The notes beneath the pieces are model-generated. The model ran no database searches, was not told the DNA's origin, and was given only the letters and a program-made list of their open reading frames with translations. The translations under genes were made by a program, and so were the position numbers. DNA of 44,382 bases, from the IMG/VR virus record IMGVR_UViG_3300036783_000149, positions 1-44,382 of that record, one strand, 5' to 3'. Positions 1 through 44,382 of the stretch are shown here, one piece after another. Positions within the stretch are counted from its first letter, which is position 1. Every line of letters starts with the position of its first letter. This stretch comes from a virus (taxonomy: Duplodnaviria > Caudoviricetes).

Positions 1-81
1 TGTTGACTGGTCATTTGTAGATATCCAGCTTTCGAGCGGCGGCATTTGTTCGGCTTGGTGCTGTAATTCGCTCGGAAGAGG

Positions 82-128
82 CAGGCTGGTCTGGCGTTGT
101 TCCCCTTCGCTGGCCAGCCTGTTTTTTT
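82..128 (+). terminator. Putative intrinsic terminator on + strand, convergent with the minus-strand operon
   Basis: Stem caggctggtc...ggccagcctg followed by T7. Confidence 0.45.
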
Positions 129-378
129 ATTTCTGTTGTTCTTTAGCTGTTCTGGCGGCTTCTTCTGCCTTTATGGCGAATACTGTAGCATCGATAAATT
201 CTTCACTATCCATATGTAAAGCTGTCTTGGCGATAAACCATGCTAGACCGGTCCAAGCGGCAACCATCTCTGGTACGATTTCTGCCGGTTCGCGATCTTT
301 GTATTTGTCTTGGATCGAAATCCAAGCCTCACCCATTTCGCTACGTAGTTTCTTGCGTTCTTCACTGGTCATCGCCAA
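127..378 (-). CDS. Hypothetical phage protein
   Basis: ORF in packed minus-strand operon. Confidence 0.6.
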   Translation of the reverse strand: MAMTSEERKKLRSEMGEAWISIQDKYKDREPAEIVPEMVAAWTGLAWFIAKTALHMDSEEFIDATVFAIKAEEAARTAKEQQK

Positions 379-667
379 AATCCCTATCTGGATCAGCTAA
401 GGCCGGGTTGAGGCGATCATAACCACTACCCTTTTGTTTTACCCATGGTCCGGTTGGATCGCCCTGACCGTTCCATAGGTGCAGATCGATAACCGCAGAT
501 ACTAAGTTTGGATAACAATAGCGGTATCTATATCCAATGTCATCGCCGTTTTCAATAACGAAAAGACCTACAGTAGCAACCATAGGTCTTACCGCAAGCC
601 AATCACCAGTCGGTAATTGACGCGGACCTATATATCCTTCTTCTTCTAGAAAATCATCGAATTTCAT
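362..667 (-). CDS. Hypothetical phage protein
   Basis: Likely start MKFDDFLEE at 667 with AAGGAA RBS; YRYCY..WNGQGDP..W motif. Confidence 0.65.
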   Translation of the reverse strand: MKFDDFLEEEGYIGPRQLPTGDWLAVRPMVATVGLFVIENGDDIGYRYRYCYPNLVSAVIDLHLWNGQGDPTGPWVKQKGSGYDRLNPALADPDRDFGDDQ

Positions 668-856
668 GTTGTAGTTCCTTAGTGCGCCCCTGCTCCCAAC
701 CTTCGGGGCTGTTGGCTGCGCGCGGTCACCTTCTCTCTCTCGGGCTCTTGCTAACCTACTAAGAAACAAGAGCAAGTTAAGGTGGCTGGGTACTCATCAC
801 TAAGTTTCCCTGTGACAGGGGGCCACGCCAGGAAACCAGTCGATTTGCCAACGCTG

Positions 857-1120
857 TTAGAGTGAATCCTTCAATCGTTGAAGCCGGTCCCTACCTTCGG
901 GAGTTATGCGAAACACGCGCATAAGTGTTGCGCGAGGAGTGCGAGCAATCGTAGTGATATCAACCAAATCAAACCAGTGTTTGTCGATACCCCGTTCAAA
1001 GGCGTCCTGTTCTTCTTGTGTCATAGGATACCCAAGTTGAATAGCGAACTTGCCCTTCTCGTTCGCCAGAGATAGAAGGTCAAAATCGGCTTGTTGTAAC
1101 GCTGAAAGTTTGTTGTCCAT
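857..1120 (-). CDS. Hypothetical protein, possible winged-helix
   Basis: Coupled ORF; C-terminal FRITPEG resembles a wHTH wing. Confidence 0.6.
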   Translation of the reverse strand: MDNKLSALQQADFDLLSLANEKGKFAIQLGYPMTQEEQDAFERGIDKHWFDLVDITTIARTPRATLMRVFRITPEGRDRLQRLKDSL

Positions 1121-1362
1121 TATTTGGTTGCCTCGGTTAGCATCTTGTGTAGTTCGGATCGTATATTATAATTGTATTGATTGGCGAATGTAAGAACATC
1201 GGACGCAGCTTCAAAATAATGCTGGGCTAGATGAGCCCATTGTTTCATACTAGCCACGTTACCGGAGTCCAAGTCGAAATCATCCATAACCTGTGAGCGA
1301 TCTATCATCTCCCGTACTAAGTCATTGAACCGGGCGAGTTTGTTGTCTTCGTCCATTATCAT
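1120..1362 (-). CDS. Hypothetical protein
   Basis: Overlapping start/stop with neighbours. Confidence 0.6.
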   Translation of the reverse strand: MIMDEDNKLARFNDLVREMIDRSQVMDDFDLDSGNVASMKQWAHLAQHYFEAASDVLTFANQYNYNIRSELHKMLTEATK

Positions 1363-1586
1363 CCCTTTGCAAGCATCGCTATCCAGCGATAGAAGATTGC
1401 TCTGTATATTGGATAGGTGTTATCGGCTATGACATAGATGCCATAGAAGGCAAATAGATGCATGATAATAACATAGATCGGTGACATTCGCCACCGTCTT
1501 TTTATTATTTCCAGATCGTGTGACTCAAGCGGATATCCGGTCGGACTGCGAGTGTAATTGATCACATTCCGAAAATGGGTGGCCAT
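1359..1586 (-). CDS. Small membrane protein
   Basis: Start MATHF at 1586; hydrophobic IYVIIMHLFAFYGIYVIA. Confidence 0.55.
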   Translation of the reverse strand: MATHFRNVINYTRSPTGYPLESHDLEIIKRRWRMSPIYVIIMHLFAFYGIYVIADNTYPIYRAIFYRWIAMLAKG

Positions 1587-1587
1587 G

Positions 1588-2169
1588 TTATCCCTGCCAT
1601 GTGCATCCGGCTGCGGTGCAACGACGCTTGCCATTAGGCTCTTGATAGGTCATCCAAGGATGTCGCGGACATATGTTCTTGGTATTGGGTGGCGGCACCA
1701 CATTGGAGGGGCGTTCTTTGGCTTCTTCCGGTTCTTCATAGTTGGGATCGTGCCACGGAACAAACCGGCGCAAAGCTTCTGGTCTTAGCTTGTCATCGTG
1801 CCAGCGTCCGGTAAAGGTTATCGCCCGGTCATCGATGGTGAGCCATGCCGGCGGCTTGTGATCGGGAAACTCAAACTCCAGTAATGCCGTAGCAATTCCG
1901 GAATTGCGTTCCATCTGGCTATGTCGCCATGCGATAACATGGAGTTGTAGCCAATCCTTCATATCGGTAATACCTTGTTCGGTATTCGACCGAGAGGAGT
2001 AGACTACCAACTTGAAGAGTTTATTGGCCTCAACCGCCCACTCAAAAAACCCTTCTGTGGGACCATCATAAATGGTACCATCCTCCCAGCCTTTGGAATA
2101 GGCGTGGATGACACCATCGAAATCAAGCAGAAGTGTTGGTTTGTTTTCGGGCAGCGGTCCATCAGCCAT
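1588..2169 (-). CDS. HAD-superfamily phosphatase/nucleotidase
   Basis: LLDFDGVIH motif I, VYSSR motif II, KP...IDDRA motifs III/IV. Confidence 0.8.
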   Translation of the reverse strand: MADGPLPENKPTLLLDFDGVIHAYSKGWEDGTIYDGPTEGFFEWAVEANKLFKLVVYSSRSNTEQGITDMKDWLQLHVIAWRHSQMERNSGIATALLEFEFPDHKPPAWLTIDDRAITFTGRWHDDKLRPEALRRFVPWHDPNYEEPEEAKERPSNVVPPPNTKNICPRHPWMTYQEPNGKRRCTAAGCTWQG

Positions 2170-2203
2170 TGACTACTCCTACATAATAACGAAAGGTGGT
2201 TTT

Positions 2204-2392
2204 ATGTGGTTTCGTTATTGGTGGTATGGGCATCCATTTATACTGAAAGGTCGTAAGATAATGTATTGTTTTTCTTGTAAGGGTTGGGGTAGTGATCCGT
2301 CTGGTTACTGTTGTGATTTTTGTTATGGAGCAGGGTTTATATCGAAAGATGAATTCCGGTATCGTCTTTTACAACTTGTATTACATTGGTGA
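2204..2392 (+). CDS. Small DnaJ-type zinc-finger protein (counter-oriented)
   Basis: CFSCKGWG and CDFCYGAG CxxCxGxG repeats; GAAAGGTGG RBS; fills an otherwise non-coding gap. Confidence 0.55.
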   Translation: MWFRYWWYGHPFILKGRKIMYCFSCKGWGSDPSGYCCDFCYGAGFISKDEFRYRLLQLVLHW

Positions 2393-4151
2393 AGTCTCCA
2401 ACACCAACGTGATGGTCTATTAAATAGATTTTGCGATCTAAGTCAAGGGCTCGTTGTCGTAAGAAATCTAGAACGTTTTCAATGCCTTCACTCGATATAT
2501 AGCTGGTAACTTCGTCATATATCTCGGTATCGGGCTCAATGCCGGCCCGGCGCAATAGTACCTCGCTCAGACCACAGGTAACGGCAAGGTGCCAGCGTTG
2601 GGCCTCCCCGCCACTGAATGCCGCCCAGTCGATAGGGGAAGCCTGCCCCGGAGGGTACAGGAGCACCGTGAAGGCTTGCGACACGCTCCCGGACTTGGTT
2701 TCCCGTTCGGTGCTGAAGGCGATTCGCCAGTCCTCTAGTCCTAGTGCTTGGGCGTTCCGGTTGGTGGCAAGCTCCAATTCAAGCAAGGTCGAATCGATTA
2801 ACTCCAATCGGATATCCCGGAATCCCTTCTGCCAGAAACGGTATATCTCGATTTCGTGATTGATCGTTTCTTCTTCTAGTACAATGGTGGCGTGCTTGGC
2901 TTTTGTTGCTTCATAGGTTTCTTCAAGATCGTTGCAGAGCGCAGTGAACTGGTTCTCCTCGTTCATGATGGCTGCTAGTTCTTGGTTCATACGAAAATGG
3001 ACTCGTACTTCATTGGTTAGTACTCGGTCCAACATGTTTATTTCACTTTTTATTTCTATATCCTGCGTCTCAAATTTTTGTAGGTCTTCGATCCTACGGG
3101 TGATTGTCGCCAATGTTTCACTGAGTCCGTTGGCGCTGGCGGCATGTTCATCGCCGCGTTTGGCTAATTCTTTGGCTTGTGCTTGGAGTTCGGAGATTTT
3201 GTTTGTTGGATTGTCGATGGTTTGTCCGCATTCGGGACAGGTGAAATCTCTATAGGCTACGATCTTGTCTTTGACTTGTTGTTCCTCGCGCCTGACAATA
3301 CGAAGCTCTGATTCTGCTACGCTTAAGCTTCTGCGTGCTTGATTCTCATCGTCACGTAACTGTTTCAACTTATCGGTGCTGTCTTTGGGCAAACTGCTTA
3401 GAGCTTGTCGAGCATCTTGTAATGATGTTCGTGTTGTATTTACCAACTCGGATTGTTTCTCTAACTGGGCGCTTATGTCTGCGATCTTTAATGCTTTTGC
3501 ATCCTCAAATTCTTCTTCTTGTTTTGCTGCGGCTTCGTGTTGGTCGCGTATCTGATCAATGATGCCGGCATATCGAGCTATGTCCTGGCGCAGCATCATG
3601 GCTTTGCGGTCTTGCTCGCGTATCTTCTCCCCAGCCTTGTCGGCGGCAACCAACCAACGATCTAAATCCAAGGTTTCACTAAACAACCGGGACTTGTCTT
3701 CTGGCCGCAGGTCCAGAAACAAAGAGGAGCGTTGCCCAAGCAACAAAGTACGCCGCAGAGCCGCATCACTTAGAGGTAGAAGGTTATCAATCTCAGATTG
3801 TTGGACTATCGTTCCGTTCAGGGTAAGTACACTTGGGTTCCGGCCACGTTCTATAACATATTCAATCCCGGCGAGGGTCAAGTTCAGTTTTCCCGATACG
3901 TTCTTGTTATCATTCCAGTTTTCGACTAGAGCACCAGGGCGTTGACTCAGGATGGTTTTTCCGGTTAGTACCCAATAGGGACCATCGAGAAATATGGTGG
4001 ACTTGCCAACCCCGTTCGCGCCAAGGCGGGGTTCTTTTTTGTTGATACCTTGGATGAAATAGAACCCCGGCTGGTCATAGAAATTGAATCGCAGAGTACC
4101 AACAATACCCTTGAAGTTATGTAGCTCGATCCGGTTAAAAAGAAGTTTCAT
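2337..4151 (-). CDS. SbcC/Rad50-like recombination ATPase
   Basis: Walker A GANGVGKS, zinc hook CPECG, coiled coil, signature FSGGE, Walker B IYDE, DH. Confidence 0.9.
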   Translation of the reverse strand: MKLLFNRIELHNFKGIVGTLRFNFYDQPGFYFIQGINKKEPRLGANGVGKSTIFLDGPYWVLTGKTILSQRPGALVENWNDNKNVSGKLNLTLAGIEYVIERGRNPSVLTLNGTIVQQSEIDNLLPLSDAALRRTLLLGQRSSLFLDLRPEDKSRLFSETLDLDRWLVAADKAGEKIREQDRKAMMLRQDIARYAGIIDQIRDQHEAAAKQEEEFEDAKALKIADISAQLEKQSELVNTTRTSLQDARQALSSLPKDSTDKLKQLRDDENQARRSLSVAESELRIVRREEQQVKDKIVAYRDFTCPECGQTIDNPTNKISELQAQAKELAKRGDEHAASANGLSETLATITRRIEDLQKFETQDIEIKSEINMLDRVLTNEVRVHFRMNQELAAIMNEENQFTALCNDLEETYEATKAKHATIVLEEETINHEIEIYRFWQKGFRDIRLELIDSTLLELELATNRNAQALGLEDWRIAFSTERETKSGSVSQAFTVLLYPPGQASPIDWAAFSGGEAQRWHLAVTCGLSEVLLRRAGIEPDTEIYDEVTSYISSEGIENVLDFLRQRALDLDRKIYLIDHHVGVGDFTNVIQVVKDDTGIHLSI

Positions 4152-4356
4152 TTCTGGCTACTGCTATATTGGCGACGAAGGCATTACACTGCTTGCATTC
4201 GATGATCAAGGTACCAGTGTTGCGGAGGTACTTTGCCGACACCCCGGCACGCGGATGACATCTCTGGTTCAGGAATATTTCAAGATGGTCGCGGTGATCG
4301 CACCCTGGCACTTCGCATTGTGCGTTGTCAAGTTGAGCTTGGGTGAGGGCTTTCAT
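4135..4356 (-). CDS. Small Cys/His-rich hypothetical protein
   Basis: CEVPGC, CH, CKQC; coupled ORF. Confidence 0.6.
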   Translation of the reverse strand: MKALTQAQLDNAQCEVPGCDHRDHLEIFLNQRCHPRAGVSAKYLRNTGTLIIECKQCNAFVANIAVARNETSF

Positions 4357-4625
4357 TGTTTCATTCTTTCTGGCGGTGCTTCGTCGCCGTCATCATACCC
4401 GCGTGTTATAAGTTGAATCACTGTCGCTCTAATCAGACTGCGTTGTGGTTCCTGTAAGCCACCAAGTAAGGCTCGTAGGGCTAAGGCCATGCCGGCGATA
4501 CCAATACCAACCTCAGTGCTGGGTAGTGCTAATTTGGGTAAGGTTTCAATTATCTTGATTGAGAGTTCGTGACTCTCCTCCTTCCAAATCGCGAACTCAT
4601 ATGCAAGGTCATCAAGGCTCTTCAT
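4353..4625 (-). CDS. Hypothetical protein
   Basis: Coupled ORF (ATGA overlaps). Confidence 0.6.
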   Translation of the reverse strand: MKSLDDLAYEFAIWKEESHELSIKIIETLPKLALPSTEVGIGIAGMALALRALLGGLQEPQRSLIRATVIQLITRGYDDGDEAPPERMKQ

Positions 4626-5209
4626 GCCAACTCCAACTCCTTTAGAGTCGGGTCTTCGGACATAAGATACTCGCGGATGGCTTCTTTCCGGGTTATCTGT
4701 TTGCCGCCTCTCCAGAATTCGACATTAATATAAGGGCGCTCGGGTTTGATATGTGGCCATTTAACAATCACGGTGGCAGTAGAAACCGCAACAAATACTA
4801 ATGGCCGTTGCGGGTCTTGTGTGCGGTCGAGAAAGATACGGGTAGCGGGTTGTGGCTCCCTTACGGTCCTGGCATCGATCCGCTTGGTGTATTCCGGCAT
4901 CGCGAGATAGGGACATACCTTCAAGGCGTAGTGCATGCACATTCTATGCATTGGAGGATCGAAGTACCAGCCATTGGCATGAAAGGCTGATCCTGGCCCA
5001 CCAACAAACCACTTAACGGGATTCAACTTAGTGCCGCAGATCGGACATAGAGCATCATGCACCATAAGAACGCGCTTGGCTTCATCGTTGATGGTGAAGT
5101 GCGGCGTACCTTGATCATCGCGCCATACCCCGGCAGGGATGGGATAGCCTCTCCGGTCACGCGGTAAATGTTGCATCTTCTTCGGGATCGGAACTTGAGT
5201 CAAGTTCAC
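4622..5209 (-). CDS. Conserved phage hypothetical, putative Zn-binding
   Basis: RGYPIP, CPICG, PPMH..C..YA..VCPYL; GAGGAG RBS. Confidence 0.75.
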   Translation of the reverse strand: MNLTQVPIPKKMQHLPRDRRGYPIPAGVWRDDQGTPHFTINDEAKRVLMVHDALCPICGTKLNPVKWFVGGPGSAFHANGWYFDPPMHRMCMHYALKVCPYLAMPEYTKRIDARTVREPQPATRIFLDRTQDPQRPLVFVAVSTATVIVKWPHIKPERPYINVEFWRGGKQITRKEAIREYLMSEDPTLKELELA

Positions 5210-5228
5210 AGGTTAGACTCCTCATCAT

Positions 5229-5270
5229 AGGCTCGCGCTAAGCACGTGGTTCTCGCCGGCTGATGGGCTT
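5229..5270 (-). ncRNA. Orphan single TIGR-like guide unit
   Basis: + strand aggctcgcgc-taagcacg-tggttctcgc-cggctgat-gggctt; same two repeats and spacing as the arrays at 23.8-25.3 kb; intergenic. Confidence 0.65.
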
Positions 5271-5317
5271 ATATGCCTGTACGGGTTAATTTTTGGTGAA
5301 CTGTGCGGATTTCGTCA

Positions 5318-5551
5318 TCAGTTATTATTGGCCATGCCCTTGAATGGGATCATTACAACAGGTGGTTCGACGGGATCAGTGTTATCTACAACAACTCCTG
5401 CCGCATCGATATGTTTGCTGATAACAGTAATCGCGGCGCGGTTATCATATGGTGGAGGTGGGCAGATCGTGGCAATGAATTGATTGTTGTACCATACCTC
5501 GACTACATTAACATCACGGATGAAGTGTTTGGATAACCTGAACTCGATCAT
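5318..5551 (-). CDS. Hypothetical protein
   Basis: ORF with AGGAGG RBS. Confidence 0.6.
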   Translation of the reverse strand: MIEFRLSKHFIRDVNVVEVWYNNQFIATICPPPPYDNRAAITVISKHIDAAGVVVDNTDPVEPPVVMIPFKGMANNN

Positions 5552-5705
5552 TTTGTCCTCCTCTTTATCCTGTGATATGTTCGTAGTGCGTAGTTGTTAT
5601 AACTACTGGCGAACAGCATTCTCCCGAAACTTAGCCGGCATAATTCGCAGGAGCAAAACACTCGGCTCTCTAGTTTATACCGGCGTCGTCTTTTTATGAA
5701 ACATC

Positions 5706-5876
5706 TCATCGTATTACAGTCGTTCTCTTGTACTTTCTTGGTTTGGCTACAACTGAATACTTTAAGACGTTTTCCTTTGTGTCTTTCCAGATAACGATTT
5801 CGAATCTGTCTTTACTACTACCAAATTTGTCTTGGTAAGCCTTGGCGTCTTCCCAATTAGTAAACACATTTCTCAT
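5706..5876 (-). CDS. Small hypothetical protein (56 aa, MRNVFTNWEDAK...)
   Basis: Read manually; ATGA overlap with the sbcD-like stop. Confidence 0.5.
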   Translation of the reverse strand: MRNVFTNWEDAKAYQDKFGSSKDRFEIVIWKDTKENVLKYSVVAKPRKYKRTTVIR

Positions 5877-6862
5877 AGCAGCGACTTACCTATTTCTATA
5901 TGCTGTTCGCTGGCGTTATGTCGTTTGGCATACTCGATTATGAGTTGTTCGGGTGATAAAGCTTCGGGTATTGTTTGCGTCTCACTGGGAGCCTCGTCCT
6001 TCAGGATTAGTTCCGGTCCAGTCAGTTGCCAGCCTTGTTCCTTAGCACGAGCCTTGATTTCGTCCCTGATCTTCTGCCAATCGGCAAGCTCGCCGCGACT
6101 GAGATGGACTCTGATCTTGTGGTGATCCTCCCGGTATATATCAAACTTCAACCTGTCCAGATCGGCCATGCTCGATATGTTGAGGGTCTTCTTTAAGGGT
6201 GCCGGGTATTGCAGGTATCCCCGCGATCCGTCATCATTCAATAACATGATTTGCGGATCGTAATCGCTGTTGAACCGAGTGTGATACGGAGCCCCGACAT
6301 ACTCGATATATATTCCGATAGTCTGCGGCTTGTGGATATCGCCAGAGATTACCGGAATACTAATACGAGATACGAGACTAGGTGCGACACCGTTTAGGGT
6401 ATGACCAGATTCGCTAATAGCACCGTCAAAGGTTTCGTGGGTGAATATGTACTTATCGGTAGTGCCGACTTCTAAGGTGCTCCAATCGGTTCCGGCGGGA
6501 ATGAACCAGCAGCGACCAATAGATAACTCTATGTGTTGTGGCGTAGTGATAAAGGATACCTTGTTGTCATTCAAGCCATCGAGAAACATAAAGAACGGAA
6601 CTTTGGGATCGATATAATCATGATTGCCGGCGATCATTACAATGTTCTGGAAGTAAGAACTACACATATCCATGCAAGTCTTGAATCGATTAACCAAGGC
6701 AGAGGGGTGGTTGTCCTTTGGATTGGTGTAGTCGCCGAGAAGGATCAAGTCTTTGACTTTGAGTTCTTCGGCCTTGGCGCAGAGCCAGTCGAATAAATGC
6801 CAGCGGTATTCATCTTGCGGAGCCGTGGTTAGATGTAAATCACCAGTGATAAGCGCACTCAT
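5873..6862 (-). CDS. SbcD/Mre11-like metallophosphoesterase nuclease
   Basis: GDLH, LLGD, GNHD, TH, SGDIH motifs; near SbcC-like gene. Confidence 0.9.
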   Translation of the reverse strand: MSALITGDLHLTTAPQDEYRWHLFDWLCAKAEELKVKDLILLGDYTNPKDNHPSALVNRFKTCMDMCSSYFQNIVMIAGNHDYIDPKVPFFMFLDGLNDNKVSFITTPQHIELSIGRCWFIPAGTDWSTLEVGTTDKYIFTHETFDGAISESGHTLNGVAPSLVSRISIPVISGDIHKPQTIGIYIEYVGAPYHTRFNSDYDPQIMLLNDDGSRGYLQYPAPLKKTLNISSMADLDRLKFDIYREDHHKIRVHLSRGELADWQKIRDEIKARAKEQGWQLTGPELILKDEAPSETQTIPEALSPEQLIIEYAKRHNASEQHIEIGKSLL

Positions 6863-7086
6863 AACCACACCTCAACGATTACTGGATCATCGTTAGGATC
6901 GCGTTGTAGACGGCTCAATCCCGGAGGTAGTTTATCGCGTAGCTCCTCCAGGGTATCGGCTATTAGATAACCATCTTCCATATTTGGATGTTCGTTAGGA
7001 ACAATGGTCGGGCGTGCGACCCATTTATCACCAAAGTCCTTGGTGTTATGGGTTATCGTCCATATTATCAGTGGTTGGTTCATCAT
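6859..7086 (-). CDS. Conserved small phage protein
   Basis: TLEELRDKLPPGL..R.P.DDPVIVEVW motif; coupled. Confidence 0.65.
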   Translation of the reverse strand: MMNQPLIIWTITHNTKDFGDKWVARPTIVPNEHPNMEDGYLIADTLEELRDKLPPGLSRLQRDPNDDPVIVEVWL

Positions 7087-7273
7087 TTGGTTTGGTAATC
7101 TCTTGGATAGTCTCGAAAATGAAATCAGCTAATGTACCAGGGTACTGCGCCATACTAGAACGCTCACTGGCTAATGGATTTGGTGCAACCCAATCCTCGG
7201 CTACCGTGAGCGTTATGCGTTGTAGAATGGTACAAAGTGCGTTTAATGCTAGCTCCTGTTGTTCTGGTGTCAT
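7046..7273 (-). CDS. Hypothetical protein
   Basis: Likely start MTPEQQ overlapping upstream stop. Confidence 0.5.
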   Translation of the reverse strand: MTPEQQELALNALCTILQRITLTVAEDWVAPNPLASERSSMAQYPGTLADFIFETIQEITKPNDEPTTDNMDDNP

Positions 7274-7545
7274 CCGCAACCTTTGTGAGGTGGGTGTGTT
7301 GGATAAATGATTCCGGGAGCATTCATACGTTCTCCTTGAATGCAAAAACCAAGTGGTTGTCCCCAATCCTTATACTTTATCATTGCGGGGTCTTTTAATT
7401 CTTCCTTGTAGCAGGTTAGTATCTCTGCCCAAGCCTCTTTACACTCTTGTATGCTTTCAAAATCACCGCCATTTTTGGTTATTCCCATGTCAGACCAAGT
7501 TACGATCAATAACCAAGCCATGGAATATAGTTTTAAACTTTTCAT
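7270..7545 (-). CDS. Hypothetical protein
   Basis: Coupled ORF. Confidence 0.55.
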   Translation of the reverse strand: MKSLKLYSMAWLLIVTWSDMGITKNGGDFESIQECKEAWAEILTCYKEELKDPAMIKYKDWGQPLGFCIQGERMNAPGIIYPTHPPHKGCG

Positions 7546-7982
7546 CGCCGTTTCAACAGCTTATTACGATGTTCTATATTGGCTTGCATCCCTCCGGGTA
7601 CGCCTACTGCATCACTTGGTGGTCGAGGTATTTTTAATATCAATGGCCTCCATAGATGAAGTGTGTGAGGATGGAAGTTGATATGTTCATTTGTTGGTAC
7701 ATGTAATTGCATGACGGTTTCGTCACCGGTAAAGAAAATGTCTTTGATAAATGACATCTCCTCCCAAGTGGGACAGCGATTTATTAGTGAAACGCTGATA
7801 TGATCCCATGCCCACTTCTTACCCATTTCTTTTAGACCGGACTTACCTGAAGATACGATGCAGCGTAGGTTTTCCCCTTGGTGCGAAAAAACAAACGCAC
7901 CGTAGTCAGCCCCGTAAGGACTCTCATATCCGGCTGGTTGAATACGGAAGGGCTCTGCTTTAAGCCATGGTGTCGGTCGCAT
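7542..7982 (-). CDS. Conserved phage protein (HISVS...RCPTWEEM family)
   Basis: WDHISVS..RCPTWEEM..IKDIFF...HINFHP..LHLWRP. Confidence 0.8.
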   Translation of the reverse strand: MRPTPWLKAEPFRIQPAGYESPYGADYGAFVFSHQGENLRCIVSSGKSGLKEMGKKWAWDHISVSLINRCPTWEEMSFIKDIFFTGDETVMQLHVPTNEHINFHPHTLHLWRPLILKIPRPPSDAVGVPGGMQANIEHRNKLLKRR

Positions 7983-8180
7983 TCACTTCTTCGCCATCGG
8001 ATAGGTGTATCCAAGAAGCTGTACTTGTTGATAAGTCCGTGAGGGATTACGCTCAACTTCTCGCATGTGATCTGCCGCTACTTTTGCTTGTTCTTTGGTA
8101 AATGGACCAAAGAACTCAAAACCACCACCTTCTGTATTATCGATCAATTGACCGGCAATAACAATCCAATCTCTGGTCAT
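7983..8180 (-). CDS. Hypothetical protein
   Basis: Coupled ORF. Confidence 0.55.
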   Translation of the reverse strand: MTRDWIVIAGQLIDNTEGGGFEFFGPFTKEQAKVAADHMREVERNPSRTYQQVQLLGYTYPMAKK

Positions 8181-8365
8181 AAGGTTGTCCTCGTCGTAGG
8201 TACAAATACCATCGACATTATCAGATTGGTGTCTTCACTGCCGTCACCTTTAAGTGCGATATAGCTGACTGAACTTCGGTATAACCAGCCTTCTGGAATA
8301 CGTAGTCGCTGGGTCATTTCGTTATCGGTTTGGACAACCGTTTCCCATTTTAGTTCTTCGCTCAT
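8177..8365 (-). CDS. Hypothetical protein
   Basis: T.RL.IP.GWLYR...MVFVP motif; coupled. Confidence 0.6.
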   Translation of the reverse strand: MSEELKWETVVQTDNEMTQRLRIPEGWLYRSSVSYIALKGDGSEDTNLIMSMVFVPTTRTTL

Positions 8366-8865
8366 GGCTCAATCTCTACTTTGCTGGCATTGGCTTGTTT
8401 AGCCAAATTACGTGCTAGTTCAATTACCTGTTCACGCGGTAGTGATATCCAACTAACTTCTTTGCCAAAGTCGATAAACATATTGCCATCGCTGTCGGGT
8501 TTGGATACAGCTACGGCAAGTTCTCCTTCATCGCCAGGGCGCTGTGAGATACCGTGTGGATATTCTCCGGTCGCACCAGTTTGGTAAGAAGGATTACAAG
8601 GTATACGGAGGGACCGGGGATCATCTCGCCTGCCGGCAACAGTCGCGGCTACGCGTATACCACATCTATGACAATGTACTGTCATGATACCACAGCGCGG
8701 TGCTGGATAGTTTAGTAATACTTTGCAGGATTGTACTGGTTTACCGTCAGTAGAATCCAGATCAATCCCATCGGGATAATCGGGGTTTGGAGCTACTTGT
8801 GGCTCGCGACCGGAATCTATAAAGGTGATTTCAAACCGTTCGCGGCGGCGTTTTGCTTCACCCAT
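8362..8865 (-). CDS. Hypothetical protein
   Basis: MGEAKRRR start, CHRC; probably two domains. Confidence 0.65.
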   Translation of the reverse strand: MGEAKRRRERFEITFIDSGREPQVAPNPDYPDGIDLDSTDGKPVQSCKVLLNYPAPRCGIMTVHCHRCGIRVAATVAGRRDDPRSLRIPCNPSYQTGATGEYPHGISQRPGDEGELAVAVSKPDSDGNMFIDFGKEVSWISLPREQVIELARNLAKQANASKVEIEP

Positions 8866-9382
8866 GCGAGTGTCCTTCTATAGACACTAGTTCTACCAAC
8901 TCTTCCAATCTGGAAAACAATCTTACTTCGGCTGGCCATTCGTGTAAAGTGATGATTGGTCGGATAATTGAGGGTGATCGACTGGGAGATGTCAGCATGA
9001 CAATCGGACGATTGTTTTGCTTGGCGATCAGCATAGGAGATTTGCCCCTACGGGTCGCATCGCTTAATAGGCTATTCCAAAATCGATAAAGTGCGCCGGT
9101 CTTAGACAGGAACCCGGAGGTAAATTCAAGATTGGCGTAGTGTTTGCATTCAATCATATAGTCACGAATTAACCAGTGACTTAAGATATCAATGCTGGAA
9201 ATGTCACCAGCCTGAGTCTGATTCAACACTTCGTCACGAAGCTGAATTGTGGCGCGTCCGCCAGACATAGCGGAGCGCCACAATAAATCTTTTCGAGTAC
9301 CTTTGGAGATGAGTAGGGATAACTCCCTACAAATCATACGCTCAAATGCGCTGCCCTTATCCTTGCTCCCTCCGGTTCTCAT
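8858..9382 (-). CDS. Holliday junction resolvase-like PD-(D/E)xK nuclease
   Basis: KGSAFER.IC..LS, GDI, IECK motifs. Confidence 0.8.
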   Translation of the reverse strand: MRTGGSKDKGSAFERMICRELSLLISKGTRKDLLWRSAMSGGRATIQLRDEVLNQTQAGDISSIDILSHWLIRDYMIECKHYANLEFTSGFLSKTGALYRFWNSLLSDATRRGKSPMLIAKQNNRPIVMLTSPSRSPSIIRPIITLHEWPAEVRLFSRLEELVELVSIEGHSHG

Positions 9383-9915
9383 TTAAATTGAAAAGCCTCG
9401 TGTAGTTGCCTCTTTCTTATCCAAATCTTCCAGGCTTCCAATATCAAATTGAACAAGTTCTTTGCTTGGTCACTAAGATCGTTGTAGTATTCTGCCTTTT
9501 CTGCTCGATCTTCTAGGAAACTCATAATCCTATGTTTCCCTGTGTTATTCTCTGGGTTTTCCCTAGCCAATTTTATCCTGTTTGTAGGATCGGAGCCATC
9601 ATAGCCGCTGTTTATCATTATAATGGCGATGCGGTCGCTACCATATTCGCCATCTAGCAGTCCTTGGAAGGCTTCTTCACCTTCTTGTAGTATTTGCCGC
9701 AGGCTTGTTACTGGTTTCTGAGGTGGAGGAGGGGGCGGCTGGTCATTTGGGATTGCGTTTCCATTCCCATTTAGATTCTGTTGTACCCTCTGGGAGAAAG
9801 TTCCGGTCCCGTCGAGCTTGCTAAGCTCTTTCAAAACATGACCGGCTTTGTATATTCCGGAATGCCAGCCGTCCAGAAGTGCGTGCGCATCAATCGTTGT
9901 GTTCGTGTTTGTCAT
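9379..9915 (-). CDS. Hypothetical protein
   Basis: 178 aa ORF with GGAGGA RBS. Confidence 0.65.
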   Translation of the reverse strand: MTNTNTTIDAHALLDGWHSGIYKAGHVLKELSKLDGTGTFSQRVQQNLNGNGNAIPNDQPPPPPPQKPVTSLRQILQEGEEAFQGLLDGEYGSDRIAIIMINSGYDGSDPTNRIKLARENPENNTGKHRIMSFLEDRAEKAEYYNDLSDQAKNLFNLILEAWKIWIRKRQLHEAFQFK

Positions 9916-9983
9916 TTTACGAGTCCTCCGGGTAAGACGAGCGCGGTAGACGAGTTAGTCGAGGTAGACGCTGTAGACTCTTG

Positions 9984-10394
9984 TTATTCGGGTTTCGGGA
10001 ATGTCACAAATTCTTGGTTGCGTTCATTCATCAACGGTGCTTGCGCTAGTTTTATATCATGGTCCCTTGCCCACATTTGGAAGGTTTGGTTGAGCATGGT
10101 TCCAAGGTCTTCTTTAGCAGACCTATCGATGTCGGCAAACAATTCACCGTCTTCGTTGGTGTATTCTTCGTAATTGGATTCTAGTTCATCCAGAACGTCG
10201 TTGGGATCGATTTCCAAATCTTCTACAGTATGACTCTGGGCCTCTAATACAAGAACATTGACGTTTCCTTGATCCTGTTCTTGATTGTAGATGCCTTGTT
10301 TTTGGGCTTGGAATATAGCCTCATCCCTAGTCGCGTAGGGTCCATGATACCGCTCTTCATCATCAGTTATCCACCATTGGTGCGGGCTCGGCAT
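9984..10394 (-). CDS. Acidic hypothetical protein
   Basis: Likely start MPSPHQWW at 10394 with GGAGGA RBS; GPYATRDEAI motif. Confidence 0.65.
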   Translation of the reverse strand: MPSPHQWWITDDEERYHGPYATRDEAIFQAQKQGIYNQEQDQGNVNVLVLEAQSHTVEDLEIDPNDVLDELESNYEEYTNEDGELFADIDRSAKEDLGTMLNQTFQMWARDHDIKLAQAPLMNERNQEFVTFPKPE

Positions 10395-11457
10395 TAGGTG
10401 ATCCTCCATCTGGGGTAGGGCTGTCATCCCAAATCCGCTTGCGCTTGGGCAGGAATGCAGCTTCAATATCATCCCACACTTTAGCGGCGATGTCACCAGC
10501 CTCATCGATCAATTGCCAATAATCGTTGTCGGACAATTCTTCTGCCCAGCGGTTGAATTGGGTTTTAGACTTGTCTTTTAACAGTAAATCCAGCTTGCCG
10601 ACTTCTTCTAAGAAGTCCATACTGGATTGAAGATCATCGACACCAAAGCTAAAACGTAAGGTAAAATCGCATTGACGTAAAGGTACTGATATCTTATTCT
10701 TCTCGGCTTTGGCTCTTATGTCGAGACTGATTGGACGCTTTATCTTATCGATGGTTTGTTCGTTAGTCTTGATCTTGTGCAGCCAGAGACAATGGGTGGC
10801 AAAGAAGTCGAGCGCGCGGCCACCTGACCGGGTGCTCTTCTTACCAAATGTAATACCGATATTGTCGCGTTCCTGACTGATGATCATCAAGTGAGTTTTG
10901 GTGCTTTTAAGTTCTCGTACCAGCCGGCGAAGCAGTTGTGACATCTGCTTGGCCTTTTCCATTGAATACGAGCCTTCATTGAAATCGCGTTTCAACTCGG
11001 CTTCGCTGCTAAGCGCATCCAATGAATCGAGGATGTATAATCCCGGCTCCCCATCTAATTCCTTAAGGTATTCCTCCAAATCTTTGTAGAAATCTTCGAT
11101 GGTATTGACATCACGGTCAATACCGAAATCTATTTTATCGACAGGCATGCCAATCGAGGCAGCGTAAGCCTGATCAAAAGCGGCTTCGCTTTCACGATAC
11201 TTGGGCATTGCGTTGGGAAACTGCCGCATAAAGCTATTTGTAGCTTCGATGGCGAGGAGTGTCTTCCCGGTGCTTTTGTCACCGATTATGTTGCTGATCC
11301 GGGAGAGTGGCCAGCCACCACCTAATACACAATCCAATAAACGACAGCCGCTTGATATAAACTCCAATGGAGCCTGCGGCTCAAAATAGCGTCCTCCACT
11401 TTTGTGTTTATCAAAGGCTTCGGCTGGAATAACTACTCGTTGTAGCGAAGCCGCCAT
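10363..11457 (-). CDS. recA: RecA/UvsX-like recombinase
   Basis: SSGC..LD..LGGG, Walker A GDKSTGKT, LDSLDAL, SGGRALDFFA, KNKI. Confidence 0.9.
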   Translation of the reverse strand: MAASLQRVVIPAEAFDKHKSGGRYFEPQAPLEFISSGCRLLDCVLGGGWPLSRISNIIGDKSTGKTLLAIEATNSFMRQFPNAMPKYRESEAAFDQAYAASIGMPVDKIDFGIDRDVNTIEDFYKDLEEYLKELDGEPGLYILDSLDALSSEAELKRDFNEGSYSMEKAKQMSQLLRRLVRELKSTKTHLMIISQERDNIGITFGKKSTRSGGRALDFFATHCLWLHKIKTNEQTIDKIKRPISLDIRAKAEKNKISVPLRQCDFTLRFSFGVDDLQSSMDFLEEVGKLDLLLKDKSKTQFNRWAEELSDNDYWQLIDEAGDIAAKVWDDIEAAFLPKRKRIWDDSPTPDGGSPNAEPAPMVDN

Positions 11458-11481
11458 ATTACTCTCTCCTTAAATAAAAGC

Positions 11482-11652
11482 GTGACGGCAGAGAGTGCCT
11501 GCGTCTGTTCTCTGCCGCCACCTACACCACAAACGCCGGGCAGTATAACATTTGTGGTGATTCGAATAAGTGCGACGGTAGGACTTCGCTTTTGGGGGTG
11601 CTGAATGCCTACCGCCGCAACACTAACTAGAATGTGGAGCTTCTAGTCAGTG
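11482..11652 (-). ncRNA. Structured intergenic RNA of four tandem hairpins, last one terminator-like
   Basis: Stems at 11482-11521, 11525-11559, 11571-11619 and 11621-11652; each mismatch is a G-U pair only on the minus strand. Confidence 0.55.
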
Positions 11653-12555
11653 TTATTGCTCATCCCGCAGACGCCGCCTTAAAGAATCACGTTCAGCAGG
11701 ATTAGGTGCAGGAGTGCTCCCAGTATTTGCAGCACGTCCCTCACCTCCAATTGGAGGACGGCGGCGAGGTGATGGAGCATCGTCAGTGTCAAACGGTGGA
11801 CCCTCATCATTACCGTTACTGCTTTCCCGGCGGTCCCGGCTTGATGTTGCGGTATCACTGCTTGAATCACGCTTGCCGAGATACACTTCCTTGATATGTT
11901 CGTATGGGTAATATTGTAGTACATCCGGGATCGGATTATCATCGATGTATTCAATCCACTCCTTCATCTGCCGTTCATTCTCGGAGATGGGAGAGGATTC
12001 GCGTGATACCCGGAACCCGTGATAACGGGTCTTGATCCCAGCACCCTCGCGCGAGAACTCTACATCATAGCCATCACGCGGATGGGCAATTGGTAGATAT
12101 TGCTGGGTGCGCTTGATCGTGCTTTGTGCCAGGATTTCTTTATCGGATTGGTTGCTGATCGCCCATATCATTGGGCCTTGGTCTTCGGCATAGCGGTTGA
12201 TCAAATAAATGTAGTTGCGCGGCTTGGCGCGTAGCTTCTCGCTTTCCGATTGTGCTATGACCGAATAGCGTTCCTCACATAGAGGACAGTCCTTCCCGAG
12301 ATTTTCCTTCAAGCATAAATAGGACTGCTTATCCGGTCCAATTTCATTGTGAATCCAGACTTCAAAGCTATAGTGTTTTGCATTCTCCCAAGTCGGTGGA
12401 AGAATGCGGATTGTGTTGTCACCGTCGCGGGCTTTGAAGTATCGCGGACCATTGTTTTTGACCATCCCATCGTAAGTACTGGTGCGGCGGGATGAGAGTT
12501 CGTTGGCTTCTTCGTAGGATGGAGGTTGATAGTCATAGGCTGAAGATCGTGCCAT
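11653..12555 (-). CDS. Single-stranded DNA-binding protein (gp32-like)
   Basis: IRILPP, H...C...CPLC Zn ligands, GYD...G..KT.Y, acidic tail with PPFD. Confidence 0.8.
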   Translation of the reverse strand: MARSSAYDYQPPSYEEANELSSRRTSTYDGMVKNNGPRYFKARDGDNTIRILPPTWENAKHYSFEVWIHNEIGPDKQSYLCLKENLGKDCPLCEERYSVIAQSESEKLRAKPRNYIYLINRYAEDQGPMIWAISNQSDKEILAQSTIKRTQQYLPIAHPRDGYDVEFSREGAGIKTRYHGFRVSRESSPISENERQMKEWIEYIDDNPIPDVLQYYPYEHIKEVYLGKRDSSSDTATSSRDRRESSNGNDEGPPFDTDDAPSPRRRPPIGGEGRAANTGSTPAPNPAERDSLRRRLRDEQ

Positions 12556-12602
12556 TCCCCTTGTCCTTTGCTATTTGAAGATGCCATGTAGCGGCAGGGT
12601 CA

Positions 12603-12631
12603 TTTGTACCATAAAGTACAAAGTAAGTCAA
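12603..12631 (-). promoter_or_regulatory. Putative sigma70 promoter for SSB/recA
   Basis: TTGACT-17 nt-TACAAA on minus strand. Confidence 0.45.
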
Positions 12632-13089
12632 CCGGGTTTCTTGAAATCACGAAAAGCTTCCCGGCGTTGTTCAGAGTAACTTGCCTCGGCAACTTGATCA
12701 TGTCTCAGGTAAGAGACTAATTCTTTTAATGCATAACCTTTTTGTACAAATGAGTCACGCAAAGCCAACCAGCGTTCTGCGTTTCGCTTTGCCATTAAGT
12801 ATTTTTGTACTAGTTCGATTCTATTGGCGTCAGATTTTACGAGGCTTTCGATTTGAGCCTCGGTTCTTCGCTCATTACGGTTTATTGCTTCATAGCGGAA
12901 GGTCAGGCTTAGATTGGCCTCATAGTTATCGACATCGGCTTTCGCATTGTCGCGAAAAGATATCGCATCTATCGCTTCTTTTGAGGCGTGCCAATGCCAG
13001 TTTGCTTGATTGATTAATTCGTTTTCTAGATTGTCACGGTCGATAGCGATTTCTACTTCAAGCTGCTTGAACTTTTCATTCTGTGGCAT
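12628..13089 (-). CDS. Putative UvsY-like recombination mediator
   Basis: Helical protein with TEAQIES...F.QK...L motif, adjacent to SSB and RecA. Confidence 0.6.
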   Translation of the reverse strand: MPQNEKFKQLEVEIAIDRDNLENELINQANWHWHASKEAIDAISFRDNAKADVDNYEANLSLTFRYEAINRNERRTEAQIESLVKSDANRIELVQKYLMAKRNAERWLALRDSFVQKGYALKELVSYLRHDQVAEASYSEQRREAFRDFKKPG

Positions 13090-13092
13090 GCC

Positions 13093-13512
13093 CTAGTCCT
13101 TCTCGATATCGTACCGCCATTTTCTTATTATGTAGGAAGGATCGTTGAGTTTTTCTGGTGACTTCATATCCTCACTGTGCTTTAATAAGTTGTCTCGATA
13201 GCGTTCAATTTCGTCGCGACGATCCATAATCTGGAAGATGTGGTATCTAAGGTTATTGGGGAAGGTACCAAAGCCATTGTTCCTTAGCCATCTGAAGTAG
13301 ACTTGTCGGTAGACATTATCGTAGATATCGGTACCGGTTTCTATTAAGCACCGCTCGCGGCCAACTTTCATGGCCTCGCCAATTACAAACCAATCTTCCC
13401 ATGTAGCATCAAACTGCTCGTCGTTTCCCAGGCGTTTTTTCTGGATATTCCATACCGCGCGTCCGCGAGCGATTATATCATCATCATTTGTTGTGCTTTC
13501 ATTGGTGCTCAT
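13093..13512 (-). CDS. Hypothetical protein
   Basis: Coupled ORF. Confidence 0.65.
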   Translation of the reverse strand: MSTNESTTNDDDIIARGRAVWNIQKKRLGNDEQFDATWEDWFVIGEAMKVGRERCLIETGTDIYDNVYRQVYFRWLRNNGFGTFPNNLRYHIFQIMDRRDEIERYRDNLLKHSEDMKSPEKLNDPSYIIRKWRYDIEKD

Positions 13513-14564
13513 ACAGACACCTTGTAGTTACTCCTTACTGCAACTTGGTCTTCGTTGCCACCGCGTACATGTGGGGACCACCAATAAACACCGCTTTTCT
13601 TTGTCTTGAAGTGGCCTCGTACTAAGTGTAGGCGTGCAGCCTCGCGTGACATCCCCATAGAAGCTGCACGATTGCCGACAACTTTACTGACTCGCAAATG
13701 GGTAGTGATAAATTCTTTGAGAGGACGCTTACGGTTCTTGGCGCGTGCCTTGTTTAATCTGGTGAAATCATCCCGCTTCTGTTCAATCGGGGTGTTCTTG
13801 GAATTTAGCAGCAGAAGGAATGCCTCGGTATAAGCAAATTCGCCTTCCAAATCCTCCATAAAATCTTCATACATTTTCTTACCGGGACGCAATAGCCGGT
13901 GACCTACCTCCGACTCAAACAGTGTTTTGCAATAGCTGAGTGGAATGATCGCGGAGCATTTTTCCAGTGTCATATAGGCATCTAGTTCCTTGTCAAAATT
14001 GACAAGCTTCCGCCATTTGGAACCGCGTAAAAGACCTTCTTTAAAAGCTTCTCTATTTTGAGTGTATTTCTTTTCCCAAGTCGGTCTTTCAATTGGCATG
14101 CCGATAATTCTGGCATATTGCACCATTACCGGCTCTTCTTGACCATCGGACCAATCAAAGATGATGCCAAATGGATCAAGGGTAATTTCTTCTTCGGCAG
14201 GAACATCTAATAATCTGTGCTCCCACATATAAACAGCGGTGCCTCGGTTGCCGTGTTTATCGGTCATAATAAAGCAGCCCATACGCTTTGGTGCTGGCTT
14301 GTCGTTATGATGAACCAGCTTACTCCTGCTGTCGGGCTCCCATTCTACCCACATTCTGGGATAGGGTACGCGCATATGTTGTAAAGCGCCCAGCATTGAA
14401 GAAGGCTTTGACATACAGACTTCTTCAACAGCAGCGGTTACGTCAGAAGACATAACAAAACACTGCGCGTCTTTCATATCGGGTACTAATTTTGTAAAAG
14501 CGCCGCCAAAGGCTTCGTCTATCTTAGTTCCCGGTAATGCCATAACTCTATCGTAGAGTCTCAT
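13509..14564 (-). CDS. Conserved protein of unknown function with C-terminal HxVRGH motif
   Basis: RLHLVRGHFK...YWWSPHVRG. Confidence 0.75.
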   Translation of the reverse strand: MRLYDRVMALPGTKIDEAFGGAFTKLVPDMKDAQCFVMSSDVTAAVEEVCMSKPSSMLGALQHMRVPYPRMWVEWEPDSRSKLVHHNDKPAPKRMGCFIMTDKHGNRGTAVYMWEHRLLDVPAEEEITLDPFGIIFDWSDGQEEPVMVQYARIIGMPIERPTWEKKYTQNREAFKEGLLRGSKWRKLVNFDKELDAYMTLEKCSAIIPLSYCKTLFESEVGHRLLRPGKKMYEDFMEDLEGEFAYTEAFLLLLNSKNTPIEQKRDDFTRLNKARAKNRKRPLKEFITTHLRVSKVVGNRAASMGMSREAARLHLVRGHFKTKKSGVYWWSPHVRGGNEDQVAVRSNYKVSV

Positions 14565-14565
14565 C

Positions 14566-15522
14566 TTACTTCCTATTATCTACAGTATCTATTGCGGGTA
14601 TCATATGGAGTGTCCACCTCGCGACCATCCGCACAATCGTTGCCATGCTGGTGGTGTTATAGATCGGCTGTGAAAATAGGTCGAGCAGGTAGACCATATT
14701 TCCTACCACATTTTCATTCTCGTTGCCAAGAACTACTTTGGTGAAATAGGCTTCGATAATTCTCCTTACTGTCTCGGGGTTTTCATCCTTTAATGATTCT
14801 AGTACCGGTCGTACCCGTCGCCAGTTTGCTCGTTCAAATAGAAGCCTCGCCAATTGGATTATAGCATCGGGTTCCGCCGGTTCATTACGGATTAGTTCGC
14901 GTGCTTCCTCTATAGTTGTTTGTTCTGACATCTGCGCCAGGAATGTTAAGGCGCGGCGCGGCGATCCTTCAGCTTCGGTGACACATAGATTGATCACCGC
15001 TTCGTTTATGTTTACACCTTCTGTCTGACGGACAGTTTCTAGCAGTTTTCTTAACTGATTGTTGGTCAGCGGTCTTACTTGGTAGGACAGACAGCGGTTT
15101 CTTAAATTAATCGGTACTTTGTTGAGTTCTGTTGTGCAGAAAAACCAGAAACACCAATCTGGGGGTTCCTCAACGCTTTTGAGTAATGCCCTCCAAGCTT
15201 GGGCAGTGATTGCTTGACATTCATCGATGATGATGCAACGATAACCACCACGCATAGGTTTGTAGTTTAGGCTATCAGCCAACTCCCGCATATCTTCAAC
15301 GCCGTTATGGGTAGCGGCATCGATTTCTAGAGTGTTGTCTTCTGCTTTGAGTTCTTGTGCTGCTAACCGGGCGATAGTAGTCTTACCACAACCGGAAGGA
15401 CCGGATATTAAATATGCATGACTGGTGCGGGCTCGTAAGGCTGGAACAAATGAATCAACCAAGGCATCATTGCCGATTAATTCACTCCAACTCTTGGGCC
15501 GATAACGAGTGATAAGAGACAT
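14566..15522 (-). CDS. Clamp loader subunit (DnaX gamma/tau-like AAA+)
   Basis: YRPKSW, GPSGCGKTT, EIDAA, IIDE, LLK..EEPP, NRC; start MSLIT at 15522. Confidence 0.9.
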   Translation of the reverse strand: MSLITRYRPKSWSELIGNDALVDSFVPALRARTSHAYLISGPSGCGKTTIARLAAQELKAEDNTLEIDAATHNGVEDMRELADSLNYKPMRGGYRCIIIDECQAITAQAWRALLKSVEEPPDWCFWFFCTTELNKVPINLRNRCLSYQVRPLTNNQLRKLLETVRQTEGVNINEAVINLCVTEAEGSPRRALTFLAQMSEQTTIEEARELIRNEPAEPDAIIQLARLLFERANWRRVRPVLESLKDENPETVRRIIEAYFTKVVLGNENENVVGNMVYLLDLFSQPIYNTTSMATIVRMVARWTLHMIPAIDTVDNRK

Positions 15523-15746
15523 TATCCGCCTCGACTGAAGAAAGGTGGGCATATACTGTCGAGTGCATCAACTATACAATGTCCGCAATAGACCTTTTCA
15601 ATTGCTGGTTTGTCGGGATAGGAATCAACCTTGATGGCAATCCCACCGTTTTGTTCGCCATGCCGGCGACAGTAGAACTTACCGCGAGCGGAACCAAAGT
15701 CGAAAGGGATTTTTATTTCTTTATTGTCGTTGGTTTCGTCGCTCAT
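15522..15746 (-). CDS. Small Zn-binding hypothetical protein
   Basis: CRRHG...YCGHC; coupled. Confidence 0.6.
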   Translation of the reverse strand: MSDETNDNKEIKIPFDFGSARGKFYCRRHGEQNGGIAIKVDSYPDKPAIEKVYCGHCIVDALDSICPPFFSRGG

Positions 15747-16150
15747 GGCCAGAAATCCTCATCTAATATTTGTTCAATGGTCCATGTACATGTAGTTGGT
15801 AAGTTTGGATGGCTTACTTGTTTACATCCCCGTCGATAAGCCTTATCTAGTTGGGATATTGCATAGGGACGTAAAGAGGGACTGCTGGTAATACGATCTT
15901 CTAATTGAAAGCGTTGCTCTATAACCGTGTTTTTCCAATTGTTCTCGGAGTAGGGATCGGAGAGATAAGCCAGTTTTAGGAGATGTTCACATATCCGCAT
16001 GAGTCGGCTGGTTACTTCATGCTTTTGGTTAATTCCCAAGGATTCAATCTCCTCAACCAAATTCTCCCAATCCAGTTCATTAACACTGCGGCGGCGTAGG
16101 GCATCTGCTTGCTCTTCTGCCCAAGCCATAAAATCAGTTTTGTAACTCAT
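15743..16150 (-). CDS. DUF29 family protein
   Basis: Y..DF..W.EEQA..L, LDWENL.EEIE, EHLLK, SPSL, WT.EQILD..F.P; start at 16150 overlaps the pol stop. Confidence 0.85.
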   Translation of the reverse strand: MSYKTDFMAWAEEQADALRRRSVNELDWENLVEEIESLGINQKHEVTSRLMRICEHLLKLAYLSDPYSENNWKNTVIEQRFQLEDRITSSPSLRPYAISQLDKAYRRGCKQVSHPNLPTTCTWTIEQILDEDFWP

Positions 16151-18678
16151 AGGAATTCCTTCCTCCGCTCTGGCCAGTTTAATAGGTTCTCGGATGAGAA
16201 TGTACCACATGACTCCATGTCACACCAGTTTGGTCCACGGCTCATCTCGATGGTGAGAGGTACTATAATCCAAGGAAAGCGGACGTTCAACATTTCTTTG
16301 ATAATGATTGGCACGTAATCTTCTAACTGACTTTCTGACTCAAAATAGAATAACAAATCATCATGAATTTGCAGCCGGGGTTGTAGTATCGGATCACCAC
16401 TTTCTGACAACCGATTCATTGCGTCCATTACGACATCAGCAGCAGAGCCTTGCACCATAGAATTGACTACTTGACCTAATCCCAGTGGTGCGCGCCTGCG
16501 CCGACCATTGAGACATGTCGTATATCCAAGTTTCTTGTAGCTATCAATTAGGGTTTCCTGCCATTGTTTGACACCCTGATACTCCTGCCAGAATAAAGCA
16601 TGTTCGGGAGCCAGAATTTCTTCCGGTATGTTGAGATATCCCGATACACTACGTAATGAGGCACTAAAGAATAAAGGGAAGGTCCATTTGTTCTTTACCT
16701 TATCCCGAAAAATCTTGATCGCTTTGGCATCATCCGTATATTGTGATCCTCCAACTGCTTGCGGATAAGCGCGCGCAATGCGCTTCGCCCAATAGCCATG
16801 GACATCCAATCCATCCCATGTTGCTTTACAGTAAGCGGGATCGCGGGATGCACAAGCAATGAGGCGAGCTTCAATCTGACCGTAATCAGCCGATAGGAAA
16901 ATGCCCTTGCCCGCAATTTGGCGACGAGTACTAACTTCATCCCCGCGCTTTGGTACATTTTGGAAGTCACCGTTTAGTCTGCCGGTATCGGTCCACACCG
17001 TACCTAGTGACACATGATACTTTTTGTCGGGATAGGCATTTTCTTCATTAAATCGGTCAACATAGGTACTGAGCATTTTGGTGTAGTGCCGCCAATCGAT
17101 TTGCAATTTACCAAACGGATGATGTAACCCCTCCAACACCGATTTATCGGTTGAACTTACCTCATATAGGCTCATAATGGTGCGTAGGAGGTATAACACC
17201 TCCTTATCGGAACCGGGGTTAAACTTTTGTTGTTTCTGGTGTTCGTACTCGTGGATTTCTGGAAGAGCAAACAGCTTTTCTTCAATCTGCCGTATCTTTT
17301 TCTTTATGTCGAATTGTTGCCTTACGTTTTCCTCGTAATCTATCGGCAATCCGGCAATCTGGGTTAGTACACAGGTTGGTATCTGCCGTAATTTCTCTTC
17401 ATAAGCGGCTTGTAGTCCTTCCCGCTCGATTAGTTCTTGTTGATACTCAAATACCATAAGGTGATATTTGGCATCGATGCCATTGTAAGGTAATAACCGG
17501 CGAATTGGCTCGCTCTTCATATTGTTCATATTCAAGCCGCCGGTAATCTTCTTGATATCGATACCGAAGTACAACTGTGTCAGGAAATCTAGTCCAAACC
17601 CGGCTTTGCGTTCATCAAGAATAAAGGCTTGGGTGAGTGAGTCTTCCCAGCGGGAGTTACGTAGCACTTCGTTGCCAAAATAGAAGGCACTCCATTCCAT
17701 CTCAAAGTGTAATGAATGGGAGCATTTAATTACAGGCGATAGCAGGAATTGCTTAAAGGCAGCCTTTAATGTGGCCTTGTCGTTGGTGCTCCAGGCTGCT
17801 TCGGGATGGTCGAGCGCAAAGGCCAAGCACCGCCCTGGCAGGGCTATAGCAGCCGACAGGATCGCGGCGTCACTACCATAAGGCCGGATGCCTTGAGTCT
17901 CGTAATCGAGCCCGCAACGGGGCTGCTGGGAGGCTTCCTGAAGGAAGCGAAGGACGATGTTTAAACTGTCACCACTGCCGGTGACAAAATCGATGTCACT
18001 GCGGGCATCTTCTACAGTATGGATAGTTGGATAGTGTAAACCCTCCAACACCATATCCAAGGCGCGTTCCATATCGAGCTTGAACGCCAATTCATAGGTG
18101 GAGGGTCGGCCTTCATTCTCATTTCTTAGGCGAAGTAAGTAAGCTGGGTGATGAAATGAGAAGTACCAGCATCGGTGCTTTCCGACTTGTATTGGGAAAT
18201 GCCTACCACGCCATGCATAGGTATTGGAGCGGCCACTCCACGCAAGAGGAATACCACCAAACCCGAAAATTGCATCGGGCTGACTTGCTTCAATGTCACC
18301 CACAACTCTGGTACGACAGAATTCGATTTCGTCATTGGTAGGATTCCGGTTCTCAGGCGGTCGGCAATTTATGACATTGTTCCACCTGATTGCTTGCATA
18401 AATTCATGTGGAATAAAATGTCGGAGCATTGTACCGGATGCCCCGACAAATTGTCTACCAATTTCATCTTCATCGCGTCCCGGAGCTTCACCGAGACTAT
18501 AGATTATCGGATTTACACTGCCGGTGGCATCCATCCTCGGATGATATAAAGTCTTTTTGATCTGGTCGAGCGGACAGGAGATGCAGCCGTTCTTGTATAA
18601 CTGAACCGGTGGGGCGCGCCGGTCTACCTTGGTTTCTTCAAAATCGAATAGTCCGATGCGTTGGTATAAAGCTACCAT
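16147..18678 (-). CDS. Family A DNA polymerase with N-terminal family-4-like uracil-DNA glycosylase domain and 3'-5' exonuclease
   Basis: UDG motifs GEAPG, CRPPENR, HPAYLLR; exo DYET and YN..D; pol TGRL, ADYGQIEARL, QIHDDL. Confidence 0.92.
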   Translation of the reverse strand: MVALYQRIGLFDFEETKVDRRAPPVQLYKNGCISCPLDQIKKTLYHPRMDATGSVNPIIYSLGEAPGRDEDEIGRQFVGASGTMLRHFIPHEFMQAIRWNNVINCRPPENRNPTNDEIEFCRTRVVGDIEASQPDAIFGFGGIPLAWSGRSNTYAWRGRHFPIQVGKHRCWYFSFHHPAYLLRLRNENEGRPSTYELAFKLDMERALDMVLEGLHYPTIHTVEDARSDIDFVTGSGDSLNIVLRFLQEASQQPRCGLDYETQGIRPYGSDAAILSAAIALPGRCLAFALDHPEAAWSTNDKATLKAAFKQFLLSPVIKCSHSLHFEMEWSAFYFGNEVLRNSRWEDSLTQAFILDERKAGFGLDFLTQLYFGIDIKKITGGLNMNNMKSEPIRRLLPYNGIDAKYHLMVFEYQQELIEREGLQAAYEEKLRQIPTCVLTQIAGLPIDYEENVRQQFDIKKKIRQIEEKLFALPEIHEYEHQKQQKFNPGSDKEVLYLLRTIMSLYEVSSTDKSVLEGLHHPFGKLQIDWRHYTKMLSTYVDRFNEENAYPDKKYHVSLGTVWTDTGRLNGDFQNVPKRGDEVSTRRQIAGKGIFLSADYGQIEARLIACASRDPAYCKATWDGLDVHGYWAKRIARAYPQAVGGSQYTDDAKAIKIFRDKVKNKWTFPLFFSASLRSVSGYLNIPEEILAPEHALFWQEYQGVKQWQETLIDSYKKLGYTTCLNGRRRRAPLGLGQVVNSMVQGSAADVVMDAMNRLSESGDPILQPRLQIHDDLLFYFESESQLEDYVPIIIKEMLNVRFPWIIVPLTIEMSRGPNWCDMESCGTFSSENLLNWPERRKEFL

Positions 18679-18679
18679 T

Positions 18680-19705
18680 TTATCGTACCACCGAGATGAT
18701 GTGAGTGTATCCTTCTGGTCCGCGCAAGCGGACACCATTATCTTTGATACACATATGGGTTCGCCCTATTAATCCCCGTTTTAGTAGTTTGGGGTCGAGC
18801 TTCACCATTATAGTCTCATGTTCATGTGAGGGAAGCAGAATCTCTTCCTCGATACGCGCGCCTTGGTGCATCGATATCAAGTACAACAATTCTCTGTTGA
18901 TTGAGAGCGCAATTGGAGCGTCTTTAATAGACACTCGATCAAGTGCTGCTTCCAACTCCTCCGGGATCACAATGTCGGGGCCGTCGATCCTGGCCATGAT
19001 GTTGTCCCAGTTTGGCATCTTGGGACATTCGATCAAATTGCCGGTGACAGTGGCATTCTTGGTAGTAAAGCCAATTGCATTATCTGTGAGATACAAACAC
19101 TCCTTACCACCTAATGGTATAAACTTGAACATCTGCCTGATAAAGGAAATTGGTACCACGGCGAAGTCATCAAAACCAAATGACCATTCCTCAGGAGGAT
19201 CGATTCTTTGTTCGGATAATGTGAAGTCATCGGTGGCATATAATTTCATAAAGACACCGTAATTGGCAAAGAACACTCCCATCTTTGCCGGCACGGCTGA
19301 TTTAGGATCGTGTGAAATTATGACGCGTGAGAGTCCAACCAGAAAGTTGTGATCTAGTGACAGTCGTTCGCTGGGTGTTGGTGGTGTCGGTATTATACAC
19401 CGCTGCGGGTCCAACAGTGGGAAGGTGTAGCGGGAGCGCCCGGCTGACACTGCTAGAGATTTGTCTTCTGGTTTGAGTGTCACTGACGGACTGGTGGTTT
19501 TGTCGAGCCAATCTAAGAATGAATGTGGAACACCACCTGAGATTTCTAGATCGAACGGCGTGTTGATTGTCAAGTGACCATTAAAGGCACTGATTTGGTG
19601 ACCATCGAACCAATAATGCCCCATCTCAATGGCGCGGTTCTGTGTCGCCAAGGCCGGTTTGCAAATATCCAATGCCTCGATCAATTCACTTCGTTTTACT
19701 TGCAT
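18680..19705 (-). CDS. DNA sliding clamp (beta/DnaN-like)
   Basis: Size about 340 aa; ATD...L, PNWD, L..ALDRV patterns; next to polymerase and clamp loader. Confidence 0.75.
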   Translation of the reverse strand: MQVKRSELIEALDICKPALATQNRAIEMGHYWFDGHQISAFNGHLTINTPFDLEISGGVPHSFLDWLDKTTSPSVTLKPEDKSLAVSAGRSRYTFPLLDPQRCIIPTPPTPSERLSLDHNFLVGLSRVIISHDPKSAVPAKMGVFFANYGVFMKLYATDDFTLSEQRIDPPEEWSFGFDDFAVVPISFIRQMFKFIPLGGKECLYLTDNAIGFTTKNATVTGNLIECPKMPNWDNIMARIDGPDIVIPEELEAALDRVSIKDAPIALSINRELLYLISMHQGARIEEEILLPSHEHETIMVKLDPKLLKRGLIGRTHMCIKDNGVRLRGPEGYTHIISVVR

Positions 19706-19723
19706 CCCAAATTCCAAGCAAAT

Positions 19724-19753
19724 AAAAAGGCGATGACCCGAAGATCATCGCCT
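19724..19753 (-). terminator. Intrinsic terminator
   Basis: aggcgatga/tcatcgcct stem followed by U-tract on minus strand. Confidence 0.7.
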
Positions 19754-19777
19754 GTTTTATCCTTGGTGTCTACTTGA

Positions 19778-20374
19778 TTATGCAGCCTGAACCTGCTGCG
19801 GCTGTTCTTGTACCGGTTGTGCCTGCACCCCCGGCTGAGCCTGCTGCGGCTGACCCTGAAGGATGCTACGGGCGATGTTGAACGAGTTCGCAGCCTGCTT
19901 GATCGCGGAATCGCTGTATTGATGCTGATAGCGTTCGTTGACCATATTGCGGACTTGTTCAATCGTGGCTTCCCGTGGGTTCTCCAGGGTTGCCATGACC
20001 GTCATAATCCGGGTGACAGCATCCTCACCCTTGATCCGCCTGCGGCCAGGAACCTTCACAGGAGGCGGCTTGGTGATGTCATGCCGGCTCAAGGTAAGGT
20101 CAAGCCCCGGCAGTCCCGGCAGGGAGCGCGGACGCTTCTTGTTCAGATTGCTGCGCACCACCTGAGAGGTGTTGTTCAGCCACATCTTCACGCTTTCGGG
20201 AAGCTCGTTATACTCTTCCTCCGAATAGTCGTTGAGTGCCTTGGCTGCGCGAAGCTTGAACTCCTCGGCAGTCTCCTCTTGACTCTTTTCGGTCTGAAGA
20301 ATCAGGCAAACTTGATTAAACACCGATCCGGGGCGAGTGGGCTGGGGAGCGGCTTGGGTATGGACTTCCGACAT
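19778..20374 (-). CDS. Hypothetical, probably highly expressed DNA-binding protein
   Basis: Own promoter and terminator; GC3-rich codons; basic region plus helical C-domain. Confidence 0.7.
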   Translation of the reverse strand: MSEVHTQAAPQPTRPGSVFNQVCLILQTEKSQEETAEEFKLRAAKALNDYSEEEYNELPESVKMWLNNTSQVVRSNLNKKRPRSLPGLPGLDLTLSRHDITKPPPVKVPGRRRIKGEDAVTRIMTVMATLENPREATIEQVRNMVNERYQHQYSDSAIKQAANSFNIARSILQGQPQQAQPGVQAQPVQEQPQQVQAA

Positions 20375-20414
20375 TGCTAGTCTTCCTACACACAAAGTTG
20401 GTTAACAGTTACTA

Positions 20415-20443
20415 AGTGTAGTGACCGCAAAATCGGTAATCAA
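20415..20443 (-). promoter_or_regulatory. sigma70-type promoter
   Basis: TTGATT-17 nt-TACACT with AT-rich upstream tract. Confidence 0.65.
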
Positions 20444-20486
20444 GGGGCCAATTCTTATTTCAAAACAAGAAAATCTTATTTATATT

Positions 20487-20678
20487 TCATCGCAGCACTT
20501 CTACCGGGTCGTCTCGGTCGTAAAATCCCCGTAGGAAGATGTCCTGCTCCTGGGCGGTGAACTTAAAGAACTCGGTGAAAACATCTATAGGGTGTCTAGG
20601 GTCATCATTTAGTTTAGCCGCTAGCCGGCCTAAAATCCTGATCTGGGCCGCAGACATCTTGGGAGGCATTACTAACAC
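20487..20678 (-). CDS. Small hypothetical protein
   Basis: ORF following primase. Confidence 0.5.
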   Translation of the reverse strand: MLVMPPKMSAAQIRILGRLAAKLNDDPRHPIDVFTEFFKFTAQEQDIFLRGFYDRDDPVEVLR

Positions 20679-20697
20679 CTAATACCAAAGTGGTGGA

Positions 20698-21693
20698 TCA
20701 ATTAAGAAACATGGTGGAGAAAGTTTTGCGGTTGAGTTCACCAGGGTCTTTGATAAATAAAGGTAGTGGTGTCAACCGGAACCCAGCCGATTCGAGACTG
20801 GCAAAATTGCCGCGCGGGTTCATGTGATCCACGGTGCCGGCGTCAAGCAGTAAAATCTTCTGATCGAAATTCTCTAAGGACTCGAGTAAATCCCGCTGCT
20901 TATCAGTAATCGACTTGCCGAATACAGTAGTCCCATAGATGTCCTCGCCTTCACCCAAGTAATTGATTTTGAGGGCATCGAATGGTCCCTCGCATACCAC
21001 CAGGGTGCCGCGCGCCTGCTTAAGCTGGTCGTACCATAGGATGGTGTCCTTGATCGTCACCAAGGCCGGCGGCGACTTCTCCTCGTATAGGGATAAGGTG
21101 TCATAGCGGATCGGTGATCCGCCGCAGTGCCTTCCGGTCCATGTTACTAATTTGCGATCTAGTGTCACCGGGAAGATGATGCGGCCATGCCACCTACCAC
21201 CATCGGCGCAGCCTCTCAGGTTGAACCGGCGCGATAGGTAGGGAATATCCTCGGGCTCAAAGCCGCGTCTTGACATATAAGTCATGAACATCCGCCCGCT
21301 ACCACTAGGGCGAATCGGTGAGAACGAATCGGGAAGTCTAAGATTCCGCTTTGGTTCCATAGGCTCTTCCGGGGGATCGAACATTGCCCGAAGCCTATCT
21401 AACATGTTCTCATCGGAGGGTAATTCAACCTCTCGTTCTACCAATGAGTCGGCAAAAGCAAATGAGCATCGCAGCAGCCTTTGTATTAAGGGCTGCGGTG
21501 CGATGCCCCGGTGGCTTTCAATACGAAAACAGTGCCATCCTTTTCCGAGTAATGAAATATGGAGATTATATCCAGTGTCGTTCGGACACCAGCAACAATT
21601 GATTCCTACGTTATTCGCAGTGACATGATAGCGACTGGCTGTCGTATATTCTATGTTGTGTTGACTGAGGAACTTGATCCAATCAAATGACAT
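20698..21693 (-). CDS. DNA primase (Zn finger + Toprim)
   Basis: CCWC...HCF, RIIFP, GR, VVCEGPFDA, LLD, KDPG. Confidence 0.88.
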   Translation of the reverse strand: MSFDWIKFLSQHNIEYTTASRYHVTANNVGINCCWCPNDTGYNLHISLLGKGWHCFRIESHRGIAPQPLIQRLLRCSFAFADSLVEREVELPSDENMLDRLRAMFDPPEEPMEPKRNLRLPDSFSPIRPSGSGRMFMTYMSRRGFEPEDIPYLSRRFNLRGCADGGRWHGRIIFPVTLDRKLVTWTGRHCGGSPIRYDTLSLYEEKSPPALVTIKDTILWYDQLKQARGTLVVCEGPFDALKINYLGEGEDIYGTTVFGKSITDKQRDLLESLENFDQKILLLDAGTVDHMNPRGNFASLESAGFRLTPLPLFIKDPGELNRKTFSTMFLN

Positions 21694-22216
21694 GCTTTGC
21701 GCTCTTCCTATTCTTAACTCTGGAAATTAGATCAACAGGAACTCCAAATTTGTCCGCGAAATAAACTCCCAGTCCATAAGTTGATGTTCCTTTCTCCTTA
21801 GCAGTATTAAATACACTTCTTATTTCTCTAATCTGTTCGCTTGTTAGCCATCTTTTGTTCAATCCAGTGTCATAACCGTGTTGTATTTGTTGAGCAGGGG
21901 TTACCCATTCTAGATTTAAGTAAACACAATCTGTTTTGACCCCATTTTTGTGATTTACCTCAGCATCTGCGAATGGTTTTGGTCCAAGAAAATGTTCTGC
22001 TACTAATATATGTACGTACACCTTCGTCCTATCAGATAGGGCAACACGGGTATATGGATTCGATTTATTAGTCAGTGGTTTTAGTAGTTTTCCTTTTAAT
22101 GATCTGGGATAATAGCCACCATGAGGGTCGATCCTATCTAGTGAGCGAACCCTTCCTAAATTAGATACTTGATACGCGCCTTCGTAGCCTTTTATATCAA
22201 CCCAGATTTCCTCCAA
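21683..22216 (-). CDS. NUMOD4-HNH homing endonuclease (free-standing)
   Basis: EIW.DI.GYEG.YQVSN.GRVRS; VH.LVA..F; VNHKNG.K...NLEW; TTG start behind AAGGAGG. Confidence 0.9.
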   Translation of the reverse strand: MEEIWVDIKGYEGAYQVSNLGRVRSLDRIDPHGGYYPRSLKGKLLKPLTNKSNPYTRVALSDRTKVYVHILVAEHFLGPKPFADAEVNHKNGVKTDCVYLNLEWVTPAQQIQHGYDTGLNKRWLTSEQIREIRSVFNTAKEKGTSTYGLGVYFADKFGVPVDLISRVKNRKSAKHVI

Positions 22217-22226
22217 TTTATCCTCC

Positions 22227-22257
22227 TTGGGTGTGGTAGTTCCCCTACCACACCCAA
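22227..22257. promoter_or_regulatory. Perfect 13-bp hairpin abutting the HNH RBS
   Basis: ttgggtgtggtag-ttccc-ctaccacacccaa. Confidence 0.6.
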
Positions 22258-22264
22258 TCAAAAC

Positions 22265-22567
22265 TCATACCAACAGGCGCTCCCGTTCCCGGTCGATGGC
22301 TTCTTGTACAAAATTCAGAACTTGATACTTCTTACGAGAAGGCTGGTCATTCCAGTCGGTGAGTTCATTAGTACGGAGAAAGCCAAAAGCGCGCAGCATT
22401 TCAGTGGGATGAAGGCCAACTTTGTTACTCGCGCCGACTAGGCAGTGCTTTCTTCCGTTATCTATACTCAGATAGCATTTGCACCAGCCACCTCGGCGGC
22501 TTAGTAACTGGTGTACCTGCTCCAGCTTTTGGATGGTGTCATTGGTTGGTATTGCATCGAACGGCAT
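22265..22567 (-). CDS. Hypothetical protein
   Basis: GW....CLVGA...WND.P.R motif. Confidence 0.7.
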   Translation of the reverse strand: MPFDAIPTNDTIQKLEQVHQLLSRRGGWCKCYLSIDNGRKHCLVGASNKVGLHPTEMLRAFGFLRTNELTDWNDQPSRKKYQVLNFVQEAIDRERERLLV

Positions 22568-22569
22568 GG

Positions 22570-23040
22570 TTATTCCTCATCTTTAATAGTTGATCTACCA
22601 CCTAGTACCGGTGACTTGACGCGGACTCCAACCATTTCATGCGGCGATTTCTGGTAGGTATAACCTCCCCTTGTTGAGGATCGTGAGGAGTATTTGTTCT
22701 GTCGTTTTGGTTTGTGGTATATAGGTAATAATGTGTATGAGCCCTCGGCAAAGGAACCGCCTTTGTCGGTAGCTACCATTTCGGTCCTGGCTGCGCCACT
22801 TGTAACATAGCGTAGCCAGTGGTCACGGTCCTTGAATTTAACATAGGTACGCGATAGGTGAACGCGGGCTCGCTCGCATTCTAGCTCACGCACGCATGCC
22901 TTGGCAATGGCGCAGTTCTCCGGGTCTTTGCGTACTTGTGACCGGATGTCAGTACTAATGACTCTTAGAATAATCGGTGCCGTAGCATCATATATCGGCA
23001 ATCCGTCGAGCAACAATGTATTCCGAAAGTCATTAGCCAT
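22570..23040 (-). CDS. Hypothetical protein
   Basis: CAIAKAC...W.RY motif. Confidence 0.7.
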   Translation of the reverse strand: MANDFRNTLLLDGLPIYDATAPIILRVISTDIRSQVRKDPENCAIAKACVRELECERARVHLSRTYVKFKDRDHWLRYVTSGAARTEMVATDKGGSFAEGSYTLLPIYHKPKRQNKYSSRSSTRGGYTYQKSPHEMVGVRVKSPVLGGRSTIKDEE

Positions 23041-23043
23041 GGC

Positions 23044-23352
23044 TTAATCCATCCTACAAATCTCGTGGCTTCCGTCAGGCTGGATTATAGCAACCCAAGC
23101 ATGCTCGTAAAAGCGGATTGTTTCATCCCGTAGTTTGGTTTCCCAAAGCAACCGGGTTTCCGGGTCTTCCGGGTACTTTAGGTTCCCGTTGGGCAGCATG
23201 GTGAAGCCTTGAAACGGTGACCAGCCGCCGGCATGTCCGTAATTCGTGTTGAATTGTTCACGTGCCGGGCGCGGGTCTTCTTCACTGATAAAGCTGGGAA
23301 GAAATCCCAACATCTCAATGGAGGCTTGTGGGTGTTTCTGTATCCAAATCAT
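23044..23352 (-). CDS. Conserved phage hypothetical
   Basis: DPRPAREQF..NY...GGW...YP.DP...RMD. Confidence 0.7.
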   Translation of the reverse strand: MIWIQKHPQASIEMLGFLPSFISEEDPRPAREQFNTNYGHAGGWSPFQGFTMLPNGNLKYPEDPETRLLWETKLRDETIRFYEHAWVAIIQPDGSHEICRMD

Positions 23353-23636
23353 CTTCTTACTCCTGTGGTTAATAGTTCTTCAAGTCGTTGTTCAATTGTA
23401 GACAGTCTTTGGTCGATTGTATTTATCCGCTCCTCTAGACGCTGTTCAAATGAATTTACTATTCTATCGATGCTGGTTGTTGCTTCAACCATCTGACGAG
23501 TTAGGACTTGGATTACAGTTTGATAGCTTGCCTCCCGCTGTTCATCGCGAAGGCGCATTGTTTGCAGACCTTCACGAAGTTCTATCTTCATGGCTTCTAT
23601 TAGTTTTAGTAAATACCCAAGATCAACTTCTGGCAT
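23349..23636 (-). CDS. Coiled-coil protein
   Basis: Heptad repeats (FEQRLEERINTIDQRL). Confidence 0.65.
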   Translation of the reverse strand: MPEVDLGYLLKLIEAMKIELREGLQTMRLRDEQREASYQTVIQVLTRQMVEATTSIDRIVNSFEQRLEERINTIDQRLSTIEQRLEELLTTGVRR

Positions 23637-23639
23637 GTC

Positions 23640-23759
23640 CTATTTCCAATGTATGTTAACGGTTATCGTTTGTGGTGGTCGTGGAATCCAACTGACTATA
23701 TATGATAAGGCGAAAAAAGCCATCATTGTTACTATCATGGCAATGATGGCTTCTCTCAT
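23640..23759 (-). CDS. Small membrane protein (39 aa, MREAIIAMIVTMMAFFALSYIV...)
   Basis: Read manually; AGGAG RBS directly after the array. Confidence 0.5.
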   Translation of the reverse strand: MREAIIAMIVTMMAFFALSYIVSWIPRPPQTITVNIHWK

Positions 23760-23773
23760 TCGTGCTCCTGTTT

Positions 23774-24126
23774 TAGTTCTCGCTGAGTTCAGGACTCGCG
23801 CAAGTCAAAATCTAGTTCTCGTTGGGCATTAGGCTCGCGTTCCTTTTTGAGTTCACGCCTTCCTCCAAGGCTCGCGCTCGGCGTGGGGTTCTCGCTGATT
23901 TTTGGGCTCGTGCTTCTTACGGGGTTCACGCTGGTGGCATGACTCACGCATATCACCGAGTTCTCGCGGGATATCAGGGTTCGCGCTCTAATGGGGGTTC
24001 TCGCATTGTATTGGGCTCGCGCTTATACATGGGTTCTCGCGTCACACAAGGCTCGCGCCTTACTTCAGGTTCTCGCTCGGTGCAGGGCTCGCGGCATCAA
24101 TCAGGGTTCTCGCCCAGTAATTGGCT
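23774..24126 (-). repeat. TIGR-like dual-repeat array, downstream (10 units)
   Basis: gttc(t/a)cgc at 23776, 23815, 23851, 23888, 23924, 23960, 23997, 24033, 24069, 24106, alternating with ggctcgcgc; unique spacers of about 9 nt; period mostly 36-37 nt. Confidence 0.88.
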
Positions 24127-24127
24127 C

Positions 24128-24988
24128 CTACCGAAACGGCGGTGGAATATAACCGCTGTGTCCCAACTTCTCAATTGGAAATGGAGCACGAACCGGTTGA
24201 CCAGTCCTTTCCAACCATATTTCATTCATATGGCTGAGAAAGATTTTGACAGCATAGCGCCGCGCCCGCGCATCAATATGTCCCGGCGGTAGTTTGCCGG
24301 TACTGTAATGCTTGTAGGCTTCAGTGGTCTTGCCGACTCGGGTCATCCATTCTGCGGCGATTTCACTACGCTTACCGCTTTCGCTCATATTGACTTCAAA
24401 CTCTTTGCGCTGGCGGTATAGCTTACCGTAAAAGCAATCATCCCGCCCGCTGAACTTCATAAACGATTGTCCAGAATGCCAGCAGATGGTTTTGAGTCTA
24501 GTGTTGTAGGGACGAAGCTCGCCCTTGTTCCACTTCTTTTGGTCTTTGCCGGCGATGCCAGCAAATTGGTATATCTTACCGGCAGTAGGACGCGGGCCTT
24601 CAAGATGAGCAATGATGCCGGCAGAGATGACCGGACCAATACCAACAACCTGCCGCATCCAATCCCCCATGACATGGCCACGGGTGAATTGATCAAGTGA
24701 CCGTTTGATTTGTCCTTCTAGAGCACTCGACTGCTCAAACAACCAATCGAGTAGGACATGCGGTTCCGGGTGTTGGCCTTTGACATCGGCACCTTTGTCC
24801 AAGGCAAGTCCTTGGCTGTTTGCCCGTTTGCGTTGATTCTGGATGGCGTAGTATTGATCAACCAGAAATCGAGCTTCACCAATACCCATTACACGTGATG
24901 CTGTTGCCAGATCACGCGACAATCGTTTAATGGAAGGAAGATGCTCCGTCCATGTATCATCATCAAATTGTTGGTCTTCAAAGGTCAT
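24128..24988 (-). CDS. Nop-domain/IS110-related RNA-guided protein, TasA-like (no nuclease domain)
   Basis: 286 aa from MTFEDQQ (AGGAG RBS); coiled coil, GIGPVISAGII, FAGIA, YN..LK..CW, GHID.RARR..VK.FL; no RuvC DEDD domain, no catalytic SG motif; flanked by arrays. Confidence 0.8.
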   Translation of the reverse strand: MTFEDQQFDDDTWTEHLPSIKRLSRDLATASRVMGIGEARFLVDQYYAIQNQRKRANSQGLALDKGADVKGQHPEPHVLLDWLFEQSSALEGQIKRSLDQFTRGHVMGDWMRQVVGIGPVISAGIIAHLEGPRPTAGKIYQFAGIAGKDQKKWNKGELRPYNTRLKTICWHSGQSFMKFSGRDDCFYGKLYRQRKEFEVNMSESGKRSEIAAEWMTRVGKTTEAYKHYSTGKLPPGHIDARARRYAVKIFLSHMNEIWLERTGQPVRAPFPIEKLGHSGYIPPPFR

Positions 24989-25000
24989 TGTACTTCTCCT

Positions 25001-25260
25001 TGGGTTAACGCACTTCGTTGGGTTCTCGCTTGGGCAATGGCTCGCGCTCTGCATTAGGTTCTCGCGAAGGCTTGGGCTCGCGCATACAGTAGAGTTCTCG
25101 CTTATAGAATGGCTCACGCGGCGAATCGGGTTCTCGCGGGTAAAGGGTTAGCGCCTTGCTTCAAGTTCTCGCTTCGAGTTTGGCTCACGCGGTGGTATGA
25201 GTTCTCGCACTGCATCGGGCTCGCGCTACCTTTCTGAGTTCTCGCGGTGTTCAAGGCTCC
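25001..25260 (-). repeat. TIGR-like dual-repeat array, upstream (7 units)
   Basis: gttctcgc at 25022, 25058, 25094, 25130, 25165, 25201, 25238, alternating with ggctc(g/a)cgc; 35-37 nt period. Confidence 0.88.
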
Positions 25261-25610
25261 CACCAGAAACATGGTGGTTCTCTATTTTCAAGTTGAATAT
25301 ATCCGTAACGCAATAGGACATCGGGTAGGAATTCATTGAATACGTTCTCGACAAATATACCAGCTAGACCCTCCTTTAATACAAGTTCTCGCATCAATAA
25401 GTCAAATTCCTTAAATTGCCCGGTCCTTCTTGTCTTGTCTTTTAGTATGCTATTGTTTGGTCTTTTTATATTCGTGATATTGGCCATGTCCAGACAATGT
25501 ACATGTCGATCATTAATAAAGCGTTGACTCTTGCGGACATAGACTTTCAAATTGCGGTAACGCACGTAGGCGTTTCTATTTGGTGAGATAAGAAACTCCT
25601 CCAGAGTCAA
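25251..25610 (-). CDS. Hypothetical, possible GNAT-fold protein
   Basis: LDMANI...RRTG.F...IFVENV.N..L...L.RYGY pattern. Confidence 0.6.
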   Translation of the reverse strand: MTLEEFLISPNRNAYVRYRNLKVYVRKSQRFINDRHVHCLDMANITNIKRPNNSILKDKTRRTGQFKEFDLLMRELVLKEGLAGIFVENVFNEFLPDVLLRYGYIQLENREPPCFWWEP

Positions 25611-26023
25611 GGCCAGAAGTCCTTATCTAATATCTGTTCAATTGTCCATGGACAGATTTGTGGTAAATGCAAAAGTCCGGTTTGGTCTTCCGCATCATCC
25701 CTTCCATGTTCATATGCCTTTGTCAGTTCCGACACTGCATAGGGACGGAGTGAAGGACTATCCCCTAGTACCAATCCCAATTCTCGGCGTTGTGTATTTA
25801 TTGTACTACGCCAACTACGGGATTGGTGTTCTGGTTGATAGGACCACTTTAGCAGATGGTGACAGATCAGTTTGAGTCGTGATAACACTTCACGTTTTTC
25901 AGAGCGACTCACAGACTCAATTTCCTCGGCTAAGTTATCCCAATCGAGTTGGTTATGATTGCGCTGACGTAACAATGCGGCTTGTTCTTCTGCCCAAGCA
26001 GAGAAATCACTTTCGTAGGTCAT
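25607..26023 (-). CDS. DUF29 family protein (second copy)
   Basis: YESDF..W.EEQA.LL, LDWDNL.EEIE, HLLKW, SRSW, DSPSL, CPWT.EQILD. Confidence 0.88.
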   Translation of the reverse strand: MTYESDFSAWAEEQAALLRQRNHNQLDWDNLAEEIESVSRSEKREVLSRLKLICHHLLKWSYQPEHQSRSWRSTINTQRRELGLVLGDSPSLRPYAVSELTKAYEHGRDDAEDQTGLLHLPQICPWTIEQILDKDFWP

Positions 26024-26082
26024 AATTATTTGGCTCTAAGTTGAAGGAGGCCATTGTCCCACAATAGCCTCTAGAAGTCAAT

Positions 26083-26571
26083 TCACTTGTTTAATAATTC
26101 TCCTTTTGGTAACGGACGCTGGCGATGTCCGGGAAGGTCAGAGACGGCATTATGTACGTCCCGTTCATCCCAACCAAATGGAATGCGGAGATTTTCATCT
26201 AGTACGCACCAGATATGATATTTGTTGGAGGTATCGACTTTCCGGCTTTCTGCCGGGTATATTTCAACACCTTCACACTCGGGACCAGCAAGTTGGTTTT
26301 TGATTTCTTGAAAGTCCCGCCAATCACGAAACAACACTTTACCATCCCGGCGGCGGATGTTGATTTGCATACAAGGTCCAAGCTTGGGATGTTCAAACCG
26401 TGCTACTGCTACTTGATACTTTTCGTTTACCCAGATCGCTTCGCGGCGCTCCTCATCCATAATGACTTTGGTAGCTTCCTCAATAGAGATGCCTTGGTGT
26501 TTGGCAGTCTTCTTGATCAGTTTGTCATCGTTCTTGAACCCATGAGGGTTGGCTTTTACTAACGGGGTCAC
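26083..26571 (-). CDS. Conserved phage protein (WRDFQ.IKN...E.YPAESR.VD family)
   Basis: RDWRDFQEIKNQL.G.E.EGVEIYPAESR.VD..N.YH.W. Confidence 0.8.
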   Translation of the reverse strand: MTPLVKANPHGFKNDDKLIKKTAKHQGISIEEATKVIMDEERREAIWVNEKYQVAVARFEHPKLGPCMQINIRRRDGKVLFRDWRDFQEIKNQLAGPECEGVEIYPAESRKVDTSNKYHIWCVLDENLRIPFGWDERDVHNAVSDLPGHRQRPLPKGELLNK

Positions 26572-26756
26572 GGTCTTACTCCTGAGAGATATCTAGCAAT
26601 GTGGTTAGATATCTCTTTTGCTAGATCATGGGTTTCGGCATTGGTATAGGTCAATCCCATTTCCCGTTGCCGCTGATCGGCTCGCTGTATATATTTGCGG
26701 CATAGAAACTCAAACCACATATCAGGATCGATCAGAGGCAACGGGTTATCATCCAT
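26568..26756 (-). CDS. Hypothetical protein
   Basis: Start MDDN; coupled. Confidence 0.5.
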   Translation of the reverse strand: MDDNPLPLIDPDMWFEFLCRKYIQRADQRQREMGLTYTNAETHDLAKEISNHIARYLSGVRP

Positions 26757-26760
26757 TGGG

Positions 26761-27243
26761 TTACCCTTTCTTCGGTGGCAACATACCATCAAGAATGCGA
26801 CCAGCGAAATTGTGAATACCGGTCTTGTGTTCTACCAGAGCAATGATCGCTCCGTCAGAACGATTCCGTATGATGTTCCACTGACCGGATTCCATGTTGC
26901 CATCATTATCGATAGCAATGGCGAGCACCGCTTCAATACGGTTGGGCTGTTGTGATGGCGGGTCGAGCTTGGTGATGTCTACACCAGCCGGTACTTCGTG
27001 CAACCACACCTCGCCGCAGAACATGGCAGCGACCGCGCCCATTTCATGGGCTCTTCGCTTTACCTCGGCAACAGAGGCAAGCTTCTCTCTTTCATTACCC
27101 CATGGCGTGCCGATAACAATATCCCCTTTGTTATCGGGGGATACAAGGTGAAACATCGTCATTAGCTCCTCTTGCTTGTGCTCGATAAGCGAGAGGTGAG
27201 CCATCTTTTCGGCATTGGCAATTAACTGCTTCAGTATAGTCAT
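26761..27243 (-). CDS. Hypothetical protein
   Basis: E.W...PS..P.R.E motif; GAGGAG RBS. Confidence 0.7.
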   Translation of the reverse strand: MTILKQLIANAEKMAHLSLIEHKQEELMTMFHLVSPDNKGDIVIGTPWGNEREKLASVAEVKRRAHEMGAVAAMFCGEVWLHEVPAGVDITKLDPPSQQPNRIEAVLAIAIDNDGNMESGQWNIIRNRSDGAIIALVEHKTGIHNFAGRILDGMLPPKKG

Positions 27244-27322
27244 TTTCCGCTAACTCCTCAAATTGGCTGTCCCACAATGGGACAGGCTAGTACCTCCCCA
27301 CAAACAACAAGTGTATGTGGGG

Positions 27323-27405
27323 AGGTTCGCGCGGTGGTTTAGGTTCTCGCACTGCATGGGGCTCGCGCGGGCTATTTGGTTCTCGCGTGTGCTAGGGGCT
27401 CGCGT
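27323..27405 (-). repeat. Satellite TIGR-like mini-array (2 units)
   Basis: ggttcgcgc/gttctcgc/ggctcgcgc/gttctcgc/ggctcgcgt at 18-nt spacing; intergenic. Confidence 0.8.
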
Positions 27406-27407
27406 AA

Positions 27408-27929
27408 TTAGGCAGCTACCATCGCATCTCCAATCATTTCTTTCATCATTTGGCGATATCGGTTTCGACCTTCACCGATTGACATCCAATGCCATTCGTT
27501 GTCATCGTAGCTGGAGGCTTCGTTCTTTCCAACGCGCTCCACAACAAAGTCCAGCTTCAACGCAGAACACAATGCCTGAAACATATCAACCGCGTTGATC
27601 ACAGCAGCTTTGTCGGCATGCTGGTTGATCTTCTTCAAAGTCTTGTTCATGCGGTACGAGTCCCGTTGTCCAATATGGTGGACATCGTAATACCCCGGTT
27701 CATAACCGATAAGATCGGGATTAGGACCACTGCTGACAAAGCCACGCATCTTGAGTCGATCCAACTGCAAAGGTATAAGATGCTTTGGTCTGCCAATTTC
27801 GGTGAAGATACCATCGGAACAATTGCGCGGGGCGTGGTGGTTATCCTCGCGCCGCACCAGTTCCGCAACAAGATACTCGGCACCGTGAACGTTCTCACGG
27901 CGCAACAACAAACCGTAGGTATTAGTCAT
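27408..27929 (-). CDS. Hypothetical early protein
   Basis: AGGAGTAA RBS; 173 aa. Confidence 0.7.
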   Translation of the reverse strand: MTNTYGLLLRRENVHGAEYLVAELVRREDNHHAPRNCSDGIFTEIGRPKHLIPLQLDRLKMRGFVSSGPNPDLIGYEPGYYDVHHIGQRDSYRMNKTLKKINQHADKAAVINAVDMFQALCSALKLDFVVERVGKNEASSYDDNEWHWMSIGEGRNRYRQMMKEMIGDAMVAA

Positions 27930-27938
27930 TTCTTACTC

Positions 27939-28175
27939 CTATTTGAGGAATTTGGCTAGGGCGAAGGCTGCGGCAAACAATGCTCCACCAGATGTTATTC
28001 CACTAGCAAGTAGAACTAATGGTGCGTATCTGATTTCCTGCCGAAGCCTATATTGTTGTGTAGGCGCGAAGTTGATTTCCTGGCGCACACGATCATGCTG
28101 AGCAACTGTCAAATCGTGTTGGGCAAGCATCAAATCTATGTGCGCCAGTTTCTCGCGAAGAAGTACTTCGTCCAT
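27939..28175 (-). CDS. Coiled-coil protein with C-terminal membrane anchor
   Basis: Repeated RQEI.(F/Y)AP; hydrophobic C-terminus. Confidence 0.65.
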   Translation of the reverse strand: MDEVLLREKLAHIDLMLAQHDLTVAQHDRVRQEINFAPTQQYRLRQEIRYAPLVLLASGITSGGALFAAAFALAKFLK

Positions 28176-28180
28176 TTAGC

Positions 28181-28417
28181 TTATCTTCTCCTGGGCATTG
28201 AAGCATAGGCATTCATGATTTTGCCCGCTGCTTCTACTGCCGCAGGAAGCGGCAGTTTCATCTCGGCAACCCGGTCAAAACGCCAGTTGTCGCCTTGCTG
28301 TGTACCACTAACCGATTTCTTGTAGTAGTACACATGCGCGCCGCTATCTACCGGGACCACAATGGCTTTATGCATCCCGGCACTGGCCATAATCTCAATG
28401 TTCTTGCTCTTCGCCAT
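28181..28417 (-). CDS. Hypothetical early protein
   Basis: GAGGAG RBS. Confidence 0.65.
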   Translation of the reverse strand: MAKSKNIEIMASAGMHKAIVVPVDSGAHVYYYKKSVSGTQQGDNWRFDRVAEMKLPLPAAVEAAGKIMNAYASMPRRR

Positions 28418-28446
28418 TTTCCGCTAACTCCTCAAAACTTGAACCG

Positions 28447-28923
28447 CTAGAGCGACATATATAGCGGCTCGTTGGTATCGATGGACTGTTGCAGGATATC
28501 CAACAACTCCTTTCGGTGATTTTCGTAAAGCTGTTCCCAGCCGCCTTCGGGTTCTTTGTCGTTTTGCTGGGATGCCACCTCTTGCGAGCGGGTCAAATCC
28601 AATGGCGCATTTTCCACCATTGCTTTGAGTTTCATCGCCTTGGCAATTGGCAGATACCCGTTGTCATCCAACATTGGGATGACATCCCGCCACCATGACA
28701 TATCTTTGAGGTTGGCGAACAAGCCATAGCTGTTGTAGCTATCGCGGAAGTAGCCTTCACCAAACATCTTGTTGTAGGCTTCCATTACCTTTTCTTGTAA
28801 TTTGTCCGCTGTCTTGGAACCACGCGGATGGCGGTCCCGCGCCGCAACAGCATGCTTGAACTTGGGCTCCCACTCTTCTCGGCACTTGTTGCTGACTGAC
28901 TGAAGATATACATCCGCGCCCAT
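28447..28923 (-). CDS. Hypothetical early protein
   Basis: Start MGADVY with AGGAGTAA RBS; GYFRDSYN...SWW.D motif. Confidence 0.75.
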   Translation of the reverse strand: MGADVYLQSVSNKCREEWEPKFKHAVAARDRHPRGSKTADKLQEKVMEAYNKMFGEGYFRDSYNSYGLFANLKDMSWWRDVIPMLDDNGYLPIAKAMKLKAMVENAPLDLTRSQEVASQQNDKEPEGGWEQLYENHRKELLDILQQSIDTNEPLYMSL

Positions 28924-28924
28924 C

Positions 28925-29161
28925 TTACTTACTCCTATCAATAGTGGTGGTGTGTTGTACCGCTTGGAGAAATCCAAGCGTGTTGAGTGCTGTGACTGTT
29001 CCGACCATGACGCTGAACAAACCAAACACTACAATGACAATGCCCGTGAACATTGTCATTAGTGATGGTTTACTGTCAATTTTTGACTCGAGTCGTACTA
29101 TGTCAACTCGCAATTGTTGTAGATCGGTGTGAAGGGTTTCTAGTGTAACTCCTCCATTCAT
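28925..29161 (-). CDS. Small coiled-coil + transmembrane protein
   Basis: LRVDIVRLESKID followed by hydrophobic helix. Confidence 0.65.
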   Translation of the reverse strand: MNGGVTLETLHTDLQQLRVDIVRLESKIDSKPSLMTMFTGIVIVVFGLFSVMVGTVTALNTLGFLQAVQHTTTIDRSK

Positions 29162-29169
29162 ATTGACTC

Positions 29170-29361
29170 CTACAGATTGCCCATGAGGTTACCGTCTTCA
29201 TCATAGACGGCGATGACAGATTTACCGGACTTGGGCGAGGTAATAACCTCATAAGTCCAGCCATCCTCCTCCTGCGACTCCAACAAGGATGCGACACAAT
29301 TAGCGTCCTTAGCAGTGTTGTAGATCGTAGGAGGGTCTTCGGTAATAAGCGTGCCGCTCAT
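29170..29361 (-). CDS. Small hypothetical protein
   Basis: Start MSGT with AGGAG RBS; I.VYDEDG motif. Confidence 0.6.
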   Translation of the reverse strand: MSGTLITEDPPTIYNTAKDANCVASLLESQEEDGWTYEVITSPKSGKSVIAVYDEDGNLMGNL

Positions 29362-29363
29362 AG

Positions 29364-29540
29364 TTACTCCTGTGTTTTGAATTCTCCAACTGTGTTGCCA
29401 TTGCAATCTAACAGGATTCCATCACCTCCGGTCCATTCGTAGCGATCAGCAGCATCTCTCAGGATGCGAGCTACCTCGCCATTAAGATCACCTTCAAAAG
29501 CGTCATTGTCGCAATTGATGGTGAGTGTGAACTTTGCCAT
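29364..29540 (-). CDS. Small conserved phage protein
   Basis: MAKFTLTI..DNDAF...EVARILR..A...D.NGNTVG. Confidence 0.7.
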   Translation of the reverse strand: MAKFTLTINCDNDAFEGDLNGEVARILRDAADRYEWTGGDGILLDCNGNTVGEFKTQE

Positions 29541-29548
29541 TGTTACTC

Positions 29549-29668
29549 CTAACTGAAATGCAGGATTAGGATCACAAGTATGATCCATCCAATTGGGGTG
29601 CTTAGTAGATGGAATATCCCCTTTGCACCGAAGTACAAGAAGGCGATAAATCCAATGATACCAATCAC
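29549..29668 (-). CDS. Small membrane protein (39 aa)
   Basis: Read manually; GTG start with AGGAG RBS; almost entirely hydrophobic. Confidence 0.5.
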   Translation of the reverse strand: MIGIIGFIAFLYFGAKGIFHLLSTPIGWIILVILILHFS

Positions 29669-29871
29669 GGTTTCTCCTGCGGTTTGGGTTTCGATGCAAG
29701 CGCCCGCTGGGCTAACTCATAAGCACGAGTCACCTGGGCAAGGCTGCGCTTGGCAATCTTCGTCACGCGACCATCAGTCGGGCGAGGAAGTGTGTTGAGG
29801 TTGTAGAGCACCATGACGATGAACTGCGCCATATCAACACGGGTCATCTTGCCTCGGTACATTAGAGTCAA
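29665..29871 (-). CDS. Hypothetical protein
   Basis: AAGGAG RBS. Confidence 0.55.
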   Translation of the reverse strand: MTLMYRGKMTRVDMAQFIVMVLYNLNTLPRPTDGRVTKIAKRSLAQVTRAYELAQRALASKPKPQEKP

Positions 29872-29914
29872 TCTCCTTGGGGGTTATGATATATAGGGTC
29901 TTTTAGACCCTATT

Positions 29915-30223
29915 TCAAGTCATCTCCTTGAAGCCAATGTTGGCAACAACGTGGTGGGTGTTGCGCTCAACATCGTGAACGACATCACCAACCGACATGC
30001 TGGTATGATGCAGCCCCAGCCGTTCGATCAAGGGGCGAGCTTCACCATTGGGCGACCACACTTCACCTTGCATCCGGTAGAACACATCTTCCATGTGTTC
30101 CGCTTGGATCGATGTAACAAACGCGTGGGTGCGGTTCAGTTCGCGGATGGTTGGTATAACACTACCAAACCGAAGCTCGCGACCAAAGACCGGCAACACG
30201 TAGTAGATATCAAACTTTCTCAT
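29915..30223 (-). CDS. YodL-like domain protein
   Basis: E.VF...HTSMSVGDVV...GF motif. Confidence 0.65.
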   Translation of the reverse strand: MRKFDIYYVLPVFGRELRFGSVIPTIRELNRTHAFVTSIQAEHMEDVFYRMQGEVWSPNGEARPLIERLGLHHTSMSVGDVVHDVERNTHHVVANIGFKEMT

Positions 30224-30422
30224 TTGTGCTTACTCCTGTAAGAGCTAGAAGGTCTTCCTTCCACAACTCATCCATCAGACCTTCCATTTTACGAAGAAGG
30301 TCTTCTAGAAACCCTTTGTTGTGTTTGTTCCTGCGAAGCTGGCCAAGTCTTGCTCGGACGCTTTCATGCAACAACGCCACCTCCAAACCATTAAGCTCGG
30401 TTGTTACGGTTTTGATTGCCAT
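30210..30422 (-). CDS. Hypothetical protein
   Basis: Coupled ORF. Confidence 0.55.
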   Translation of the reverse strand: MAIKTVTTELNGLEVALLHESVRARLGQLRRNKHNKGFLEDLLRKMEGLMDELWKEDLLALTGVSTNEKV

Positions 30423-30433
30423 AACACCATCTC

Positions 30434-30664
30434 CTAGAAGAAGATTGAAAGCTCGCGACGGGTCTTGCGCTCCAATACGCTTATTACCGCATCGCGTACA
30501 TCAGTGTCCCAGACTTCGCCATGTTTTGTGGCGACTTTCTTGAACTCTGTATTTAACGCCTGATTGAATTCATCCGGCGAGGTTGAGATTGGCAGCTTAA
30601 GCAGACGCGCCACCATTTGGTCAACCGCGCGGTTGCCTGCTACCGTAAACATACCGTATTCCAT
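30434..30664 (-). CDS. Hypothetical protein
   Basis: YGMF...GN...H.EV.DT.VR motif; AGGAGTAA RBS. Confidence 0.65.
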   Translation of the reverse strand: MEYGMFTVAGNRAVDQMVARLLKLPISTSPDEFNQALNTEFKKVATKHGEVWDTDVRDAVISVLERKTRRELSIFF

Positions 30665-30689
30665 TGTATCTTACTCCTGGGGGTTTGGA

Positions 30690-31019
30690 TTAACGTAAAG
30701 CCGGATCGTTCACATTATCGAGGCGAAACTTCGCGACTGATACGACTTGCGAGGAAAAACGATCCGGGAAGTGTAATACCGCTTTCTCGCAAGTCCAATC
30801 AGACAAGCCCATTTCACACAGCTTGCGGAACCCGGATTGTATCGTCCCGCTTAATACAAGACGAGATATTCCCGGAACCGTTCCTAGATTCATGAGTGTT
30901 CTCATGTAGAAAATTGGAGTGGGATAACCCGCTTGTATTGACTGACGGATACCTTCTTCTATCAAAATATCGAGAAGGTCAGACGAACCCCGCATTTCCC
31001 TTAGCCATTGATCAAACAT
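30690..31019 (-). CDS. Hypothetical protein
   Basis: GF..L...G....T.E..VL....F......A..RL motif. Confidence 0.7.
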   Translation of the reverse strand: MFDQWLREMRGSSDLLDILIEEGIRQSIQAGYPTPIFYMRTLMNLGTVPGISRLVLSGTIQSGFRKLCEMGLSDWTCEKAVLHFPDRFSSQVVSVAKFRLDNVNDPALR

Positions 31020-31054
31020 CGCTAACTCCTCACATTACACATTCGATATGAATG

Positions 31055-31104
31055 CGCCTAGTAGCAGCCCGCTTTGTTGTTAATTATGCGGGCTGCATGA
31101 GGCG
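31055..31104. promoter_or_regulatory. Intergenic hairpin (processing site or terminator)
   Basis: cgcct...gcagcccgc / gcgggctgc...aggcg. Confidence 0.45.
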
Positions 31105-31111
31105 AACTCAA

Positions 31112-33529
31112 CTACTGCAAGATCACCGCCAACAACTCCACCGGCAACTGCCGGCGGTATTTGTTGCACAGTTTCTTGCCGGCCAACGCCTGCTTTTGAG
31201 ATAGCCGGGGAGCCGCTGCCAAGCTATGTCCAAAGTTGGTATCGAGTTTGTTGAACCCGGCACCATCCTCGGAGTAGGCACCATCACACCGGGCGGCAAG
31301 AAACTTGATCCCGGTATGAATGGCTTCGACTTGTGCGTCTGTCAGGGCATTGGGATCGATCGGCTTAGCAACAACCGGTGGCGGGCCTTTCACAACATCG
31401 ACTTTGGGAACAACCATTCCCTCGTCCAATGCCGAGTCGATCACTGCTTGTTTAGAAACAATGATCGCAGCCATCCGGCTATCAACACTGCCATCAAAGA
31501 CCAGATGTTGTACCAACACCGAGTCCTTTTGACCTATTCTGTGGCATCGATCTTCCGCCTGACTCACATTGCCGGGAACCCAATCGAGTTCCGCAAACAC
31601 AACATGGGACGCAGCGGTAAGCGTGATACCAACACCAGCAGCTTGAATGCTACCGATAAACAAACGGCATGATGGATCATTCTGGAAACGCTCCACTTCT
31701 GCCTGACGCTTGTTTACTGGAACTTCACCGGTAACAATGGCGCTACCGGGAAATGCCTCGGCGATAGCACGTCCTACATCGTGGTGATGTAGCATTACCA
31801 CTAACTTATTGTCACCATCCTCCAATACCTCATTGATGAAATCAACAACATACGGGATTTTGGCGACCGCAGTAGCATGCCGTACCGCAGACATATCCTC
31901 AAACGCGATCTTGGTGGCTCCCTTTAACTCCTCAACCGCGCGCTGATACAATTCCTTATCCGCTTCGGCTTGCGCCTTGTTCACAGCCGCTTCAAAATGC
32001 GCGATCTTGGCCAACTGCTCTTGAAACCGCTTCTCGGCGGCAATGGCTTTGACTGCCGCACCCGATGGAGTTAGGACAACAATCTGCCGGCGCTTGGCAG
32101 GAAGCTCGGTTAGTACATCCTGCTTCAACCGGCGCACCATGAAGTTGGCACGCAGCTTCATTTGTAGTTCGCCGAGATTAGAGTTCCCGGTAAAGTCCCA
32201 ACCATGCTTGCCTTGATAGGCCGCGCAATACCGTTTGGCATAGCCCATGAAATTGCGGCCAAGCCCCTGCGGATCGATGGCTTGTAGCAATGGCCACATT
32301 TCAATAGGCCGGTTCACGATTGGCGTACCAGTCATAAACACCTTGCGCTTTGCCGCAAGCGGTGCAATGCGGTCCTCCGGGTCTTTTGCCCATTTGCCCA
32401 ACAGGCATTGTGTGCGCTGCGCCTTCGGGTTCTTTACCTTGTGGGCCTCGTCAACTATTAATATTGACAAGTCAATCGTATCTATGATATCCCGCCAAGC
32501 AACGAGAATATCATAATTAACGATTAGGATAGCAACTTGGCTAGGCCCGCCCGTGTAAGTGACGCGACACTCCTTGCTGCCTTCAAGAGCATCGAAGAGG
32601 GAGCACAAATCTACCAAATCATCAGTGAACTTGGGATTGGTGTCCATACCTTTCGGTATCACTACAAAAGGCTGCGAGGATATACCCTGCGTTTGTACCG
32701 CAGAAGAACTCCGATCTTCTGTGTTCCTGATGATCCCTGTGTCTTGGCCTATATGGCGGGGATCATTGATGGGGAAGGTTCCATTGTCACCAATGGGAAC
32801 CGACATTGGCAAGTCTCCTTTGCTTCGACCGACAAAATCTTGGTTGATTTTTTCGACCGCTATGGAGGACTTTACCATACTAGGCTCGATTCCTCTCTTC
32901 GTGGAGGGACTATCCAATCCGTCAAAAGGCAATACCTTTGGCGAATTGGTAGAACTGTTGATGTTCTCAACTTTTTGCGAGCTATTCGCCCCTTTTTGGT
33001 TATTAAAACGGCGAAGGCTGATAGTGCTATTGCGGATTGCCTCGCTCGGCTTGCTCCCAAGGATGGCAATAGCTGAAGGACGGACCAGCCACTTGTTGAG
33101 TTCGTTCTGCCAATTGAGTTTCAAGGTAGCGGGACAAACAACTAGCACACTCTTGATGCTGGGATCGGCGTTGATAACGCCAATCGCTTCGATGGTTTTG
33201 CCAAGTCCCATCTCATCCGCGATCAAAGTGTTCCGCCGTTCCATTGCATAGGCAATGCCGGCTTTCTGGTAAGGCAGGTATTCAAGACCAGCCGGGGCCG
33301 GGATCGATATCGTGGCATTAGTAGCCTGCGAGGCTTCAACCTGCTTGGCGACATTGCCTGCCGCATCCGGGTCCAACTTTGCCGCCACCGCCGGGTCTTT
33401 GGTGTACCATACTTTGCGGTCACCATCGAACCAGAAGCCAAGGCTTTTAACAAAGTCCTTGGTTTCAAAATCGAAAGGAAAAGTGACAGTCCAAGTGTCA
33501 CCCTCTTTGTTGATATTAATCGGCTTCAT
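31112..33529 (-). CDS. SNF2/SMARCAL1-like helicase with an insert of about 175 aa formed by an antisense homing endonuclease gene
   Basis: HARP-like N-terminus; ADEMGLGKT, VDEAH, MTGTP, RRLK, GVGITLT, QAEDRCHRIGQ. Confidence 0.9.
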   Translation of the reverse strand: MKPININKEGDTWTVTFPFDFETKDFVKSLGFWFDGDRKVWYTKDPAVAAKLDPDAAGNVAKQVEASQATNATISIPAPAGLEYLPYQKAGIAYAMERRNTLIADEMGLGKTIEAIGVINADPSIKSVLVVCPATLKLNWQNELNKWLVRPSAIAILGSKPSEAIRNSTISLRRFNNQKGANSSQKVENINSSTNSPKVLPFDGLDSPSTKRGIEPSMVKSSIAVEKINQDFVGRSKGDLPMSVPIGDNGTFPINDPRHIGQDTGIIRNTEDRSSSAVQTQGISSQPFVVIPKGMDTNPKFTDDLVDLCSLFDALEGSKECRVTYTGGPSQVAILIVNYDILVAWRDIIDTIDLSILIVDEAHKVKNPKAQRTQCLLGKWAKDPEDRIAPLAAKRKVFMTGTPIVNRPIEMWPLLQAIDPQGLGRNFMGYAKRYCAAYQGKHGWDFTGNSNLGELQMKLRANFMVRRLKQDVLTELPAKRRQIVVLTPSGAAVKAIAAEKRFQEQLAKIAHFEAAVNKAQAEADKELYQRAVEELKGATKIAFEDMSAVRHATAVAKIPYVVDFINEVLEDGDNKLVVMLHHHDVGRAIAEAFPGSAIVTGEVPVNKRQAEVERFQNDPSCRLFIGSIQAAGVGITLTAASHVVFAELDWVPGNVSQAEDRCHRIGQKDSVLVQHLVFDGSVDSRMAAIIVSKQAVIDSALDEGMVVPKVDVVKGPPPVVAKPIDPNALTDAQVEAIHTGIKFLAARCDGAYSEDGAGFNKLDTNFGHSLAAAPRLSQKQALAGKKLCNKYRRQLPVELLAVILQ
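32537..33076 (+). CDS. LAGLIDADG homing endonuclease with N-terminal HTH, nested antisense in the helicase
   Basis: LAYMAGIIDGEGSI motif; Y.W.I; FL.AI.PFL..K..KA; TTG start with AGGA upstream. Confidence 0.85.
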   Translation: MARPARVSDATLLAAFKSIEEGAQIYQIISELGIGVHTFRYHYKRLRGYTLRLYRRRTPIFCVPDDPCVLAYMAGIIDGEGSIVTNGNRHWQVSFASTDKILVDFFDRYGGLYHTRLDSSLRGGTIQSVKRQYLWRIGRTVDVLNFLRAIRPFLVIKTAKADSAIADCLARLAPKDGNS

Positions 33530-33647
33530 TGTTCTTACTCCTCTTGCGGCGATATATCTTGCCGCTCGGTTTCACCTTGTGGCGCAGGACGCGGAGCGCC
33601 CTGGCTACAGGGTTCCGCTTAGTCAGTTTGGCTTTCATGTTCCTTTC

Positions 33648-33857
33648 CTAATTGGTGATCACTATGTTGTTGTAGTGATTCACCACTGCCTGAAGCTCAT
33701 GCTTGATCCGCATGAGTGTTTGGCGTTCGATGGGATCGCCACTGGTCCTGGCCAGTGTGTCAAGTTCCGTGGCGCGGTTTCTCAAATACGCGATGACATG
33801 CTTTCGCAAAGCATCGGCACTGATGTTTTTGAGATGGACGGGTTTCTTGCTTTGCAT
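33648..33857 (-). CDS. Hypothetical protein
   Basis: Start MQSKK; coupled. Confidence 0.55.
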   Translation of the reverse strand: MQSKKPVHLKNISADALRKHVIAYLRNRATELDTLARTSGDPIERQTLMRIKHELQAVVNHYNNIVITN

Positions 33858-34093
33858 CACTTCCCCTTTGCTACAAGCTCCTTGAGTCCGTCGAGCAGGT
33901 TTATCACATTGCTTACGGGTTTCCATTCAACAACACCACGCGCCTCGCGGCCATGTTGTTTGCAGTCATCGCAGAAACCGGATGCAAAGCCATTGGCCTT
34001 TGTTCCAATCCATGCCGCCGGTTTACCACATTCATGGTTGAATGTTCCGGCTTCTGCGTTGTGGCATTTACCGTCTTCGGCATAGGAATTCAT
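33857..34093 (-). CDS. Small Cys-rich protein
   Basis: CHN...ECG.PA...FCDDC; AGGAGG RBS. Confidence 0.65.
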   Translation of the reverse strand: MNSYAEDGKCHNAEAGTFNHECGKPAAWIGTKANGFASGFCDDCKQHGREARGVVEWKPVSNVINLLDGLKELVAKGK

Positions 34094-34102
34094 AGGTGCC
34101 TC

Positions 34103-34444
34103 CTAACAACGACCACGGAGAATACTAGAACAGTTCATCCAAAATCCGCGTTCTTCACAACGAAAGCCGCGCGGAACCCGTGGAACACAGTGCTTCTGCG
34201 CCCAACTATGTTCAGGCAACACCACTAGAAGGTTCATTGCCCCAAGCACTTCATCGTCTGGAATATTGCAGATTTCAATTGCGTCGGGGTCATCGTTGTT
34301 ACGAGCGCGTATTAAACACTCCATACCCTCTTTGTTTTCTTGGAGTTTAAACCAGCTAGTGGCTATTGGAACACCTTCGCTTTTAGCTGTTCCTGTTGTT
34401 GCCAACAAGGCTGTGAAGATGATTGCATATTTACGAATGTTCAT
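34103..34444 (-). CDS. Putative secreted Cys-rich protein
   Basis: MNIRKYAIIFTALLATTGTAKS signal peptide. Confidence 0.6.
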   Translation of the reverse strand: MNIRKYAIIFTALLATTGTAKSEGVPIATSWFKLQENKEGMECLIRARNNDDPDAIEICNIPDDEVLGAMNLLVVLPEHSWAQKHCVPRVPRGFRCEERGFWMNCSSILRGRC

Positions 34445-34500
34445 AACACTTACTCCACACAGAGAAGGCCGGATGCAGGATTGCACCCGGCTGTTTGTAG

Positions 34501-35382
34501 TTAAGCGGCCTCGGCCACCTCCTCTTCTTCTTCTTCCTTAGTGAGGAAGTCCAAAGCGGCTTGTGCTTTCGAGGCAGCGGTAAACACCGCTTTCTTGTCA
34601 CCCTTCAACACTTCCAGCCAATTATTGATATAGCTGGCGTGATCGGGGCGCGGCTCGTTAGCCAAGCCAAGATGCGCGCACAAGAATGCGCTACCAAGCT
34701 CGGCCACCAACTCCTCAAAAGCATAGGCATTGTCACCAAACCGCCGGCCAAACTCACGCGCACAGCGTGACTCGTGACCAGTCCAATGGACAGTTTCATG
34801 CCCGCGAGTCGCATAGTATGACTCGGCGTCCTTGAACTGCTTGAACTCGGGCAACACGATCTTGTCCTTGCTCGGCGCATAGAAAGCCCGGTTGCCACCG
34901 TGTTGAATATCGGCACCAAGAGCCTCAAAGAATGCCTCGGCATTCTCGATACGCTGCTCGATTGGCAACACCGGAATTTCCTTCGGTGTATAACCGTCAA
35001 CCTGAGCACTGTTGAAGACGTTGTAGTAACGCAGCATCATGCCCTTCTTGTCGGTTTCCTCACCGTTCTCATCTTTGAGTTTGTAGTTTGTCTGTTTCCA
35101 GAAAACTACCATGGTGCTTTTCTCGCCCTTACGGACGGTAGCACCCTTGGCTTGCCAAGCCTTGTACGTACCCCACACATTGGAGTCATACCCGGCATTC
35201 TGTGCGGCGATCATCAACAACCACACATTCATGCCGCGATAGCGGCGACCAGTGGTAATATTGATGGGATCGACATTCATGCCGCCGCTAACATTGTGCC
35301 ACGGCATTACCCATTTACCGGCACCGGCTTCAATCGACCTGATAATATGGTCGGTGACGGTTTGGGCGATATCAAAGGCCAT
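34501..35382 (-). CDS. ardC: ArdC-family antirestriction protein (ssDNA-binding + zincin-like)
   Basis: W.MPW, Y.G.N, W.TY, V.KGEK, VFN..Q, AFY.P..D.I, HE..HWTGH..R, YAFEELVAELGSAFL, HASYI..W. Confidence 0.92.
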   Translation of the reverse strand: MAFDIAQTVTDHIIRSIEAGAGKWVMPWHNVSGGMNVDPINITTGRRYRGMNVWLLMIAAQNAGYDSNVWGTYKAWQAKGATVRKGEKSTMVVFWKQTNYKLKDENGEETDKKGMMLRYYNVFNSAQVDGYTPKEIPVLPIEQRIENAEAFFEALGADIQHGGNRAFYAPSKDKIVLPEFKQFKDAESYYATRGHETVHWTGHESRCAREFGRRFGDNAYAFEELVAELGSAFLCAHLGLANEPRPDHASYINNWLEVLKGDKKAVFTAASKAQAALDFLTKEEEEEEVAEAA

Positions 35383-35424
35383 TTCACTTACTCCTTGAAT
35401 TTGGATGTAGAAGGGTGGGGGGTA

Positions 35425-35832
35425 TTAATCCCCCCACGGGGCGTTTTTGCATTCCGGCATGTCCCAAACATCTTTGACATTGCGCTTGCGCTTGATCATC
35501 TCACCAAGCTTGTCGGCGTACTCTTCAACTTGTTTGAAGAGAGCCAATTCCGGGACATTGCCTTCGCTGCACTGGTACAAGAGGCACTGAAGTGCCTTCC
35601 AAGCGGCGACCGCATCAACACAATCAGGAACCTTGGAAGGCTCGCTGTATGTGTAGGTGGCCATGTGATCATATTCGATCACTTCACGCGGATACCGCTG
35701 TTGAACAGCTAGGATGTTCATCGCTATTAGCGACAACCCCAGCTTGGTTTGATCTTCATGCGGCATTTGCATCAGCCACAAACCGTATACCGAACGATTG
35801 ATGCAATCGGTACCGACAACAAAAGCAGACAT
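35425..35832 (-). CDS. Conserved early phage protein
   Basis: MSAFVV, N..AV..RY, CL.YQCSE, terminal PW. Confidence 0.75.
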   Translation of the reverse strand: MSAFVVGTDCINRSVYGLWLMQMPHEDQTKLGLSLIAMNILAVQQRYPREVIEYDHMATYTYSEPSKVPDCVDAVAAWKALQCLLYQCSEGNVPELALFKQVEEYADKLGEMIKRKRNVKDVWDMPECKNAPWGD

Positions 35833-36288
35833 TGATCTTACTCCGGGTTAGCAGCATTCTCACAATAAGAACGCTGTACCCTGCCCCACTCTTTAGTGTG
35901 GAGCAGTGTACAGAATTCTAAACTCCCGATGACAGACTGTATGGAAGTTTTCCGGCGGGTTCGTGCCTTAGTTGACCTACTGCCGGCGGAAAACATATGA
36001 GCCTAGTCTGTTTATGAGAGGTATTCTTTTCCTCTTAGCAGGATCGTGTTACGCGGTATTTAAACCTTCGCGGGGAACATTTGTGGCCCACTTCTGCTTT
36101 ATGAGTTTTGCGAGTGTTCTTGCCAGTCTCAGGGCCGCGCAAATGTGACGCGGGAGCCCCCCTTCCTGGGAGTGTTTCACTCTCTCTTGGCCTACTTTTG
36201 GAAACCAGACGCCGTGACCCTAGCGTGTCGCCTAAAAATCTGAACTCTGGGGAAAACCCTCCGGGATGAACTCGATTAGTGTACGGTA

Positions 36289-36320
36289 TAGATGGGGTCT
36301 GGTAGCCCCCTTTGCAAGGG
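36289..36320 (-). promoter_or_regulatory. Putative sigma32 (RpoH)-type promoter heading the early/accessory transcript
   Basis: CCCTTGCA-15 nt-CCCCATCTA, preceded by T-tracts. Confidence 0.5.
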
Positions 36321-36395
36321 TCGGCATGAAAAAAGTTGAAAAAAGTTAGCAAGCTAGATCAAGGGGTTACGGGGCTAGTAGCCCTGTAGGCAGGC

Positions 36396-36423
36396 AAAAA
36401 GAGAGCGGGGTTGCCCCCGCTCT
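36396..36423 (-). terminator. Intrinsic terminator
   Basis: agagcgggg/ccccgctct stem plus U-tract on minus strand. Confidence 0.8.
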
Positions 36424-36449
36424 GTCTACCTCTCCCGGCTGGATCGAGC

Positions 36450-36704
36450 CTATTCGCAGCAAGCTTCGGCTAGCTGCTGCGCTTTCTGCTGCAACTCCTG
36501 TGCAAACTGCTGCACCTGCTGTTGATTGGAGGCGGACTGCTGAATCCGCTGGGCGATCAAGGTGATTGCCTGCCTGATATTCTGGCTGGGATCGCCGCCG
36601 CCACTGCCACTGGATTGTTGTTTAAGCTGTTGTAAAATCTGATCGACTTGACCGCTGCCACCTTGGCCTTGTTGTTGCCCGCCAGTCTGTTGGGTATTCG
36701 CCAT
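36450..36704 (-). CDS. Gln/Gly-rich low-complexity small protein
   Basis: MANTQQTGGQQQGQGG...; GGAAGGA RBS; followed by terminator. Confidence 0.65.
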   Translation of the reverse strand: MANTQQTGGQQQGQGGSGQVDQILQQLKQQSSGSGGGDPSQNIRQAITLIAQRIQQSASNQQQVQQFAQELQQKAQQLAEACCE

Positions 36705-36802
36705 AATATGAGTCCTTCCCGTGAGGCGAGATGCCTCATATTTCCAACCGGGAAATAGGATGAATGTTCCATAGCTCATTGGCTGAACTGGAGGAAGCAT
36801 AT

Positions 36803-38356
36803 TCAACTTAAGATCGAGGAAGGGTCTTTGACCATCGCCTCAAACAAGTTTGTTGCAGCCGTGTGAAATAACAAGATTTTACTATCCACCGAATCCTTCA
36901 TCACCAGATCATAGATAAAGCACTTGTTCTTTTGTCCTTGCCGCCATATTCTGCGCTCGCACTGGTCGCGGTCAATAGCGCCAACCGGTGACTCATAGAA
37001 GAAACAATAACTCGCGGCTTGTAGGTTAAGACCATAACCGCCCTTCTTCCATGACACCACTAGAATGTTGGAGTCTGGATCACTGTTGAACTTGTTCTTT
37101 ACCCGGTCCCAATCCTTGGTGCTGGCATTCAACTGACCAAATGGCAGTTTGGCTTTCTTTAATGCTTTGGCGATTTGCTCACCGGACCACATGAATTCAT
37201 GAAACACCACCGCTTTGCGATCTGGTGGTAATTCTTGTAGTAGTTCCACTAATAGGTCGAGCTTGGGATTTACCGGGAACTCTATTTCGCTTTTCTCACC
37301 TAATTCATCATCGATCACCCCAACATACCCGGATGATATCTGCCGCATTCGCAGGAATGCATTCTGCATCAACCGGACATCTTTCTTAGCATCGATGATG
37401 TCCTGTACGCATTTCTTGTAGTACACGGCTGTGTCAGAGGGGAAGTGACATTGCTTTCGTACCTTGACCATCTCTGGTAGGTCGGTCACCTCATCGACAC
37501 TGAAATAAATAGAGCGATTGGATAAGAACTTCTGGAAGTCCTCTTCGCGTCTTTTGTTGAAGGTGTATTCCATACCACCGAAGTATCCCTTCTTAGAACG
37601 AAAGAACACCTCGCGGAATAGTCCTAGTGTTGGTCCAAATGATTGTCCTTTGTCTACAAGGTAGAATTGTGGCCATACTACCATAGGATCGCGCCCGAAT
37701 AATCTTCCGGCTAGGGCATAGCGCACTGAGGCATTTCCCATAGCGGCGCGACATACTTTAAAGGCGAGACTCTGATGATTGCCTACTCTAGTGCTTTCAT
37801 CGATCACAAAGGCATCAAACTTCTTCCGCATATACTCGATATGCTCGGGTACCGGTGTATATTGTCTCTTGGCACTACCGCGCCGGGGTACAAGCTGGCT
37901 GACCATTGTACTAAAGCCGGTATGCGTGGCAACCGCAATCCCCTGCTCCAGTTCTAGGAGTAGTTCCCACTTCTCCTGACCACTGCCGAGTAATAGGGTA
38001 TAGGGGATTTCGATATCCCACTTAATTATCTCATCTTTCCAACCTTCAACAACGGTATCGGCATTGGCGAGGATTAGTGCGGTGTTAGTGCGCCCTGACT
38101 GTATACGCCATTTCAGTAGCTCTAGGGTCAGGCGAGTCTTACCAGTTCCCATATCATAGTGAAACAGGTAATAAGGAAATGCCACGCCAAGGATGAATCC
38201 TACCTTCTGGGCGCGGTTTAAGGGTTCGTTGAAGATTGGTGCCGGCTTGATCGATGCCAGCATGTCATCGAGTTCGTTATCGGGGAGTGCCTTCAACCAA
38301 TTGAAGTTCTCGGCTGGTCGCGCAAGGTACTCATCTATGGAGCGGGCTGCTATCAC
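36803..38356 (-). CDS. SNF2-like helicase
   Basis: DMGTGKT, IDES, LRMRQISSG, GLNLQ, QCERRIWRQGQ. Confidence 0.88.
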   Translation of the reverse strand: MIAARSIDEYLARPAENFNWLKALPDNELDDMLASIKPAPIFNEPLNRAQKVGFILGVAFPYYLFHYDMGTGKTRLTLELLKWRIQSGRTNTALILANADTVVEGWKDEIIKWDIEIPYTLLLGSGQEKWELLLELEQGIAVATHTGFSTMVSQLVPRRGSAKRQYTPVPEHIEYMRKKFDAFVIDESTRVGNHQSLAFKVCRAAMGNASVRYALAGRLFGRDPMVVWPQFYLVDKGQSFGPTLGLFREVFFRSKKGYFGGMEYTFNKRREEDFQKFLSNRSIYFSVDEVTDLPEMVKVRKQCHFPSDTAVYYKKCVQDIIDAKKDVRLMQNAFLRMRQISSGYVGVIDDELGEKSEIEFPVNPKLDLLVELLQELPPDRKAVVFHEFMWSGEQIAKALKKAKLPFGQLNASTKDWDRVKNKFNSDPDSNILVVSWKKGGYGLNLQAASYCFFYESPVGAIDRDQCERRIWRQGQKNKCFIYDLVMKDSVDSKILLFHTAATNLFEAMVKDPSSILS

Positions 38357-38586
38357 TACTTCAATGTCTCCAATGTTTCAGCACGGTCATACTTCACTAG
38401 ACGTACCACATGACCGCTGCTCTTCTTGTGTAGTTCGGCAAGGCCACGGAAATTCTCTACTATCTCGCGGCGGCGGTGCTGTAGATTACCACCCATTCCC
38501 AGCATTGGAATATAGGTATAGATAACGCCTTCACCGCCTTGTGGATCAATCTCGGTCCAAGCATAAATATGATCCATTGTTTTCAT
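38356..38586 (-). CDS. Hypothetical protein
   Basis: Coupled ORF. Confidence 0.6.
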   Translation of the reverse strand: MKTMDHIYAWTEIDPQGGEGVIYTYIPMLGMGGNLQHRRREIVENFRGLAELHKKSSGHVVRLVKYDRAETLETLK

Positions 38587-38901
38587 CTAACTATCCGTCA
38601 TTGGTAAGAACACGATTTCGATCCGGTATTCCTCGGGTAATGGTCGAGATATATGATCGAATGTCCTATAATAGTTCGGTGTCTCACAAGGCCGCAAGTA
38701 ATATTTCATGGCCTCATCCTTATTGGTAAACACTTTGGCTTCGCTGCGCTCATCGGTAACACTTAGGTAGTAGCAATTCTCTAGATCACGGCGCGGATCG
38801 TAATGCACCAGATAGCGACCGGACAGTTCCGGTACTATGGCATTGTCACTGCGGCGTCGCGTGATCTGGAGTACACAAGGTTGTACGTGTCGTGAAATCA
38901 T
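38587..38901 (-). CDS. Hypothetical protein
   Basis: ORF; start uncertain. Confidence 0.55.
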   Translation of the reverse strand: MISRHVQPCVLQITRRRSDNAIVPELSGRYLVHYDPRRDLENCYYLSVTDERSEAKVFTNKDEAMKYYLRPCETPNYYRTFDHISRPLPEEYRIEIVFLPMTDS

Positions 38902-38989
38902 ACCTTATCCAATATCATTTGGAGGAGCACGATACCCCACAACATCATGGCTATGCCGGCTCCAAATAGAAACCCATAAAAGTAGTATA

Positions 38990-39235
38990 TCATTTCTGGG
39001 TTATCTTCTCCAGCATCCCAGCTTTATACATGTTATAGATATCGGCGAAGGTTTGCTTCATCCACCATTCGGAATTGGATAGCGTGTCGAGCCGCAACTG
39101 AAAAATGATCGGCTCTTTCTCAAACTCTTTGACCACTTTGCGGGTTAGCCGCTGGGGTATTTTATCATGGTAGATCGAGGCGTATTCCTCGCCATTGAGG
39201 TTACGTTCCACGACAAAGTATATAGGTTCGGCCAT
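38990..39235 (-). CDS. Hypothetical protein
   Basis: Coupled ORF. Confidence 0.6.
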   Translation of the reverse strand: MAEPIYFVVERNLNGEEYASIYHDKIPQRLTRKVVKEFEKEPIIFQLRLDTLSNSEWWMKQTFADIYNMYKAGMLEKITQK

Positions 39236-39660
39236 TAGTGTATAAACGCCTTCTTAGCTTGACCATCGGCAGCAAACACTTCGATGGCGGGATCATAATG
39301 TGGCCATGCCCGCGTTACTGCAACAGCTAATTCCTGTTTATTGACTGGAATTTTACGGACAGCAAATTCCCTCATGAGATTGGTGATTACGATGTGTATA
39401 TTTTCAGTCGTAAGGTCTGCTCTGAATAATGATATATGCCGACTGCTGGGCAGGATCACCGCTACCAGTTTTGGGATGTCATAGCCATAAGTCAGCTTGA
39501 AATTCGCCCGCATATTATCGACTGCATCATCGATCTGATACATCGTATATGAGGTTAGCTCCTCGCCAATAAACGAACCCATTACTTGCATTAGGTTCTT
39601 TGTGAATTCCAACATCCTTGGATCATCATCGGGGAGTTCGATTTCTGACATAGCTAGCAC
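39235..39660 (-). CDS. Hypothetical protein
   Basis: Coupled ORF after helicase. Confidence 0.65.
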   Translation of the reverse strand: MLAMSEIELPDDDPRMLEFTKNLMQVMGSFIGEELTSYTMYQIDDAVDNMRANFKLTYGYDIPKLVAVILPSSRHISLFRADLTTENIHIVITNLMREFAVRKIPVNKQELAVAVTRAWPHYDPAIEVFAADGQAKKAFIH

Positions 39661-41108
39661 TCCGGTATGGGACCAACAGTGTTAAACAAATTATCGTAGT
39701 TGGGTTTCTTTGGCATTAAGGCTGAGTCAACGCAGAATTGTGAGGCAGAGTAGTTCTGTGAAATTAACACTGAGTACCATTGTTTTTGATTCCTGGCCTT
39801 GGCTACATACAAACGACCAATTCCGAGTTGTTGTTCTTGTTTGGTTTGATTTAGACTGATTACTGTATCTGCTGTAGCGACTTTGCTGATATCCTCTGCG
39901 GCGTGGGATAGCTCTATCAGCTTGGCGTTTTCGCCTTCTCTATTCGATTGGCTTACTACAACTATGGCCATATTTCTTTTTACCGCCAGTCCTCTCAGTT
40001 GTTGATATAATCTACCAATAGCAAGTCGGGGATCATGCCGGTTATCGAGCGCCATTAGGTCTGGGTAATCGAGTAATAACAGGCTTGGTGCAAAGTTGTG
40101 CCGTGATTCTAGGTTCTCTAGGAAAGCTTCCAATTTATCATAGGAAAGGTCGCCCGTGGGGAAGTCTTTAATACGTAACCGAGACATCTGATGATCGTAT
40201 TGCTCGTAGTAGTTCACCTTGGTTTCTAGATACTCTCGTTGCTCCTCTCTTGGTATAAATGTCGCCGGATTATTGATCTGTTCAAATGAGGTGACGTTCC
40301 TGTTATTGTCGCGACTGAATAGAATAATGCCTTGTGTAGTCTCACGCGTAGTTATAGCAAAGCGTCCTTGCATATAACGTTGTGCTACTATTTTGGCACT
40401 GTTTTCTAAGCTAATATGTAGGCATTGCCACTTACCTCGTGCTGCTAAACACTGCCGGCCAACGTGGTGAATAAATTGACTTTTCCCGCGTCCGCGTGGG
40501 GCTATCATTAGAAACAGTTCACCACGCCCTGGATTAATACCTTCACGATCTAGTTCTTCAATTCCAATTGGTAGGCGATCATTATCTTCTTCATTGTCTA
40601 GAAAGGTTAGTGATTTATCTGTTTCGGCGAGCGAGAATCCTAAATCATATCCATTGTATTGGAAGCGTGAAGCAGCAGCTAAGATAGCTTCTACCTTGTC
40701 ATAATCCTCCGGGTTGTCAGATTGACTTAATATGGTACCGGCTTCAAAGATGGCTCGTTTCAAGTTCTGCCGTCTCGAAAATTCTGCTAGTCTTGAACAC
40801 ACGTACTTTGTATTAAGTGTTTGGCTTAACCGCAGCAGCCGGTTAATAATCCGGGTATAGGTATTGTATTTCTGGTGAGTTGGGTTGTTTAATACATTGT
40901 CGAGGACATCATCAATATGCGCCTCTGGCGCTCTGTCCTCTTGTCGCCAATACTCTAGTATCTTGGCGCAAATTTCCCGGTAAGGGTCTTCAAACCAGTT
41001 AATATCTACTAGTCGGGAGATAATCTTTGTGTTACTATCGGTGAAGTATACCAGAGCGGTGATTATGGATTCTTGCAAAGAACCGGCAATTGTAGAATCG
41101 TCTGGCAA
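39654..41108 (-). CDS. DnaB-like replicative helicase
   Basis: APRGRGKS, ISLEN, LDYPDLM, SQSNR, EDISK, K.RN. Confidence 0.9.
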   Translation of the reverse strand: MPDDSTIAGSLQESIITALVYFTDSNTKIISRLVDINWFEDPYREICAKILEYWRQEDRAPEAHIDDVLDNVLNNPTHQKYNTYTRIINRLLRLSQTLNTKYVCSRLAEFSRRQNLKRAIFEAGTILSQSDNPEDYDKVEAILAAASRFQYNGYDLGFSLAETDKSLTFLDNEEDNDRLPIGIEELDREGINPGRGELFLMIAPRGRGKSQFIHHVGRQCLAARGKWQCLHISLENSAKIVAQRYMQGRFAITTRETTQGIILFSRDNNRNVTSFEQINNPATFIPREEQREYLETKVNYYEQYDHQMSRLRIKDFPTGDLSYDKLEAFLENLESRHNFAPSLLLLDYPDLMALDNRHDPRLAIGRLYQQLRGLAVKRNMAIVVVSQSNREGENAKLIELSHAAEDISKVATADTVISLNQTKQEQQLGIGRLYVAKARNQKQWYSVLISQNYSASQFCVDSALMPKKPNYDNLFNTVGPIPEC

Positions 41109-41136
41109 CTTACTATTCCCCTACTAGGCGTATTCA

Positions 41137-41730
41137 TTACGGTACTTCTGGTATATCATAACCATCGGAGCGCCATCGTCTGATTGGTTTACCTCCGGTA
41201 TTAAACATTCCCTTTTCATCGCCTAGCGTATCCCATCCCGGTTGTTCATAACGGCTGAACAATTCAAGATACGGTCCAGATGCCAACCGTTTGATTCTGG
41301 GATATATCTCATCCGGTTTGCGGCTGTGCTCGCGCCGGGGAGCAACAATGAGCTTAGGGACATCGGCAAAGCGACGGCGGGGATACCCTCGCGTGGCAAG
41401 TAAGCACTGCTCGGGGTTTGCTCTTGTATAGTATCCGGTGCTAATAGGGAAGCTTTTTCCGTCCTTGCTGGTCTTTATCCAATAAAACCCCACGGTCTTA
41501 TAAGTAAAACCCCACCGTTTTATTACAGAGAATGCAGTTTCTAGTTGAGGATCAGTCACCCATAGGAAAAGCATGCAATGGTCATCGGCCATTTCCTCTA
41601 CAGGAAAGGCCATGATTTCTGCCATCGACATGGTATCATACCACGCCTCGGCGGATCGGCCTTTTCCCTTACGTGAGTAGGTGGCAAAGCTCCAGGGTGG
41701 ATCAGCAAGGATCACTTTGTATTTGGTCAT
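41137..41730 (-). CDS. MT-A70 family N6-adenine methyltransferase
   Basis: ADPPW, LFLWVT, WGF.YK, HSRKP, LELF.R. Confidence 0.92.
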   Translation of the reverse strand: MTKYKVILADPPWSFATYSRKGKGRSAEAWYDTMSMAEIMAFPVEEMADDHCMLFLWVTDPQLETAFSVIKRWGFTYKTVGFYWIKTSKDGKSFPISTGYYTRANPEQCLLATRGYPRRRFADVPKLIVAPRREHSRKPDEIYPRIKRLASGPYLELFSRYEQPGWDTLGDEKGMFNTGGKPIRRWRSDGYDIPEVP

Positions 41731-42247
41731 TGACCAGATGCCCCCAGCGAGCTTGTATCTTTGGAACGATTTCTTCGTGTAGTACTTTGTCTAGATCGAT
41801 GCCGAGATGAAAGGCAACTTCCCACAAAGCTATTAGTGAAGTTTCGTAGTAATATTGGATACTGTCTTCGTCTGGGGTTGGGTTATCATCCCAATCTAAT
41901 ATAATGCATTCGGCTATGTGGCCAGTTTGCTTGACGAGATACATAACTTGATAATACAAGTCATGATCACTTTCCTCAAATGAGGGTTTCCCCAGATCGG
42001 GGAAATCAAATGCCATACCAAACAGAATCAGGTAGGCATAAATATCGCCGAGTTCATCACGAAACTTGCTATCAAACTCTGGGTCATTGTCGCCGCGCCA
42101 TTGTTTCTTAGCTAGGTTGGCTAGCTCCCCGACTTCACCACATAATGCGAGTGTTAGGAAACGTTGGTCTTCTATTGTCTTTGGTTTGATGTTTTTGGTA
42201 AGAGCGGTATGGATATTCCAGAGGAATTTATTGACTGGTTCGCTCAT
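41702..42247 (-). CDS. MazG-like nucleotide pyrophosphohydrolase
   Basis: LCGEVGELAN..KK..RGD...ELGD; start MSEP at 42247. Confidence 0.8.
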   Translation of the reverse strand: MSEPVNKFLWNIHTALTKNIKPKTIEDQRFLTLALCGEVGELANLAKKQWRGDNDPEFDSKFRDELGDIYAYLILFGMAFDFPDLGKPSFEESDHDLYYQVMYLVKQTGHIAECIILDWDDNPTPDEDSIQYYYETSLIALWEVAFHLGIDLDKVLHEEIVPKIQARWGHLVNDQIQSDPC

Positions 42248-42743
42248 CTTGGGCTTCCTCGCGACGGGAGGGAAGTATGAACTTAAGCATACCTGACTCC
42301 AGATAGCCAGGGTAGCACTCATTTAATGCGCTCGGCACCTGACCTACATGTCGCAGGAGCGAATCCAGGGAGGGAGGTTCTCCACCCCAGCTTTGTATAT
42401 AGTCTGCTAGAGCCCGCGCTGATAGTATACCAATACCGCGCTGCTCCGATACGGTCATATTGGGGATCGCCTGTTCAAGAAGTTCTCTAATTCTAGAGCA
42501 GGAGGTTTCAAAGCCGGCGAAAGATCGGGATTTTTTAATACGAAAGTTTGGTGGTATACTAGCGCCTAATCCGCGTTCCCGAAGGACTTGTAGTATTCCC
42601 TGTAAAATCCAATCTTCATGCTCTACATTACCTTCCTCTTTATGGCCAATCTGGAACAAAAGTCTTGCTCGCAGATCGACCATCTGTTTCTTAGTTAGTG
42701 TATCGAGCTTGGTAATGAGGTGTTGGTACTCGTCTTCATGCAT
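42228..42743 (-). CDS. Hypothetical protein
   Basis: C-terminal YPGY..SG.L motif. Confidence 0.7.
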   Translation of the reverse strand: MHEDEYQHLITKLDTLTKKQMVDLRARLLFQIGHKEEGNVEHEDWILQGILQVLRERGLGASIPPNFRIKKSRSFAGFETSCSRIRELLEQAIPNMTVSEQRGIGILSARALADYIQSWGGEPPSLDSLLRHVGQVPSALNECYPGYLESGMLKFILPSRREEAQDERTSQ

Positions 42744-42911
42744 ATTACGGCCTCATATACAGGGCGAAGGCCATTCCACAGGCGAATATAGCAATCCCAA
42801 AGAACATGCCGGCGAGTACTATAGGCCAACCGCTTGGCGGTTTCTTATTACGGAGTTCTTCGCTCCGCTTCTGCTCAATCTCTTCTAGTATGTTAGTCCA
42901 GTCGCGCATTA

Positions 42912-43358
42912 TTAGCGACGACCCATTAAGCGGGCGAGCGAAGGAGGTTTAATAAATGACGAAGGTTCTTTGACTGCTGCATGTTGTTGGGGTTTTGCCG
43001 GGATCATATGATTATCGATACTGCTAATGAATGGAAGGTCTTCCGGCTCTTTGGGGATCGGGTTTGTGTATGAGGCTTTTGGCCCTGGCGCACTCGCCTT
43101 GCTGTGGATCGCTTCAGCCTTCTCTCTGCGGACACCGCGTAAAAAATAATACCGGTCCCTTAGTCCGCGAGGCGACCTTTTATTCTCAGGTGGTAAGAGT
43201 GATACTGCCTCATTCAACATTGAAGTTAGTGAAGTGAGGTTTCTTATGTTTATATTGTAGCCTTCGGTACAGCGTAAGATAATGGCGTCTTCCTCGGGTG
43301 TGTATCTCTTAAATGACTCACGTTTTCCACGGCGTGGTGTTGGCATGATATGTATCAC
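42912..43358 (-). CDS. Putative DNA-binding protein (Myb/HTH-like)
   Basis: YTPEEDAII...R.RY; C-terminal IKPPSLARLM. Confidence 0.6.
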   Translation of the reverse strand: MIHIMPTPRRGKRESFKRYTPEEDAIILRCTEGYNINIRNLTSLTSMLNEAVSLLPPENKRSPRGLRDRYYFLRGVRREKAEAIHSKASAPGPKASYTNPIPKEPEDLPFISSIDNHMIPAKPQQHAAVKEPSSFIKPPSLARLMGRR

Positions 43359-43381
43359 CTATTTTAGTATTAAATAAGAGT

Positions 43382-43410
43382 AGTATATACCCTTTGTAGT
43401 TATGCGTCAA
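43382..43410 (-). promoter_or_regulatory. sigma70-type promoter
   Basis: TTGACG-17 nt-TATACT. Confidence 0.75.
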
Positions 43411-44255
43411 GAGGAACTTTCTTTTTTTATTGTGGGAAGGTGGGCGTCCATCAACCTTCTAACCACTCCATTCATAAGTCTTCTAGACCTAGCTAATTGC
43501 CTATCTATAGATAGATTCTTATACCGAAATAAGTTATCTTCATTGGCTTTGAACCAAGCATTAACCTCCTTTCTATCCCAAACGCAGTTTGTAATATTAG
43601 ATATCTTTACTGGTTCAGGAAACGATAGTTTTAGTTTTTGCACATCTGATAAACTCATAGGCAAAGGATTGGTATAACAATAAAAACCCTCAAGCACCTC
43701 TAACTTCTCCATATAATTGGCAAGCCAATCTCTAATTTCCCTCCTAGCTTCCTCGTAATTATAAAGCGGCAGTGTTTCATATACTATATTACCTTTAGCA
43801 TCAAAGGTAGTAATATCCATACCGTTAATAAACTCTCCAGTTCTATGACTCCGATTACTATTGATAATTATTTCCCTAATGGTTTCTAGTTCCAAGTTCC
43901 GAAAATAGAACTCCTCCTTTATACGATCAATCACCTCAACTAGAAATAGTGTGTATTTCATTCTATCTGACAGCATGTCCTTAATATCTTCAAAGGAGAG
44001 GAAATCGCCCTCCTGCCAACCGCCGACAGCTTTGAACATCTCCTCCCACTTAGTAAGATATTTATTCTCTAACATACTATCTATAAATGAGTATGACCAC
44101 GACGATCTGCTTACAGTAGTTCTTACATAGATATGAAACCAATGTGACCTAAGAGTAGTGGCGTACTCATTAGTTTCTAATATCTTGGTTAACCAAGAAG
44201 GACAATAGTTTTTGTCCTCTATTAGTTTAGCTATATCATCAAGATCATATTTCAT
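43407..44255 (-). CDS. AT-rich hypothetical protein
   Basis: 282 aa ORF; visibly lower GC than the rest of the window. Confidence 0.65.
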   Translation of the reverse strand: MKYDLDDIAKLIEDKNYCPSWLTKILETNEYATTLRSHWFHIYVRTTVSRSSWSYSFIDSMLENKYLTKWEEMFKAVGGWQEGDFLSFEDIKDMLSDRMKYTLFLVEVIDRIKEEFYFRNLELETIREIIINSNRSHRTGEFINGMDITTFDAKGNIVYETLPLYNYEEARREIRDWLANYMEKLEVLEGFYCYTNPLPMSLSDVQKLKLSFPEPVKISNITNCVWDRKEVNAWFKANEDNLFRYKNLSIDRQLARSRRLMNGVVRRLMDAHLPTIKKESSS

Positions 44256-44258
44256 TTG

Positions 44259-44286
44259 AAACCCCCTCTCTATAGAGAGGGGGTTT
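44259..44286. repeat. Perfect 28-bp palindrome
   Basis: aaaccccctctcta|tagagagggggttt. Confidence 0.85.
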
Positions 44287-44382
44287 GTAGAGCGATGCAG
44301 GAGAGCATAGAATACTCTCCTTTATCTGATACCCCATGATATTGACCACCAGAAAATATACAAATCTGCCCTTCTACCGGAG

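Follow-up and report, generated by a model that had tools for sequence, protein, structure and literature searches.

The window analysed here, a 44,382-nucleotide stretch of a tailed-phage record (IMGVR_UViG_3300036783_000149), carries a well-formed dual-repeat TIGR-TasA locus, in which a 286-aa solo Nop protein lacking a nuclease domain is encoded between two arrays of paired short guides. The locus belongs to a catalogued clade and is one more among several thousand catalogued TIGR loci. The likely function of the system is to bind sites of 16 bp in other mobile elements and to repress those elements without cleavage. Rival mobile elements are the likely targets because sites in a prophage-like family of elements are matched by guides from related phages.

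Organization of the repeat arrays

On the minus strand, edge-type repeats (consensus GCGCGAGCC) alternate with loop-type repeats (GCGAGAACC) at a spacing of 17-21 nt, mostly 18 nt. Together with short unique spacers, the two short repeats form units that recur about every 36 nt next to the gene. There are 20 such units, situated at four places (7 + 10 + 2 + 1; Table 1). The first-pass annotation had described the alternating repeats with seven units upstream and ten downstream of the 286-aa gene, in agreement with both the repeat calls and the profile scan. It counted about 17 guides, having missed the satellite array and the solo unit, and it gave the repeats as 9 nt long with spacers of about 9 nt. 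The alternation is as described, but the repeats of the clade are 10 nt long (GCGCGAGCCC and GCGAGAACCC), with 8 variable nt per spacer.

Table 1. Features of the TIGR-TasA system in the window
Feature	Position	Strand	Basis
tasA, 286-aa solo Nop/coiled-coil protein, no nuclease domain	24128..24988	-	sequence, fold, alignment
Shine-Dalgarno-like AAGGAG, 7 nt ahead of ATG	24996..25001	-	sequence
Upstream dual-repeat TIGR array, 7 units (U1-U7)	25003..25263	-	repeat calls and profile scan
Downstream dual-repeat TIGR array, 10 units (D1-D10)	23757..24131	-	repeat calls and profile scan
Terminator-like hairpin with U-rich 3' side, ending the downstream array	23706..23757	-	inverted repeat and folding
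Satellite array, 2 units (T1, T2), 2.3 kb upstream of tasA	27324..27405	-	profile scores 46.0, 47.4
Strong hairpin right behind the satellite array, without U-run	27292..27326	-	folding
Solo tigRNA-like unit, about 19 kb from tasA	5230..5274	-	profile score 33.1 vs null maximum 20.7

In the repeat-profile scan of the window the 20 units scored between 25.3 and 49.6, whereas 10 first-order Markov sequences as long as the window reached no more than 20.7. As the profile was built from the 17 units flanking tasA, only the three others count as independent finds.

The upstream array starts with a degenerate edge repeat, and its final edge stops 14 nt ahead of the tasA start codon. The downstream array has a truncated first edge, which overlaps the tasA stop codon, and is closed by the terminator-like hairpin (-24.2 kcal/mol, z -4.24), equalled by none of 200 shuffles. 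Degenerate repeats are found in D9 and U4, among others. The hairpin behind the satellite array is stronger still (region 27262-27330, -37.2 kcal/mol, z -5.61). Satellite unit T2 differs from U2 of the upstream array at two of 16 core positions. The solo unit consists of a truncated edge, a perfect loop repeat and a perfect edge repeat.

The box C/D ends of the repeats are able to pair, with G-C at repeat positions 3 and 8 in 17 of the 20 edges (G-U in two more) and in all 20 loops. Of the 20 edges, 17 can form an extra base pair (13 C-G, 3 U-G and 1 U-A), as can two of the 20 loops; an extra covarying pair in the edge, not in the loop, is the rule reported to separate the two repeat types. 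The tenth repeat base is relaxed in the window, being C in 23/40 repeats as against 23/24, 59/60, 26/28, 62/66 and 40/44 in five relatives. Five distinct loci of the clade have the same repeats ending in CCC and 8 variable nt. The GC..CCC ends are specific to the clade, most other related loci using GA..CCA.

An Rfam search gave no matches. The promoter scan found eight sites where 5.9 ± 2.5 were expected, which is at chance level. One sigma-70-like match (10/12) lies at 24146-24174, in the 3' end of tasA and just ahead of the downstream array. In unit D5 (23949-23986) the motif TGATAT is common to both spacers, so that the predicted target of this unit is an operator-like inverted repeat.

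The TasA protein

The 286-aa start is favored over an in-frame GTG at 25117 by the AAGGAG motif, and an equivalent start is present in 36 of the 37 clade proteins. The frame itself is open upstream (24989-25117), across U5-U7, and from the GTG would encode 329 aa. One clade member, P0012 (406 aa), has about 120 extra residues ahead of the usual start; the representative of its cluster in Table S1 of Faure 2025 is listed in the same extended form.

The protein carries the motifs GIGPVISA and FAGIA. Its AlphaFold model consists of helices only (pLDDT 84, pTM 0.80) and thus has no RuvC sheet. Pfam gave no match at E ≤ 0.1, and the PHROG match is to PHROG 4285, labelled "transposase" (1e-35). Searching 177,635 PDB sequences returned only two matches, TaTasR (9MTY, 3e-11) and SpTasH (9e-10). 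Foldseek found ten matches with E ≤ 0.001, every one a Tas protein, followed by the IS110 recombinases IS621 and ISCro4 (E 0.03-0.05, TM 0.41-0.43). Sequence, model and Foldseek agree on a Tas-type Nop domain with a coiled coil. An N-terminal HNH or RuvC nuclease is absent, as judged from the model, the Pfam scan and the start positions in the clade, and an IS110-type N-terminal RuvC-like DEDD domain was not found in the model or by Foldseek. In IS110 recombinases the catalytic serine loop is located after the FAG motif. Inspection of the corresponding stretch of TasA found no serine between F142 and H171. A TIGR array with a nuclease-less TasA that bears GIGPVISA and FAGIA and lacks both RuvC and the recombinase serine is what the first-pass annotation had proposed. 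The sequence and the all-helical model bear this out, as do the structural comparison with Tas and IS110 that it had asked for and the catalogue of Faure 2025 (Table S1).

In SpTasH, which forms 8-bp duplexes, Y289 and H296 are reported to process the RNA (PMC13421893). These residues align with F270 and H277 of TasA, whose C-terminal loop therefore lacks the Tyr/His dyad. Position 270 is Phe in 32 of the 37 clade proteins and Tyr in 78 of 83 other top homologues. H277 is invariant in the clade, and Y280 is present in all 37 proteins compared to 13 of the 83. TaTasR has W..H..Y in the places of F270, H277 and Y280 and is likewise without the processing tyrosine, showing that this residue does not define the family. 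We infer from the alignments that in this clade the tyrosine may have been relocated, or that processing may be host-assisted. Three further residues, H171, N255 and Y140, are fixed in the clade and found alongside the GC..CCC repeat ends; they may be readers of the changed box C/D bases.

The closest system described is the FpTasA-type dual-repeat TIGR-TasA of Faure 2025 (PMC12045711), reported with a solo Nop protein, alternating edges and loops, a 36-nt period, arrays up- and downstream of the gene, a truncated first edge, a closing terminator and a phage location, all of which are found here. The window clade differs by its GC..CCC ends and the fixed H171, N255 and Y140, and the window by having a satellite array and a solo unit at distances of 2-19 kb. 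SpTasH of Salicola phage CGphi29 (PDB 9W03/9W04; PMC13421893) has the same fold (Foldseek E 2e-7) and 8-nt variable spacers, and its H296 is kept as H277; the window protein, however, has no HNH domain, and F270 takes the place of the catalytic Y289. TaTasR, the best PDB sequence match, shares a C-terminal loop with an aromatic residue other than Tyr, a His, and a Tyr three residues further, but has a RuvC domain and 9 rather than 8 variable nt per spacer. MbTasA and PlTasA (10.64898/2026.09.09.750476; Guan et al., 10.64898/2026.08.11.744272) are also reported as nuclease-free RNA-guided DNA binders, with repression demonstrated for MbTasA (10.64898/2026.09.09.750476), but they use stem-loop arrays. 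The IS110/IS621 bridge recombinases have the Nop/Tnp C-terminal fold in common with TasA. They differ in possessing the RuvC-like DEDD domain and in using one bridge RNA instead of many short guides.

Clade, genomic setting and unit turnover

Among 2,080 TasA homologues the best 36 (57-83% identity) are separated by score from the rest and form the clade. Three of their proteins (loci L001, L002 and L081), 64-67% identical to TasA, are listed in Faure 2025, Table S1 (PMC12045711), under the 50%-identity cluster node12780node, so the clade was already catalogued. It may also be annotated in TIGRSafari or the supplements of 10.64898/2026.09.09.750476. No experiment on this cluster was found in the available text of Faure 2025 or Xu 2026. 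The suggestion of the first-pass annotation that the two-sided arrays and the repeat type mark a distinct variant thus does not hold. The repeat type is that of the catalogued cluster, and two-sided arrays are described in Faure 2025 (PMC12045711) and Xu 2026 (10.64898/2026.09.09.750476). Of 132 related loci that have arrays, 25 have them on both sides, and of 80 related loci at least 10 kb long, 14 have detached chains of units, both counts including duplicates between collections; satellites therefore do not define a variant either. Within the clade, detached units are present in G003 and G004 and absent from G001, G002 and L081. In the related loci L043/L044, L061/L108 and L075/L076, several arrays lie apart from tas, at distances of up to 10 kb, and some of them run on the opposite strand.

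The contig also occurs in a soil-metagenome run, which may be its source. It covers the early/replication arm of a tailed-phage genome, with genes for a polymerase, primase, helicases, clamp, clamp loader, SbcCD, a recombinase and an anti-restriction protein. No structural family matched any of the 63 ORFs scanned, and the contig has no terminal repeat. Two paralogous pairs are present (15743-16210 and 25607-26023; 7542-7982 and 26083-26571), of the families PHROG 11797/DUF29 and PHROG 7839. When ORFs of at least 90 aa are compared, tasA alone is common to the window and G001, G003 and G004, while G002 shares two more genes. This suggests that the cassette moves between unrelated phage backbones. 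No clade member was found in the bacterial genome contigs searched, in which the best match was 51% identical. The best matches of the window ArdC are from Alphaproteobacteria (51-54%), a weak hint of the host.

A sister strain about 98% identical to the window (1-4 differences per 155-430 nt of coding DNA) was found in run X2 of another study. The two differ by whole array units: two units are absent, one is replaced in mid-array and one is extra, each change resting on one contig of depth 2-5. The absent units are D2 and D3, which make up 72 bp once three small changes near D1 are allowed for; on its shorter side the joint spans 34 nt. In D7, spacer A differs at seven of nine positions and spacer B at six of nine, with an identical loop repeat between them. 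The D7 spacers hold 13 of the 15 differences across 23826-24001, and none of the 14 differences listed falls in the spacers of D4, D5, D6 or D8. At D9, 24 letters are replaced by 58, equivalent to about one extra unit. The tasA reading frame is intact, and in the parts of it covered in the sister strain there are 1-4 differences per 155-290 nt and no indel is listed. In run X3, again in one contig of depth 2-5, D4-D7 are identical to those of the window. The replaced unit in mid-array could be a fresh capture, could have come from another array by recombination, or could reflect a longer ancestor from which the two strains lost different units.

Upon comparing six clade records, single spacers were found to recur in the same slot 17 times, compared to 1.4 in shuffles (maximum 7 of 200), often paired with a different partner. 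This pattern points to recombination at the repeats. Copying of guides from neighbouring array DNA was considered and rejected: the best local match had 3/15 (U4) or 4/16 mismatches, and controls were as good.

Targets and mode of action

No target was found for any guide of the window, every search being at chance level. Across 3.57 Mb of related loci, one of 19 window guides matched within one mismatch (0, 1 and 2 in controls). D5 and one other window guide matched in one and two of 401 alphaproteobacterial genomes, respectively (control matches two and one). A scan for the U2/T2 target gave 31 scattered matches with no second window guide close by. For guides of the clade, matches were no more frequent than in controls within 378 kb surrounding alphaproteobacterial Sak4-type genes, and the clade's own pair of guides with exchanged spacers (G004 unit at 413 and L081 unit at 4488) yielded no clear gapless target family. 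The tas genes, as targets of TIGR against TIGR, showed no excess either (7 guides vs 5, 2 and 5). As a separate observation, one guide of L069 (unit at 5234) matches tasA of the window 16/16 at 24654-24669, in conserved M-G-D-W-M-R codons.

A phage mom gene was considered as a target of the clade and set aside as improbable. A central-GC pattern placed four of six matches at the K-V-L-P-L-V codons of Mom-family genes. The same type of pattern for U2/T2 clustered similarly (4/7) in a giant-virus gene, which indicates that such clusters happen by chance. Furthermore, 80 mom loci had no excess over controls, and the sister-lineage geometry tested is gapless. D7 (23877-23913) matches a Mom-family gene (L227:3818) at 15/16, in one of 71 mom genes; D7 and the G004/L081 pair (with a 2-bp gap) match the same Mom motif, probably by chance.

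The target class and the 16-bp geometry consequently rest on a sister lineage outside the clade, whose TasA is 49-53% identical to that of the window. Among 1,497 distinct guides of related loci there are nine pairs in which spacers A and B are exchanged at two or fewer mismatches (controls 0 and 0), and 27 at three or fewer (controls 4 and 2). Examples are G004/L081, L057/L148, L015/L017, L110/L113 and L046/L051. The two guides of such a pair would address a single site, each from a different strand. The simplest reading is that they were captured independently, and exchange of slots by recombination is also possible.

For one of the nine closest pairs a target could be identified. A scan of IMG/VR with its site gave 17 gapless matches, compared to four with a 1-bp gap and five with a 2-bp gap. 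Eight of the 17, which are homologues and not independent, as are the five contigs below, lie in one element family and one gene context, reading Y-H-E-G-F-L, and all differences among the four guide variants are consistent with this peptide (worked out by hand). In five contigs of the family (34.5 kb), eight guides match within one mismatch: three of the seed set and five further guides at 15/16, from L008, L021 (two), L028 and L100 (controls 1, 0 and 0 further guides). With gaps of 1 and 2 bp, the true arrangement gives three and one guides in these contigs. One of these five matches 16/16 in a sixth contig, L286.

The contigs are fragments, 8-20% complete, and carry genes for a serine integrase, DUF2924, a sigma factor, Sak4 and SSB. 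The matches sit in coding sequence on both strands, and the homologues of the matched gene are named from Betaproteobacteria. The fragments of this temperate-phage-like element are L267, L270, L274, L278, L284, L286, L287 and L292, with L324-L328; at least eight guides from L008, L009, L015, L021, L028, L030 and L100 match it as gapless 16-mers, mostly inside 0.9 kb between the sigma-factor and Sak4 genes. This prophage-like family is a candidate natural target family of the sister-lineage guides. Natural tigRNA targets and spacer acquisition are named as open questions in Faure 2025 (PMC12045711) and Xu 2026 (10.64898/2026.09.09.750476), and a literature search that included supplements, with most subscription journals outside its coverage, found none that identifies prophages as natural targets of TIGR guides. 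Of the roles proposed in the first-pass annotation, competition with mobile elements has thereby gained indirect support.

In published homologues, tigRNAs are reported to be 36 nt long, Tas to act as a dimer, and both DNA strands to be paired without a PAM. By analogy, the arrays of the window would be transcribed along with the early/replication genes of the phage, the transcripts cut inside the edge repeats into tigRNAs of about 36 nt, and one tigRNA held by a TasA dimer. Spacer A would pair with one DNA strand and spacer B with the other, no PAM being needed, and the predicted binding would block transcription of rival phages or resident prophages. To judge by the sister lineage, only about 50% identical, the targets would be gapless stretches of 8 + 8 bp from other elements, taken up in one orientation or the other. 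From their identical repeats, the satellite units would be expected to act in trans, bound by this one TasA. Nuclease-free Tas proteins are reported to repress, a chromosomal E. coli gene having been silenced by a reprogrammed Tas, in an assay that used stem-loop TasA/TasR and not dual-repeat TasA (10.64898/2026.09.09.750476).

That silencing of a chromosomal gene is also consistent with the same ribonucleoprotein being aimed at host genes or promoters, for example those of defence, during infection. The position of tasA among early/replication and anti-restriction genes fits this, and so would promoters as targets, as the spacers are AT-richer than the clade genomes (44-47% GC in four relatives with 61-66% GC). 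However, two window guides have no conserved site in the 401 Alphaproteobacteria sampled, which may not include the host, the sole target family identified is a mobile element, and the fast turnover of units between near-identical strains suits moving targets better. Host targeting is accordingly considered unlikely.

A block of replication or recombination, DNA bending or tethering, in place of a block of transcription, is rather improbable. Replication block, DNA bending and ParB links are raised in Faure 2025 (PMC12045711), and the sister-lineage targets lie within genes on both strands, not obviously at promoters. Yet binding within an ORF suffices for repression in the published assays available, and no partner gene accompanies tasA, the only gene shared with G001, G003 and G004. 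Still more doubtful is that the system is decaying or processes RNA poorly, with many units inactive. The relaxed third base of box C (23/40 C), the degenerate repeats D9 and U4 and F270 in place of the catalytic Tyr could be taken as signs of decay, but the reading frame is intact, units are still turning over, and Phe is the clade norm next to an invariant H277 and Y280, as in the active TaTasR (W..H..Y).

There is very little to recommend regulation of the phage's own late and structural genes, for which a contig limited to the replication/early arm and lacking a terminal repeat leaves room: the window has no self-target under four arrangements, all 131 guides of the six clade records lack a match in the record they come from when one mismatch and gaps of 0-4 bp are allowed, matches with two mismatches stay close to what shuffling gives (G004: 7 vs 2.8, controls 1 and 6), and in three relatives that are 98-100% complete 0/75 guides have a self-target within one mismatch.

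Repression of rival mobile elements without cutting is therefore the preferred reading. Going further, dual-repeat TIGR-TasA may be an actively updated anti-prophage memory of phages, which would take up gapless 16-bp sites from other mobile elements whichever way round they lie, gain, lose or swap units at any place in the array, reshuffle half-guides at the repeats, and set down single units at new places in the genome that act in trans; this extension is a real possibility, though somewhat less likely than not. If it is true, the window phage and its sister strain catch the updating of an array in the act.

In a sister lineage, the swapped-orientation search singled out what looks like a genuine target family, with a geometry of 16 bp, and it scales to the published catalogue. 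A predicted PAM-free binder of 286 aa, from a clade without the known processing tyrosine, offers a simple test of dual-repeat tigRNA maturation. The change of whole units in mid-array between near-identical strains bears on how the arrays gain spacers.

What the first reader, a model, noticed from the sequence alone, without database searches (positions are those of the whole stretch)
27323..27405. Satellite mini-array carries a diverged duplicate of a main-array guide
A 2-unit array lies about 2 kb from the Tas-like gene, between unrelated genes. 27330-27368 matches 25188-25226 at 35/39 nt. The three spacer differences fall at the 5' ends of the RNA spacers, which are the outer edges of the rebuilt target, leaving the core ATGCAGT-GGTGGT intact. 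This suggests guide duplication and diversification against target variants and hints at a central seed region.
Basis: partly seen in the sequence, partly recalled or inferred. Interest (0 to 1): 0.72.

Follow-up and report, generated by a model that had tools for sequence, protein, structure and literature searches.

The report
Satellite TIGR guide copy in phage
A phage keeps a two-guide RNA cassette about 2 kb from its RNA-guided DNA-binding gene (TIGR-TasA), one guide being a near-copy of a guide beside that gene, and related phages swap such units between remote and main arrays, likely by recombination, which hints at how these arrays renew their guides, while the proposed 'central seed' signal does not hold up.

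Summary
Observation confirmed: 27330-27368 matches 25188-25226 at 35/39; chance about 1.4e-4. It is a two-unit dual-repeat TIGR mini-array on the minus strand, 2.3 kb from a nuclease-free tasA (24131-24988); a further lone unit lies at 5230-5270.

The seed reading fails. The base after each repeat is C in 76-83% of related spacers, so spacers are 8 nt and only two differences lie in them. Across 14 related near-duplicate pairs, 5 of 29 changes fall in the two 5' positions (7.25 expected) and 10 in the two central ones. A close strain changes this guide inside the 'core' (one low-depth contig). Seed and 5' tolerance are already published for TasR/TasH. No target was found for either version.

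What stands: remote arrays occur in 4 of 8 related lineages; in a five-strain set one satellite slot holds an exact copy of a main-array unit. Likely repeat-mediated recombination shuffles guides across the genome, bearing on the open question of TIGR spacer turnover. The scan has noted satellites and module copying before, on other DNA.

The parts
27324..27405 (-). Satellite dual-repeat TIGR mini-array, 2 units: edge 27405-27397, unit S1, edge 27368-27360, unit S2, diverged 3' edge 27332-27324
27333..27359 (-). Unit S2 (spacer A 27358-27351, loop repeat 27350-27341, spacer B 27340-27333): near-copy of main-array unit U2
27369..27396 (-). Unit S1 (spacer A one base longer than usual); no close paralog in the window's other arrays
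25182..25226 (-). Unit U2 of the upstream main array with its two edge repeats (spacer A 25216-25209, spacer B 25198-25191); strain X2 differs at 25210
27292..27326 (-). Perfect 11-bp hairpin overlapping the satellite's 3' edge repeat; no U-tract
   Evidence: not listed as terminator-like
27267..27285 (-). Second 8-bp hairpin before the ribosome-binding site of ORF 27243-26761
25003..25263 (-). Upstream main TIGR array, 7 units, ending at the tasA ribosome-binding site
24128..24988 (-). tasA: 286-aa Nop-only Tas protein, no nuclease domain in the alignments
   Evidence: (9MTY TaTasR E 3e-11; SpTasH E 9e-10)
23766..24126 (-). Downstream main TIGR array, 10 units
5230..5270 (-). Lone TIGR unit 19 kb from tasA, directly in front of the ribosome-binding site of ORF 5209-4622
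27408..27929 (-). 173-aa phage ORF whose stop codon abuts the satellite; 24 other homologs, no Pfam or PHROG family
10363..11457 (-). UvsX/RecA-like recombinase of the same phage (candidate agent of unit exchange)
   Evidence: phrog_97, E 1e-54

Best explanation
The stretch is a two-unit TIGR guide mini-array whose second unit is a copy of main-array unit 2, likely moved by recombination between the short repeats and then changed at two spacer bases, and it is likely transcribed with its flanking genes and loaded in trans by the phage's nuclease-free TasA, which would bind and silence DNA of a rival or kin phage. Shown: the array anatomy, the paralogy, the 8+8 register, remote arrays and in-place unit swaps in relatives. 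Inferred: recombination or gene conversion as the route (the phage encodes a UvsX-like recombinase, an SSB and SbcCD-like proteins), co-transcription, processing to 36-nt tigRNAs, and repression as output (shown for other TasA proteins in 10.64898/2026.09.09.750476). Both spacer changes sit at positions reported as tolerant in TasR/TasH, so the two versions likely cover the same or overlapping targets: redundancy rather than proof of a seed.
For: Pair not chance. Near-duplicate whole units (at most 3 of 16 differences): 19 pairs among 343 distinct units vs 0.47 in column shuffles. Identical half-spacers reused within a record in 13 of 25 records, at most 0.27 expected per record (several records are strains of one lineage). 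Remote arrays in 4 of 8 related lineages with 10 kb or more read (G001 has five). Five strains (L013, L019, L024, L026, L035; aligned blocks 87-99.7% identical) keep satellites at fixed sites with 2 to 8 units; in L013 the first unit of one satellite is exchanged cleanly between edge repeats for a unit identical to a main-array unit of L024. Strain X2 of this phage lacks two downstream units and has another unit replaced in place. Satellite is co-oriented with the flanking genes, begins right after a stop codon and ends in an 11-bp hairpin (z -3.77 for 27240-27420). A guide in an isolated 2-unit array (L031) spells a 13-bp palindrome repeated across the related TasA phage G001 (31 sites by a looser pattern; 1 of 377 guides, 0.4% of partner-shuffled sets; seen post hoc), which fits the ungapped 8+8 register and a use for mini-array guides.
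Against: No RNA data on the satellite. No target for U2 or S2. The satellite site is not covered in any other strain, so presence/absence and the direction of copying are unknown. The hairpin lacks a U-tract, and no promoter-like site lies within 1.6 kb upstream on this strand. The SpTasH processing tyrosine Y289 aligns with F270 here (F in 30 of 35 homologs). Relatives were partly found by an array pattern, which inflates the share with remote arrays. One preprint finds most single mismatches impair SpTasH, so the two versions may not share targets.
Confidence: 0.6

Rival explanations
1. One reading: the copy was kept and tuned by selection to track a variant of the same target, with the central bases held by a seed requirement.
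For: Both true spacer changes are at the 5' ends (P = 0.05 post hoc); TasR and SpTasH tolerate 5'-edge mismatches.
Against: No 5' bias in 14 related pairs (5 of 29, binomial p 0.40) or 35 half-spacer pairs (4 of 35). Strain X2 changes U2 at spacer A position 7 and another guide at position 6 (one contig each, depth 3-4). If the changes were tolerated they would add little new range. No family of viral loci holds both predicted variants.
Confidence: 0.15
2. The satellite is a neutral by-product: a recombination leftover in an intergenic gap, possibly a mosaic of several units, drifting without use.
For: All four differences exist elsewhere in the genome next to repeats: the loop plus first three bases of S2's B side occur only in S2 and U6, and its edge plus first two bases only in S1 and S2; by my rough estimate such matches are likely by chance (P about 0.6), so this is possible, not shown. 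The 3' edge is diverged; no target found.
Against: Both loop repeats and the middle edge are perfect consensus. Satellites persist at fixed sites across five strains of a relative while their units turn over. An isolated mini-array guide matches a repeated phage motif.
Confidence: 0.15
3. The main role of the satellite is in cis: TasA cuts the edge repeats in the polycistronic early mRNA, and the two hairpins protect or tune the downstream message, the guides being secondary.
For: The satellite sits between a stop codon and a ribosome-binding site with two hairpins; the lone unit at 5230-5270 also abuts a ribosome-binding site; H277 (SpTasH H296) is invariant in 35 of 35 homologs.
Against: G002 and G003 (98-100% complete) carry no remote units; three distant homologs of the upstream gene have no array after it; no expression data.
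Confidence: 0.1

Closest known systems
Dual-repeat TIGR-TasA (FpTasA type; Faure et al. 2025, PMC12045711)
   Same: Alternating edge and loop repeats, 36-nt period, box C/D-like ends, Nop-only Tas protein, phage-borne, arrays on both sides of tas.
   Different: Extra arrays 2 kb and 19 kb from tas, with a unit copied between arrays; the sections read describe arrays upstream or downstream of tas and speculate that short repeats minimise recombination, whereas this clade shows frequent unit exchange. Box C reads CCC/CCT/CCA and box D CG.
SpTIGR-TasH of Salicola phage CGphi29 (PMC12045711, PMC13421893, 10.64898/2026.08.11.744272)
   Same: 16 variable bases per unit (8+8); the only relative among annotated phage records (2 records of this phage, 23.5% identity); processing histidine kept.
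   Different: No HNH nuclease here; the processing tyrosine Y289 aligns with phenylalanine; mismatch rules were measured for cleavage, not for binding-only TasA.
Virus-borne mini-CRISPR arrays (PMC6858448, seen in a search listing only)
   Same: One- to few-unit guide cassettes in a virus, away from effector genes, thought to serve virus-against-virus conflict.
   Different: Those are CRISPR repeats that borrow host Cas proteins (recalled); here the repeats are TIGR and the effector is on the same genome.

Membership tests
Dual-repeat TIGR array | Two alternating 8-12-nt repeats separated by short variable spacers, 36-nt period | tested here: met
   satellite loops 36 nt apart; repeats identical to the main arrays
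Dual-repeat TIGR array | [quoted passage not shown] | tested here: met
   Both repeats begin GCG and end CC/CT plus a C/A/T base; a distant clade has the published CCA (motif definition)
Dual-repeat TIGR array | Truncated edge repeats at the ends and a 3' rho-independent terminator | tested here: inconclusive
   3' edge diverged and followed by an 11-bp hairpin without U-tract (not listed); 5' edge almost full
TIGR-TasA system | Nop-domain Tas protein without nuclease domain | tested here: met
   matches the Nop parts of TaTasR (9MTY) and SpTasH; 286 aa; no Pfam nuclease hit
TIGR-TasA system | Y/H processing dyad of dual-repeat Tas proteins | tested here: inconclusive
   H277 in 35 of 35; position 270 F in 30, Y in 5; TaTasR has W in that column; a nearby Y280 is invariant
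TIGR-TasA system | Array processed to 36-nt tigRNAs bound by Tas | not testable with these tools
   no RNA holder listed
TIGR-TasA system | Tandem-spacer recognition of a DNA target (spacer A plus reverse complement of spacer B) | tested here: inconclusive
   No target for this phage's U2/S2; ungapped one-mismatch hits of 312 related guides 17 vs 9.9 in controls; one guide spells a repeated phage palindrome
   changes per spacer position 1,4,3,3,6,2,3,7; 2,2,7,2,4,5,5,8

The most novel reading that the evidence does not exclude
Scattered TIGR mini-arrays and the main arrays form one genome-wide guide pool: whole units and half-units are moved and re-paired by repeat-to-repeat recombination and then point-mutated, a Cas1-free way of renewing guides, and the guides aim at control elements of kin TasA phages (a repeated 13-bp palindrome, possibly tasA itself). 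The satellite here would be a snapshot of a guide just after export and retuning.
Probability: 0.35. Interest if true: 0.75.

Novelty: new variant of a known kind. Interest (0 to 1): 0.45.

Why it matters
How TIGR arrays gain and change spacers, and what their natural targets are, is stated as unknown in PMC12045711 and 10.64898/2026.09.09.750476 (discussions read). Units copied between remote and main arrays, with strain-level swaps, give a testable route (recombination through 10-nt repeats) and show that surveys limited to the tas neighbourhood miss guides. It does not explain where wholly new spacers come from, and the seed idea adds nothing to published mismatch data.

Tried and rejected
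Target searches: no exact match for any window guide in 1.80 Mb of held loci and genomes with 0-2-nt gaps. IMG/VR scan for the four combinations of the two variants gave 31 loci (9 U2-type, 2 S2-type, 20 hybrids; no homologous set with two variants), against 120 or more for the reversed control. A looser core scan stopped at 120 of about 240 stretches (32 of 64 parts; flanks fetched for 80): no locus with a second exact core and no cluster holding both variants; one 8-locus cluster reads D/N-A-V-V-V in frame, partly like a serine-recombinase motif (recalled), not taken further. No window site differing only silently from the U2, S2 or S1 target. No RNA holder listed. Strains X2 and X3 do not cover the satellite. 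Single-protein locus searches for tasA and the upstream ORF found nothing; the alignment search for the upstream ORF gave 3 distant loci without arrays. The GTDB scan for the array pattern gave 1 hit of three repeats with no window protein matched in 11 kb, so no host. Rfam: 3 sub-threshold matches only. L024, L035 and L028 could not be searched whole. The mosaic origin of S2 from U2, U6 and S1 was considered and left as unproven. Dropped before counts: units whose linkers are not 9+9 bases (one search kept 312 distinct units), eight loci of a distant clade, and L031/L042 in the half-spacer test (under 6 halves).

Full report
Observation. The two 39-nt stretches match at 35 positions. [quoted passage not shown] The window is a whole 44,382-base virus record with 20 units at four places: 10 downstream of tasA, 7 upstream, 2 in the satellite, 1 at 5230-5270 (0 pattern matches in 100 shuffles). 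The 286-aa ORF 24131-24988 matches the Nop parts of TaTasR (9MTY) and SpTasH and has no Pfam hit: a TasA. The chance of a unit pair within 2 of 16 spacer bases among 190 pairs is about 1.4e-4. The best read holder is a soil metagenome that may be the source; a second soil run holds a close strain in pieces.

Register. Pattern scans found the same repeats in 11 viral and 36 metagenome stretches (several are the same contig). Among 343 distinct near-clade units, the base after a repeat is C in 76% of A halves and 83% of B halves, G in 1-2%; in eight more distant loci it is mostly A (88 of 154), giving the published box C, CCA. In the window it is C 17, A 8, T 7 of 32. So repeats are 10 nt and spacers 8 nt, like the 16 variable bases of SpTIGR. 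The copy then differs at spacer A1 and B2, and at two loop-repeat bases.

Seed test. Published: TasR is most sensitive at the two bases 3' of the cut (positions 6-7 by my reading of the C-5 rule) and more tolerant at both edges (PMC12045711); SpTasH tolerates position 1 and not position 5 (PMC13421893); another study finds tolerance only at MM2 and MM8 (10.64898/2026.08.11.744272). Natural data here: linking 312 distinct 8+8 units at up to 3 differences gives 15 tree edges, 14 without the window pair, with 29 changes spread 1,4,3,3,6,2,3,7 over positions 1-8; 5 of 29 lie in the two 5' positions (7.25 expected, p 0.40), 10 in the two that form the target centre, 5 in positions 6-7. One-mismatch half-spacer pairs within records: 2,2,7,2,4,5,5,8 (35 pairs; about 19 such pairs are expected by chance). 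Strain X2 changes U2 at spacer A position 7 (25210) and the first downstream guide at position 6 (single contigs of depth 3.1 and 4.2, so errors are possible). The window pair's 5' placement has P = 0.05 post hoc. The sample is small, but it gives no sign of edge bias.

Satellites and unit traffic. Remote arrays occur in G001 (five), G004 (two), the L023/L039 lineage (one large) and the L024/L035 lineage (two), and not in G002, G003, L016 or G006: 4 of 8 lineages with 10 kb or more read (the pattern search favours array-rich records). Whole-unit near-duplicates: 19 pairs at up to 3 differences vs 0.47 in shuffles. Identical half-spacers recur within 13 of 25 records, often with a different partner. 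Five strains keep two satellite sites; one holds 2, 4, 4, 8 and 8 units, and at the other L013 has its first unit exchanged exactly between edge repeats for a unit identical to one in L024's main array. Strain X2 of this phage lacks two downstream units and has one unit replaced. The phage encodes a UvsX-like recombinase, an SSB and SbcC/D-like proteins. Inference: recombination or gene conversion through the repeats moves whole and half units between arrays, and point changes follow.

Expression. All flanking genes are on the minus strand; the satellite begins two bases after a stop codon and ends in an 11-bp hairpin followed by a second hairpin (z -3.77). The nearest strong promoter-like sites upstream are at 29106 and 29079 (7 found vs 4.8 in shuffles, so weak). 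H277 is invariant, while the SpTasH tyrosine position is mostly F. Loading is likely, not shown.

Targets. None for U2 or S2. For the clade there are hints: ungapped one-mismatch hits 17 vs 9.9, gapped 7 vs 9.4 and 8 vs 8.0; a guide in the isolated array L031 spells a 13-bp palindrome repeated through G001, L016 and L042 (control 0.4% at 13 bases but 14% at 11 bases); a guide of L043 matches the 3' end of tasA of L039 at 15 of 16 and its own at 14 of 16. Both were seen post hoc.

Comparison and novelty. The system is a dual-repeat TIGR-TasA. Read: PMC12045711 sections 4 and 10, part 2 of the text and found passages; 10.64898/2026.09.09.750476 abstract, sections 5, 10, 11, 13 and passages; PMC13421893 abstract, sections 15-17 and passages; 10.64898/2026.08.11.744272 abstract, section 6 and passages; 10.64898/2026.10.21.760802 passages; PMC6858448 search listing only. 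Searches listed no paper on remote TIGR arrays or unit exchange; 'orphan' is absent from both survey papers and 'remote' and 'shuffl' from the TIGRFinder preprint. I read no supplements; figure S4 and table S1 of Faure et al. and the TIGRFinder position plots (flanks up to 10 kb) may already show remote units. Earlier notes of this scan report satellites and module copying on other DNA and the four array sites of this genome; they are unchecked leads.

Verdict. Real and non-random; a satellite TIGR guide copied from the main array, one case of a clade-wide traffic of guide units. The diversification-against-variants and seed claims are not supported. Interest 0.45.

Noticed in passing
window 5230-5270 (-): A lone, consensus-repeat TIGR unit 19 kb from tasA, directly before a ribosome-binding site.
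   Followed up: partly
L031 2171-2207; G001 (31 sites), L016 (11), L042 (6), L037 (1): A 13-bp palindrome is repeated through several related phage records, often beside arrays; a guide in the isolated 2-unit array of L031 spells it (two G001 sites at 15 of 16). Candidate natural target: a kin phage's regulatory motif.
   Followed up: partly
L043 unit at 1128; L039/L028 tasA 3' end; window 24137-24152: First guide behind tasA in L043 matches the YIPPP-coding end of tasA: 15 of 16 in L039, 14 of 16 in its own gene and in the window's. Self-regulation, kin targeting or local spacer capture.
   Followed up: partly
spacer positions 1-2 across 343 related units: Spacer position 1 is A/T-rich (about 0.73) and position 2 A/G-rich (about 0.7), unlike positions 3-8.
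   Followed up: no
L016 vs L024/L035: Phages whose tasA genes are 76% identical share several exact guide units, suggesting exchange between lineages.
   Followed up: partly
L019 623-976, L026 935-1254: Expanded satellites look like head-to-tail joins of small arrays, with array-end and array-start motifs inside.
   Followed up: no
window 27241-27262 and 28415-28436: Identical 22-nt ribosome-binding and start regions of two different genes flanking the satellite region, a sign of local recombination.
   Followed up: no
window 25164-25172 / 24068-24076 and 23850-23858 / 23775-23783 units: Other one-mismatch half-spacer pairs inside the window (4 pairs vs 0.51 expected, two of them the U2/S2 halves).
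   Followed up: partly
window 24146-24174 (-): Promoter-like site (10 of 12) at the 3' end of tasA just before the downstream array; 1 found vs 2.8 in shuffles.
   Followed up: no
window 19003-19027, 26578-26630, 26663-26745: Further strong palindromes in intergenic or small-ORF regions.
   Followed up: no
G005 (28.9 kb): About 70 units in three arrays with repeat variants in the same order as the window's downstream array, but no tasA in the fragment.
   Followed up: no

Follow-up and report, generated by a model that had tools for sequence, protein, structure and literature searches.

An antisense gene pair in a phage replication region

The window analysed here is a 44,382-nt stretch of DNA, the whole of a 44-kb phage contig that encodes a DNA polymerase, a primase, DnaB, a clamp loader, a UvsX-like recombinase and SbcCD. 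Every open reading frame (ORF) with a family match in the window lies on the minus strand, with one exception. Within an SNF2-family helicase gene, the opposite strand carries the gene of a single-motif LAGLIDADG homing endonuclease, which coincides with an insert that the helicase reads in frame (Table 1). One soil metagenome run spans the whole window, while runs X2 and X3 gave no coverage of the insert.

Table 1. Positions of the antisense gene pair and its parts in the window
Feature	Coordinates	Strand	Remarks
SNF2-family helicase gene	31112..33529	-	805 aa, one stop-free frame; Pfam SNF2-rel_dom (E 2.6e-32) and Helicase_C
N-terminal segment of the helicase (residues 1-158, with motifs Q, I and Ia and strand 152-156)	33056..33529	-	
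Insert in the helicase frame (residues 159-331)	32537..33055	-	Helix 163-184 predicted, remainder mostly pLDDT <50
C-terminal segment of the helicase (residues 332-805, with motifs Ib-VI and the C-terminal domain)	31112..32536	-	
Homing endonuclease gene, single-motif LAGLIDADG	32537..33076	+	179 aa, in codon register with the helicase
Nuclease three-helix N-terminal domain (residues 9-47), probably HTH-like	32561..32677	+	AlphaFold; sub-cutoff HTH matches in P0003, P0128 and P0173
LAGLIDADG motif LAYMAGIIDGEG (residues 70-81)	32744..32779	+	All but M73 invariant in 6/6 family members
Shine-Dalgarno-like AGGA	32526..32529	+	Antisense to helicase Ile334-Leu335; 7 nt 5' of the TTG
Possible co-converted flank (helicase residues 345-363)	32441..32497	-	Upstream of the nuclease gene

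The nuclease ORF starts at a TTG opposite helicase Gln331 and stops at a TGA opposite Ser152, placing the two genes in exact register. Its remaining 178 residues all have codons compatible with the helicase strand, and the stop and last six codons overlap helicase residues 152-158. The nuclease has 17 codons for Leu and 11 for Ser, and TTA, CTA and TCA are not among them (0/28), against 9.4 expected from the usage of 7,415 codons in 24 other window genes (P = 7.7e-6), each of which contains 2-49 of these codons. Under a conservative null that takes the third-position A frequency from the nuclease itself, P is about 0.09 for the 115-codon core; the low third-position A may itself reflect the dual-frame constraint. 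Dual-frame selection is shown for the window copy only, as other carriers are known as protein. The register and the codon avoidance had been pointed out in the preliminary description, which also credited the nuclease with its own ribosome-binding site and stop. Both observations hold, the AGGA lying ahead of the TTG and the TGA terminating the ORF. The exact nuclease sequence is absent from a 15-billion-protein collection in which the helicase sequence is present.

Several other genes in the window are of related interest. A second SNF2-like helicase gene (36803-38356, minus strand, 517 aa) has no comparable insert. Next to the primase gene is a free-standing HNH endonuclease (21683-22261, minus strand), and a 'transposase' gene by PHROG lies at 24128-25117 (minus strand). 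An ArdC-like anti-restriction gene (34501-35382, minus strand) has just two antisense stops in 292 codons and is overlapped by a plus-strand ORF of 270 aa (34900-35712); codon bias is probably the cause of both.

Predicted structures of the two proteins

The nuclease matches Pfam LAGLIDADG_3 with an E-value of 6e-4, below the curated cutoff. Its AlphaFold model (pLDDT 81.6, from 6 sequences) comprises three N-terminal helices and a core with the predicted LAGLIDADG alpha/beta fold. The best Foldseek matches are I-CreI structures (E 1.7e-5), with an rmsd of 2.8 across 124 columns to an I-CreI-type structure. The LAGLIDADG helix carries its acidic end residue, and D78 and E80 are invariant in all six family members. 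Of the HTH plus LAGLIDADG architecture originally proposed, the LAGLIDADG half is borne out by the I-CreI-like fold, whereas the HTH half corresponds to three predicted helices and sub-cutoff matches in relatives.

The helicase has motifs Q, I, Ia, II, III, V and VI of the SNF2 family and two RecA lobes, and its model matches SNF2 ATPases in structure comparison. Motif Ia and the DExH motif are 230 aa apart, compared with about 62 in insert-free homologues. Alignment thus puts the net gain at about 168 aa, in agreement with the extra stretch of about 175 aa first reported. In the AlphaFold model (111 sequences), both strands flanking the insert have pLDDT >90 and most of residues 186-327 fall below 50, a low confidence that is partly expected because only 6 of the 111 alignment rows cover the insert. 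The helicase looks intact, and the insert looks like a loop modelled at low confidence.

Among 109 insert-free homologues, at least six exceed the median length of this loop by seven residues or more. P0083, P0086, P0096 and P0027 are insert-free helicases with 11-20 extra residues there, three of them with the Leu typical of carriers (see below). These loops may be in-frame remnants of a lost nuclease, but none matched the insert HMM.

Related elements at one helicase site

With helicase residues 70-420 as the query, a search returned 4,650 matches, the best 120 of which were examined, including the window's own protein. Among the 119 others, five (P0020, P0021, P0024, P0046 and P0051) carry a stop-free stretch of 165-175 aa in the same loop, a proportion that overstates carrier frequency because the query contained the insert. 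Having been found as proteins, these carriers are stop-free by construction. Read antisense, their inserts are compatible with the LAGLIDADG motif at 11-12 of 12 positions, compared with 7-10 in the 114 insert-free helicases; their identity to the window insert is just 15-26%. In all six carriers, the helicase frame runs continuously into both halves.

Searches with the nuclease alone found relatives at 43-51% identity, and the ends of 153 nucleases were scored against a helicase profile. The tails of P0001 (27.7 bits) and P0238 (26.6 bits) decode in register as helicase, the next best scoring 5.6, as do the N-terminal stretches of P0128 (44.7 bits) and P0173 (19.1 bits), with the next at -2.3. 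Three or four further nucleases therefore appear, from their coding ends, to occupy the same helicase site, P0173 being the weakest case. By the same profile scoring, P0002, P0003 and P0129, which are among the closest relatives, have short ends without a helicase signal. None of the nucleases in the collections is the exact antisense partner of a helicase insert there, so about ten distinct elements are represented.

Other searches added little. A profile of the insert gained just P0276, a near copy of P0046, and scanning contigs of viruses, metagenomes and genomes for the nuclease recovered distant relatives only. Two junction patterns led to three loci, none with a nuclease match (0/3). A viral LAGLIDADG motif scan revealed no helicase context in 120 loci of about 250, the GenBank phages searched yielded no match, and the best identity in a helicase DNA scan was 37%. 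Intein-like inserts occur at other sites in the related helicases P0020 and P0082, and P0020 combines the antisense insert with a later intein-like segment.

Mobility and the co-converted flank

In a tree of 121 helicases built with the loop excluded, the carriers are scattered, requiring six changes for seven rows, of which at least four are forced by strong branches. The window helicase lies inside a clade with a support of 100 that includes 10 insert-free proteins, and its sister, P0023, is insert-free. Carrier monophyly was rejected (AU p = 1.2e-4) in a test of 36 tree rows with five carriers, a subset picked after the first tree was seen and from which P0020 (a truncated long branch) and P0276 (a near copy) were omitted. 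That the carriers are not one clade fits homing. Their distribution is patchy and horizontal at one site, although repeated loss could, strictly speaking, also produce it. The window nuclease clusters with P0001, P0002, P0003, P0128 and P0129 (SH-aLRT 92).

Sequence next to the insert hints at what moves with it. Over residues 345-363, the window helicase shares 32% identity with its own clade and 46% with other carriers (small n), whereas in every other helicase segment its own clade is closer, bar one 12-residue tie. Three columns ahead of the NYD motif, all six carriers have Leu, compared with 10 of 109 insert-free homologues, which mostly have Val there. In the window, this Leu codon provides the AGG of the nuclease ribosome-binding site, and the carrier Leu is inferred to be a ribosome-binding-site codon in the other carriers too. 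Both the residue 345-363 pattern and the carrier Leu suggest that the flank travels with the element. Overall, the nuclease is real and under selection, and it is probably mobile.

A translated loop as the probable state of the insert

The element is probably a mobile nuclease that does without splicing and is tolerated as a translated loop of its host enzyme. The helicase would be translated through the insert, which would form a mostly disordered surface loop of about 170 residues. With translation of the helicase probably continuing across the element, the nuclease likely needs no splicing. It would be produced from its own antisense transcript, with its ribosome-binding site inside helicase Ile-Leu codons, and would dimerise as I-CreI does. 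It would then cut the insert-free helicase allele of a co-infecting phage, and repair would copy the element plus some flank. Selection on the helicase would subsequently bar TTA, CTA and TCA from the nuclease.

A consensus scan of the nuclease strand turned up no promoter of the sigma-70 type. Upstream of the nuclease, a TTGACA at 32464 is followed 13 nt on by TATGAT (32464-32488, plus strand), a spacing that is not sigma-70-like. The perfect TTGACA is created by an unusual helicase change, D355S.

Could the insert be removed or skipped?

The alternative that survives best, though still unlikely, is that the insert is lost from the RNA or passed over during translation, whether as an unrecognised intron, by enzyme-assisted splicing or by ribosome bypassing, with the open frame keeping ribosomes on and avoiding polarity. 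At the protein level, signs of splicing are missing. Pfam finds no family in any of the six inserts at E up to 1, including the Hint splicing domain, and the insert region of the helicase model has no folded splicing domain. Intein termini (C/S at the start, HN/HQ then C/S/T at the end) are lacking at the insert junctions. At the RNA level, no Rfam intron match occurs in 31000-34500 at E up to 10, although Rfam is weak on such introns, having matched only 3 of 14 intron-borne cases, all sub-threshold. The nuclease gene fills the insert from end to end, with no ribozyme core outside the ORF. This agrees with the preliminary description, in which the insert had neither intein termini nor room for a group I intron. 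Exact excision would damage the fold, because the 3' end of the nuclease gene overlaps the core helicase strand 152-156.

In favour of removal at the RNA level, the insert RNA folds with z = -4.8, with a predicted helix joining the insert ends. However, this was rejected as a splicing sign, since the value falls within the genome's range, with 5 of 31 control windows reaching z <=-4. The junction duplex is not significant either (97 of 300 shuffles equal it), and the frame is continuous in all six carriers. Bypassing of the T4 gene 60 type involves a stop after the take-off site, which is absent here. A search for terminal inverted or direct repeats or a target duplication found nothing beyond short chance pairs.

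Another argument for RNA removal comes from nucleases in introns. Viral LAGLIDADG genes were fetched by motif and grouped into 86 clusters (120 loci of about 250). In-register antisense stops are absent from the 115-codon core in 17 of these clusters, against 1.0 expected. Orientation was compared in the 43 clusters that had sufficient flanking sequence and a GC content no higher than 0.5. Nucleases antisense to the flanking gene, mostly in group-I-like introns, leave the host frame stop-free in 12/12 clusters, while sense-oriented ones do so in 0/26; the five clusters of mixed orientation all contain stops (5/5). Ten of the 12 antisense nucleases belong to one clade, so the 12 have one to three origins and a Fisher test of the contrast overstates independence. 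Going by the exon sequence, the gene interrupted in most of the 12 is capsid-like, and we take it to be N4-gp56-like. Of 14 loci tested, three have a group I match, sub-threshold in each case.

Antisense nucleases of this kind include L114, L115, L118, L125, L133, L150, L151, L157, L159, L166, L168 and L172 (around position 1500). L010, L016, L020, L026 and L029 are likewise antisense in group-I-like introns with the host strand open. Intron-borne antisense nucleases keep the host frame open although GC is just 34-41%, and in L166, L133 and L016 the open frame continues into the next coding stretch. A different arrangement is seen in L059 (2140-5071), where a LAGLIDADG gene and a weak group I match lie between two-piece tmRNA matches, a possible intron-split tmRNA.

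The comparison shows that selection on nucleases can preserve an open frame on the host strand. Since intron-borne antisense nucleases do so, an open frame alone is no proof that an insert is retained, and confidence in the translated-loop reading goes no further than probable because an open frame also occurs with probable RNA splicing. Direct descent of the window nuclease from the intron-borne antisense nucleases was considered and rejected, as these sit in another part of the tree. Avoidance of Rho-dependent polarity may be the cause of these open host frames. As a tentative pair of claims, doubtful when taken jointly, antisense homing genes might generally keep the host strand translatable in register even if they are spliced out, as ribosome-free RNA would otherwise be terminated. 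Such a rule might also pre-adapt them to dropping the ribozyme or intein, making the helicase family a splice-free end state with a disordered-loop footprint and a ribosome-binding site in a host amino-acid change.

Is the helicase still functional?

A similarly unlikely explanation is that the insert is translated but cripples a dispensable helicase, the open frame either sparing downstream genes from polarity or persisting because the invasion is too recent for decay. The helicase is possibly dispensable, since the phage has the second SNF2-like gene, and the genome also encodes DnaB. The sole sharp deviation in the helicase, D355S, affects an Asp just before motif II that is 98%-conserved elsewhere. 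In addition, the host methylase of ShiLan, the closest published parallel, is described as non-essential (PMC11855218, section 4.1). Conservation argues the other way. The helicase retains 134 of 137 highly conserved columns, and its three deviations equal the median of insert-free homologues. In the four other full-length carriers, 1-6 columns differ, and the end branch of the window helicase (0.19) is hardly longer than that of its insert-free sister P0023 (0.17). A pseudogene had been named from the outset as a possible objection; the open frame and the conserved columns speak against it.

Far less probable is a two-chain helicase, made whole and then cut in the loop by proteases or by self-processing. 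The loop is long and rich in Ser, Gly, Pro and Asp and would be exposed, and split enzymes around a homing gene do exist, as in Aeh1 nrdA-mobE. On the other hand, a Hint domain and intein termini are absent from all six inserts, and the insert's conserved positions mirror nuclease codons.

An assembly inversion or an accidental antisense ORF, which would fit with a single run (perhaps the DNA's own source) spanning the whole stretch, has next to nothing left to recommend it, being refuted by independent carriers: five other helicases and three or four other nucleases from different collections share the site and orientation, which also settles the inversion check raised at the outset, the fold is I-CreI-like, and terminal inverted or direct repeats are absent.

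Comparison with known systems

The nearest relative in behaviour is the ShiLan element, a stop-free, non-splicing HNH insert encoded in frame 3 of the same strand in actinophage DNA methylases (Arsenault, Gosselin, Gogarten 2025, PMC11855218). That insert was proposed to loop away from the host fold and is patchily distributed, with no bench test presented (PMC11855218). The window element shares the stop-free host frame, the overlapping-frame nuclease and the lack of an intein or intron signal. However, ShiLan is a same-strand HNH nuclease in a methylase, whereas the window element is a LAGLIDADG nuclease on the opposite strand, in exact register, which needs its own transcript and resides in an SNF2 ATPase lobe. 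It thus works like ShiLan but is not of the ShiLan family. In the main text of PMC11855218, the word 'reverse' is absent, and 'strand' is used in connection with double-strand cuts.

Antisense LAGLIDADG genes have also been described inside non-canonical inteins, namely in an actinophage minor capsid protein, Synechocystis dnaX and a Chloroflexus SpoVR-like protein (10.1101/2025.01.02.630785, which cites Gorbalenya 1998). As described there, these resemble the window element in having a translated insert, an I-CreI-like fold and ongoing homing inferred from trees. They differ in that a splicing domain excises the insert, whereas the window insert has no detectable splicing domain or intein-like termini.

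These precedents bear on the splice-free antisense strategy put forward in the preliminary description. Its mechanism is the best-supported reading, given a one-site family whose hosts do not form a clade, but the claim that it represents a new strategy goes too far in view of ShiLan and the inteins. A literature search, with most subscription papers outside its scope, found nothing on a splice-free antisense LAGLIDADG gene in a helicase, nor on an open-frame rule for antisense orientation. Accordingly, the combination of an antisense LAGLIDADG gene, no splicing domain and a helicase host is not found in print within that scope, while the kind of strategy itself is published.

If the translated-loop reading is correct, homing nucleases can inhabit the catalytic lobe of a conserved enzyme without RNA or protein splicing, and such nucleases are hidden from gene callers. 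The single ShiLan precedent would widen to another nuclease class, strand and host, and the element would be a naturally occurring example, open to testing, of two genes coded in full antisense across 180 codons. Separately, the orientation rule seen in introns is a cheap lead on transcription-translation coupling there.

Other replication genes harbour a nuclease gene or a gap without splicing, as in Aeh1, with mobE in nrdA, and in the T4 gene 60 bypass. In those systems, the host is split into two polypeptides or the ribosome hops, whereas the host frame in the window is continuous. Finally, the nuclease is like I-CreI, I-MsoI and I-CvuI in its fold and single motif. It differs from the I-CreI type in sequence (about 17% identity), in its added three-helix N-terminal domain, and in residing in a helicase coding frame instead of an intron.
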